The notes under the pieces were generated by a model that saw only the letters and a program-made list of their open reading frames with translations, had not been told where the DNA came from and made no database searches. A stretch of DNA of 63,558 nucleotides, filler included, from Globobulimina sp. (taxonomy: Eukaryota): the NCBI GenBank assembly GCA_003354225.1. It is 30 parts of 30 records of this genome, joined end to end, with 100 filler letters (N's around TTAATTAATTAA, not from the genome) between each part and the next. Parts side by side here need not be neighbours in the genome. Positions count along the whole stretch, not along the records: positions 23,357 to 25,378 come from PIVH01009671.1; 29 more parts are not named here. The stretch is one strand, 5' to 3'. Position numbers and translations under genes: made by a program. Of this stretch, positions 1 to 63,558 are shown piece after piece (the stretch's first letter is position 1; the number at the start of each line of letters is the position of its first letter).

Positions 1-86
1 AAAGCACATCGGAAGTAACTTTTGCACGATGTATTCAGATAGATAACCCCTGTATACAGAAGCATGTGTCTTGGATTCAGACTGTA

Positions 87-1750
87 ATGTCATCGAAAGC
101 TATTGAGTTCGAAAATGAAGGAAATAAATGTATGGAAGAACGCAAATTTGAACAAGCAATTGATTGTTATTCAAAAGCAATTTTAATCGATTCTACAAAT
201 TACATATTGTTTGCAAACAGAGCTTTGGCATATATTAAAATCAATAAATTTTATAAAGCATTGGTTGATTGTAAACTTTCTATTAATTTATGTAGAAATT
301 ATCCAACATCATATCATAGAATGAGCATTGCATTATGTCGATTATATAAATATGAAAAAGCAATCCAACATTTTAAAATAGCTCAACAAAAATATTTAAA
401 ATTTTATCTTGTTAAGAATCAACAAATTGAAGCTGATTTGCAAAACGCAGTTACTGTGGTCAATAAATCCGTATCAGCTCCTTTTGTTCGATTAAAAACT
501 CCATTAATACAACTAACAGAATATTATCCTGATCCATTGCATTATAGACAATGCTTAATCATTGCACCAAATTCTGTTCATAATAACCAAATATATAGAT
601 ATGATATAATAAATGATACATTTCATATTTTATGTCAATATCCGACAGCTGCAAAAGTAAGGGATCATTCAATATGTTTGGATGAAAGGAATGCAAATAG
701 TTTGTGTATATTATCAACATTTGAAATTAAACCATATAATATATTAGAAAATAAGTGGCAAAACATTCATTATATCAGTGAATTCAAAGAAGATTTAGAG
801 TTTATTCCAAATAAACCCGTCATTTACAATGAATCATGGTGGCAAAAAAGAATCTGTTTATTTCAAGCTGATGCTAACAAATTAAGGTTCAAAGTATACT
901 GGAATTAAATAATGCAATTTATACAAAGCTAGAATATGAATATGATATTAATTTGGTACAATCATATGTTGAGAGATTTGCATTATTTAATTCGTGTATA
1001 TACACTTCAAGATGCATCAAACTCTGTGCATCCTTAAAAGATGAAATTATTTATATACCATTCATTAAAACATTATTATTTTTTTCTTCCGGAAATGCAT
1101 CAGAGATAAAGCAGATGAATATTGATCAAAAAGTTGAGAGAATTAAAATTAAATCGATCGAGTCCATTAAAGTTGGTGACAATATTGAATATAAAGAAAA
1201 GATATTTGGATCTGTGCTCACATTTTGGTCTGAAAAGAGAATTGAAGCTGTTAATTATCAAACAAATGAAATTATACTTAATGATCGTAGAAAACTTAAA
1301 TTTGAAGCTGATGATGACAGGTTTTGGATCTATCAATATATTAAACAAGCATATAAATCAACATTACCATTCAAACATAACTGTTTTCGATCAATTTTGG
1401 CATTTGATATTATTGTTTTTTTCTTTTGTTATGAATCAAAGGACATTTGGTGTTTAAATACATGCACTGATGAATGGATAAAATGTGATGTTCAATATCC
1501 AACATTTGCTGGCATTTATAGTAAATATTGCAAAATCACAAAAACGGATGAAAATGTTGTGCATTTTATGTATTTAAGCAGTGCTGATGAACATTATGAT
1601 AATTATCATTTTAAGGTATCTTTATCTGATGTTATACCAAATAAATTGAAAATATTTGAGAAAGGAATCTATAATTTATTGGTATCTGCATATTTTGGTA
1701 ATAAAATTATTCCTCAGGACATTGTTTTTTTGATTTGTCAATATTGTTAA
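87..1750 (+). CDS. TPR-repeat protein (N-terminal 3-TPR unit) with beta-rich/Kelch-like C-terminal part; probably one gene across a short intron
   Basis: EGNKCMEERKFEQAIDCYSKAI...NRALAYIKI is a TPR consensus. A possible intron at 894-928 (GTATAC..AAAG) joins the 66..908 and 953..1750 ORFs in frame. The join is tentative. Confidence 0.7.
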
Positions 1751-1936
1751 TTTATGATTGTATATCGCACAATGCATCGGATTCTCATGTGCAATGTTGG
1801 AGAATTATAAATCCTATCACTGCACACAAATTTGTTTATTGTGCAACGACCTGCAGTGCACATATCCATTTATAACAAGCAGCGGACCTCAACAAACATA
1901 AATATTTTTTTTTTTTAAGAGAAATAGAGAAATACA

Positions 1937-2024
1937 ATGGGAACTAAAGTGACTAAACCAACTAAACCAACTAACCCAACTAAACCAGCAAAGAAACAAG
2001 AAGTAAAAGAATTTGATCCAATCA
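1937..2024 (+). CDS. 5' fragment of hypothetical protein (MGTKVTKPTKPTNPTKP...)
   Basis: ATG at 1937, frame open to the contig end, short TKP repeat. Confidence 0.45.
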
Positions 2025-2124
2025 NNNNNNNNNNNNNNNNNNNNNNNNNNNNNNNNNNNNNNNNNNNNTTAATTAATTAANNNNNNNNNNNNNNNNNNNN
2101 NNNNNNNNNNNNNNNNNNNNNNNN
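2025..2124. other. Artificial 100-nt contig linker (44 N + TTAATTAATTAA + 44 N); first of 29
   Basis: The same linker starts at 2025, 4149, 6273, 8396, 10519, 12642, 14765, 16888, 19011, 21134, 23257, 25379, 27501, 29623, 31745, 33867, 35989, 38111, 40232, 42353, 44474, 46595, 48716, 50837, 52958, 55079, 57199, 59319 and 61439. TTAATTAATTAA gives stops in all six frames. Contig lengths fall steadily from 2024 to 2020. Confidence 0.99.
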
Positions 2125-2946
2125 GAGGCGCCGCCACCAAGCTTTAACCCATCAATGTATCAGACATATTTCACAGTTAAACCTGACACAGATTACAAGT
2201 TGGGTGGTGATAAATGTTGAAAGTTTTTCACCAAAAAATAAATATCTCAGTACATTTAACTGTAATTCATGAAGCCATACAGCAAAATTATTCATATACT
2301 CACAGTACGAATAATCTGTTTTTTCTAAATAACCACCAAACAAACAATTATAAGCTATATTAAATGAAACATACTGCAAATCACCAAATATATCATTCCA
2401 TACGTTATTATTTGCCGATAATTCATTCAATTTTGGAATTAACGATTTATGTATCAATATTTTAATATTTTCATCAACAAACGTATTGTTCATCATCGTC
2501 ATTAAATTTGTTTGAAAAAATCTTCTTCGTTTTCTCCAATCAGCACCGCCGTAATGCGCTGACATTGGTGCTTCCGCTATTGCTGTTTTATAAAATATAT
2601 TTTTGGGTCTCCAAAGTGCACAGTCTTTCTCTAAAATATATTTCATTAATTTTACGTCGTTAATACATATTATTGGTGTGGTGCCCATTGGGATGATACA
2701 TATTTTTCCTTTTTCTCGAGCAATATCAATGTAATATTGATGACCCATGGAAGCAACGGAAAAAAACGAACCAACCAAGGGATAACCAACCGAACCTGGA
2801 GGCAGCTGTTTATGTTTACGATCAAGTTTAATTATAATATATCTTGCGATCAAATACAAAGCAAATAATGACAACATTTTCGCTGAGTAATGCTGATTCT
2901 TCCATATTGAATTCAATCTTTGAAGCAATTTCAAAAGGAATGACAT
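2125..2946 (-). CDS. Cytochrome P450, N-terminal part (3' truncated)
   Basis: TM anchor, basic patch, proline hinge LPPGSVGYPLVG and C-helix WRKRR. Intron 2142-2196 (GTAATC..AAAG). Confidence 0.85.
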
Positions 2947-3143
2947 TAGTTTATCTGATGACTACAACACTTCAAAAACTTCCAGAATTGACATTTGAGA
3001 CCATAAACATGCACAAATCTGGCTGTACTTTTATTTTTTCAAGTGATCTAGTCGCGTTATCGTTATTTGCGGAAATAGCATTAAATTAAAAATTTCCCCT
3101 TATCCAAATAGATGAAATATAAAGTCATTTACAACCATGAATA

Positions 3144-4148
3144 CTACTTACTAAATGAGTTTGAATATCCTTCATTTATTTTACAACCTTTGTTCATTAC
3201 AACAATACAAATCATTCCATCTCCAGCATTTTCATAACATTTTGCAATGATCGCTGGTTCGACACATTGATATCCATTAATCGCTTTAGTCATTTCCTTG
3301 ATATTGATATCTGTTAAAGAAAATCGTGATAATTGTAAAAAAAATATATAGTCATCGATTTGTGATGAATCTAATTTATCCTTAATTCTTGAAATAAATA
3401 ATACCACATCATCCATGCTGGCTGATGTCGAAATTCCTATCTTCAAATATTTCCGTTTAATCATTTTTGTCCTTAACAACCCTGCTTCGATTCCATTCAC
3501 TACATTCACCAAATGACCAGAACCGTCAAATTGAATGCATTCCAAAGCTGTCGAACTTGATATTAAGTTACTAATTATATTTTTGATATGGATTCCAGAT
3601 TGAGAAACAAAGTGAATCTTACATTTTTTTAACATTTTTGCTGTTTTTAAAATATTACACATTGTTTGTTCTGATGGATTTAATAGAATCAATTCATTCA
3701 ATTTCTTAAAATCAACGTCACCTAAAAATAAATCCGAATAGTTACTGGATTGTAAACATAAATGTTTTAAATTACGTCCATATAAATGCACAAATTTCTT
3801 GGTCAATTCTGAAGGTGGGCCACTGCAAGAAAGTTGCTCTAAATTGGGAAACAATGTTTTTATTTTATTATTTGGAATGTATTGCTCAATCTCTATATAT
3901 TCTAATTGTAAATGTTTTACATTCTTAAATTGACGCAATAAAATCCAAAATGCATCAGCATCATTGCTATACATTTCATTTAAGGACAGTGTTTCAATTT
4001 TATTAAACTTAATACATTTTTGTTTCAGAAATGCTGTAATATTTACTGGTGTGTCATCGCCATTACCTGCTAAACATATATTTGCTAAATTATTCAAAAT
4101 TAAATTGCCATTTTGCGGCAAACGGAATTTATAAAAATCTTTGAGTAC
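3144..4148 (-). CDS. LRR/RNI-like repeat protein (5' truncated)
   Basis: Repeats such as FNKIETLSL, NVKHLQL, FPNLEQLSC, NLKHLCL and KKLNELIL. The frame is open to the contig edge. Confidence 0.65.
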   Translation of the reverse strand, partial: VLKDFYKFRLPQNGNLILNNLANICLAGNGDDTPVNITAFLKQKCIKFNKIETLSLNEMYSNDADAFWILLRQFKNVKHLQLEYIEIEQYIPNNKIKTLFPNLEQLSCSGPPSELTKKFVHLYGRNLKHLCLQSSNYSDLFLGDVDFKKLNELILLNPSEQTMCNILKTAKMLKKCKIHFVSQSGIHIKNIISNLISSSTALECIQFDGSGHLVNVVNGIEAGLLRTKMIKRKYLKIGISTSASMDDVVLFISRIKDKLDSSQIDDYIFFLQLSRFSLTDINIKEMTKAINGYQCVEPAIIAKCYENAGDGMICIVVMNKGCKINEGYSNSFSK

Positions 4149-4248
4149 NNNNNNNNNNNNNNNNNNNNNNNNNNNNNNNNNNNNNNNNNNNNTTAATTAA
4201 TTAANNNNNNNNNNNNNNNNNNNNNNNNNNNNNNNNNNNNNNNNNNNN

Positions 4249-6272
4249 AAATGTTGACAGTTTGATAATGATTTATATCTTTGTGTCAATTCATATTTCA
4301 TTTGTTGCAGTTGATATGCTTTTATTTGAACAAATTCATTTTGCAATGCCTCATTCTCCATATCTGTAAATTTTGGTTCGACCCCGGACGGCAACCAATG
4401 ATCCACATTCACACCAAACTGCAACTTTTGAAATGTATTATCTTCACTGTCATCATTTTTTATATCCATATCATTGTGTTTTATATCATTGAAAACATGT
4501 TTTGTAGCAATACTTTGTCGTCTTAAATCTTTATTGAATCTCCTTCGAAAATCTGTATTGTTGCCATGAAACAATGGACAATGAATTTTATCTAAAATAG
4601 TGATCCATGATACACGTAATACATCATTTAAATCATTGTTATTTAATTCCATATTAATATTATATAACTTATATTCTTCTCCTTCCTTTCTGCAATGTCT
4701 CTTCATACATATACAGTTTTTGTCATTTTTCTCATCAACACATTTCCCAATCATCTTCATTTCGGTTATATAATGTTTAATACTTTGATATGATTCCAAA
4801 TCTTTTATAAAGTCGTGATGATCAAATAAATGATAGGAGTCATCCATTAAATTTGTTAAATTATAGTTGCATTCAGTGGCAATATACATTATTTCATCAA
4901 TTTTATTATTATTATGTTTGAGCGATAGAAATGATAAACGATTAATACATTCACATTTATTCATATCGTCACATTCTGAATTGATTAATAAATTTTTACA
5001 GAACAATCTAAATCTATCAATATCCGCAGTGACACCATTTATAAATCTATGCTCAAATTCTTTTGCTTTAAAATTTAATATCGGTCGATAATAATTAATA
5101 CTTATAAATTTTGTTTTGAATATTGCATAATAAATAGAAGTAAACATTTTGTCATATAATGGCAATGCAAATGAATGTCTATATTTATGATCGTATACTA
5201 TTTTGCGCGCAAATTGGTCATTACAAAAAAATAATTTCGGCCAGATATCCATCATTATTTCAGGGAAAAATCTAACAAAGGAACCATTTCTTATACAATA
5301 TCCTAGGCATTGATTCACGTCAAAATAGAAAAAATTCAAATGCATCAGATATGGTGTCGACATTTGTTGAAAATTAATGTTTGGAAATGTTGCTTTTTTA
5401 TTCATTCTTTTGATGGATGCTTCCAAACCATCATCGAATAAATGTTTATCATTGACATAATAGATAGAAATAAGTGCTCTATTTGGATGTTGCTGGAATT
5501 TTGTATCTTTGTCATAGACTCTTCTATCTATAATCAGATTAATTCTTGAATAGGTTACATTCTCTCCAATAATTTCATACAACCATTGACTTAATGTTTG
5601 AATATCATTCACCAAATTTTCACCTTCAAACAATTTGCTTTGCAATGCTTTCAAATCTGATGCATTGTTTAAAAACTCTGGAACTGGAATATGTTTGGCT
5701 TTGGTGGATACGATATCTTTTAAACAAAAAGTACAGCAAAATTCAAACGGCTGATAACTTGCTAAAGCATTTATAATATGGCTAATAACAAATGTATAAT
5801 ACGCATAACTTACGATTTTATCATTGATTAATTTGGATTCATTCTGTTTCATAAACTTTGCGCCATTATAAAGTTGTAAATATTGAGCTAACGTGTTCTT
5901 GGCCGCTTCAATCTGTTCGACTGACGCAGGTTTTATAACGCTTAATAATTCGGTCTCGAAATCTATTGTTTTGGAACAATTGACATTAATGTCCGATTGT
6001 AAATAATTCCAACATAAAATATCATGAATGCTAATAATTGCATTACTTTCCATTAAATCTCGTGTTAATTGAATAGTTGGCGGACTATATTCTGTGCTTT
6101 GCACTAAAATGTATGGATCATATTTGTATTCAGCATGCCACGGCGATTCAAACTCAATATTTCCATCCGGAATAATGCTACGTAACAATATCAATCCTTT
6201 ATTCTTTCTCTTTTTTGCAAACTGCTTTTGATCAAATTGCTTATTCCATTCAGTAGCACCGTTCCATGTTTC
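4249..6272 (-). CDS. Large hypothetical protein, internal fragment with Cys/His clusters
   Basis: One uninterrupted frame across the whole contig. CECINRL, HLFDHH, CICMKRHCR and LDKIHC suggest metal-binding modules. No family recognised with confidence. Confidence 0.7.
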
Positions 6273-6372
6273 NNNNNNNNNNNNNNNNNNNNNNNNNNNN
6301 NNNNNNNNNNNNNNNNTTAATTAATTAANNNNNNNNNNNNNNNNNNNNNNNNNNNNNNNNNNNNNNNNNNNN

Positions 6373-6747
6373 GAAGCGGAGGCGAAGAAGTTGCGAGAGA
6401 TTGAAGAGTTGTTACCGTCGGATACGCAAACGCGGGCATTGTTGAATCCGGAACATAAAATATGGAAAATACTCAAACATTATCAGAAGAAACAAAATAA
6501 GATTGAAGTGACCAAAGACGCCAAGACGGCGCATGATGAGTTTGTGAAAGCGAAGAGAAAAAGGAAAATGGACGAAGAGAAGTTGCAGAAACAAAGGGGC
6601 CAAATTGTGGCGCAGTTAGGAGTGTTGATTGATAAATATTGGAAAACGCGGTTGGCTGCTTCGGAGAAACATAGATTGGAAACCAAAAATGATAAACAAC
6701 GAATTATGGAAATTGAAAGATTAAAATCTGACCTCGATGAGAATTAA
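6373..6747 (+). CDS. Coiled-coil protein, 3' fragment
   Basis: K/E-rich helical sequence, open from the contig start, followed by a T-rich 3' region. Confidence 0.6.
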   Translation, partial: EAEAKKLREIEELLPSDTQTRALLNPEHKIWKILKHYQKKQNKIEVTKDAKTAHDEFVKAKRKRKMDEEKLQKQRGQIVAQLGVLIDKYWKTRLAASEKHRLETKNDKQRIMEIERLKSDLDEN

Positions 6748-7263
6748 TTTTGTATTTTTGTTTTGTAATCAAAAAAGTTTGTGTTGTAAATGCTTGTTTT
6801 TTTTTGTTTTTTTGTGAATGAACTGTAAAAATAATTAAGGCTATATCAATTATTTTTGTTTTTTCAAGTTGAATTGCATCGACATTGTTTATGATGTAGC
6901 TTTAATTAATTAATCATGAATTTCATCCCAGTAAAACAAGCAAAAAATACTTTTTCAGATTGTTTATTTCCTTTCTTTTGCAGTTTGAAGATATTTAAAA
7001 CCACAGAATCTAGAATTGTATCGATTCAACAGGAGGCAAGAAATGTTTTTCAGTTGATAGATGTTAAAAACTTAGTGGAAAATGAGTCATCAGTATGTGC
7101 CTTGCAGCTGTGTATATTGGGCATTTTTGCTTGAAATTTGACGGCAAAACGCACTGTATGTCGAAACTTTAATTTATTTCATTCCTCGCAAATTCGCATT
7201 AACACAATTTAAACTAAAATTACTATCAGCAAATTGCATTTTTTTTCGATTTATTTATTATTA

Positions 7264-8395
7264 ATGATCAAGATTTTCCTATTCTGCTTTATCTCCATTA
7301 TTTGGAATGTAGTAAATGCTGGAAATTATTCAGATCTACCACTACATTTAATACATCGTAAAATTGCTCCACGCGTAGTTGCTGACTGTCTTTATGTTTA
7401 CCGATCTCTCAATCAAAACCATTATAAATCGGTAACTGATTATTACAATGAAAGTATTTCAAAAATTAAATCCATTTTCAATAATGCTATCATATCAATT
7501 TTAAATGACAGAAACGTTTCTGTGTCGCGACAAGGTTTTCAAATCAAAACAATACTAAACAGACACAAACATGATATGACTTTCCTGCTACTCTTTCACA
7601 AAGAATTGCCATCCATGTTGCGGTCCACAAATCGAATACCAAATGACTCACTAAAACGGGGAACATTGTTACCAATGTTGGGGATATGTACGGTACCAAT
7701 GTCATTGTTGAATGCGGTATGGTCCACAATCTCTGACGCATTACAAAGAATATCAACATCTTTAGAGTTTCATTACTGTCAAGTTGAGATGGCAGAGATG
7801 GTCAATAATCGCAATATCAATACACATCCATTTGCACGAATTGCAAATTCAATTTTATACAAAACAATCCTGCAAAATGTTAACATTTCAGCATTGCAAT
7901 TGTTGGATGGGACTGTGTTATGGGATCAAGATGAAATACAAAGCATTCCCAACCAAGTCATTGCTGAATTAGACTTAAATGGAACACATATCCATACTGT
8001 CGCTGATGATTGCAATTGGTTTCATTTATTACGTATTAATACGCCAAGAACTCTGAGCTATAAAGTTGCGACAGAATTCCTGTTACAAATCATCGCTATT
8101 CACAATGATCCAAATAACCATTTAAATTTTCGATTGGGTGATAACCAAATGTCTTATTTTTCTATTGGATGGCTAAAGTTTGTTGTTGAACTTTGTTATC
8201 ATAACTATCAACTTAACAATACAGCCAATTGTGATGGATTGATAACATCGCTGGGCACTATATTTTACCACAATGACTTAATTTGGCGTTTAAATGTTAA
8301 CGTTCAATATGGCGTTGATCAAGAATTCAAGTCTGAGATGATTAGAAAATTAAAAAGTATTCGACGGGATTGGAGAAGATTTAGTCTTTTGGAAT
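7264..8395 (+). CDS. Secreted hypothetical protein (3' truncated)
   Basis: Signal peptide MIKIFLFCFISIIWNVVNA. One LRR-like stretch (IAELDLNGTHIHTV). Confidence 0.65.
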
Positions 8396-8495
8396 NNNNN
8401 NNNNNNNNNNNNNNNNNNNNNNNNNNNNNNNNNNNNNNNTTAATTAATTAANNNNNNNNNNNNNNNNNNNNNNNNNNNNNNNNNNNNNNNNNNNN

Positions 8496-10518
8496 CATAT
8501 TCCGATGGAAAGTTTTCTTTTACGGATAAATTTATAATTTTCTTTTTATTCTCAACATTTTCATTATACCAATACTTTGCTGTCAATTCATTCAATTCTT
8601 GTTTCAAATATATTCTATGCAATGGAATGGAAAAATAATTGTTGTCATAGTTTATTTTAATTTGGTACGTTTTTTTCTGTCCATTTGCAGTGACACCACA
8701 GATACAAATCACACCATTTCTTTTCATTTGCAAATTCCCAGAATTGACATTTTTATATCTACCATAAATAATAATCGGTTTATTGTTCAAAATCACATCG
8801 TTTATGGGCACATTCTCATAGTTATGCACCATATCCTCACTAGTTTGAATACACAAATCTTTTAATATCGGTGCATAGCACGAAGAGATCAGTGATTGTA
8901 ATTTGTACTTAATATCTTTTACATAAATTGCATTCATATTCCAACCCCTTGATTTTAGCGACAATAACTTTAAAAAATATAAATTTATATTTAGTCCGAT
9001 ACCAAAGGTTAATATTCGTACATTTTTACAATATTCCTGGCACTCCATATTGCGAATAATTTCCTTTTCTTGATAGTCCGAGCCATCTGTGATTAATATA
9101 CAAAATGGTATGCCCTCTCGTCTATGCTCGTTATTATTTATATTATTCAACACTTTTAAGGACCAAACTAACGGCGTCACAATGTCTGTGCCGCCGCGTG
9201 GATCATACGTAGTGATGAACTGTTTGGCGGCTTCAATATTTTCTCTATTCACCTCAAATAAGGGCTCTTTTGGCGGTAAAGTATTATTTTCATGGCCATC
9301 CAGGTCTGGATCAGCGCCGTTAAAATATATTTGTGTCTCATTAAAGCAGACAATGCCAAATCTGTCATCATTGGACACCAATAATAATGTATCAAATGCA
9401 TTGATTAACGCTTGAATCACATTAAAGTGCGAGGCTCCATTCATAGATTGCGACCTATCGATTAAAAATATGATATCTCGCGCAAATATTTGCGATTTTT
9501 TTATATGTTTCTGCTCCGAAATGGGATTGATATGAATTAAGAAGCTATTATTTTGAATAAAGGCGACTGGATTGATTTTATTTTGTTGCGCATAATAATA
9601 TGCGATATGAATGTCTTTGGATTCAATGTTATGTTTTAAGCACTTCGCATTCAAATGAATTTGCTTGCAATTATTTAACGTGTTTATTATATTTAAATTG
9701 TGTGAATTTGAACCAAATGTAATGCACGACCCGTAAAACGAATTTAGTATAATATTGATCTCAATCATCGCATTCAAATTTACATTGTTTGTTAATATAT
9801 TTTGTATAAATTGCAGTGGGATTATTGAATGGTATCTACCCTCATTATATTCCAAGCTCTGATGGTATTTTGCGCATATTTTTATGCGCGAATCGTTCTT
9901 TCCAATGTAAGCGATTGGAAAACGAAACAAATCGTAAATATATTCATCAAAGGAGGCACTGAAAATATTGTCGCACTCACTCTCGCTGTCACTGTTACAG
10001 TCACTGTCCATATCGCAATCGATATCGCTGTCATCCACTAGCAATGTCTCAATATATCTGTTCTTGTCATGGTCATGCAAACAGACACAAACATTCGTAA
10101 CTGTGCCATTAATGGTTGGCAATACAAACAATGCGTTTTTAATTTGCGCGTCGTAATTATTTATAAATATGATATTCATTTCAATGAACGCAGTCTGTGC
10201 CGCAATTTCGAGATTAACGACAATGGATTGTATAGCAATGGCAAATACGTCGTCCTCTTCAAATATCAATAATGGCCCATTCAATTCTTGCTTGTTTAGG
10301 TCGATTGGAATGGGATTCGCGGAAACAGGGCCAGTGTATAACGCGTTTTGTTTTGTATTTGACGGCGTTTCATAGATTTTCATCTCTTGTAAGGTGGCTT
10401 GCATTTCATTGATCAATGCGGGTCGAATGATAATGCACTCATTGTCCACCATTTTGTGCTCATCAAAGGCATCGCCGACAGTGGACGAACAATATGAATA
10501 CGGATAGTTCCATGTGGC
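8496..10518 (-). CDS. VIT + von Willebrand factor A domain protein (inter-alpha-trypsin-inhibitor-like), partial
   Basis: MIDAS motif IIFLIDRSQSM, plus GGTDI, ILITDG and ILTFGIG. Upstream VIT-like region. Confidence 0.88.
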
Positions 10519-10626
10519 NNNNNNNNNNNNNNNNNNNNNNNNNNNNNNNNNNNNNNNNNNNNTTAATTAATTAANNNNNNNNNNNNNNNNNNNNNNNNNN
10601 NNNNNNNNNNNNNNNNNNCAATCCAA

Positions 10627-12112
10627 ATGAAACCATCCGAACCTAGTTACAGGTGGAAACTTCCGTCAATATCAGCAGATGACAAACAGTTACTTTGTCA
10701 TGGTTATGCACGAATTAATTATCCAAAATATATCATCCCTCCGTTAATCCAATTACTTTCTCATTTTTATACCAACGATGCATACTCCTTCCATGACATA
10801 ATCAACGCAAAAGTTGGGAAAAGATTCCATGGCCCAATAATATCAATCAATTCACATAAATTTTATATCGAATTATATCCAAATGGAACTACAAACGATA
10901 ATGCAGGTCAAGTTGCTGCTTTTTTATGTTTAGCTGCATTGCCTCCATCTATTTCATCCATTATACTCAGTTTTGGTTTTAAATTAAAAGAAATAACCAA
11001 TTGTAAAACTTATCAAAATTCATATTCATATGATATGAATGCATATTGGAGAGGCATTTATTCACAAACTTGTAAGTTAAAAGATTTAACATCATTAACA
11101 TTTGAATTAAACGTTGATAAATTAACTGCATGTTATAAGAATGGTGGACGTCGCAGCGTATCGGGCATTGACATAATGACAAATCCATTTAAAGAATGTA
11201 AACCTGAGTTATATTTATGGGACGTTACTGAGACACACTCAAAACATAGCATCTATAATGCACCAAATGTGTTTGGATTTGCTAGTCCCGTGTTTATTAT
11301 TGGTGGCATCAAATTTTATTTAACTTTTTATCCAAATGGATCTAAAATAGAACGCAAAAACTTCCCTAACGTTTACTTGCATTTGGCAGCTTTACCAAAC
11401 ACAAATGTATGTTTTCCATTGAACTCTTGGGTTAATTTTTTCTGTATCTATTTAGATGAAAGTAAATTTGCGACATTCGCAAGGATTGCAAGGTGATATT
11501 CACATGTTATCGGCAAGATTTATTACAGTATTTGATATTGATAGATGTAGCTGGGGATTAATCGAGCGATCCACGTATGCTACAAAGGATTTGGTTGCTT
11601 TGGATAACTTTTTATGTTTTGCTGAAGTGGTTATGTTGGATATCTATGATGATGAACATATTTATGATGATATTGGTAATACAACTGATATTAATACTGA
11701 ATGGCAATTAAAAAGATATGATTATGAATGGAGATTAATTATAAATGTGGAATCATTAGATATTGAATATAGCAGTGATAATTTTAAAATATTTGGTTTT
11801 GATTGGAAAATTTTATTATATCCTTATGGGAAAACGAATGATAAATCAGATATTACAATAGGTTTGGAATTATTATCATTGCCAAAGACATATACAATAT
11901 CTGTTCGATGTACGTTTGAAATCATTGAAATGAATGTAAGATATTTTACAACTGGATTTTTTACTGAGACTAAATTTGATGTTGATTGGGGAAATGGTAG
12001 GGTTTTAACTCAAGATATTAAGAGTTTGAAAGATTTTACAATCAGAATTGGTATGGAGTTGGTCGATGTTTATGATAACGGAGTTTGTATAACAAACAAT
12101 ATTAATGTGTAG
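10627..12112 (+). CDS. Tandem (three) MATH/TRAF-domain protein
   Basis: Three copies of the MATH signature (KFYIELYPNG, KFYLTFYPNG, DWKILLYPYG). A phase-0 intron at 11407-11455 joins the two ORFs. Confidence 0.85.
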
Positions 12113-12265
12113 AAATGTGGTGACAAAAGTGATTTTTTCTTAAGCTTTAAAACATTATTAAAACAGTAAAACTACAGTCTTTTTTTAGTCTGAATGTGGA
12201 AGATAAATAAAATTTTTTTAATAAATATTTAAATAATATAATATCGGTAAACAAGTCTGGAAAAA

Positions 12266-12641
12266 TCATCGCGTAGCTTTGTTCAAAAAGCGGAGTGCTA
12301 ATACAACAGCAATGAAATAAACAAAAATCCACGAAAATATGGCAATGTAATCAGCTGTAAGCATTGAAGGATCCATTCCAAAAAATTGTAAAAAAAATTC
12401 ACCCGATAAGTCAACATCTGTCCCCGAGACATCCACCTCGGTATTATTAATAGTGACTGCTCCTGCCTCAATATCAAAGATTAATCCTTGAAATTCATTC
12501 ACCATTAATATCTCAAATGCAAATTTATAAAATGAGAAATATTGAATCCACCCAATCCACGCTGGCAAAGAACTTTCACTTTGAATAAAAACACCACAAA
12601 ATAATAAAAACAATAAATTCATGAAAATTGCTGTCCAAATG
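12266..12641 (-). CDS. ABCG-family transporter, C-terminal membrane domain fragment
   Basis: LLFCGVFI..SLPAWIGWIQYFSFYKFAFEILMVNEF is the ABC2-membrane signature. Confidence 0.88.
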
Positions 12642-12741
12642 NNNNNNNNNNNNNNNNNNNNNNNNNNNNNNNNNNNNNNNNNNNNTTAATTAATTAANNN
12701 NNNNNNNNNNNNNNNNNNNNNNNNNNNNNNNNNNNNNNNNN

Positions 12742-13113
12742 TCCTCTGGATGTGCAAATGGACGAACATTATACAAAGGGCCAAGAGGAGGTACATATAC
12801 AATTACTCCATCTGGAAAAAGTATAAATAGTGAGGAAAATGTAACTAGCAATAATTCCGCTGATACTGTGATTGGAACATATACATCGAAGGGATGTGCG
12901 AGTGGACGTGCATTATTTGAAGGACCAAGGGGTGGTACATATCATTTGAATGCAAACAATACGAAAACATATGTTAATAGAAATAATAAAAACAGCGTAG
13001 GAGTTTATAACTCCTCTGGATGTGCAAATGGACGAACATTATACAAAGGGCCAAGAGGAGGTACATATACAATTACTCCATCTGGAAAAAAAAGCTATAC
13101 AAAAATTAAATAA
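12742..13113 (+). CDS. Protein with three tandem GRxLxxGPRGGTY repeats (PBCV-specific basic adaptor-like), 5' truncated
   Basis: The frame is open from 12742: GRTLYKGPRGGTYTITPSGK / GRALFEGPRGGTYHLNANNTKTYV / GRTLYKGPRGGTYTITPSGKKSY. Confidence 0.75.
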   Translation, partial: SSGCANGRTLYKGPRGGTYTITPSGKSINSEENVTSNNSADTVIGTYTSKGCASGRALFEGPRGGTYHLNANNTKTYVNRNNKNSVGVYNSSGCANGRTLYKGPRGGTYTITPSGKKSYTKIK

Positions 13114-13334
13114 ATCTATATATGTAATATGACCAATTAAAATAACAAAACCTATACCTGATGTATATGCGTTGTGAAAAAAAAGCCTCTTTTGTTTAGA
13201 CTAAAAAAAACAGCTTAAATAAATCCAACCACGAATGCATAGTGGGAGCAACGCATAGAACCGATCTCCGAGTTTATGCGGTGTTAAGCATGCAAACAGA
13301 CACAGTCGATCCCGATCTTGAAAGCTTGAATTGT

Positions 13335-14639
13335 TTACAGTTTAGCTGTGAGTTTTTCATTATTCACAATATCATCAATTTTGAGTGTAGAAGGTCTATT
13401 ATTAATTTTAATATCAACCATGCTCAATGTATGCCATTTATCATCATATTTTAATTGACATGAATATCGCGCATCCAATTCTAAAAAAAGAGTCAAGAGC
13501 GCATCATCCAATAACTCTGTCTCCGAGGATTGATGATTATGTTTCAAATCATACGGAAATGAGGGATCAAACAATTGTTTATTTTTTTGTGCTCTCCATT
13601 TTTTAACTCCATTATGGAAATTGTATTCATCCAACAGTCGAACACCAATATTAAATATACTCAATGCATGCTTCCAAATCGATGTATTATATTTCCGATC
13701 ATTTATTAGTTTCATCGTAACTGCCAATGAAACAGGTGATGTATCCAATAATTTGTCATAACACTGTTTGGCCCATTTTCTTATATTTTTGTCCCTGTTA
13801 TTTAATGTATATTTTTCCAATCGATTTATGACAACATTGACATTCGTGTCACCAAAACAATCATCAATAACATGCTTAAATTTGTATATATCGCCTTCTT
13901 CCTCTTCTTTCTTGCTTAGCTTTGAGGCATATTTATTTAACAATGATTCAACATTTGTAATATTTTCTGTTAACAGTTTATGTTTCACTTTGTGAATTTG
14001 TGAGTTGTTTATAAAATATTTTACTAAATTGCATGCAATTAAATCCTGATAATTTAAGGTAGCACCAATTAAACCAATGTATGTTCCAATGGCATGTGAC
14101 ATATTTGAATGTAAATAGTATGAAAATAAGCAATCAGGAAACCAATATATTGCACATTCCGGCATTGCACACTGCGCATTCTCTGTGATAACATTATAAA
14201 ATGAGTTAATACCAATGCCGCATCCTCCGCCCATAATATATCCATCAATTAATGATATCACAGGTTTACAATACTGTGCAATTAATAAATTCAATCTATA
14301 TTCTACAAAAATAAATTGCCATGCATAAAATCCCTGTTTTATGGGATTTATTATTGATTCCGATAATTGTTCAATATCACCGCCGCAACAAAATGCTTTT
14401 GGGCAATTAGAGGTAAATAATATATATTTTATATTTTTATTGTCTTTCCAATTTAATAGTGTTTCAAGCAAATATTGCAACATTTCTATATACATCAAAG
14501 TAATTAATAATTTAATACAGTATATATAATATAGTAAAATGTAGGTTGACAAACTAAAAGTTAAAGCATTATATTTTGTGACGCGATTTAAGATAATGTG
14601 ACCACATCCATTCCGCATGATTTTTGTAGCAATATCCAT
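13335..14639 (-). CDS. HIBCH: 3-hydroxyisobutyryl-CoA hydrolase-like crotonase-family enzyme
   Basis: LNR..KYNAL, AFCCGGDI, KPVISLIDGYIMGGGCGI, AMPECAIYWFPD and SPVSLAVT. In-frame intron 14486-14554. The start could lie further upstream. Confidence 0.8.
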   Translation of the reverse strand: MDIATKIMRNGCGHIILNRVTKYNALTFSLSTYILLYYIYCIKLLITLMYIEMLQYLLETLLNWKDNKNIKYILFTSNCPKAFCCGGDIEQLSESIINPIKQGFYAWQFIFVEYRLNLLIAQYCKPVISLIDGYIMGGGCGIGINSFYNVITENAQCAMPECAIYWFPDCLFSYYLHSNMSHAIGTYIGLIGATLNYQDLIACNLVKYFINNSQIHKVKHKLLTENITNVESLLNKYASKLSKKEEEEGDIYKFKHVIDDCFGDTNVNVVINRLEKYTLNNRDKNIRKWAKQCYDKLLDTSPVSLAVTMKLINDRKYNTSIWKHALSIFNIGVRLLDEYNFHNGVKKWRAQKNKQLFDPSFPYDLKHNHQSSETELLDDALLTLFLELDARYSCQLKYDDKWHTLSMVDIKINNRPSTLKIDDIVNNEKLTAKL

Positions 14640-14945
14640 TCTTGTCTTGAGTCTGTTGCGAAAACCTTTCCTCCTCAAAAACTGAAACAATGGGGCAGTT
14701 GTTTGGTGTTTCTGCACAGTCACAAAAGCAAGAAGAAGAGGAAGATATACCATCACCAGATTACNNNNNNNNNNNNNNNNNNNNNNNNNNNNNNNNNNNN
14801 NNNNNNNNTTAATTAATTAANNNNNNNNNNNNNNNNNNNNNNNNNNNNNNNNNNNNNNNNNNNNATATTTCGGTGCGATTTAATGCAAAGAGGACAAGCG
14901 AATGATTCAAGTTAGTACACTGGAGAAAAAAAAATGTATTAAACC

Positions 14946-15698
14946 ATGGTTTCGCGAATTAATGTGAAGATTACAGTGGTTGGCGATGGTTGCGTTGGTA
15001 AAACATGTTTGCTCCTTCGATACAAACATAAAATGTTCCCGCAAGCATATATACCAACTGTTGCTACCCCGGCGATGTATTTTGAGGAGCTGCATGAACC
15101 TGAAATAAATGGGCAACATATTGCTACAAAAGTTGAATTTTGGGATACAGCCGGACAGGAAGACTATGCTCGATTGCGGCCATTATTGGCATATCCTGGA
15201 ACAACTATAATTTTGCTTTGTTTCTCAATTTTATCTCAATCTTCATTTTGGAATATGTCACAAATGTGGATTGCTGAAATTGATCATCATTTACGACATG
15301 CTGTGAAATATTTAGTTGGATTGAAATCTGATGTTAGACAAAAAGATAGCAAACATTATACATTGTTGGTGCATGGTTATATAAATCAATTCATTCGCAT
15401 TCAAATGGAATTAATGGATGATATTATAAATAATGTTAATGTTCCAAATGGTATTAAAGAGATTGTAGTCTCATATGTGGATTGGACAGCAATTACAAAT
15501 CAATACCAACATATTGAGAAGGTATCAATGGAACAAATTGACGAATTACTGTCACAAAATGAGGACATAGAACAATATTTTGAGGTATCAGCGTTGGAAG
15601 ATATAAATGTAAAATATTTATTTGACACTGCTATAAATCGTGGTACTTTATTTCAACTCAATCAGTTGAAAAAGAAAACTTATTGTATTATTAACTGA
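14946..15698 (+). CDS. Rho-family small GTPase, divergent
   Basis: G1 GDGCVGKT, YIPTV, G3 WDTAGQEDYARLRPL, G4 LKSD, G5 VSAL, polybasic KKK and CaaX-like CIIN. Confidence 0.9.
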   Translation: MVSRINVKITVVGDGCVGKTCLLLRYKHKMFPQAYIPTVATPAMYFEELHEPEINGQHIATKVEFWDTAGQEDYARLRPLLAYPGTTIILLCFSILSQSSFWNMSQMWIAEIDHHLRHAVKYLVGLKSDVRQKDSKHYTLLVHGYINQFIRIQMELMDDIINNVNVPNGIKEIVVSYVDWTAITNQYQHIEKVSMEQIDELLSQNEDIEQYFEVSALEDINVKYLFDTAINRGTLFQLNQLKKKTYCIIN

Positions 15699-16280
15699 CA
15701 ATGCCATTAAGTCATTGGTGTTTAATATTGGCACATGTCACTCCCCGCTGTATACCTAATCTTTCCGTTGTGTGCGTTTCCTGGAAATGTCAACGAGATA
15801 ATGGTTTACAGTGGACTTAGTGGAGAGTTTTAATCACAACCAAATCTTCCATTCCTCGACTACAGTACCTCAAGTCACAAACAGCTACCAATTACTGTCA
15901 TACGGTATTTATCAATTATATAATTACAATATATGGCAAGAAACGCGTAATACGTACGGCAAACCTTAAAGTAGAGCGTCTGTCTTTGTACCAATTGTGC
16001 TGTAACTGTAAACACCATAATTTGCAAACACAATATGGACAAATAGAAACAATATGCGGTCATATGACAACGCTATTACTGTCAGATAGAAACAATATAA
16101 GGTCAAATGGAAGCAGTATTTGTAGACTTGCGAATATTTGCAGTATATTGTTTCAGTTGTACATACAACCTTGTTTTAGATTTATTGCATGACTCTGAAA
16201 TTTCTTGCCATATTTTCTATTATCATTTTTTGAATTTGCGTTTAATTTCAGTATTTTTTAATTTATGCTTATAGCATTCC

Positions 16281-16712
16281 ATGGCGTTTGTTACATTGAT
16301 GGTGGTATTATGTGTTGTAGTATTTGCTGTGGAATCGGTGCCCACAGAGCCTGATGTTGCACTTGCTAAATTGGTGGATATTGTGAATGGAACCAGCGGC
16401 GTTACGTTGATAAATAGGACAGAACATAGAGGGCGAAGATTATCAGTGGTCAATAGGATGTATTCATATTATTATTATGATCCTGTTCGTGAACCAGAAG
16501 CAAATGGCTTAATAACAACCACCTTACATTTTTTTTATATTAAAGCAACGGAAGATGGTATCATCAAAGTTGAATGGCCATCGCGTCATTCATTCGATTA
16601 TTTCAATTGGAACGATTACACAGATTTATTTGCCGGAGGAGAATTGACCCACGCCATGAAAAATGATGTAATCAATTTACGCGAATATACAGTGCAAACC
16701 TTGTTGGATTAA
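16281..16712 (+). CDS. Secreted hypothetical protein
   Basis: Signal peptide MAFVTLMVVLCVVVFA and a basic GRRL motif. Coding-like sequence continues in another frame after ~16743. Confidence 0.55.
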   Translation: MAFVTLMVVLCVVVFAVESVPTEPDVALAKLVDIVNGTSGVTLINRTEHRGRRLSVVNRMYSYYYYDPVREPEANGLITTTLHFFYIKATEDGIIKVEWPSRHSFDYFNWNDYTDLFAGGELTHAMKNDVINLREYTVQTLLD

Positions 16713-17318
16713 AGTATTCGGAAAGGGTCAAATAATCGTTAGAACTGTCTCACTGCCGAATATAGCTTCGAGAAGAGTGGATCAGACACATTAACCTCAG
16801 ATTATGATTTTACGTATGTCAAATGGACTGAACCGCGACGAGTGGTCCCCAATCTTATCAGTTTTTGCAATAAATTCTTTGAAATCTNNNNNNNNNNNNN
16901 NNNNNNNNNNNNNNNNNNNNNNNNNNNNNNNTTAATTAATTAANNNNNNNNNNNNNNNNNNNNNNNNNNNNNNNNNNNNNNNNNNNNTGCTACAAAATAT
17001 GTGAGTAATTGTTTATTATGTCCTTTTACATATAAATACGGTGACATAATTCAGTATTTATTCGTTTAGTCTGTTAAATATTGATTGTAGACGGAAAAAA
17101 TCAACTCAATTAGTGATTTTACTTTCTTTTCACTTAAATGCACTAACTATATTACCATATTTTTTTTTTCATTTTATGAGATTTTGTAAGAATCTCAGAA
17201 AAATTTAAACCGCTCAATGTTTGCGAATTTTACCGCCATGGAGACCAGTACCATGCATTGGACTTTTAAAAGTGCAGAATTTGATGGTTGGTCACGATAT
17301 ATAATATACAATAATCTG

Positions 17319-18323
17319 TTAAATAAAAGTATGACATAAACTTAACGCATCCTGTATGACCTCATCATATTGGTTTAAATGAGTTCGAGCAGCAGCTCGA
17401 CATGAAAAATACACCGCCTTTGCTGGATTTAAACTTATTGCCCCGGTATATTTATCAACTGCGTCATTAAATTTGTTGCTTGCCAACAATTTATTGCCAT
17501 CCTTGAACATTTCGGATGCTTTTAAATGTTTATCATCTGTTTCTGGTTCTGTTGGTACTGATATTTCTTGAGAATTCGAATGAGTACTAATAGCTGGCTC
17601 TGAAACAGTACTATCGTCATCGAACGATTTCTGTGTAGTTTGACTCATATTTTCATCCATTGTTTCCTTCATATTTTGATCAGTTTCCTTGTTTTTAACT
17701 GTCAATGGAGCGGTCACCGAATTAATCTCAATATTTTCAATATTTATGGTACTTATAATCTTGTCAAGGGAAGGTAGATTAAGCTCGTTTTTATTGTTTT
17801 TCTCCACAGAAACACTCTCAGTCTCTGATAAATACATTGAAATTGTATTATTAGAACCAAATACGGAATGAACGTCTGCATTTATCTCATTTATTGTATC
17901 TGTCGTATCAGTCATTGATACATCTTGCGTAGTATCATCGTCTTTGTTTTCATGGTCAAGTTTCTCATCATTTGGTTCGACAGATTTCGATAACTGTTCC
18001 TTGATTTCGTCATTTGTAGAAAGCACTGTTGTTGTATTTACATTTTGATTTGTTTTGTTGCTATTTGGTGTGGCATTGGCGGCTGCTTTGCAATTAACAT
18101 TTATATCGGCGGTTGCTGTTTTACTCTGATTTTGTTGCAATTGTTGCAAATTATTTAATTTAAATAGTTGCGAGTATAATATTTGTTGCATTTTGAAATG
18201 AAGAAATGCTTTTTGTTGTAATAATTGATTGATATGGTTGGAATATGTCACTTCTAATTCTTGTATTAGTTTCCCATGTTTTGCGATTATGAAATTGCGT
18301 GCGGCTGTCAGATCTGTCGCCAT
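17319..18323 (-). CDS. Protein with N-terminal coiled coil, low-complexity linker and C-terminal TPR motifs
   Basis: ASEMFKDGNKLLASNKFNDAVDKYTGAISLNPAKAVYFSCRAAA is an SGT/STI1-type TPR. Confidence 0.75.
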   Translation of the reverse strand: MATDLTAARNFIIAKHGKLIQELEVTYSNHINQLLQQKAFLHFKMQQILYSQLFKLNNLQQLQQNQSKTATADINVNCKAAANATPNSNKTNQNVNTTTVLSTNDEIKEQLSKSVEPNDEKLDHENKDDDTTQDVSMTDTTDTINEINADVHSVFGSNNTISMYLSETESVSVEKNNKNELNLPSLDKIISTINIENIEINSVTAPLTVKNKETDQNMKETMDENMSQTTQKSFDDDSTVSEPAISTHSNSQEISVPTEPETDDKHLKASEMFKDGNKLLASNKFNDAVDKYTGAISLNPAKAVYFSCRAAARTHLNQYDEVIQDALSLCHTFI

Positions 18324-19275
18324 GTTAAAAAAAAAGAGTTACTAAATCCCAGTTATTATCCGGTGACGCAGTCACCGTTATCCATTCTGAGAAAAAAAAA
18401 CACCAAAATTCAACAATCTGAGTCATTCGCAATCTGTTTTTCGGTTTGCGTATACAAATAAATCGAATGACAGTTAGGGAAGTTTAGGGCAGCGGCGAGG
18501 AGGACATATATGCAAAACAACAAAATATGCACGACAGTGAGTCAGTGACAACACCGTGTATTTACTGTTTGGTCACTGATTTTTTATGTAAACACAGTAG
18601 AGTTGGATATTGCTTTTTTGATAGGCAAAACTTGGTGTACCCAAAAATGTGTTAACACGCCAAATATGCACAACATAAAACCAAAAATCAATTTCTATTA
18701 TTTGTATCTGTTAATGAAAAAATTAAATTAAAAAATAGAAATGTACTTCAAGTTTTCAAGTCATTTTAAAGTAACCCGTTGGCATTTTGTTTTTTTCGCT
18801 AATTAGTTAACAAAGTGTGATGGCCTGATGGGTAATACGTGTCCTAATCAGTTCATTCAACAAGTATGTTATCTTATATATTTGTGATATTTAAATGTGA
18901 AAACTAAAAAAGGTTCTTGAACAATAAAAACAAAAACAATGTCAAACGTATACTAAGCAGCGTCACCGGTTGTTGAAATCCTGTCAGAGCATGATTTTGA
19001 CCCTACAATTNNNNNNNNNNNNNNNNNNNNNNNNNNNNNNNNNNNNNNNNNNNNTTAATTAATTAANNNNNNNNNNNNNNNNNNNNNNNNNNNNNNNNNN
19101 NNNNNNNNNNTTTTTATTGGGGAATTATAAGTTTGATGGTGATGACAAATACAAATTCAAATTAAAATGTGTGGAAAATCTAAAAAAGCAATGCAATGCA
19201 ACGGAAAGATCACAAATTAAACAATATAATGGAAACAATAGATGCAAAAATCTATAATTATTTACAATCAGATAA

Positions 19276-21133
19276 TTAACTCAATTTAAATTGTTGTTTC
19301 TTCCTCAACTGAATAAGTCTCAAAACAAAAGAGAACGCATTGTCAGATATCTCTTTTAATTCTTCTTTTTGTGTGTAATGACAACCAAACAAATTGGGCA
19401 CAAACGAACTAATAATACAATTGTCGTGGTTTAATTTCAAACTGTACCAAGAACTCATTTCAATCAAAAAATCAATACTCCATAAAAACAGTGACATGTA
19501 TGGCTCCGCCAAGGCCGCAACGAATTGCATTGTAAACTCATCATCGCTCAGCTCATTATGCCGTGTAACGAATTGCGATGAGATATTATTCTCATTCAAC
19601 ACTGGAAATGGTTTTATTTCGCGATACCACCGCAACAAACCATGCCATACAACTTCGCTCTCTGTCTTATCAAACTTATAATGGCCACAATTCATGTCAC
19701 CCACCAAATTATTTATTAATTGCTTGGATGGATGTGCTTTATTATAAAATTTATTCTTTTTCTCATTTTCATGCTCCACAATTATCACTTCCTCCTCCTC
19801 CTCGCTGTCATACTCATATTCATCGTCGTTATCATTCTCATTGTCGTAATCATGGCTTATTTTCAATAAATGGAACCGAATCAGCTGTATACAAACCGGT
19901 ATTTTCGAGGGATAAATGGCCAATTTTGTCGACTGCAGCACGCCAACATACACATTAAACTGCCGCGGACAAAAGGAATATGTGATTTCCATCTCGCTCT
20001 TATTCAAATACGCCGCAAATTTGTCCGGCACGCTCAAAACCGCAGTGATAGTGGTCGTTTTTATGCCGATTCTGGGCTTTGGAATCAAGTGTTTCTTCGA
20101 AGTGGCCAATGCTGTGCTGCCAATCAGCACCAATTCGCCACTTCGTTTCATATACACGCCGACCCGCAACGACTTGGCGTCTTTGGTCACGGAGGCCGGC
20201 AAATTCTGCCATATTATTTCTTTCTGCTTTTGGGACTCGGATTGACTGCAAAAGACGGGATACGATTTGATCACAATCAGCGTCGGTAAGGACCCTAATT
20301 TTTTACGCGCTGGCAAGGCAAACCTAAATTTTTTGGATTTCAGTTCTCTTAATTTCGCAGCGGGACTCATCGGCGCCGGACTGCCTTTACCTTTACGCGT
20401 TTGCTTTTGAGCGCGACTTCGCTCAATTTTGTCGCACTCGCCTTGGTATACTCGGACATAATACGTCTCAGAGGCCGTCATTTTGCCGCGTACCAAATTC
20501 TTACACTTGACTTTCTTCACTGTGAGCACGCCGGGAATCGGTGGCAGCTGCTCAAATTTATCCGTTTTCCTCTTTTTCCTCAGTTTGGCCATCGATGGCA
20601 ACGGCTTAGTGGGACACGGCGGTGCCACTATGCAAGGCGGCGCAAATTGGGCGAAATCCGCTGACTTTTCTTCCTCTGCTGCTTGTTGTGGTGGTGCAGG
20701 ACCTGCAAAATCCGGCATATTTAGCTCTGAATTGATGATATCCTCCACACTCAGTTTCCGCGTTCCATCCTCCTCATTGTCCGCATTGTGCTCCATATCC
20801 CGTTCTACGTCGAGTACAATATCGCTTACAATGTCACTTACACTCTGTATGGATTCCTGATGCTGTGCTCCGTCCCCATCCGGATATACATTGGCCGTGC
20901 CCGGCGCGCCCGGATCCATATCACCCTCATCACCGTCGCTGCCACCCACCAATTCAGACACATCATGCGCCAATCTCTCCGCATGGACCATAGCGTGAAT
21001 AGCAGCCAATTGAGCCGGCGTAGTGTACGGAATGGAGCGGGGTCGATTCACTCGATCAAAATCGGGCGGTTTCTGTGCTTTTCTTAAGTCGTCAATGTTT
21101 GATTTGGATTTGGCTTTATGTTTTTGTTTGGAT
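19276..21133 (-). CDS. Protein with degenerate C-terminal RhoGAP-like domain (5' truncated)
   Basis: KIPVCI..., LLRWYREIKPFPVL, L.EPYMSLFLWSIDFL and FVPNLF match RhoGAP helices. Confidence 0.65.
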
Positions 21134-21233
21134 NNNNNNNNNNNNNNNNNNNNNNNNNNNNNNNNNNNNNNNNNNNNTTAATTAATTAANNNNNNNNNNN
21201 NNNNNNNNNNNNNNNNNNNNNNNNNNNNNNNNN

Positions 21234-23236
21234 GACAGGGACAATTTTGGCAATAAGCGATTAGACATTGCGGGCCCGTTAATGGGCAATTTGTTTCGAT
21301 TGTTGTTGCACCGGCAAGTAAAGCAAGCGGAGAGGAAGGTTAAAAGATGGATTTTCCGATATGATGCAGACAGCATTCAAAGAGATCAAGAACTCAAGTT
21401 TTTGCTGGATGAGGGAGAGCTGATCAGCAAAGGATTGAAATATTCGTTGGCCACTGGCAACTGGGGCACGTCGGATAATATTAAAAAAACTGGAGTCTCG
21501 CAGATACTGCAACGCTTAACCTTTGCTTCCACGTTAAGCCATTTGAGGAGACTGAATACGCCGTTAGGCAGAGATGGCAAGTTGGCAAAACCTCGAATGC
21601 TGCACAATACGCATTGGGGAATGTGTTGTCCGGCAGAGACGCCAGAGGGCCAAGCTTGTGGATTGGTGAAGAACTTGGCATTAATGGCGAGTGTCGCTGT
21701 CGGGTCGAGTCAGGATCTTATCACTGATTTCCTGGAGGTATACACTATATATTTCTGACCGCTTTTATTTATTTCCGACGTCTGACTGTATACAGGAATG
21801 GAGCATGGAGAGTTTAGACGATATATTAGCCGCAGTGATCCCGCACTCAACCAAAATATTTGTAAATGGCTCGTGGGTCGGTATTACCCGGACGCCGCAC
21901 GAATTGGTGCGCACATTGCGCGATTTGCGGCGTGCAGTGACTATACCGATCGAAGTGTCGGTAGTCTGGCAAATCAGAGACAAAGAGATTCAAATCTGGA
22001 GTGATCCCGGCCGCTGTTTGCGCCCCTTATACATTGTCGATATGGAGACGCAGCAATTGTCGCTAACCCGGCAACACATTGACTTGATTGCCTCCAAAGA
22101 ATGGACCTTTGACGACTTAGTAACCAGCGGTTTGATCGAATTCGTAGACGTCGAAGAAGAAGACACCATAATGATCGTGATGGATGTTAAATTTTTCCAA
22201 ACCTCAGCTGCCCGCATATACTCTCGGCAATATACGCATTGTGAGATCCACCCCGCTATGATGTTAGGTATCTGTGCCTCTATCATTCCATTCCCAGATC
22301 ACAATCAATCTCCGCGTAACGTGTATCAATCCGCAATGGGCAAACAGGCCATGGGTGTGTACTGCAGCAACTTTCAACTGCGCTTCGACACACTGGCTCA
22401 TATTATCCATTATCCACAAAAGCCATTAGCATGTACGCGGAGTATGGAATATTTACGTTTTCGAGAATTGCCAGCTGGGCAGAATGCCATTGTGGCCATT
22501 GCTTGTTACTCTGGCTATAACCAGGAAGACTCCATCATCATCAATCAAGGCAGCATTGATCGCGGCTTTATGCGCTCATCATTTTATCGCGGATACCACG
22601 ATGAAGAGCAACATAAAGGCTATGGACTGAATGAGTTGTTTGAGAAACCTTCGCGGCAAACCTGCGGTGGTCTGCGTTATGGGTCGTATGATAAGCTGGA
22701 TACGGATGGACTTATCTGCCCCGCAACGCGCGTGTCTGGAGATGACATAATTATTGGTAAGACTGCGCCGGTCGAGCTGAAACAGGACGATATGGACAGT
22801 AATACTATCGTCAATAACGAGATTATGAAAAAAATCCGACACACCAAACGAGACACATCCACTGCACTGCGATCGTCAGAGTCTGGCATCGTGGATATGG
22901 TCATGATGACTATGAACGAAGAGGGTCGCAGATTCGTTAAAGTGAGAGTGCGGTCGCTGAGAATCCCGCAAATTGGGGATAAGTTTGCCTCGAGACATGG
23001 CCAAAAAGGCACTTGTGGCATGACCTTTTTTCAGGAGAATATGCCGTTTAATATGCTGGGCATGAATCCGGATATGATCATCAATCCACACTGTATACCC
23101 TCTCGGATGACGGTGGGACATTTAATCGAATGTCTACTGTCCAAAGTGTGCTCTATCACCGGCAATGAAGGGGATGCCACGCCGTTTGAGTATCATTTGA
23201 CAGTGGAAAAGATCATGAATAATTTGCACGCATACG
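21234..23236 (+). CDS. RPB2: RNA polymerase II second-largest subunit, internal fragment
   Basis: [55 protein letters not shown] and [12 protein letters not shown]. Intron 21738-21795; a further donor is likely at 23237. Confidence 0.97.
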
Positions 23237-23356
23237 GTATAAAGATCTGTGAAATTNNNNNNNNNNNNNNNNNNNNNNNNNNNNNNNNNNNNNNNNNNNN
23301 TTAATTAATTAANNNNNNNNNNNNNNNNNNNNNNNNNNNNNNNNNNNNNNNNNNNN

Positions 23357-24398
23357 AATTGCATCAAAAACCAATGACAATAACACCACAATAATACCTA
23401 CAACACAACACAAAATAAAATAAAAATACATGCAAACATAAAATGTAACGTACAAAACTTACCTAAAATGTTAAAATTAAGCTGATGACTGTCCCCAAAT
23501 GTAAATAAGACCGCGGATCCCACCAACAACGGAGCGGCAATATACTCGCATTTATGATACACTTTCTTCAAACAACAGACGGATCCGAGCATGACAGAGA
23601 TTAACTTCATCGATTTAAAGATAACCTGAGTCGGATAGTTCAATAATAATAAGGCCATATTGGTCAATGCCCGCGAACACATCATGGCAAATGCCACAAT
23701 TAAGTGATATTTGAGCGCCATTTGTTTCTCAAATATAATGCCAATTATTGATAATATTTTGCTTGCATTTGGACTCAAAGTCCGCTCCAAATATTCCTGC
23801 TTTGGTCCGTTGGATTTCTTGTTTAGCGCTGGATTGTCACATGCATTGCCATTATTTATTAAGGATTCGGTCTCAGATTCCGATAAAACCTCTCTTTGTT
23901 GGGGTAATTGTGTGATTTTTGAGAGGGAGTTGAATAAACGCTCAATCATAGCGAATACAGTGAATATAATTAATTCGACGGCAGTCATAAACCAGCCATA
24001 AGAGAAATTTTCAAATTCGAATTTAAAACCTTCCTCAACGTAACCAGTGAGGACAAAACCAAATAATATGATAATGGTCAATATGATGGCTTGAGTGGTT
24101 GGCTGTAAATGAGATAAATCCATACCAAATAAGGAGACGTTTGTATGGTCGTTTAAGCGCGTTTTTTTCTTTGAGGAATCTACGGAGTCATGTACACGAC
24201 GGGAATGTGTTTGTATGTCCGTTTTTTTGTCGCTTGCGATTTGACTGATTTCTTGCTTGCTGGATGTGGCTATTAAGTAATATTTTCAGTCAAAACACGA
24301 TTTGCACGATGTTCATAGCTTTCGTGCGGTTATTCTCGTTTTTGACTGAAAGTATTACTTATTAGGAGTGATGAACTCAGGTTCTTCATTTGTTGCAT
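23357..24398 (-). CDS. PAPS/nucleotide-sugar transporter (UAA family, SLC35B3-like), 3' truncated
   Basis: LTNMALLLLNYPTQVIFKSMKLISVM. Exons 24398-24359, 24269-23463 and 23397-23357 splice in frame. Confidence 0.85.
24271..24364. mobile_element. MITE-like foldback forming an intron (introner candidate)
   Basis: Inverted arms at 24276-24300 and 24336-24359 (1 mismatch, 1 indel), inner stem GCACGA/TCGTGC, and a direct TATTA at 24271-24275 and 24360-24364. Confidence 0.6.
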
Positions 24399-24616
24399 TG
24401 TATTTTGATGGTTTGTTGCTTAGCGACGGATGGTTTGAACTCAGGTGGAAAAATGTCTAGAAAAGTTTTTTTTAAGATATTGCAGAAACAATAAGAGTGC
24501 AAGGATATGACTGTACAATCTCGAATTTTTAGGAATGTTATCATCATAAAATCTGCAATTTAATCTTGATACAATGAATAAAGCAGAAAAACAATTACAA
24601 AGCCATTTTTTATCTT

Positions 24617-25378
24617 TTATCTAAATGACAGAAACGCCACCAAACACAACAAAATTCCAATAACAATATCAAATATATTCGATCTGTATATATAACACAA
24701 CACAAAGTATAACAAATAAAATACAATATACAATGACATACATTCCTAAATCAAGATTAGTTCCATCTCCATAACAGCCCCCATCATATCCATTTGCTGC
24801 AACAAAGGCAATTATGGCTATTATCGCACATAAACCACTGCATAAAAATAATACGAAAACCTTTGATCTTAATGCGTCTGAACATTGAAATGAGATTTGG
24901 TCCGAAAATATCCCTAAAACACCCAAAAAACACAAAATTAATCCAATAATATTAAAGGCCAACCATGCCTGACCGCCACTGGAATTCAATTAAAAACTTC
25001 CTAAAAAATCTTTTCATTGCCTAAATTTAATAAAATATCAACCAACGAAAAGAAAAGATTTATTTAGGAAATGTTTACTGCATAAATTACCTCCATGTTG
25101 CACACGCATTGTCACATTGTTCATTGTCAAGATCGAAATCCTTACAGAAATCACAAGCATCCTCTAAGGCATCATCGGAACATGACCCTCCACCACAGGC
25201 TCGTTTCCATCCACATGAGAAATCAACACCAAATATCTCATCATGACTCAGTTCATCGACGGCTAATGCTATAATATAAAATATTAAACAAATGATGCCT
25301 AGCACACCACCAATAGTACTATTCGCACCACCTCCACCATCTCCACAGTTACAGTCAACATTTCCGCCACCTCCTCCT
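24617..25378 (-). CDS. Claudin/PMP22-like four-TM protein with Cys-rich first loop (5' truncated)
   Basis: Introns 24979-25090 and 24684-24741 give one frame with four hydrophobic helices, ending ...LVAFLSFR*. Confidence 0.7.
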
Positions 25379-25478
25379 NNNNNNNNNNNNNNNNNNNNNN
25401 NNNNNNNNNNNNNNNNNNNNNNTTAATTAATTAANNNNNNNNNNNNNNNNNNNNNNNNNNNNNNNNNNNNNNNNNNNN

Positions 25479-25682
25479 AACAATTAAAACTCAGAAATTT
25501 CCTTTTTTTATGATCTTTAATGTACATACCAGTATCATCCATAGCACAGCCGTTTAAATTAACACCATCCTTAATGTAAAATTTTGGTATTTTTACATCA
25601 TTTCTTTTCTTCCCAATTTCTTACCAATTCCAGGACTCAAAAAAGACTCCATTTGCTCTGCATCGATTTTTTGTTCTGCCAT
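25479..25682 (-). CDS. 5' fragment of hypothetical protein (MAEQKIDAEQ...)
   Basis: ATG at 25682 and an open frame ending at a probable GTATGT donor. Confidence 0.5.
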
Positions 25683-25778
25683 GCTTGTGAAAATGAAAAG
25701 GTTGTGATAATGTGAAGTGAAGGATTACGTTTTGATGGATTGTTGTCTTCAAAACAAATATACAGTGATTACAGTGCT

Positions 25779-26902
25779 CTAATCTAACATACGCACAAAC
25801 GAAAGTTCAACATTGTTGGAATTAAATTCCGCCGCATTCACTGATTTATTACTTTCTGTTATATGTTTTTTATAATGACAACTACAACAACAATATCCAC
25901 AACATACATATTGAAAAAGTGTCTTTGTCCATCTTCTATTTCTCCCTAACATCCAATACACAGTCAATGAATTAATACAATAATCCAAATTGGGTATCCA
26001 CCACACCTTTGATCCATATAAGGAATAAATTAAAATAACCATATCAGTTGAAATCAAATTAGTTACTGTCAATACAACATTTATTTTCAATGCTTTTATC
26101 AATTTCATATTAAAGTATGTTGGCTCTACGGACCGAAATGGTGATAATCCTGTTACTGATAAGTGTGACGGTAAAACTTTGTACCCTTTATTTTGAATTC
26201 TTTGATTCCTTAAAAATCAAAATATATCAATTTAACATAAAAATACTTTATTGTATTATTTGTATACCTTAAAACTTCCCATAACGGCTTAATAAATAAA
26301 TACATAAAAAACAATGTAATTATTAAATCAATACCAGCTCCGATGAGGTAATCTATAGAGTCCGCAGAAACTGAAACTTGTGTTTTTGAACAATAACTCA
26401 TATTATGTATGTTGAATAAACTATGTTTTGTGCTGTTATATATGAGGCATTCTCCATTTCCTGAGGCACCAATGTCTGCTATAAATAATGCCGTATATCC
26501 AAGGAACAAAAGCGTAAATAATACCGGTAGATACAATTTGAAACATTGTAATGGCAGTGCTGGATTCATTCCTTGTGCTAATTCTGCTCTTTGAATGTAA
26601 AAAAGATAATTCGCAAACATTCGTAGAAGGTAAAGTAGTCGCGATGGTAAATAGCCCCAATTGCATATTGAACATGATGGAAATGCGAAATGCAGTGCTA
26701 AACCTAATGCTAAATTGGACCAATTTGAAATCAAGGTCACTAACACGAGGAGCACCATTATATAATATGTATTAGAAACGCTATTCTTTTGCGATGAGAA
26801 ACAAACATTCATCAAAGTATATATTTGGAATAAAACCACCAATGTGACAACCAATAAAGTCACGATATTTAAAATAGTTGCCACAAGCCATTGTTCCTGC
26901 AT
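25779..26902 (-). CDS. Seven-TM GPCR-like protein
   Basis: Intron 26209-26267 joins two ORFs into about seven hydrophobic helices. TM7 has LDYCINSL and the tail has a Cys cluster. Confidence 0.75.
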
Positions 26903-26966
26903 TACTAATTTAAACTGAGTAAACTCTTTTTCTTTGTGTTGTTCACAAAAAAGAATCACTGATTTG

Positions 26967-27500
26967 TTAGGACTTATACCAATCTAAAAACAGCAATGAA
27001 AAGGCCAGCGTCAAGACCACAGTGATAAAGACAGTTCTTGAATCTTTGCTTCTCTTTTCAGCTTTCTCTAATTCCTTATTACCTAATTCCAAATTATCTA
27101 AACTGCCAATAATAGCACCTTGAATATTTGTGATGAGACTTTGCTGAGAAATCATTTGTTCTGTAAATAAAGACAACAAATCTACAATCTCTATTGTTTT
27201 ATGTTCGGCGGCTATCACTTCGACATGCTCCTCTTCCAATAACTTGAGCATTTCCTTGTTTTCTTGCGCAAATTCCTGGATTTCCAGGTTGGTTATCTCC
27301 ATATTTTCAAATGTCTCCTCATTCATATTCATATTCGAATTCGTTTGCATTATGTCATTAACAAAGACATCCAATTCTTTATTGTCCATATTTGTATTTA
27401 TGCCATCCATACAATGTGAAGCATGCAATGTTTTCGATCCTTCTTTAATTAAATCCGATATTTTATTGCTTAATGAAGACACTTCAAATCGTAAACAGTT
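26967..27500 (-). CDS. Syntaxin (Qa-SNARE, syntaxin-18-like), C-terminal fragment
   Basis: SNARE heptads ending NLELGNKELEKA, and a C-terminal TM ending LLFLDWY. Confidence 0.8.
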   Translation of the reverse strand, partial: NCLRFEVSSLSNKISDLIKEGSKTLHASHCMDGINTNMDNKELDVFVNDIMQTNSNMNMNEETFENMEITNLEIQEFAQENKEMLKLLEEEHVEVIAAEHKTIEIVDLLSLFTEQMISQQSLITNIQGAIIGSLDNLELGNKELEKAEKRSKDSRTVFITVVLTLAFSLLFLDWYKS

Positions 27501-27600
27501 NNNNNNNNNNNNNNNNNNNNNNNNNNNNNNNNNNNNNNNNNNNNTTAATTAATTAANNNNNNNNNNNNNNNNNNNNNNNNNNNNNNNNNNNNNNNNNNNN

Positions 27601-28562
27601 CAAATATTGCCAGGACCAAAAGTATTATTAGAGCCACCATATTCCATATAAATACCAAATGATAATATATCGACAGGAAAAATATAGTTGCATTGATTGT
27701 TTTTGATAATGTTGTTGCATGGATCAAACCCCCAGGCAGACAAATAGATTGCAAATCCCATACCCCATTTTTCATTTAACGCTGTAATACTATTTCCATT
27801 TACGATGTTATTTATACTAGCTCCACTAAGTTCAATGCCAATTAGTACCTCTGTAACAGTATTATTTAGAATGGTGTTGTTCTTGCATGGAAATTCAGAA
27901 ATATCACTAAATAGCACTATCCCCTGCAAAAGCTGAGATACATGATTCTGTTGTATTAATAAATCTTGACAATAATCTCCGTTAATACCCCACCCGCCAT
28001 TTCCGGAAATATGATTTTGTTTTATCTCTCCACCTTTAACATACTTTGCATTTATACCCCACCACATGGGATTTTCACGGCTATGATTTACAACAATATT
28101 AAAATTTTTGATTTTCACATTATCCGCATTAAATTCACTACCAGGACTTGAATCCAAAGTAAAATTTCCGTTTAGTGTAACCTCATTTTGAGCCATAATA
28201 TTTAACCCGGATTTATATACAAATACTTTTTCTTCATAATTGCCTGGTTTTACAATTATTGTGGCCTTATCACAGGCAGCATCAATTGCCTCCTGAATAG
28301 TTGGGAAATCATCAGGAACTATGATATGGTGCAGGGATGAACGAGAAGCATCATTACTTAACTTAGAAATTCTTATTCTTTGATCCTCGATGAATTGATT
28401 GAAATGTTCATCCACCTCATCTTTAATAGAAATTATGGAAGCTAAGTTCTCCAAATGTTGTTTCACATTCGAATCAACTGATTGGTCAATTTGTTTTTTT
28501 TGACAACTATTGAATATGGTCGTCATTGCAAGAAATACAATAAATAAGGTTAACTTTTTCAT
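27601..28562 (-). CDS. Bacterial lipoprotein with right-handed beta-helix (NosD/pectin-lyase-like) repeats, 3' truncated
   Basis: MKKL..IFNSC lipoprotein signal, IIVPDDFPTIQEAIDAA..VKPGNYEE and parallel beta-helix repeats. Confidence 0.85.
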
Positions 28563-28767
28563 GGTAGCTTGAGTTTAGTTTTCAATAATGAGTTGTTGGA
28601 TTTTAGTCAATAATACCAACGCTGTTAAAGAAAGAGATCCCTGGTTACAGGATACTTACTCACTATTCTAATTGTTTTATTTACAGATACTCAACAAAGG
28701 TACTACAATCGAAACCGAATGTCAAGTGGTTGATGATTAGTCATGTATAGATAGAAACTCAAGCTAG

Positions 28768-29622
28768 TTAATCTTTTACACAACGTACGGAACATCCCAT
28801 GCTTTTTGGAACTTCACCATTAAAAAGTAAACCCTCAGATTCGGTATGAAGACGTGCGCTACTTTGATCACTAAATGTCCAAAAATGTGCTTGAGAACCC
28901 AATTCACCGAAGGCACCCTGATAACGTACACCACCCGGCAAGGCAGTAAACCCGAATTCGTTGGTTGCGCCAGTATTAGGACTATTCCAATGATTTGTGC
29001 CGGCTTCTTTCATCTTGCCACCAGATATTACAACAGATCCTAAATAATCACTTAAAGACAACCAATCAAGATAATCAGCAACATGCCAACCTTCAGGAGC
29101 GATGTTTTTGCTATCAATTACAGCATAATAATTGTACAATAATCCATATGTGTTTGCATAGTCAATATCATTATTGTAACTACAATATGCTCCACTAGTG
29201 CTATTAAACCAAATTGTGTCATTTGTAACATTCTGTATTGGATCACCATTTCGGTATTTTGTGGTTTTAAGGTTTTCCACCATCCAAACCTGATCACCAA
29301 TAGTTATTGTAGAGTATATATTACCATCTATATCTGTTACACTGCCTATACATTGGGTAGTTAAAGTTAATTCATCTCCATACCCTGTTCCTGCGCTGGT
29401 TGTAGCATATGGGCGTACATAATAAACTGAACATTCCGTTAGACTGGTCATTTTACTATCCCATGAATCATAACCAGATCCATCTACTGTTTTATTATCT
29501 GCAATGGTTGGATTAGGTTCGGTACTCCAACAAACCCCTTTAGCGGTTATAACACCATAAATATTTCCGCCAATATAATTTCTTTTACACATTGCAGTTG
29601 TTAAGGTACATTCAGATATTCC
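28768..29622 (-). CDS. Bacterial FISUMP (Fibrobacter succinogenes major paralogous domain) protein with FN3-like module, 5' truncated
   Basis: GVCWS...YYVRPYATTSAGTGYG, DIDGNIYSTITIGDQVWMVENL, YGLLYN, PEGWHV, GFTALPGG and SVRCVKD. Confidence 0.92.
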   Translation of the reverse strand, partial: GISECTLTTAMCKRNYIGGNIYGVITAKGVCWSTEPNPTIADNKTVDGSGYDSWDSKMTSLTECSVYYVRPYATTSAGTGYGDELTLTTQCIGSVTDIDGNIYSTITIGDQVWMVENLKTTKYRNGDPIQNVTNDTIWFNSTSGAYCSYNNDIDYANTYGLLYNYYAVIDSKNIAPEGWHVADYLDWLSLSDYLGSVVISGGKMKEAGTNHWNSPNTGATNEFGFTALPGGVRYQGAFGELGSQAHFWTFSDQSSARLHTESEGLLFNGEVPKSMGCSVRCVKD

Positions 29623-29722
29623 NNNNNNNNNNNNNNNNNNNNNNNNNNNNNNNNNNNNNNNNNNNNTTAATTAATTAANNNNNNNNNNNNNNNNNNNNNN
29701 NNNNNNNNNNNNNNNNNNNNNN

Positions 29723-29994
29723 ATATTAGTCGGTTTGTCTTCATCAATGGATGTTATCCTCGGCATTGGTGTTAGAATAGGAGGTGTTGGGAAACGGAGC
29801 AACTTTGTAGCTGTTGTTGTTGTTGTTGTTGTGGGTACAATTGATGGTTTTGGTGGTTCTTTTGAATCTGCAACAAGTGGCTTTTTGACAGTGTTGCTGT
29901 CATATATTTTTTGAACTGTAAACGGATCATGTTTCTTGATACAGTTTGTTTCGTCTTGATCAGGCTGCCGGACTGAGGAGCAGCCTATCCCCAT
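29723..29994 (-). CDS. 5' fragment of probably N-acylated protein (MGIGCSS...)
   Basis: MG start with an early Cys; P/T-rich; open to the contig edge. Confidence 0.55.
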
Positions 29995-30123
29995 GGTGTA
30001 TACTTTGAAAATTACAAGCTTAAGTTTTTTACAGTGATAAATGTTCAACATTTTAATGGGTTTTTGAAAAGCTGTGATTTTATAACTTTTTTTGTAATAT
30101 AATTTGGTGCGTCTTGATACAAT

Positions 30124-31726
30124 TTAAATCATTAACAACGAATGTAATTTGTCATATTGGTTTGAATTTTTAAATCTTTCAAACGAAGTATGCATTAATT
30201 GATACATATCAGTGACACAATCATCATATAAAAGTAACAAATGATGCAATGTGATTTTAGTATTTGTCAGCCATACATCATATGTTTTCATTTGTTTTAC
30301 TATCCTATTCCGTAATGTATATCTTATATTTATTTCATACTCACTGCCTTCAAATATATATCTTTCAGCGATATTATATGCAATAATTTTACTATCACAT
30401 AAAATTTTATTCAACTCAATCTCATCGAAATTAATATCATTCGCTGACAATGTATGTTTACCATAAATCCAATATGATAATGGCACATTTGACGGGAAAT
30501 TAAGTTCACGAAATATACTCTCATCATTAACCTTTTCATCCTCATCCAATAACTTATGTATTTGCATATATTTATAAATATATTGTTGGAATTGAATCAT
30601 TTCCGTAAAAGACAGGGCACATTCAACACTAAATTCAAATAACAAATGATTTAGAAACAGTTCAAATCCTTTTGGATGTTTTAAAATATTTATCAATTCA
30701 AAGGTGGACTCATTATTATTCATTAAACACATTTCATCATTGACTTTGTTAGTATTTATATCCGATCTCATTTCAAATAATGGATAAATATTATTATTAT
30801 TTGCCAGCACAGAAATATGGGAAACACTCGTTTTTGTCATAATTTCTTTGATTTTTTTACTGACCCAATATGTGGATATTATCCCTGCAGCAAAATCACA
30901 ACAAACTGACACATTAAATTGCAGCAATTCTAACAAATTAAATGTTAATTCATTTGGAGTATAATCAAATGAATAATTATAATGATAAACATAATGATAT
31001 ATTAAAAACGTTGTATAAACAGTGACTTCCAACACTTTGCATAGAAATAATCTCTTCATTTCTGCGCGAATAAAGAATGTGTCATTGATGAATGGTGTTT
31101 TTATGTAGATGATAATTAATATGATCACAGGGATATAGTCTATAAAAACAGTGATTAATTGATCTTTTTGTATTTCTCCATATGTTTGGTGTTTAACTGA
31201 GTCTGTCATCAATATATATGTCTGGATTATGGTGGATATTATTATCAATGGCAAAATTATGCGCACTGCGAGCCATTTGTAGTTGCCATATTTTGTTTTA
31301 TTTTGGAAATACCAATTTAATTTATTATATTCATTATTTAAATAAAATGGATTGATGATTGCTTTCCATTCATCATTGAGAGCAATGCTTGTAAATATTA
31401 TGTCATATCTTAATATCCAAAATCTCCAAATTTGAAAGTATCCAATGCAATAACTGCTTAATTGTTGGATGGAATTGAATCCATTAAATATTGGCGATGT
31501 AAAGCTTAGACCAAATAATAATAATAATGTGGTTATCACGGCCATCAGTAATCTACTCAGTGTTGCTGCTATTTCGTACAGGTTTAAAGTTGAATATCTT
31601 TTTCTCATTGCTACATGATCAAGAAGCAAATAATATTACTTTGAATAATGATAAAATTGGTAGAAATATTAAACCGAATAATATTATGTTGAATATCATT
31701 ACAGCTGAAAGCACAGCCTCTGCCAT
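30124..31726 (-). CDS. 7TM-RGS (regulator of G-protein signalling) protein with apparent 5' frameshift
   Basis: Several TMs, then RGS motifs GFELFLNHLLFEFSVEC, YIFEGSEYEINI and LMHTSFERF. The TM1 frame from ATG 31726 is offset from the main frame near 31635. Confidence 0.8.
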
Positions 31727-31844
31727 GTTAAAAAAACGGTCTTGNNNNNNNNNNNNNNNNNNNNNNNNNNNNNNNNNNNNNNNNNNNNTTAATTAATTAA
31801 NNNNNNNNNNNNNNNNNNNNNNNNNNNNNNNNNNNNNNNNNNNN

Positions 31845-33866
31845 GATATTGCAAATTGCATTCTTTGGGCAATTGATATTCACTGTATGCATATTACCTA
31901 TATCTCCACCTCCAGCAACGGTTAAACCTCTCGTTTCTTCTCCATCTTTCATGGAATATATTTATTTATCCATATTAGTACATAAATAAATGTCATTACT
32001 TACTTATTGTTGTATTATAACACGAACCATAGCCATTGCATTTAACATTCAAAGCTGATGCATTGCCTCCATCTTTAATTTGTTTTATAATAAAAAAATA
32101 TAAACTGTTCTTCAATGTGTACATAAATGGAATTTTTTAACTTATTGTTGCCTGCCAACATGCATACTGTCCATCACACAAAATATTGACAGCTGCTGAA
32201 TTGCCTCCATCTTTGTTTTATAATTAAAAAAATATAAACTGTTCTTCAATGTGTACATTAATGGAATTTTTTAACTTATTGTTGCCCCATAACACGCAGA
32301 TTCGCCATATAAACACCAAATATTGCATTCTTCATCATCTAAGCAAACCATAGTTTGATTTTGACAGATATACGACCCCACACATGATATATTGTAACAA
32401 TATGCCCCTTTCACCAGCAGCAGCACTAAGAATAGCACCAATAAATGCTTTGAAAATAACAAAAATGTCGCAACGACAAAACAAAACAAAACTAAATTAT
32501 CAATAATTTCAAAATTAGACAATAAAATGCCAGCATCGTCTTCCTCTTCATCGATATTACGTGTTTGCCATGAATCTGTATCAAAATTATCAACATTATC
32601 TAAATACATTTCTTGTCCACTCACTTGATAAGGATATAAATTATTTGATAATATACGCTCAGTCTCATTCATATTCGGCGCAATAAACCCGTTCATCACC
32701 GACTTATACGTACTGTATACAATGACACTGATCAGTATACTCCAGAGACAAATGCTCCATTTACCACCACCATCATACCAACATTTCTCGCACGGATCAT
32801 TCTCATTCACCGCTGCGTATAAATCACTCTCTTCGTCAGAGTCTGAGTCCGTATCTGCCACGTTATGGATCACTAGATCTTGGACACCATTCTGTGAGTT
32901 AACAATCAATGGCTCGGTGACATTTTCATCGTCGTCACTCGCACAACAGAATGCACTGAAGAAGTACGGGAATATCAACAACAGCGCCGGCGTCAGGGTC
33001 AAATTTACGATTATGGTGCAAATGATGGCTAAGCGCGCGCCCAAACCGACAGATTGCAAAACTTGCATTGGGTTAAGCCGAGCCGTGCAATTTTCCTCAA
33101 CACTCGACGCGGCATTGTCGGCTAACAACGGTTGCTGTGAGGCATGCGACTCATTCACATCATGTGTAATCCGCGTGGCCATGGATTTGTGTGTTGGTAC
33201 GTGTACCGACATAAAATAACTGGAATCGTCCACAAATTGAATCTGTGGTTCCGGCGTATTGTCTGTGATGGATGCCATTAAGTCGATGGATAAATTATTA
33301 TTGCCGGTGCCCGCATCCATACTCTTCAACAACAACATACTGTCACTGTCATCGACATCTGTCAATGCCATCTCATTCTCGCGGCGACTCAGATTAAAGT
33401 TATGCACTGCGATCGTACTGTAAACACTCAAATTATTGCCTCGCGAGCTCAAATTATTGTTATTTCTGTTACTTACAATCACCGGTTGCAATGCGTGCGC
33501 ATATGTGTCATCGGCGTCTTTTTTGTCGCTGTCGCTGCAGGTTACGTAATCATCGTGGTCTGAGTAGTCAATGTTGTTAAAGAAGATATTGTTATTGTTA
33601 TATTCCACGGATTCGCATAGATTGTCAATGCACGGCGATATGTTGCAGGTATTGCACGGCGAAGTGATTATATTTTGAGTGTTATTTTGATTTTGTAGTT
33701 GGGTTTGGCTCTGATACGATTCCATGAGGCATTGCTTATTGATTTCGATGTCATTAAACGTATAAAATAAGGCTTCATTTTTGAATGCATGCTCGTTGTT
33801 GACATGTGCGATGAAGCCATTTTCCACCCATTTGGCGCCTAACTGTATACATTGATGGCTATCGCT
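31845..33866 (-). CDS. Mosaic membrane protein: DEP-domain end, RND/MMPL-like TM segment, Cys-rich repeat exons
   Basis: CIQLGAKWVENGFIAHVNNEHAFKNEALFYTF (DEP) and VNLTLTPALL (RND/MMPL-like helix). Introns 32211-32275, 32073-32141 and 31946-32003. Confidence 0.6.
32063..32286. repeat. Tandem exon+intron duplication (two near-identical introns with flanks)
   Basis: 32063-~32152 and 32201-32286 are near-identical (ttgcctccatcttt...ataaactgttcttcaatgtgtacat.aatggaatttttt.aacttattgttgcc). Confidence 0.9.
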
Positions 33867-34098
33867 NNNNNNNNNNNNNNNNNNNNNNNNNNNNNNNNNN
33901 NNNNNNNNNNTTAATTAATTAANNNNNNNNNNNNNNNNNNNNNNNNNNNNNNNNNNNNNNNNNNNNTCTATGGTATGCATTCACTTTTATACAATAAAAA
34001 TGAATAGCACTCAGAGATTCTGACATTGTGTAATTTGTGTTCCTATCAATTCATGTTTCCTACCACCATTCAAACAAAAAAATAACATACCCATATAG

Positions 34099-35988
34099 CA
34101 CACGTATATGCATCGGAATATGATGTATCAACCAACCAATACGGTAATTATACATGTCCTGATGGCCCAACTGGAACATGCAATATATACTGCGATATTG
34201 AGTGGGGTACATGGCAGAATATATTTGACTGTGGATCTGCAGGGCAATGCAATTTTTATTGTTCCGCCAAAAAATGTGCTGAGGGGCTTATTTTACTCGC
34301 CACAAATAGTAACAATCTGAATGTGATTGCTACTCCGTCCGGCGCTGAATGCATGAAAAGCGCAGAGATTTATGTTCCTAATACAGGCAATGCCACATTT
34401 GATATGACAACATCACGCAAAGGATTGCGAGCCATCAAAGTTTATGCTGGTACTAACACGCAAAATATTATTATAAACTTAGCGTCCACCGTTGTCGACA
34501 GAGATGACGCAAGAGATATGGAGGTATGTCATATATCAATAATATCGGACCCGTAACACGGAATGTTTTTTATTTGAACGCATACAAAAAGATATACGCA
34601 TCCACTGCTCAATACGTCCATATTACACTCAGCAATGGCTTGGAATGGGAAGATGGATACCTTGAGTGTCCTGTTGACAGTGCTTATGATGGCCCCGATA
34701 TAGCGCCGTGTATGATTGACGCCTCAGATGGAGATGGCGTATTTAATAACGTTGACATCATTGCCGTTGACGGCATCCCCAAAAACGTTTTTATAATTCC
34801 CGGTGTATACACTGGATATCTCCGCATAAAATGTGACAATGTGGATGCACTAAATGGTCCAAAAGGAGTTATAGGTGACGCGCCATTTGCACCTGGCAAC
34901 AATTGTTGGTGGACACATGATCCCACAAACGATCCAACCTCCGATCCAACCATAGATCCCACAAATGACCCAACCACAGATCCAACCATCGATCCAACAC
35001 AGGATCCAACCATTGATCCAACCACTGACCCGACTACGGACCCTACCAATGCACCAAGCAATGCTCCATCTACACCTCCGTCATATGCACCTTCTACACC
35101 TCCCACTGTGGCACCTTCCATTTCTCCAACTACACCGCCTACAAACTATCCAAGCAACCATCCAACATCTGCCCCAACCACAGCACCATCTAACAATCCT
35201 TCATTATCTCCCACTATATCACCTTCCACTGCACCTTCGTTACCCCCCACTAACAATCCTTCATTATCACCCACAATATCACCATCCATAGCACCTTCGT
35301 TATCCCCCACTAACAATCCTTCATTATCTCCCACGATATCACCATCCGAGGCGCCTTCGCTTTCGCCGACATCCAATCCGACGAATCCCACATCAGATCC
35401 GACTACGCAGCCAACCAATGAGCCTACATTTGACCCAACCTTTGACCCTACCGTTGAACCAACGTATGATCCTACGTTTGACCCTACTCTTGAACCTACC
35501 ATCAATCCAACAAATTATCCCACTCAACCAACCTATGACCCTACCATCAACCCTACGAATGATCCCACTGCAGATCCAACGTATGACCCAACCACTGATC
35601 CTACTGCGGATCCAACACACGATCCAACCACTGATCCTACAAATGATCCCACAACAGATCCTACTACTGATCCTTCTGCGGGTATGCCAATCCATATATA
35701 TTATATAAATCCGCAACAACGCACTACCAACAAAATATATGTATAAAAACGATAACATATCTCTTTATATAGCACCTACTTTGGCACCTTCATTGGCTCC
35801 TACTTTGGCACCAAGTATCTCACCATCATTAGCACCAAGTATTGCACCATCGTTGGCACCAAGTTTAGCACCAAGTGTTTCTCCATCGTTGGCGCCGAGT
35901 TTAGCTCCGTCATTGGCTCCATCGTTGACTCCGAGTGTTTCTCCATCATTGGCACCAAGTTTAGCTCCGTCATTGGCACCAAGTCTGG
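34099..35988 (+). CDS. Mucin-like surface protein: Cys-rich domain + (DPTx)n/(APSL)n stalk, partial
   Basis: Exons 34099-34523, 34592-35681 and 35773-35988 splice in frame. Long tetrapeptide repeats. Confidence 0.85.
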
Positions 35989-36088
35989 NNNNNNNNNNNN
36001 NNNNNNNNNNNNNNNNNNNNNNNNNNNNNNNNTTAATTAATTAANNNNNNNNNNNNNNNNNNNNNNNNNNNNNNNNNNNNNNNNNNNN

Positions 36089-36393
36089 TTCATGCTATGT
36101 GGAGTGGGCAATGAGTAAGTTGGAAATATTGTATTATCCCAATCCCAAATAATTAAATTTTTACGTTTTAAATCGTTTTCTTTTTGCTGTTGTTTTTGCT
36201 CGCATTCAAATTCATTTTCAATTATATTTGTGTCGGAATCTTCATAAATATTGTGATTACAACCTATAAATTCATCAAACGGTTGGGATGCGCAATGAAA
36301 ATGAGTATATTCGTTGTAATTACAATCAAAACACAATGAAGTCATGTTATATTCTGCTGGACTTGTCCATGATCCATCAATTAGGTCATCCAT
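36089..36393 (-). CDS. HAD-like protein, 5' fragment
   Basis: LIIWDWDNTIFP resembles HAD motif I (DxDxT). Confidence 0.55.
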
Positions 36394-36442
36394 GCAAGTT
36401 TTTTGCTTGATAATTTACAAAAACTGTCAGTTTTTTGCTTGA

Positions 36443-37375
36443 GTGGTCCTTGAGTACCATGCAGCATTAATATGTTCAGATGATTTTTTAAGTCACATCT
36501 ATCAATGGTTACCATTCAATGAATTAGTAGACAGATATTTAAATCCTGAAAATATTCGTTTTATGAAAGTGGCAGAGTCTGTGCTGAAACAAAGAGATTT
36601 AGGAACTGCAAATAATACAATACCAATACACTCAGACGATTATGCAAGATTAATCAATGCATTTATGAGCCAAGGAAAAGAAAAAGAAAATGGTACAATT
36701 GCACGCTCCGCAAAAAGTTCAAATTTTGATCAGAATTTCAAAAAACAAATAAAAACAACATATTCAAACATGATCAGTTCAATGATTAATAGAGAAACAA
36801 TAAAATTTTATGATCGGTACGGTGGGGATTTAGAAATAATATTAAACAACAAAACGTATTTAAATCAAGAGGTGTTGCAATATTTGGAAATTGCTGACCA
36901 TACATTTAAAATTCCAGCGTTCGCTGATGTTGATTTAGAAGATAATAATTTAGATTCATTACAAAAGTTTTTATTTGATGGTATTGAAATTTTATCAATT
37001 GCTAATAATAAGTTTACGCGGTTAGATGATGAAACATTTGGTCTGCCATTCGCTGTGGAGGGTGTTGATATTTCTAATAATCCAATTCAAGGAGTTATTG
37101 ATTTCAAGGCATGCAATGCTACTCTTACAATGGCAGAGAACTTTAATATGAAAGGATGTAAATATGTAACAAGACTTGTAAACATACCCAAAACATTACA
37201 ATTTCTTACCATTATTGATTCAGGGATTACATCGCCAAATCAATTAGAATTTGAGAATGGAATGGGATTAACACAAATTACAACCAATCGTAATCAAACA
37301 AAAGAGTGGGAAACGTTTTGCCGTGAAACTGGCTTAATTGCTAAAGCACTCGGTGGCTATGCATATGTCTGTTAA
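36443..37375 (+). CDS. Leucine-rich-repeat protein, apparently lacking its ATG
   Basis: VDLEDNNLDSL, IEILSIANNKFTRL and VEGVDISNNPIQG. Confidence 0.7.
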   Translation: MVLEYHAALICSDDFLSHIYQWLPFNELVDRYLNPENIRFMKVAESVLKQRDLGTANNTIPIHSDDYARLINAFMSQGKEKENGTIARSAKSSNFDQNFKKQIKTTYSNMISSMINRETIKFYDRYGGDLEIILNNKTYLNQEVLQYLEIADHTFKIPAFADVDLEDNNLDSLQKFLFDGIEILSIANNKFTRLDDETFGLPFAVEGVDISNNPIQGVIDFKACNATLTMAENFNMKGCKYVTRLVNIPKTLQFLTIIDSGITSPNQLEFENGMGLTQITTNRNQTKEWETFCRETGLIAKALGGYAYVC

Positions 37376-37686
37376 CAGTCCGTTTGTTGTAATCGAACTT
37401 GTTCTTTACGAGTCTAGTCAGAAAAAAAAGTCCACAAATAAATCCGGTGTCTATGTACACCGATATCACTCTTTGCATTCTGCACTTTTATACTAATTAT
37501 ACGTTGCATTAAACTTGAGATTAAAAACTTGAGATTAAGTCAAATTGCATTATACTTGCTTGAGATTATATAACTCTTTGCATTCTGAAAGTCAATCAAT
37601 AATTGTCAGATATATACTAGCTCACTTCAAGAAAACTTGCATTTTAATTAAAACCATACATTACTAGATTTTACTACTAAGTAGCT

Positions 37687-38110
37687 TCAATCTAAATGTT
37701 GAGACCACAAAATAGTTATACTTTCTGTGGTATTTCTCAATGATATGGCTGGAATCCAACTTCTTCCTTTCATTCCTGAAGCAATTGGTTCCATTTTCTT
37801 TCCATTCCGATATAATGTCAATGTCCCTTTGTCACAGTTAAGTTCAAGTTTTATTTTATCGTTTTCAAGCCATGGCCCAATATGAATACCTTTAGCTGAT
37901 CCCCAATTTTTTCTTCCTCCGTAATCTGTATACAATCTTTGACACGAACCATCCCATGCAACCCAGTAATCTGTTGCATGCATTCCTTGTTCAAGACGCA
38001 CTGCGCCTTCTTTTGCAACATAACCTGAACAAAATGAATATAAATACACATAAAAATGTATCAAATATATAGTGTATATATACCAATATAACGGCATACA
38101 TTCGAAGGTG
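37687..38110 (-). CDS. SPRY/B30.2 domain protein, 3' fragment
   Basis: DKIKLELNCDKGTLTLYRNGK...WIPAISL. Intron 38025-38099. Confidence 0.8.
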
Positions 38111-38210
38111 NNNNNNNNNNNNNNNNNNNNNNNNNNNNNNNNNNNNNNNNNNNNTTAATTAATTAANNNNNNNNNNNNNNNNNNNNNNNNNNNNNNNNNN
38201 NNNNNNNNNN

Positions 38211-39359
38211 TGGGTTTCTAAATGTTTTTTCTTCTCATCTGCGTGTTTGATACTTGCATAGCGGGCATCGGCTAATTGATATTGCAATTTTGCTACACTC
38301 TCTTTGATCACGTTGGAGATTTCGATGGTTTGTTGGTCATCGATGGTCCCTACATTTAAGGCAAGCAATATATCGTTTAATAGTTCTTTCTCATTGGTGC
38401 TTGTGTCTATTTTCTCAAAATCATCGCTTGTTTTGTTATCATCGCTAGGATTACCACCTATCATTTCAAAATCATCGCTGTGTTCCTCGTTTATTTCCTC
38501 AATTAAGCCCTCTAAACCGGTCATTATGACGGTCTTACTCAACTACATTATATCAGTTATATTGCGATTATGCGTGTATAGAGAGTGTGGTTTTTAATAT
38601 AGTTAACTGTGTGGCTCCATGTTCTTAGTCTGTTGGCATCGAATTTGTCTCTCCATTGAAAGAAATCCTTCATAGATATGTATCCTTTGTGATTGCTATC
38701 GATTTCATTAAAAACTAGCGTTACAATTTCATCCGATACTTGCTTATTTTTTATGTCTGCAAAATAGGTTTTCATTTCCTCCAATGACACTTCGCGATCA
38801 TTATTTATATCCAATTGACCAAAATTCAATTTCTTTATGGTCTTAAATAGCCATTTTGGATCCTATTTAGTTATATTTTCAATTTCAGAGTGCAAAGCAG
38901 AAAAGCACTCAAACCACATTGCTGGTGATTTACAGCAACGCTAATTCGCATAAAAAATGTAGAGAGAGATGGGTATGGCTTAACAATTTGTGTAGGTTCT
39001 CGAGGCGGATGCTTTGCTTTGTTACTTAAAAAACTAATCATTGCGGCATTGGTGATGATGCCAGTGCTCTGTTCATCGATTGTATCAAATATTATCTCTA
39101 AAAGTTGTGGTTTAAATGTGCCGTCAAACTGTGCTGCAAAAGACTCCTTTGTCATTGTCGTGTTGGTTTCGTCATTGTTTTTATTTAATTCAAGAACGTT
39201 AAATTTATCGATATTATCATTTATTATTTTTACTATTGATTGCTTAAATATATCTGCATCGGTTTGGGATATTTCTATTAATTCATCTTGTTTAGCATCA
39301 TCGGGCATATCTGTTTCATATTGTTCATCAATGTCTGGTTCGGGACTATCTGTCGCCAT
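38211..39359 (-). CDS. EF-hand calcium-binding protein, multi-exon, 3' truncated
   Basis: IDEQSTGIITNAA, LDINNDREVSLEE and IDSNHKGYISMKDF. Three ORF pieces can be joined by two GT-AG introns (~38864-38934 and ~38543-38605). Confidence 0.8.
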
Positions 39360-39524
39360 ATTTATTATATGCTTGGCGTTTTATATTTAAGTCTTGTCAG
39401 TTGCGATGATCGTTGTTCAGAATTTAAACTTTTCGAAATTTTGCTGTCCCAAAAACTTTAATGGCGGGGGAAAAACTTTAGATTTCGTCTGTCAGCCAAT
39501 TGTTTTGGTTTTTGTACTGTTTCG

Positions 39525-40231
39525 TTGGTGTATGTTATCAATATATTAGTAAATCACTTATTTACAAAGAGTGTATACGTATCAGATCAGATACCACGTA
39601 GAAGAAAAAGAAGATCACCATCACGCGATGATAGTATTTCAGACGAGAATATACCCAAAACAAAACGTATAAAAATTAGCAAACTTGATGTTGATTCAGT
39701 TGATCTAAGCGATGATAACACCATATCAACAACATCTGGTCAGGACAGCCAATCAGATAAAATAACCCCATCGCCGCATTTACCTGCTTCAAATATGATT
39801 GATTTAGGCATTGAATTCCCATCATTACCACAAGTATTAATTAATAATAATAATCCGCAGAATGAAGAGTTGTGCCTAGATAATGAGTTTGATTTTGGCG
39901 GTTTAGACAGTAATACATTCCCTATGATATTTAATTGGAATGAATTAAGGCAAGCTACAAATCCACAACAATTACGAAGCGACGCATTAAGAAAACAGGA
40001 ACGCGGCAAATATGTACGTAGAGACTCATTATCATCCGAACAGGCTGCTGATCGAAGGTAAGATGTACATATATTGTTTTTATACGGAGTGCATATATTA
40101 ATATACAGACGAAGACAGAATCGAGAGTCGGCGCGAAGAACAAGATACAGAGTGAGAAAATATATAACTGTGTTGGAAATGTATTACTCCCATGTACAAA
40201 ATGTAAATAATTTACTAATAAAACAATTAGA
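39525..40231 (+). CDS. bZIP transcription factor, partial; start uncertain
   Basis: Intron 40058-40108 yields RRRRQNRESARRTRYRVRKYITVLE. Confidence 0.85.
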
Positions 40232-40331
40232 NNNNNNNNNNNNNNNNNNNNNNNNNNNNNNNNNNNNNNNNNNNNTTAATTAATTAANNNNNNNNNNNNN
40301 NNNNNNNNNNNNNNNNNNNNNNNNNNNNNNN

Positions 40332-41979
40332 ATTGCACTCCTTCCGTATACGGCGGTGTTTCTGTATTTTCATATGTTTATAATTAAATTGTATGCCGTT
40401 TGTACAAAAGGAAAAGGAAAAAGAAAAAGAAAACCAAACTGAGAGATGCAACGTATTCAAACATTTGCATATTTAAATTGACTTGATTCGTTTTAACATT
40501 TTTCGTAAAATTATTAGTCGCAGTTTTAAATAAATAGTCAAAATTCAATGGTTTATTCAATGGAACCTCTTTTTGTGTTTTTTTAAATGGTATTTGATCC
40601 CAAAATTGCTTCAAAAAATCATTATCGTGCTCATAATACTCAAATTCGCTCAAATCAGTTTCATTGTCATCAGTTTCATTATCAGTGTCATTATCGGACT
40701 GTTTCTTTTCCTCTTTGGCATATCGCGAGAAAAAAGAAGACGATGTCAGTCTTGTTCCAATTCCATTCAATCCATTGAGCGGCGATGATTTATACGATTT
40801 ATACGACACAGACGATGACGACACCAAAATCAAATGTGTTTTGGATTGGTTTAATTGGATGGTGGGCCTCTTATATTTCTTTCTCGTCGTAAATATGAAG
40901 CAGAGTATAATAATTTTGTTGGTTTTTTGGTTAATATGAACTAAATGCATCTCCATTTCATACTGTTTGTTATCGATGGAATGTTGTGCCGGAGTATAAA
41001 AATCAAACTGTTTCAATACATACATTTCGTTTTCGTTATTTAGTAAAAGCTTACATTTGGAATTATTTATATTGATTTGTATCGTATGCCCATTATTTAA
41101 AATGGTGCACCCCGCGATTTTTGAGGGATAGTTAAATTTCAAGGTTTTGTATTCGAATTCCTGCTCAATGCTGGTTTCGCTTTTGTCGCTTTTGTGAGTT
41201 TTGTGACTTTTGCTTGGATCATGAAGCACGGCTTGCGTCTGAATGGGATATGGATTGCTTGAGTTTACTGCATTATTTTCTAACGCTTTATTGATAAAAT
41301 TTAGCCATTTATCGCGTGTACAAACTGATTCTGTGATAAATAATGCTTTTCGTTTCAAGCCAATGATCAAAAACCATGGCTTATTTACTTGTTTTTCAAT
41401 TAAATCGTTTGAAATGGAAATATTACGAACAATGATGCATTTCGGGTCGTGTTTGCTCACTTTTTCGTCATAATAAAATAAATGGTTTATTCCAGAGATA
41501 AATGTGACAAACTTTGCATGCATTTTGTTATATTTTAGTTTATTCACATCATCGCCGTGTACTTTGTATAAAATGTCATTGATTGAATTGCTTTGCTTGG
41601 TTTCGAGTGCTTCACTCTCTAATTTTATTATTTTATACTCCATTTCTTTTAATTCAGTCTCATTTTCTAATATTTGAATATTTTTGTCATCGATGCAGTC
41701 TTTCAGTTCGCCGTTGATATCATTTAATTCTGTATTGATTTCTTTTAATTCACCATTCTCTTTTTTATATTTACCAATCTTTTCAGATGCAAATGTTAAT
41801 ATATTTATTTTGGTTTGTAATGAATTTTTTCGTTTTTCGTCTGCGTCCAGTTTACATTTCTCAGTTTGTGGAATCTCATTTTTTGTATCGAAATTGCTGT
41901 GGCTCTTCTCGGCTATGTGCACATGTTGACTTATATGGGACAAGTCCACTGAATTTGCATTTGACTGACAAACACCCAT
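40332..41979 (-). CDS. N-acylated coiled-coil/PH-like/alpha-carbonic-anhydrase-related fusion, 3' truncated
   Basis: MGVCQS start; PH-like end FITESVCTRDKWLNFINKAL; CA motifs NNGHTIQI and LKQFDFYTPAQHSIDNKQYEMEMHLVH. Intron 40362-40439 gives YVASLKTPPYTEGVQ. Confidence 0.85.
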
Positions 41980-42116
41980 CGTCTACTACACGATTGCATA
42001 CACTCGCGCTAAGGGCTATGATCGCTCTATCAAGAAGAGATAAGTGTTTTTTTTTTTTAGCAAACCACTGAAACCATTATAATAGTTTTTAAATGATGAA
42101 AAAACAAGTTTTTTTG

Positions 42117-42352
42117 TTAGTGAGCAGTGTGAGCTATATTTAGTGTTTTGAATGCAATGTTTTGTCTGCACAACGGACATTGTGTACTGGTTTCGTTATA
42201 TTCCTCAATGCAATGTGTATGGAATCGATGTCCACAAATTAATGTCGATGCTTCATTATCTAACACTCCATCCAGGCAAATCATACAATTCATCACTGAA
42301 TATGACAACGTAGGTTGTTTATCAATCATTACATCTCCAATATGATAGTTTA
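42117..42352 (-). CDS. RING-H2 finger protein, 3' part
   Basis: CMIC..CGHRFHTHC..CPLC. Confidence 0.85.
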
Positions 42353-42452
42353 NNNNNNNNNNNNNNNNNNNNNNNNNNNNNNNNNNNNNNNNNNNNTTAA
42401 TTAATTAANNNNNNNNNNNNNNNNNNNNNNNNNNNNNNNNNNNNNNNNNNNN

Positions 42453-42727
42453 GTTGTATCATTTTGCCAATAACTTCTGCCATCATTCGCCTGGACTGCT
42501 CTCCATTGACTTTGGTTTTTCTTCTTTATCTCGTCAGTATTGACGACAACTACAATGTTTGGGGACTTTGGAGTTGTCGCTGCTTGAATTGGTGGCTCCC
42601 ACTGTGTTTGCTTGGTGATATTATTCTGATAATATATTCTGTCATCGTTTGAAATGCGACACACCCATTCTTCTGGAAGAATAAATGGCTGTGCACTTTG
42701 CATTTCAACAGCATTTAGATCTAACAT
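42453..42727 (-). CDS. Tandem WW-domain protein, 5' fragment
   Basis: LPEEW...DDRIYYQNNITKQTQWEPP, followed by the start of a second WW. Confidence 0.85.
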
Positions 42728-42870
42728 GGGTGTAATAATAATCTCTTTTTTCAACCAAACTTGTAACTAGTCATCTTTTTCTCAGTAATGGAGATGCATT
42801 GAGCTTGAATAATCCTCATATCAAATTAAGAAAAGCAAGTACGTCAAAGTTAACAAGAAACAAACGAAGT

Positions 42871-44473
42871 TTATATTTTTTGTATTGAGTATTTTCCATC
42901 CCCATCACCATTTAAATTGAGAATAACATCATGATACAATTTTATTTTATTATTTGTGTTGTGTGTAATGGTCACCACCGTAATATTCAATGTCGATAAT
43001 TGTTGATAAAACCAATCAATTTTATCTAAACTCAAATTATTAAACGACTCATCAATAAACAATAACTTCGGTTTTTTAATCAATACACGACACAAACAAA
43101 TCAATTGACTTTCCCCATCACTTAAATGGCACCAAAATGTATCCGTTATATGCATCGTATCATTTATATCATCAATATATTGTATCAATTTGCCCAAACC
43201 ACAGTGATTCAACAACTCAATAATTGCTTCATTCTCTATACATTGTTCATTGTAAATATCCGGATACATTAACTGTTGTTTGATGGATAAACCCGGTATC
43301 AAATAACTGCGCGATGGCAAAAAATAAATATCCGCACTCTTATTATTTGAATTTATTTTAATTTTACCCTTGGCACACTTCCATAAACCACAAATCACGC
43401 GGATCAACGCCGACTTTCCCACTCCATTCTCGCCCCAAATCAACACATTCTCTCCCAATTTTATACTAAAATTAAACTTCAGCAACAATAATTTTGCTCT
43501 ATCCGGTGTTTCTATATTCACATTCTCGAATATTATCATTTGTTTCTTCTCATTTATGTCGCCATGCACATTGTTGCCTTGATAGTAATATTCCTCATGT
43601 TCCTCATCCTTATAAATATCAATATTGTACGGCTTATTATGTACCATTTGTTTATTATTATTACTCTCTTCTTCCTCTAACAAGTCATCGAAATCGTTAT
43701 TATCAATAAACATTTGTTGGTTATTATAAATCTTTAATGTTTCATCCAATTTATATTTCAATTTGATAATCCGCGAACTTATACCTTTCAACGTTTCAAA
43801 CTCTTTCAACGACCGCATCAAATCTCGAAACGCCAAACCAATATTCACCAAATCGTGCAAATTATTTAACAAAAACTCCGTCGGTTTTTTCTCATTTTTG
43901 ATCATTGGTAACAACGACACGAAAGACGCTAAAATGCCCAGATAGCGCACCACATAATTTTGCGAAAACTCATATATTAAATCATATATCGATTGGGAGG
44001 ATAACTTATTATACAATAAACAATACGAATCATCCAACATTTTGATCTCCGTCGCAATGCCGCCTAAATAATGGATCTCCTCTACATATTCAATTAAGCG
44101 CTTATTATTATTCAAGAACACAGATTCCTGTTTTAACAAATTGGCCTTCATGAAGCTATGCGAGGGCAATGCCGATCTGGTCCACGCCGATGAGATTACA
44201 AAATAAAACATACATTGACCAAAATAATAAAGGCCCAAACGCTGACTCAATTTATTTGAATATAATGCGACATCAATCAGTGGTTTCACCATAGTTACAA
44301 AACAAACCGCATATTTGCTACTCCATTCATTCATATCTGAACATATTCGATTGTCAATGTCGACAATTTCCTGTTTGCAATGGTATAAATGTGCAATGTT
44401 GTCATGGTTTCCATATTTATTTATGAACTTATTGCACATGAAATATTTGGTTAAATTGTCGCGTAATGACAGG
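42871..44473 (-). CDS. ABCD-family (peroxisomal-type) half transporter, 5' truncated
   Basis: DIDNRICSD, KPLIDV and EEIHYLGG (EAA-like); Walker A GENGVGKS; signature LSDGE; Walker B LLFIDE. Confidence 0.85.
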
Positions 44474-44722
44474 NNNNNNNNNNNNNNNNNNNNNNNNNNN
44501 NNNNNNNNNNNNNNNNNTTAATTAATTAANNNNNNNNNNNNNNNNNNNNNNNNNNNNNNNNNNNNNNNNNNNNGTGTTATACAAGCTGTCAAGTACTACT
44601 AAAAGCATCGGTTGCGTCATCTTTACTAAAACGACTACTGAGCGTTCTTTGTAGTCGTTAATCTGGTATCAAACCAACCTGTATGTGCTTTGGACGTATT
44701 CTTCTGTTCACAATTTACACCT

Positions 44723-46067
44723 TATAAGTTATCACTGTTGCGTCAACTTACCGTTACTAAGACTATCCGTGAAGTAATCATTTTTTACAGATTAAGCATT
44801 GTAATCAGTTCAGTTTAGAAATGCTCAAGATAAAGGTATACCAGGTGAACACATTTTGACAACGTAATAGAAATTTTAATCATATTTTCTAGTATATGTT
44901 CAAAATTTTAATAACTATATAAAAAACATTGTTGCGCCAACTTAACATAATCATCACACAAATATTTATCGTTATAATATTTAGATAACATGCCAGTTAA
45001 ACAACTTTCGATTGATCAAATGGATCCATCTTTACCTCCTAAAGATGGCACCTCCCCATTCCTTGATTCTTCAAATGACATGATATACCTCATATTCAGA
45101 ACAATGTCAAAAGATGGTGAAAAAGGAAAAATGTGCATGGAACTTGTATGTAAAAAGTCAATTACTGATATTTTGTCAGTATGGAAAAATCTACTGCCAG
45201 CTCTGGCGAATTGCTCTCATATTACAATTGTGGAAATTGATTCCAAAGAAACTAACTTGTCGCAGCAAAATGCAATTGAATTCGCTGAACTTTGCTCTTC
45301 TGCCTTTCCGAAAATGAATTCTATGAAATTGTGCCGCTGTGTTCCACCACTGCAGTTTGAGCCCCTTGAATTTATTGCTGCTCTGAATGAAGAAGTTCGA
45401 TCAAATATAATTGATTTCCATGTCTCATTAAATGCCAATGTTGCATCTCATCGACTATGTTTAGCAACCGTGTGTGATTGGTTCCCAAAGTTAAACACTT
45501 TGGGCCACGGTTACGACAATCGATTCCCTACCGCCACAGTTTTGGAGACTATCGGAAATATTTTTGCAAATTATGGTGGTCACAGAAGTACTATGCACAA
45601 TTTCAACTTGTATTTGTGTGCAAATTTCGGTGAAGTTATTGCTAAATTGGCCAAGAAAAAATGGAACAGTGATGATGAACTTGTCGAAATCAAAGCAAAA
45701 AACGCCGTTTGGAAGTGTACCAAGGACAATGTTCAAATTACACTTTTTGATGAAGATGATGATGATTAATTCTGTTAAAATGTACATGTAGGAAAAGTAA
45801 AATAATCTTTGCAGTACTTCCAACAAACAACTATTTAACCGTATAAGTTATCTCCGTTGCGTCAACTTACCGTTACTAAGAAATAATCATTTTTTACAGA
45901 CTAAGCATTGTAATCAGTTCAGTTTAGAAATGCTGAAGATAAAGGTATAGCAAGTGAACACAGTTTGACAAGGGAATAGAAATTTTAATCATATTTTGTA
46001 CTATATTTTCAAAATTTTAATAACTACATAAAAAACATTGTTGCGTCAACATAACAAAATCATCACA
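44723..46067. repeat. Pair of ~230-bp imperfect direct repeats (44723-44958 and 45842-46067)
   Basis: Both run tataagttatc...gttgcgtcaacttaccgttactaaga...aatcatcaca, with scattered substitutions and one ~10-bp indel. Confidence 0.95.
44990..45769 (+). CDS. Intronless hypothetical protein (259 aa)
   Basis: Clean ATG-to-TAA ORF with an acidic tail. No family recognised. Confidence 0.75.
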   Translation: MPVKQLSIDQMDPSLPPKDGTSPFLDSSNDMIYLIFRTMSKDGEKGKMCMELVCKKSITDILSVWKNLLPALANCSHITIVEIDSKETNLSQQNAIEFAELCSSAFPKMNSMKLCRCVPPLQFEPLEFIAALNEEVRSNIIDFHVSLNANVASHRLCLATVCDWFPKLNTLGHGYDNRFPTATVLETIGNIFANYGGHRSTMHNFNLYLCANFGEVIAKLAKKKWNSDDELVEIKAKNAVWKCTKDNVQITLFDEDDDD

Positions 46068-46694
46068 AAACATAACCAATATACCACCCGTTTTAAAATT
46101 TATTTTCCTCTGCCATCTTGCCACTTACAGTTGCCCTGAAATATGCTAAAGATAGAGCGGAACCGGGAGTATACATTACCATAACAAAATATAACTTCTA
46201 TGCGTCCTACGTGCCGATATACATAGTTTTGCAACTTTTACTTACTTCACAAATACCTACCATTTTTGAACGGCTATTTCTCCGCGAATATGCAAGCTCC
46301 GGCTTAACTGAAATATTCAGATGATAGAGCAGAGCCTGGAGTATCCATTAAGCCAATAAAAAAAAAATCCCAACTTGACAGAATCCCAAAACGTCAACTT
46401 GACAGAACCTCCAAGTCGGCGCAAATTCCCAAGAAATTTACGACAACTTATTTTAGGTATGGTAAGTTAGCAGTGTCGGGGTGCCAAAAATGGTACATCT
46501 AACCTGGGGTGGATAGATAAAGAATATAGTAGGTACAATAATAAAAGAATCATACAAATCTAGAAATGAAACACTAAATTACGCATTACAAAAANNNNNN
46601 NNNNNNNNNNNNNNNNNNNNNNNNNNNNNNNNNNNNNNTTAATTAATTAANNNNNNNNNNNNNNNNNNNNNNNNNNNNNNNNNNNNNNNNNNNN

Positions 46695-47109
46695 TCAGTT
46701 TGACGACAAATGGCGGAAAAATAAAGAAACCTTTGTGAGTAAATATGGTACCAAATATCCAGAGATTTTAAGTGAATATTATTTTGTCACAATGAAATAT
46801 AACACAATCTCTGAGATTATTTATCAGTCAAATCCAAAATCATTACATCCAGTGATTGCATACAGGAATAGGTCGAATACAAAGTGTCTGTCGCCAATAA
46901 GTACGCAATCCGATGAACAAACAGTATTCGGTTTCAATGTCAATAAAATATGTGTAATATCACCGCTGTCTCCAATAAAAGAGAAACATAAAAATGCTGC
47001 GAGCTGCAGTTTGTTAAATGTGGAGGAAGAAAAAAATGATGTAAATATTTCAGAGAATTACAATCCATATTTAGAAATAATTCAACATTCGTATGATTCT
47101 GAAAAATAA
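46695..47109 (+). CDS. Hypothetical protein, 3' fragment
   Basis: Open frame from the contig start to TAA at 47109. Confidence 0.5.
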
Positions 47110-47129
47110 AAAAAAAAGTATTTTTCTTA

Positions 47130-47172
47130 TTTCCCTCATTTGAGTCGTTTCCCTCATTTGAGTCGTTTCCCT
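47130..47172. repeat. 18-bp tandem repeat, ~2.4 copies
   Basis: TTTCCCTCATTTGAGTCG x2 + TTTCCCT. Confidence 0.9.
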
Positions 47173-48146
47173 GTGTTGTTTGCATGAAAAAACGTGAATG
47201 ATGATGACATTCAATTTTTGAGTCAGAATCTCGATCGACGCAATTTCTGACAAATTAAATGTTACATGATCTTTATATATCTTTTTTTCATTTCTGCTCT
47301 GTGCATTTTTTGTGATATACAGTGGTTCATCTCTTATTGTCCACATTCTAAATATATACAAAATTGTTCTAAATGGTTATTATTGTTAACTGTACATTTG
47401 TATGCATATTTTTTTATAAGCCGATCATTCGTATTAAACTTGTTATATGTTATTTTTTGTGATATATGCATATTTTTCTTATTTTCCCTCAGAACCATCG
47501 AATATTTTGTTTGTTTCCAACAAACTGCTTTTTTTTTCACTCTATTTTATCTAATTGAGGCCATTAAAACAAAAATAAAAGGCCATTGTCGGTTTTCCAT
47601 GGCATTTTACGCATTGGAGATTAAAGGATTTGCTACTTTGCTATTACAGGGACTAAAACCAAAAAGTTGTAAATCCATAAAGTATTAAATCCATAAATCC
47701 ATAGAGTGATACGACAATGATTACAGAATTGTAGCATTCACTGTCATTAAGATATGGACCGGTGTTTATTTCTTCTCCATATCCATAAGAATAAACTAGA
47801 ATCCATGAACCAAAGTTGCAAACCATAAAGTTTATTTTATTAACTTTAAGGATTTAGGGATTTGATACTCTGCAATCTGTACGTAATACCTTCAAATCTT
47901 AAAGTTTAATTCGACAATGATTGTTGGAAAAATGGGTGCGACAAAAAAACCATCACGGCCTTTTATGTATAAATGAGTACCATGATAAAAAATGAAAATG
48001 TAATAAACTAATTATGTAAATAAAATACATAAACTAAATAGATAATAATAGAGAAAAAAAAATTAAAACGGGAGAAAAAAAAATAATAATAATAAAAAAG
48101 AAATGTAAACATAAGTCACATTGTCACATAAATGATAAAGATGTTT

Positions 48147-48715
48147 TCATAAAATTGCTTCCTTATCATTATCCAAACACTCTTCCTCTGTCTCATCATC
48201 CATGCTATTTTTAATGGAATTAAAAGTATAAAAACCTCTTTTTTTACAGTTATACCAACAACTATACGCCACAATAAACATCACAATCACAGGCATCATC
48301 ATTCCGAAAAAAATATAGGCATATCTTAATACGGTATCATGCGATTCATGAGAATGTACAGAGAATACCTCACTCAAATCTCCCAATACTGCCATAGCAT
48401 TTGCCGGAGAACCACCCAAATCTGTAGCTAATGAAAAATCGCCAGCATAACCAATTTGATCCCAAAATTCACAGAAATTACTGTCTGGCTCCACAAATGT
48501 TGACTTTGCTACAAACTCATCAACACCAGCAATACTCAAAAAATTACCTTTTTTTTTTACTTTCCTTTTATTTCTATATTTTGGCCATACATGATAGCCA
48601 TTGTCATTTGGATTCGATTTTTTTACATAATTCGACCATAACCTTTGCATTTCTTTCCCTATGACAAGGGTATCATTGTCGAATAAATCATGTTCCGTAA
48701 ACATTGGCGCTGTAA
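48147..48715 (-). CDS. Type-B carboxylesterase C-terminus with TM anchor
   Basis: MQRLWSNYVKKSNPN..WPKY..CEFWD, then a hydrophobic helix. Confidence 0.75.
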
Positions 48716-48815
48716 NNNNNNNNNNNNNNNNNNNNNNNNNNNNNNNNNNNNNNNNNNNNTTAATTAATTAANNNNNNNNNNNNNNNNNNNNNNNNNNNNN
48801 NNNNNNNNNNNNNNN

Positions 48816-50836
48816 GTTTCTTTGTTTTCCTTTTATTTTCAGCTTTTGCCATTTGTTTACTTTTCTTCTCTTTCTTCGTATCGTTACTATTCTTCTTGGC
48901 TTTTTTCTTATTTTTTTTATTAATCTCGGTCTTCTTATCGTTCATTTTCTGTTTGATTCCTTCATTTTGCTGTATCTGTATCGGTGTCACTTTAACTTTT
49001 GCTATTTCTTCGTCAGCCTCTTTCTCTCGTTCCTCTTCACGTTGCTGTTGCTGTTGTTGTTGGGGTGGCGGTTTAACTCCGGCCAATGACAAAACTTTGG
49101 TCAATGCCAACGCATACTGTTCACCTTTGGCTCCTTCTAAATCGCCTGCGTCTGCCTCTACTTTTTCTTTTTCCTCCACATTCTCTTCATTGACCTCCAT
49201 ATTCGCAAATAAATCCCCTCCGCCATCCTCCTCCTCCTCGTCCACATACTCGACGCGATGCGGCCGCTGCACGCCTTGGGCGTCAAACTCGACGCTCTTC
49301 TTCAGCTCAACGTGTTTCTCCTCGTCCTCGGCATCCACATCAAACCCGCCATCCACGCACGACGTGCGCGAGTTTTGTATCACGCTGTTCCTGCGCAATT
49401 TGTCTGTATCTTCCTCCTCGTTCTCGTTCAACGGCAGAGTCTCTTCATAGCGCATCAAGTCCACGTTGGAATTCACGCCTTCATATTGGTACTCTGGCGC
49501 AGTGTTGGCGGTGTTGGCGGACCCCGGTTGCTGCGACGACTCTTCCTCTCGGTCTATGATGGCTCGCTCGTTCGGATCGATGTAGATCTCGGACAGTTCC
49601 ATCACTTCCATCACAGCATCAGAGTCATTTGAATTGGACGACGGGTCGCTGTGCGCATTGACATTCTTCTTCAGCGCGTCCCCTTCATTCTCGTTGTCAG
49701 TGTCACCGACATTGACGAAGTTATCCACAAACGAGTCCTCATCCTCTTCCTCGTCGTCGTCCTCCTCTTCGGCTGTTTGTAATTGCAACCGCTTGTCCTC
49801 GTCGCTCGGCGATAAGAGATTGGGGTTCTTATTGGTGTGGTAATCAGAATAGCCGTTGTTTTTGTTGCTATGCAGCAGCGGTTCCAACTCCTTCTTGTCT
49901 CTCCAGATGGAGATGCCGGGGATTTGTTGTTGCATTTCTAATTTCAACTTATTCTGCATCAACGGCGTTATGTCGTGTTTCTTGAAGTATTCATCCGGAT
50001 AATCGTCCACTTCCTCGTAGATCTCGTCTTGTTTATGGAGGAAATCTCCAGACAGTAAGTCGGTGGAATAGGTCGCGGTGTTGGCCTGTTCGCCGAAAGC
50101 GTCGTTGACGTGGTCCAATTTGCAGTGTACGTTATCTATTTTGTCTATTTTGTCCACTCTCTCATCTGTTTTGTGGCTATCCACTTTTTCTGTTTTTTTA
50201 TCGGCTTTATTGTGGTGGTTGTTATGATCGGTTTGGTTCCTTCGATCGCTGCGATCGCGAGGGCTGTTTTTTGCTTTTCTGCTTTTCTTCTTTGGACCCT
50301 TTGTTTGGTCAAAAAAAAGTGTGGTTTTCCGGTGTTTTAAAATCAGCAAAAAAAAAATAAGGAGGATATGTAAGTTCTACCTTTTTGGGATTGTTGTTCT
50401 TTGGTTTTGGTCTCCCTTTCTTTGGATTGCCCCTTTTTGGGTTCCCTCTCCCTTTCGGATTGCCCCTCGTCCTTTTCTTGGGTGAGTTATTTGCATTGTT
50501 TTGGTTTGGTGAGTTTGCGGGTTTGGAGGAGATCGAGGTTAGGAAATAGCCATTGTCCCGTTTCGGTTTCTGCTGCTTGGCCGCGTCTAGCTGTAATAGG
50601 GCTGTCTCAGTGTAAACAAGCAAGAAAATGTGAGAAAATTCATGAAAATTCAATAGACGCCACGGGGACACATACAATGCGATGTATTGGATCCATTGGG
50701 TAGAGATTGCGTCTTTTTATGCTTCGATTTGTTAGTTTTGCCGTTTCTTTTCTTCTGGTTCTTTTTTTGCAATTTTTGCCGCATCAGCTCCTTGGTCTGT
50801 TTAAGCAAGACATGGTTGACAAGAATGGACAGATTG
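48816..50836 (-). CDS. Low-complexity acidic/basic disordered protein, multi-exon fragment
   Basis: Long D/E- and K-rich frames separated by probable GT-AG introns near 50300-50380 and 50605-50676. Confidence 0.65.
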
Positions 50837-50936
50837 NNNNNNNNNNNNNNNNNNNNNNNNNNNNNNNNNNNNNNNNNNNNTTAATTAATTAANNNNNNNN
50901 NNNNNNNNNNNNNNNNNNNNNNNNNNNNNNNNNNNN

Positions 50937-51092
50937 TGGACGCATTGGAATGGTGCCATGTTTCTTGCCTCTCTTTTTCCATATAAACCATATAACGATC
51001 GTAATCACACCAGCTTTTACATATGTTTTCAAACGAGCACTCAATAACAACGTAATTAATTTAGTAACTTTCTCTACAACGGATAGTGACAT
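50937..51092 (-). CDS. 5' fragment of single-TM protein
   Basis: MSLSVVEK...AGVITIVIWFIWKKRGKK, open to the contig edge. Confidence 0.5.
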
Positions 51093-51274
51093 GTTGGATG
51101 ATATTGTAATACAGTTTTCCAACTGAAAAACATATGAACTGAACGTAGAATTGAAATATTGAATATGTCAGCAGATAATTGTTTTTATTTGATGGCTAAT
51201 GGCCAGGTGGAGAGCTGCAATGTTAAGTATTTTGCCTATGTTGCTAGGAAATGAATCTGTTTCATTTACATATA

Positions 51275-51417
51275 CTTTAGAATAGGACCTGTTTGAAACA
51301 CCGCGTTTTAGAAAAATTTTAAAACCTATGGAGAGGTCATCACCATCTCCCAACAAAACGACTTGCGAATTTGCGTATTTTAAAAACAATGTGTTTCAAA
51401 CAGGTCCTATTCTAAAG
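51275..51417. mobile_element. MITE, 143 bp, perfect 27-bp TIRs, flanked by TA
   Basis: CTTTAGAATAGGACCTGTTTGAAACAC (51275-51301) and its exact reverse complement (51391-51417). TA at 51273-51274 and 51418-51419. Confidence 0.85.
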
Positions 51418-52055
51418 TAATTTTAGGTATCAGGGTATGACAGAATTTACAGTAAATACTCGATTAATTTTGGTGCGGATTGGAAATTGTCAAAGGAGTA
51501 GAAACATGAATATCTCAATCATGTCGGAAAAATCCATTACAAAAATTTGGGTTTCTATGGAATTATCCATTTGATTTAACCTTCAAATCCTTTAATCCAT
51601 TTATCTGATCGTTTTCTGAAATCAGAAAAGATTTCTGACGAAAGTGTTTTTATGACTATTAGAAAATTTGTACGTCTATGAAAACGGCGCGGCTATAATC
51701 GCTATATTAAATCCATGGACAGCGAACGACAAATATTTCATCGTCTTTTTACGTGTGAACTGCAACAGAAAGTCCGCTGTCTACAAAGAGTATAATCATA
51801 GACAGAGTCAGACCATTAGTTTGATGGAATCATGTTTCAATGACAGAAAAAAAAAGAAAAAAAACAAGATAAAAAAGATCAAAAAAAAACAATATTAATT
51901 AGGATGCTATAAATTATTGAGAACAAATAAGATGAGATGAGAGAGGGTAAAGTGATTAAAAAAATTATCTCATTACAAACATATTTAAATTATCATATTT
52001 AAATTTTTTCTTTATTATAATAATATGTATAAAAAAAAAGAAACTATCAATTACA

Positions 52056-52957
52056 TTAATACTGCCCACCATATTGCCAATTATTTTGTTGGTTATGTGT
52101 TGGTTGCCATTGATTATGCGCACTCGACGGTGCCTGTGCTTGTGCTTGTGCTTGTGCTTGTTGCTGTGTTTGTGTTTGTGCTGAATACGCTTGATACGGA
52201 TTATTATTCCATTGCGCATTATGATGTCTCTGTACTTGTGAGCCCGGCTGAGATTGTGCATGTCCATAGGCAGCGGAATGAAACTCCGGATAAATGGACG
52301 GTTGCTGCGGTGTCTGTGGCTGTGGCTGTTGCGGTGCTTGAGGCTGTGGTTGTGGCTGCGTCTGAGCAACAGCTTGTTGTTGCTGCCATTGATTATGCTG
52401 TCTATTTATATACTGTTCGTGTTGTTTATTTTGCTGCCATATACTGCTCATTTGTGCTTGCTGTGCCTGTGCATTCAGCATCGCCTGTCGTTGTTGCTGT
52501 TGCTGCAATAATTGCTGCGCAGCCTGACGGCTATTTTGCTGATATATTCGCTGTGAAAATTGCCGAATAGGCACATTGGTGCTGGTCGTCACATTCATTA
52601 AATTTATTTTCGCCGTGGGTTTGGTCACCGCGCCGCCGCCGCTCCCACCGCTGCCACGTCGAAAGTCAATGGTCGTAGTCACGTCCGTCAAATTTATACT
52701 CGGTATGGTCGCATTCAACGAAGCCGCGCTGGGCGGAACCTGATGGTTCGACTGCGGCGTCACTGTGTTGGATTTATTCGCATTAAGTGCGGCCACGGCA
52801 TTGTTATTCATCTGAGACAAATCCAACGGACTCGTCCCGCGCGAATTGTTGGCGGTGGAGCCAGAATCAGGGCACGGCCCCGGCCCCGGACCCGGCGCAT
52901 TGACGCCGACATTCAGGCGCATGTTCTTCCAATTGCCCGTCCAAGGCGCTGTGGTGG
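52056..52957 (-). CDS. Q/N/P-rich prion-like C-terminal fragment
   Basis: Q-rich tracts with spaced W/Y residues; open from the contig edge. Confidence 0.7.
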
Positions 52958-53057
52958 NNNNNNNNNNNNNNNNNNNNNNNNNNNNNNNNNNNNNNNNNNN
53001 NTTAATTAATTAANNNNNNNNNNNNNNNNNNNNNNNNNNNNNNNNNNNNNNNNNNNN

Positions 53058-53386
53058 CGCGTCGGTGATAAGACAATGGCTTGCAAGGAGGAGGCCGTTG
53101 TATCGATGATTTGTAAGATGCCAATGGCAAAGATAGTGGTTTTACCGGTGCCGGATTGTGACTGTGCAATGACATCCAAGCCACGTAAAATTGGCATAAT
53201 TGCACGTTGTTGGACAGCTGACGGTTTCTCAAATCCGTAACCATAAATGCCACGCAATAATCCTTTTTTTAAGTCCATTTGATCAAAGGATGAGACGATG
53301 TCCCTTTGTTTGGATAAATGGTTTTGGTCAAATGCATTTTGGCCTTTTTTTTCTTCTTCAAAGTTGTTGCGATTTGAGTGTGCCAT
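53058..53386 (-). CDS. EIF4A3: eIF4A-family DEAD-box helicase (eIF4A-III-like), 5' fragment
   Basis: [31 protein letters not shown] and LSPT. AQSQ rather than AQAQ favours eIF4A-III. Confidence 0.75.
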
Positions 53387-53445
53387 TTCAAGATATTTTG
53401 AGTGATTTATACTTCAAAAAAAAACATTCTGAGTTCATCATCAAA

Positions 53446-55078
53446 ATGCAAGCAATGGCAATAAATGAGAACACAGTGATCATATTATTAAACCAAGCAA
53501 ATGGTACCAATCCGAACAATGAATCGCGTAAATCAGCCACTCAGCAATTAATAAACATGCAGAATGCATCCGGATATCCTTCGAGTATGTCCATACAATC
53601 TATACATTCACTCCTTGCACACCATTACAACCGCAATCATATTAAAAACACGTACAGCATTACTCAAAATATGGCAATCCTCTCAACCTGACGACCTCCG
53701 AGAAATTGCCTTGGCTCAATTTAAAAACCACTCTGTAAATAATTTCAAACAAAGCCAAAACAATCAAGAAAAAGAACACTGCAAAAATTTATTATTAACA
53801 ACGTATTTAAACGAGAAATGCGAGCAAGTCTCCAAGCAAATATCCCAATGCATTGCCAAATTATCCCGCCGTGAATGGCCCAGTAATTGGCCCGATTTAT
53901 TTGGCGTTTTAGTGCATAATATCAAATCCGACGACGCCTTATCTGTGTTACGCACTGCCTTAATAATTTCCGACGTATTACAAGAATTTGCCTCGATGCG
54001 GTTACCCATTCACCGAACGCAAATAAACGAATTATCGCAGCAATTAATGCCCATTTTATTTGCAATCTGGACGCGAGCGTTCACATTTTCATTTTCTATG
54101 TTGGCAGCGCCACAAAACTGCGATTTAAACAAATTGTATTCATGTCTCAAATTATGCTCATTTCTATCCAAATCCATCAAGGTTTTAATCCGCAAATCCC
54201 AAACTATGCAATTCGCCAATAACTCCATCGTTAAGTAATATAATTCCATAAATATAGCAATATATCCTTGCACAGCACAATAATAATTATTCTATTCAGG
54301 GCGGCCAATATCTGAATAAATCGCTGGAAGCAATCCGTGAATTACATGACCGATATTATAAGCAATTGATATCCAACAAAAACAGACACAAATCGCCTTT
54401 GTCCAACATCATCAAATGCATAAACAGCATCATCAAAACCTTATTAATAACCATTCGCGACACCCACCAACAGTTTACATTGCAATTTCGGTTGATTTTG
54501 CCCGCCTTTCTGTCGTATTACAGCCATCTCGTCATCACACACAAAAAAAACCACACCAACAACAAATGTTTCCTCAACGAGGTGATTGTGTACGCCTTGT
54601 TGTTTCTGTTCGATGTCTGCAAATTGCAGCAGTACGAAGGCAAAAATGTGTCCGGCATTCAATTTAATTTAAAAGAGAACAAAGTGAAATTCAATCAGGT
54701 CGACGCCAATGAATGTAAGATGATCGTGACCCATTTTTTCAACACGGAGCGGCTCACCAACATCATCCAGTGCTTAGTGACGGATTTGTTTATTTTGGAC
54801 CGCAAAGATTTGCAACAACGCAAAATCGATCCATGTCTGGCGTGGCAACAACATCACATCGAGCACAACAACGACAATATCCGCGCTGCGGCCAAACAGT
54901 TATTTCGTGCCTTGGTGAAAAAATACACCGCTGTGGCTGCCCCGGTCATTGTCAATATGTTCAAATCCATCACAAATTTAAACGTCAATGCGGCCAATTT
55001 CAACCTGAACGCGCTGAATTACAAAGTGCTGGACCCTGAAAATGAGCAATTTAAACACTTTTTCCTTCGCGAAGCTAT
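53446..55078 (+). CDS. Importin-beta family protein (importin-11-like), 3' truncated
   Basis: IBN_N-like start, CIAKLSRREWPSNWPDLF and LQEFASMRL. Introns 53585-53657 and 54230-54299 restore the frame. Confidence 0.8.
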
Positions 55079-55278
55079 NNNNNNNNNNNNNNNNNNNNNN
55101 NNNNNNNNNNNNNNNNNNNNNNTTAATTAATTAANNNNNNNNNNNNNNNNNNNNNNNNNNNNNNNNNNNNNNNNNNNNCTGAGGGATTAATATTAGGTTT
55201 GTTCACATTTAAACCTTTTTTTTTTGTGTAAAAAATAGTGTGTTAACAGGATGGGGCGAACTTCACTTAACTAAAAGA

Positions 55279-57109
55279 ATGAAAACGGTGCAATTATCAC
55301 CAAATATATCCACCACTGAAGAATTCCATATTGATCACGATGTTTATTCGCCGATTGTGGCGGTGGTTGACGATGTTTCATCGCAGTCAAAGTCCAAAAA
55401 ACGAACGGAATCTTCTTCAAAATCAAAGCAATCGAAGCAATTTGAGGAGAAAAAAGAAACTGAAACACCACCACCAAAAGCATACGATGTGAAACATCAT
55501 TATAAAGCCACGAAAGTGGAAAAAGTAGCAAATAAAGCAGTGGCTGTGGCTGTTGTGAATCAGCCGGTTTTGGCCGGCACGAAAATGAAGAAATTATCAG
55601 AGTCATCGCGGCGGGAAATGTCTAAAAAAATTATAAATACGTTGACGAAGAAAGTGAAATTGTCCGATATTGATATAAAAGATAAGAATAATAAGATTGA
55701 ACCGGATGAATTGTTTGATTTCTTAACGCGTAAAAAAATAATGGTTCCGCGATATATTTCAAATGTGGTATTTTCCGACATTGATATCAATGGAGATGGA
55801 CATATTACAATGTTTGAATATTTTAAGTGGAAATCAAAGATATCTGTGGTTAAAATGTTTGATATTTTACCAGAGAAAGTGCCTGATATTGACGATGATG
55901 ATGCATACTATTTTGAAGAAGGCATTCCTTCACATTCTCCCACGCCAAAAGCCAAAAAAACACAGCAAATTGAGGCAAAACCCCAACAAATTGAGGCAAA
56001 AACTGATAATGAACCAGGTATAGAACAATATATATTATGTTTGTATATATTAATTGTATGATAATTGAAAAAAACAAGATGATGAATTGAGGATTTTGGA
56101 AGAAAAACTAATTTTATACAAGAAATTATTAAATTTCAAAGAGTTTAAACAAAATAAAAATAACGAGACATTAAACAGAAATGTATTCCAAGCTTATTGT
56201 AAGCGGAATGATTTTGGCTTAAATAAGCAACAAATTTATCGTATTTTTGATGATATGGATTATGATAAAGATGGCAAAATATCACCGAGTGAATATTTTA
56301 AATGGCGGAATAAAATATCAATGGGATATTTAACTGATTTGTGAGCTAAAAATAGTAAAATAATCACACCCAAAATAATAAAAATGGAAATTAAAGAACA
56401 AGAGATAAAAATTGATAATAATGACGTTAAAGTGTTGAAAGTAAATAAAAATAAAAATGAGTTACCAGTTATAAATAAAAATGATTTAAAAGAGTTCATA
56501 TCGCCATATTCAAAGAGCGATTATTCCAAATTAAAAACGCAAATTACAATTTTAGTGGATGAGAATCGTAAGAAATGGTCCTTGTATTTATTAAATTGCA
56601 ATGACGAAAATGCGTTCAGTGCAAAATTGTCATTCCTGGAGTTTGTAAAACAACATTTGAGCGATAGAATTGTGACTCAATTATTCAAACGATTTGGTGT
56701 CAATAATATTGTGGGAAGCGATGGCTTTGTCGAATTATTGACGTTTACATATACTTTATACACAGCTAAGTTACAGAGAGAGTTTTATAACTCGACGAAA
56801 GGCGATAATTCATTTAAAAAAATGAAAAGCAGTGAGGTCAGACCGAAAATTGAACATTTTGTGATTTGGGTGGTTCGCACCTTTGGGAAGGAATTGAGAA
56901 ATAAAGAGCAGACCATTTGTATCGAGAATCCAAGAGATAAGGAAGCGGACGAAATTGAGGTTGGTGAGTATAAAGAATATGAATTTGAATTGAAAAAAGA
57001 TTCGTACTCTTCAGATTTGGCCGTGTATATCAATGAATATATTAACAAAGAAGCAGAACACGAAGATATTGAAACTGCGTGGATGGTATTAATGATATGG
57101 CTCGAATGA
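55279..57109 (+). CDS. EF-hand protein; in-frame TGA at 56342-56344 splits it (or two genes)
   Basis: IDINGDGHITMFEY and MDYDKDGKISPSEY. Intron 56018-56078. Confidence 0.7.
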
Positions 57110-57364
57110 TATGGCTCGAATGAATGACAAATACAATTCTTTTTTCTATGTTAATTATGTACATGAGGTGAGTTTTGGAATTTGCATGGTTCTTTTTTNN
57201 NNNNNNNNNNNNNNNNNNNNNNNNNNNNNNNNNNNNNNNNNNTTAATTAATTAANNNNNNNNNNNNNNNNNNNNNNNNNNNNNNNNNNNNNNNNNNNNTG
57301 CGCGGCAACTATTTAGGAAACCTAAGCTCTGATTTTTTGAAGTAAAAATATTTTTGTTGTCATA

Positions 57365-58463
57365 ATGGGTGCTGAACTGTCTTCAACATCAGACGCACGC
57401 CCAGGTGGCAGTGTCCAATCAAATACAAGATACGGCGAGTGGGAGGATGGAATTGATTGCCAATGTTCAGCATCTCGTAGCCAAGTGTTGGCGATCCGTA
57501 TAGTACGAACGCCATTATTAAGTGCAGCAAGTGATATGTCGTTAAGCGCTATTCGAGTGACTGCAAATGTAGTTAGCATCGGATACATAGAAAAATGGTT
57601 GGGTACAAACAACGTACCCTTAGAACACCAAGCAATTGAATGTGATGTTTGTTGCATTGATTGTATGCATTCCAGTAACTACACCTTTGAATTCCTTGGC
57701 GACATTGGCAAATTGCATCGTGTCGGCACTTATACGCGCAAATATCACTCGTACAAACAAAGAAAAATAAAAAATACAACATTACATTTATCCGATCTTT
57801 ACGATACATATCATTCCATTCCTGGCAGATGGAAGGCGCGGCACTATGATGCTGTAAATAATAACTGTCAAAAGTTACTTTAATACTTATTTATAATTAT
57901 CAATCATTTAATTTGTATGTACAAAACATGATAGATTTGCGCATCTATTTTGGATTCAATTATTTGGATCGGAAGAGGATGATTTTGGTGAATGGCAATC
58001 CCAAACGCAGTATAGATGCAAATGTAAAACTGATCTAATATCGGTGAAAAAAATCAGATTAATTCGTGTGCAAAAAAGCTGCGATTCGGAGGAGACGCGC
58101 TCGTCGGTCATCAGTAATACATTGAATATATTGTCATTGGGTGCAGTGGATACCAAATCGTTAAAAGATGAGAATAATTTGGTGTTGCATGCAATTGAAT
58201 TGTGCTGTAAATGTAATAAATGTCAAAGTAATATCTATTACACACTGGAAAACAGTCAAAGAGGGAAATATTTCAGATGTGGATTGTATGGCAAACAGTT
58301 GAAATCGTTTCGGCAAATACAAAAACGAAAATCATTGACCTTGAAAAAAGTACATGATTTATACAAACAGTTTAATTTCCAGACTGTTGATAATAAGCAA
58401 TGGGCACTCAACTTTTGGGACAATCTCTTTTCTGATAATATTAATGATGCACAATCTCAATGA
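57365..58463 (+). CDS. N-myristoylated protein with two tandem permuted papain-like (PPPDE/LRAT-type) domains
   Basis: Intron 57874-57934 gives LEHQAIE...YDAVNNNCQKFA. A second internal repeat follows (GEW..C.C..IR.V..HAIE.C..C..YT.E). Confidence 0.7.
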
Positions 58464-58983
58464 ACCATAATTAATGCAAAATATTTATTAAAATGCATTG
58501 AATCTGCTTTGTTTGATGATTGGTATCATCAATACAAATTAAATTCCGTTATTATATTTATTAAATTTTTCTACAATAATATTATAGATATTTTATAACT
58601 TTTCATTTTTCTGTATCGTTTGAGACTTTGTTTGCTCGTTTTTTTGGATTGTAACGGTATTCAATCTCCTTTTTATTTTACTTGGTATTGTTCACTGTTT
58701 TGTTTTTTGTATACAAATATATTCGGATACTATACTCTCTGTTTTCACTCTGAAAAATGTTTCTCGAAATAAATAAATTAGTGCAGAGTTGCACATGATA
58801 AAAAGTCATTGAATTCTGAACATATAAACAAACAAAAAGGAAATTCCAAGTCAGACAAAAACAACAAATCCAAATCTAGATCGAGAGAAAGGACAGACCA
58901 ACAAAACAAAAACGAACGTAGAACAATGAAAAACTATATATTAATATGTAAATACTGTATGTCAAGCAATATAGAATGCAAAT

Positions 58984-59318
58984 TCACATAAACCCGCCTC
59001 TTTCAATAGCCTTTCGTATGAGTATATCATGGCAGATTGCGAATACTCGATCGACGTCCTCAGTGTCTGAATATATCCATATGCGAAATTGCGATTACAT
59101 CCACACACAAAAAAATAACAGAACAGCACCTGTAGCACATGTCACATTGAAATAGAAAGAGCGATTTATATCAAATTTGACAATTTTATTCTTAATCCAT
59201 TCAATAATGACATCATAATCACTGCTGGGACCAAACTCATCTTTATATTCAAACGGTACTTTTCCAATCTTCTCGCGAAACAAATCCCTTTTATTCAAAA
59301 ATATGATGAACTTGGCGC
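58984..59318 (-). CDS. Heterotrimeric G-protein alpha subunit, C-terminal fragment
   Basis: IFLNKRDLFREK. Intron 59067-59129 gives VTCATDTEDVDRVF...IERGGFM*. Confidence 0.92.
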
Positions 59319-59522
59319 NNNNNNNNNNNNNNNNNNNNNNNNNNNNNNNNNNNNNNNNNNNNTTAATTAATTAANNNNNNNNNNNNNNNNNNNNNNNNNN
59401 NNNNNNNNNNNNNNNNNNTCAGAAATATAAAGTCAGTTTGATTCATTTATATATTTATTTTCTTTGATACAACAAAGACTAAATATTTTTTAACAAATAA
59501 ACTGTAGACCAAATGCAAAGAA

Positions 59523-60120
59523 ATGGAACAACAAAATAATTTTTATGTATTACAAACAAAGGAATTACAACAAACCATCGAAGATTTATTAAAGACTCAA
59601 CAAAAATTACAAGAACGACAGAAAAGTAATAATAAAGAAATCGCAAATTATATCCAACAGATAAAATCATTAAATGTTTGTATATATATACGGCATTATA
59701 CGCACAGTGCGAGGATACACAAAAAATACATAATATATTACACAAAAAATAAAGGGAAACCTCGCTGTAATGCAACACGAAAAAAAAGAAATGGAGTTAG
59801 AGTTAAATGAGTTGAGAATGAAAACTATAAATACTGATAATTTTATGCAATGGAAGTATAATGATATTTTTTTATGGATATTATCCATTGAAAATAAACG
59901 TTTTCAGAAATATGCCTCGATTTTAGGAGCCACATTAAAAGAACAAGAGGTCACTGGCGAAGATTTGCAGGATGTGAATGAAAATGATATTATTGGTTGG
60001 GGAATAAAGAAATTTGGTGATAAAAAATTGATTGCAAAGAAAATTAGAGAATTGGTTCATGGACAGCATCCAAAGAATATTGATGAAGGAAATAAAATTG
60101 CGCCAACTGCGTATATATAA
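59523..60120 (+). CDS. Coiled-coil + SAM-domain protein (possibly 5' truncated)
   Basis: WKYNDIFLWI...QEVTGEDL...WGIKKFGDKKLI. Intron 59676-59754. Confidence 0.8.
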
Positions 60121-60617
60121 AATCAAATCATTTAATATTTGTGTCGTCTGTACATTTGTAAATTTGTTTATTTTTTGAGACACTAATTTATGATACAATA
60201 ATTTCATACATATTTCTGATTTGTAGCATTTCATTATTATCACGCAAAAAAATCAGGTTCAGTAACTACATTTGTAAAAAATGTGATTCCACAAAAAAAG
60301 TACTACCAAAAACTGAGTTCATCCCAATCCAATCCCCAAACTATAAAACTTATTTGAATTAAGCGTAAAATTCTTTATTTTTATCTGTACCATCAGAGAC
60401 ATGGTTGACTCGCGAGATCTTAGATATTGAAGTTTTGTTGAAGTGATCGAGTTGAACTGACACCATTTTAAGGTAGATTTCACTGTTGAAGAGATCATGA
60501 TAGTTTACAGTTACTTATGAATGACAAAAAAGAAAAGTTGATTGCAAGAATGACGGAAATGAGTTCCTTGCGTTTCTTTGTTAAATGAGTGAATGGCAAT
60601 TTATGATAATACCACAT

Positions 60618-61061
60618 TTAAAATGCCTTATCATTCCCAGTTTTAACAGCCCAATGAGTAAAATTTGGATCAAATACAAACGATCTATCATCAAAAGCAC
60701 AATGAAAAATCAATCCTATGCTTAAAAAAAAAGCCAATAATAAATAACCAAGCCATAGACCATCTGACCAGATTGGATTGCTATACACATTCGTAAATTG
60801 TTGCAGTGTGAGATGGAGACGTCATGCCATGTCAGTCATATATAGATTTCATTCATTTTAAAATAAGTTGTTAATGTGCAAGGATAACAAATGGAGACAG
60901 GAAGGAATACTTAACCCATTTGCATCACTAATATTATATTCATACATAGATCCATACATAAAAATCAATGACAATATAATCGAAAGGAATAGGAATATTC
61001 TGCATCCTCCACAATTTGTGCCGTATGGCATATTGGTTTGACAGTGTCCTGATATTTCAGT
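60618..61061 (-). CDS. Last two exons of a small membrane protein missing from the ORF track
   Basis: Exons 61061-60916 and 60780-60618 splice in frame: ...GCRIFLFLSIILSLIFMYGS...DGLWLGYLLLAFFLSIGLIFHC...DKAF*. Confidence 0.55.
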
Positions 61062-61538
61062 CTATTAAAGAACCAATGGTTCAACGATGAATATGTTTTT
61101 TTGCAAACTTGAGTTTTTTTTAATTTTTTGTTTAACATTAATATCAAATCAGGTGATCGACAAGATCACGTTTTTCAAAACCAACCAATTAAATTGCAAA
61201 TGAAAGCTGAAAAAAAACACTTGACATCAAACAATTAACATAAATTACACAGATGCATGTACATGTTGTTACAGTCGATCAGTGTGAGAATCATCCAAAA
61301 AAATCCATGCACACAGACGCAATATAATATATACACATATTTACTATATTCAATCATGATAAGTGTCACTTTGATAGTCAATACTAAGTTTATTCAATAC
61401 TTTTGCAAATCTTTCATCAGTGTCTCCTCGATGTCTAGNNNNNNNNNNNNNNNNNNNNNNNNNNNNNNNNNNNNNNNNNNNNTTAATTAATTAANNNNNN
61501 NNNNNNNNNNNNNNNNNNNNNNNNNNNNNNNNNNNNNN

Positions 61539-62149
61539 CCTTTTGGATTGGCATTAAATTCTTTGACACAATTTATAAAGCCCTCATCCTCTTGATATTT
61601 ATCTATAAAATCATCACATAAATTTCTTGCTTTTTCAATGGTTAAATGCAACGGTTGTATGACTTCGCCGCGAATCAATCCAATATCTTTTGGCCGAATG
61701 CTATTCATGAGATCATCATAAAATGTTATACTCAAATAAGCCGAGGCATTCTCCGGATTAGCATTATATGAATCGATGGAGGTAAAAAATATATGTTTAT
61801 GTTGGTACTGTGATAATAATACATAATATTTATTGGTTGATTCATAGTGTATTGGCCATATAAACAGTGGGCATTCTTCAAATCTTGAGATTAATATTTC
61901 AAAGTCATTCTTATTTTTTATTCTGGAAATATATCGCGGATCAAATCTATACTGATCTAACCAAATCTGTTCAATCCTTTGTTCTGTTTCTTGTTCAAAT
62001 AATTCTAATTTCACAAGGTCTCTTAATTCGGGCGGTGCTGGTAATCCAATACCATACGCACTGCGGTATGCATGATAGAAAAAATCGCTCTTCTTTGCAC
62101 ACTTTACACATTTGATACCGTTTATAGCTGTCCGAGACAAAAAAGACAT
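61539..62149 (-). CDS. ATP11: Mitochondrial F1-ATPase assembly factor Atp11-like, 3' truncated
   Basis: Basic presequence, LRDLVKLELF..IEQIW, CPLFIWPI, FTSIDSY..NPENA.AYL.ITFYDDL and IGLIRGEV. Confidence 0.85.
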
Positions 62150-62465
62150 GTTGAAGTTGTGTGATGTTTTTGAAGCAAAAACTAAATGAAAGATTTGAAT
62201 GTAACAACAAACAAAAGAAAAGTAAATAATAATAATAATATGAACGAAATGCCTGGAACATACACACCAACTTCGCCATATCCACATTGCAAAACATAAC
62301 GATTAATAAGTTGTTAATTAATGAAGAGAGGAGAAAAAAAAACTTAAAAAAAAAACCTTTTTCTTATAATAAAAAAAAACAATATTCCAACGGGTTGTAT
62401 CCTTGCACTCAATAAAAGGTAGAAAAATTGGGCGGTGGACCTTGCACGCGAGTACTACCCGTTTG

Positions 62466-63558
62466 TCATAATTCAATTTCAGAAACATGTTGACCTAACT
62501 CTACGACTACAACATTCTGCTTATCATTTACTTCCACCTTATCCACCAATCCTTGTTTTTCTGTGCTTCCATTATTTCCATTTGACTCTGGATCCGTATC
62601 AGTTGATCTATCAAACCCTTCTTCCACAATTCCATTGTCATTCATGTGAGATACACTCGCTCCGCCACCCCCAACCTCTCCCACTTGTTTATACACAATT
62701 TTATCACCGAATGTTAGCATAGCAACGCCAATGAATGACACAGCAACAGACACAGTGAACAATGCAATGTTTAAAACTGTCATCGATCCGAATTCTTCGA
62801 AAAAAACTGCCGCAAACAATATAACTCCGACAATAAAAAATAGCGTATATATAGAACCTACAAAATTGCCTGGATATTCTTTAAGTGCTTCTTCTCTCCA
62901 ATATTCGGAGGTTATTTTGCTGAAATTATTGTCATAGATATCCAAATAAAGTGATCATTGCACACACGTTTCAGTACAAAAACGTTTGAATGTGGTCACA
63001 TTAATTTCGCTCCCTTTATTTGGATATCATTGATTATATACCGAATGCAAATGGTTTGTAATTTGCAATCGGTATATTGCAAATATTAAAATTAATTCCT
63101 AGTGCAAACAAACTAATTAATGTACAAATAACATATAAAATTACCTGAAGCATATTAATAAAAACATGACATAGGAGGCCCAATGTTTTACGTTCTCTTC
63201 GTGAATGTCATATGACTGCGCCGATGCGGTTACAATTTCAATGAAACATTTCATAAATAAAATATTCCACGAACCAAAAAACGCAGACATAAAAATTAAA
63301 GATAGCAATCTGAATATTCCATGCGGTGTAACAACAAATTTAAATAATATAAAATCCACAACAGCGACAACAATAATGATAACAGTAAATATTAGAAATT
63401 CTGTAGCTTGAAATAAGTGTTGTATATCAGCAGCAGTATAGGATATATCATAGGATTTAGGACCAAATACGACGCCAAAGGCACAGCCTATGATAATTAT
63501 CACTGTGCCGATAATTTGCGTTGTATTTAATCTTTCTTTTAAAAATTGCCATGAAAAT
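62466..63558 (-). CDS. NIPA-family Mg2+ transporter-like protein (5' truncated)
   Basis: FLKERL..IIGT.IIIIG..FGP and AAVFFEEF. A single 225-nt intron at 62920-63144 restores the frame. Confidence 0.8.

Follow-up and report, generated by a model that had tools for sequence, protein, structure and literature searches.

A spliced palindromic intron in a Globobulimina transporter gene with the look of a MITE-type introner insertion

The origin of new spliceosomal introns is still debated, and transposon-derived introns represent the best-documented route. New introns of Daphnia that carry short flanking direct repeats have been ascribed to break repair. A further class of short intron, the mirtron, has a pre-microRNA-like hairpin body that starts at the first intron base. 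MITE-type introners are described for Micromonas pusilla and Aureococcus, together with the families bearing terminal inverted repeats (TIRs) of Gozashti et al. 2022 (PMC9860276; PMC11282704; PMC12130899). As set out by Gozashti et al., an introner family needs at least four similar introns; one duplicate motif can belong to an extended TIR, such that many copies are needed to resolve such cases; and the introners of Acanthoeca sp. have TIRs without a target-site duplication (PMC9860276). The nonconventional introns of euglenids, in the description given in PMC11282704, lack canonical borders, and their removal follows that of the conventional introns.

The locus described here is a short intron of a Globobulimina sp. 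transporter gene that folds back on itself almost from end to end, and its closest kind is the MITE-type introner. With the introners of this type described in PMC9860276 and PMC11282704 it has in common a short non-coding TIR unit, GT-AG removal, splice sites in or at the repeat ends and a frame-neutral outcome. It differs in copy number, those introners occurring as tens to thousands of similar introns per genome whereas we found one full copy and one 32-nt partial copy, and in that the whole unit is palindromic, with a donor and an acceptor on both strands and a duplication that is only a candidate (PMC9860276; PMC11282704). It resembles one such insertion, and is not filed here as a member of an introner family because the copies found fall short of the number that defines one. 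As judged from the description in PMC9860276, it is also like the introners of Acanthoeca sp. in having a TIR with a duplication that is absent or unclear, a likeness that fits either the 89-nt intron or the 96-nt palindrome as the whole unit. As in the euglenid nonconventional introns, inverted repeats bring the intron ends together and the borders carry duplication-like repeats, but the borders here are canonical GT-AG (PMC11282704).

The window, by which we mean the whole stretch of DNA analysed (63,558 bases), is made up of 30 separate, unlinked pieces of 2,020-2,024 bases each, in descending order of length. The pieces are separated by linkers of 44 Ns, 12 bases and 44 Ns (for example 23257-23356), leaving approximately 61 kb of real sequence. 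The piece bearing the hairpin intron is 23357-25378. A gene for RPB2, identified by Pfam, sits on the preceding piece and was accordingly rejected as a physical neighbour of the transporter gene; in a PDB comparison it scored higher with mammalian Pol II (640 bits) than with S. pombe (596) or yeast (568). The window is AT-rich, with a G+C content of about 27-46% in 2-kb steps, and its long reading frames stay open with the standard stops.

Contigs of four public runs (X1, X2, X6 and X8) were compared with positions 23460-25080 at a threshold of at least 80% likeness. X1 comprises 1,718,462 contigs (271 Mb) at approximately 5x depth, eight of which matched the 1,621-nt stretch at this threshold; at such low coverage its contigs record presence rather than absence. 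With 0 differences from the window, X1 is probably its source sample. X2 differs at 2 positions in 626 nt, and X6 and X8 are about 5.7-6% diverged.

The sequence-only reading had placed the first intron of the gene on the minus strand, with GT at 24358-24357, AG at 24271-24270 and a length of 89 nt, and the letters agree. The junction this predicts, 24269/24359, is found exactly in X2, X6 and X8, three runs from as many studies; their contigs skip the 89 nt, the junction reads CT..AC on the plus strand and its placement is unambiguous. The junction contigs have depths of 191 (X2), 50.5 (X6) and 24.2 (X8), and in all three runs contigs bridge the intron and none lies inside it. A GT-AG segment of 58 nt (24684-24741, again CT..AC) is likewise skipped in these runs, and at 24980 their contigs break off into letters matching those of the exon upstream of 25090. 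None of the three is recorded as RNA; we take them to be spliced RNA because three GT-AG segments are missing from their contigs. A DNA-like contig of X1 (record 3), on the other hand, runs unspliced through the intron with 0 differences. Positions 24270-24358 (minus strand) thus hold a GT-AG spliceosomal intron, in phase 1 after codon 13 of a UAA/SLC35B-like transporter gene, on the evidence of the sequence and the spliced contigs. It is a genuine U2-type intron at the 5' end of the transporter mRNA, removed efficiently and cleanly despite its hairpin.

At their 5' ends the spliced contigs reach 24455 in X2, where sequencing adaptor follows directly, 24455 in X6 and 24426 in X8. Since the adaptor in X2 and the contig end in X6 fall at the same base, the transcript starts there. 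Transcripts starting downstream of the intron, an outcome that the sequence-only reading had recognised as fatal to its case, are therefore not what the contigs show; the start near 24455 is upstream of the intron. The first ATG of the transcript is at 24398, with none between 24455 and 24398. Read from this ATG, the unspliced frame stops after 22 codons, and the spliced frame enters that of the transporter. The intron is a coding one, and necessary for the protein, because this first ATG joins the transporter frame only via the splice.

Exon 1 (24359-24455, minus strand), as delimited by the ends of the spliced contigs, consists of the 5' UTR (24455-24399) followed by 13 codons and one base, beginning with the ATG at 24398-24396. 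Exon 2 (23463-24269, minus strand) encodes the N-terminal extension, the first membrane helices and the UAA domain (Pfam PF08449, E 3.2e-17). It is followed by a putative second intron of 65 nt (23398-23462, minus strand; GTAAGT..TAG), across which the frame and the homologue alignment continue; this segment is unstructured (fold z +1.4) and lies at the edge of the stretch compared with the runs, where the visibility of a junction is limited. The transcript contigs of the upstream gene end at 24536 and those of the transporter begin at 24455, an intergenic gap of approximately 80 nt from which we judge the genome to be very compact.

Homologues of exon 2 have 59-65% identity, and one of them carries the source name PAPS transporter B3. 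Exon 2 has a single in-frame ATG, which is spanned by a motif conserved in relatives, NDHxNVSLFG[IV]DLSHL, and at the position of this ATG the relatives have Ile or Val, not Met. All relatives have an N-terminal extension of 40-90 residues upstream of the motif. The frame of exon 2 is confirmed by the comparison of the window with X6, in which 29 of 38 differences fall at third codon positions (hand count). Over the exon positions compared, X6 differs from the window at 38 of 667 (23603-24269) and X8 at 41 of 810. The 5' UTR and exon 1 (24359-24455) are less divergent, with one difference from X6 in 97 nt and one from X8 in 68 nt; a rough estimate for the contrast with exon 2 gives a binomial p of about 0.02. 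This low divergence at the 5' end could reflect constraint, recent exchange of the 5' end or contigs of mixed strains. Other contigs of X1, X2 and X6 match the locus solely over 35 bases (23603-23637, conserved NYPTQVIFKSMK codons) and are then unlike it; they probably derive from a paralogous transporter gene.

That nearly all of the intron is hairpin, as had been read from the sequence, was borne out by a repeat search, which returned arms of 26 nt at 24270-24295 and 24340-24365 that are 92% complementary and separated by a 44-nt spacer. The whole palindromic foldback (24270-24365, approximately 96 bp) is a short, non-coding unit with terminal inverted repeats. On the minus strand, its 5' arm (24340-24365) holds the last 7 bases of exon 1 and the GT donor; its 3' arm (24270-24295) ends exactly at the AG acceptor and contains a branch-point-like TTGAC; and the inner part (24296-24339) contributes two further short stems of 4 and 6 bp in the predicted fold. 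The 20-nt core of the arms has one position that is unlike between them, and their inner letters differ by an indel. Searched at up to 3 mismatches, this core has two matches in the window, both of them the arms themselves, with 0.01 expected.

The predicted RNA fold of 111 nt around the element has an energy of -34.1 kcal/mol, compared with -11.6 +/- 3.0 kcal/mol for shuffled sequences (z -7.5; 0 of 200 shuffles as good), and the 89-nt intron alone gives z -6.9. When 110-nt folds were scanned along the sequence (5,739 windows), the element gave the strongest fold relative to G+C content, the top outlier at -5.3 SD, the runner-up reaching -3.4 SD. The hairpin is thus real and far beyond chance. 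The final 26 intron bases are paired in the pre-mRNA with the donor and the 7 exon bases before it. The stem begins at intron base 1 and leaves a 7-nt 3' tail, and stem and inner stems together amount to 82 nt. In the transcript the mismatches between the arms are A.A and C.A, neither of them G.U, and therefore give no pointer to selection on the sense RNA. Rfam returned no match at gathering score in the whole window; on the element itself only generic microRNA-precursor models matched, all sub-threshold, the best at 31.8 bits against a gathering score of 100. A 9-nt repeat shared by the arm and exon 2 was set aside as within chance, by our estimate.

Other small foldbacks exist in this genome. 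At 51273-51419, between short frames, there is a MITE-like element of 147 bp; its terminal inverted repeats are perfect over 29 nt, its spacer is 89 nt, and its sequence is unrelated to that of the 89-nt intron. A putative 225-nt intron (62920-63144, minus strand) of a NIPA-type magnesium transporter gene, across which the Pfam match carries on, from profile position 218 to 230, contains hairpins at 62927-63038 (28-nt arms, 82%) and 63036-63077 (17-nt arms, 94%). A further inverted repeat (895-1000; 23-nt arms, 91%; 60-nt spacer) lies within a 290-codon open frame at 878-1750 on the plus strand. On the same piece as the transporter gene, a 112-nt intron (24979-25090, minus strand) of the upstream gene, which encodes a cysteine-rich membrane protein, also forms an end-to-end foldback (z -4.1). 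Its arms (24991-25008 and 25060-25077) are imperfect, at 83%, and have no likeness to the 89-nt intron, and its removal is indicated solely by the loose contig ends at 24980 in X2, X6 and X8.

The foldback is bordered on both sides by TAATA (minus strand, 24364-24360 and 24275-24271), an exact repeat in the letters, as the sequence-only reading had noted. Its codon arithmetic was likewise correct: splicing gives L-I-T, and removal of the 84-bp core with one TAATA gives L-I-A, with the frame kept. The upstream copy is a candidate target-site duplication or else part of an extended palindrome. TAATA is self-complementary at 4 of 5 positions, and the repeat search extends the palindrome through it with one mismatch; judged by its letters, the repeat is ambiguous, being equally readable as palindrome extension and as target-site duplication. 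If the 96-bp palindrome is taken as the unit, no frame-keeping direct repeat was found flanking it; if the 89-nt intron is the unit, no duplication is needed. An empty site would read TAATAACC if there had been no duplication and TAATAGCC under the 5-bp duplication model.

Copies of the element were sought in the window and in the run contigs. Within the window (30 unlinked contigs), neither the search for the arm core at up to 3 mismatches nor blastn at word size 7 found a further copy; the best blastn match elsewhere is 29 nt long (86%, E 0.006) and lies inside the RPB2 coding sequence. Local alignments of the intron to six other sequences of the window, four introns and two foldbacks, gave background-level scores, the best being 17, a score reached by 10 of 456 window pieces. 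The GTAAT start common to three of six introns was considered as a sign of homology and rejected, as it is the local donor consensus. In X1, among the eight contigs that matched at 80% likeness or more, one contig besides the locus's own touches the element. The depth of the locus contig is 5.2 across the element, the same as in its flanks, and near-identical copies elsewhere are therefore unlikely. Tens of similar copies, had they existed as a family, should have been visible in the X1 contigs, which at their low depth do not prove absence.

The one additional contig, record 4 of X1, is 128 nt long and has a depth of 7.5. It agrees with 24269-24300 at 30 of 32 nt in a gapless alignment and then runs on for 90 letters that are unlike the locus, starting exactly beyond the repeat end. 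We estimate the chance of a match of this quality in 271 Mb at about 1e-5. The match takes in inner letters that are specific to this arm and absent from the other, so copying came after the two arms had diverged. The likeness ends at most 1 nt from the terminus of the inverted repeat. Since that terminus is at once the 3' splice site, a DNA element with TIRs and a transposed intron both end there, and the boundary fits either. Over the 32 nt that are seen, the sequence in this contig behaves as a discrete unit copied elsewhere. It seems to share both the TAATA letters and the AG, which argues against the earlier proposal that the acceptor AG is host sequence, unless there is a strong target preference.

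The window does not contain the sequence that flanks the second copy. One 11-mer of this flank, ACAATGCGTGT, occurs once there (25102-25112, minus strand), next to the donor of the intron in the neighbouring gene; as some 20 11-mers were implicitly tried, this is near chance and was discounted. In public metagenome contigs the 19-nt arm was found at 62 loci, with a single match at each, and in viral contigs at three. These were rejected as real copies, as blastn of the element against all 65 loci gave a longest match of 31 nt, equal to chance, and their number is about that expected, by estimate, from 18 specified bases in such a collection.

On the age of the intron, the contigs of X6 and X8 have the same junction form as the window gene when spliced, TAATAA/CC (the slash marks the junction). 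Such a form results from splicing, whereas an empty site under the duplication model would give TAATAGCC; to judge from these letters, the relatives probably share the intron, or the insertion made no duplication. Since the junction is the same in relatives about 6% diverged, a very recent gain is not indicated. No transposase was seen, nor, among the run contigs at the locus, an empty site or a polymorphism, those of the close relatives being transcripts. Four proteins of distant relatives (P0002, P0005, P0007 and P0011), a group at 49-65% protein identity, appear, from their aberrant ends, to be genomic ORFs. All four are uninterrupted from the start codon through the N-terminal extension to the first helices, and they break elsewhere, at places where the window gene is continuous. 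Intron positions in this gene are therefore not conserved and this intron is not ancient; an old intron at the same position in orthologues, which would have told against the sequence-only reading, is absent from all four of these genomic-looking ORFs.

We lean, with measured confidence, towards a palindromic unit, discrete and low in copy number, that entered this site by insertion or copying and has been tolerated because its ends serve as splice sites. The unit, either a MITE-like foldback or a copied intron unit, would have landed at codon 13/14 of an N-terminal coding region that had until then been uninterrupted. The repeat ends read CTAWTAA/GTAATA inward, so that each strand would offer a GT donor (7 nt inside one end), a branch-point-like TTGAC (some 20 nt ahead of the opposite end) and an AG at the very terminus. 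A palindromic insert built in this way would be spliced out whichever way round it lies. What we infer in this account is the insertional origin, how the unit moved and any influence of its hairpin on splicing.

It is unlikely, in our assessment, that an ordinary intron turned into a hairpin in place and was kept for a useful RNA structure, whether through the approach of donor and acceptor or through a small RNA released after debranching, in the manner of a mirtron. Like the 3'-tailed mirtrons, this is a hairpin intron whose ends are set by splicing; the stem starts at the first intron base with a mere 7-nt 3' tail, and generic microRNA-precursor models of Rfam do match. Those matches are nevertheless far below threshold, and the 82 nt of stem and inner stems are longer than is typical of mirtrons. 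The end-to-end foldback of the 112-nt intron on the same contig (z -4.1) is in keeping with such an origin, but 2 of the 4 introns on this contig are unstructured. Also in keeping with it is the contrast between exon 1 with the UTR, which differs from X6 at 1 of 97 nt, and exon 2, at 38 of 667. Against it, the arm mismatches are A.A and C.A with no G.U, the pairing enters the exon by 7 nt and halts exactly at the AG, as that of a DNA palindrome would, and a near-identical arm is present at another locus with the same boundary.

An active, multi-copy family of MITE-type introners seeding many introns, in which TAATA is a genuine target-site duplication of 5 bp and the host supplied the AG, was the proposal of the sequence-only reading, and we consider it quite improbable in that form. 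The intron it described is real and spliced, is a TIR foldback, and has ends like those of a discrete copied unit, the second partial copy losing its likeness within 1 nt of the repeat end. The TIR, the exact 5-bp direct repeat, the frame-neutral outcome and the further arm copy with a matching boundary would all be expected of such a family, and known introners act in this way in the accounts of PMC11282704 and PMC9860276. The copies found do not support a multi-copy family: against the at least four similar introns required in PMC9860276, one extra partial copy was found in X1 and none in the window, and the locus contig in X1 is at single-copy depth. In addition, the second copy appears to share the letters of the supposed duplication and the AG, and the diverged relatives show the spliced junction form rather than the empty-site form. 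A narrower version, which we hold just as tentatively, would make the foldback one of a family of strand-symmetric introners, low to moderate in copy number, whose terminal repeats carry donor, branch site and acceptor on both strands; these would be spliced out either way and be active in a protist lineage with fast turnover of intron positions and no introners described.

Filler DNA captured in staggered double-strand-break repair, where TAATA would mark the repair and snap-back synthesis would have produced the palindrome, would account for the exact 5-bp direct repeat at the borders and has a precedent in Daphnia, but we think it very unlikely, as a second arm copy at another locus is unexpected for a one-off filler and the sole local template-like match is the 9-nt exon 2 repeat, within chance by estimate.

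The palindromic unit inserted or copied into the transporter gene, our preferred reading, has a transposon-like look, and its membership of a multi-copy, intron-making family is only a candidate. What is in hand is an intron that has been verified by spliced contigs, that equals one palindromic unit base for base and whose splicing is needed by the protein. Should there be no more than one or two copies of the unit, it amounts to a structured first intron and an ordinary curiosity. If there are more copies, its symmetric splice signals would show how a foldback stays neutral in either orientation, and Globobulimina would add a lineage in which intron gain is datable between strains approximately 6% apart.
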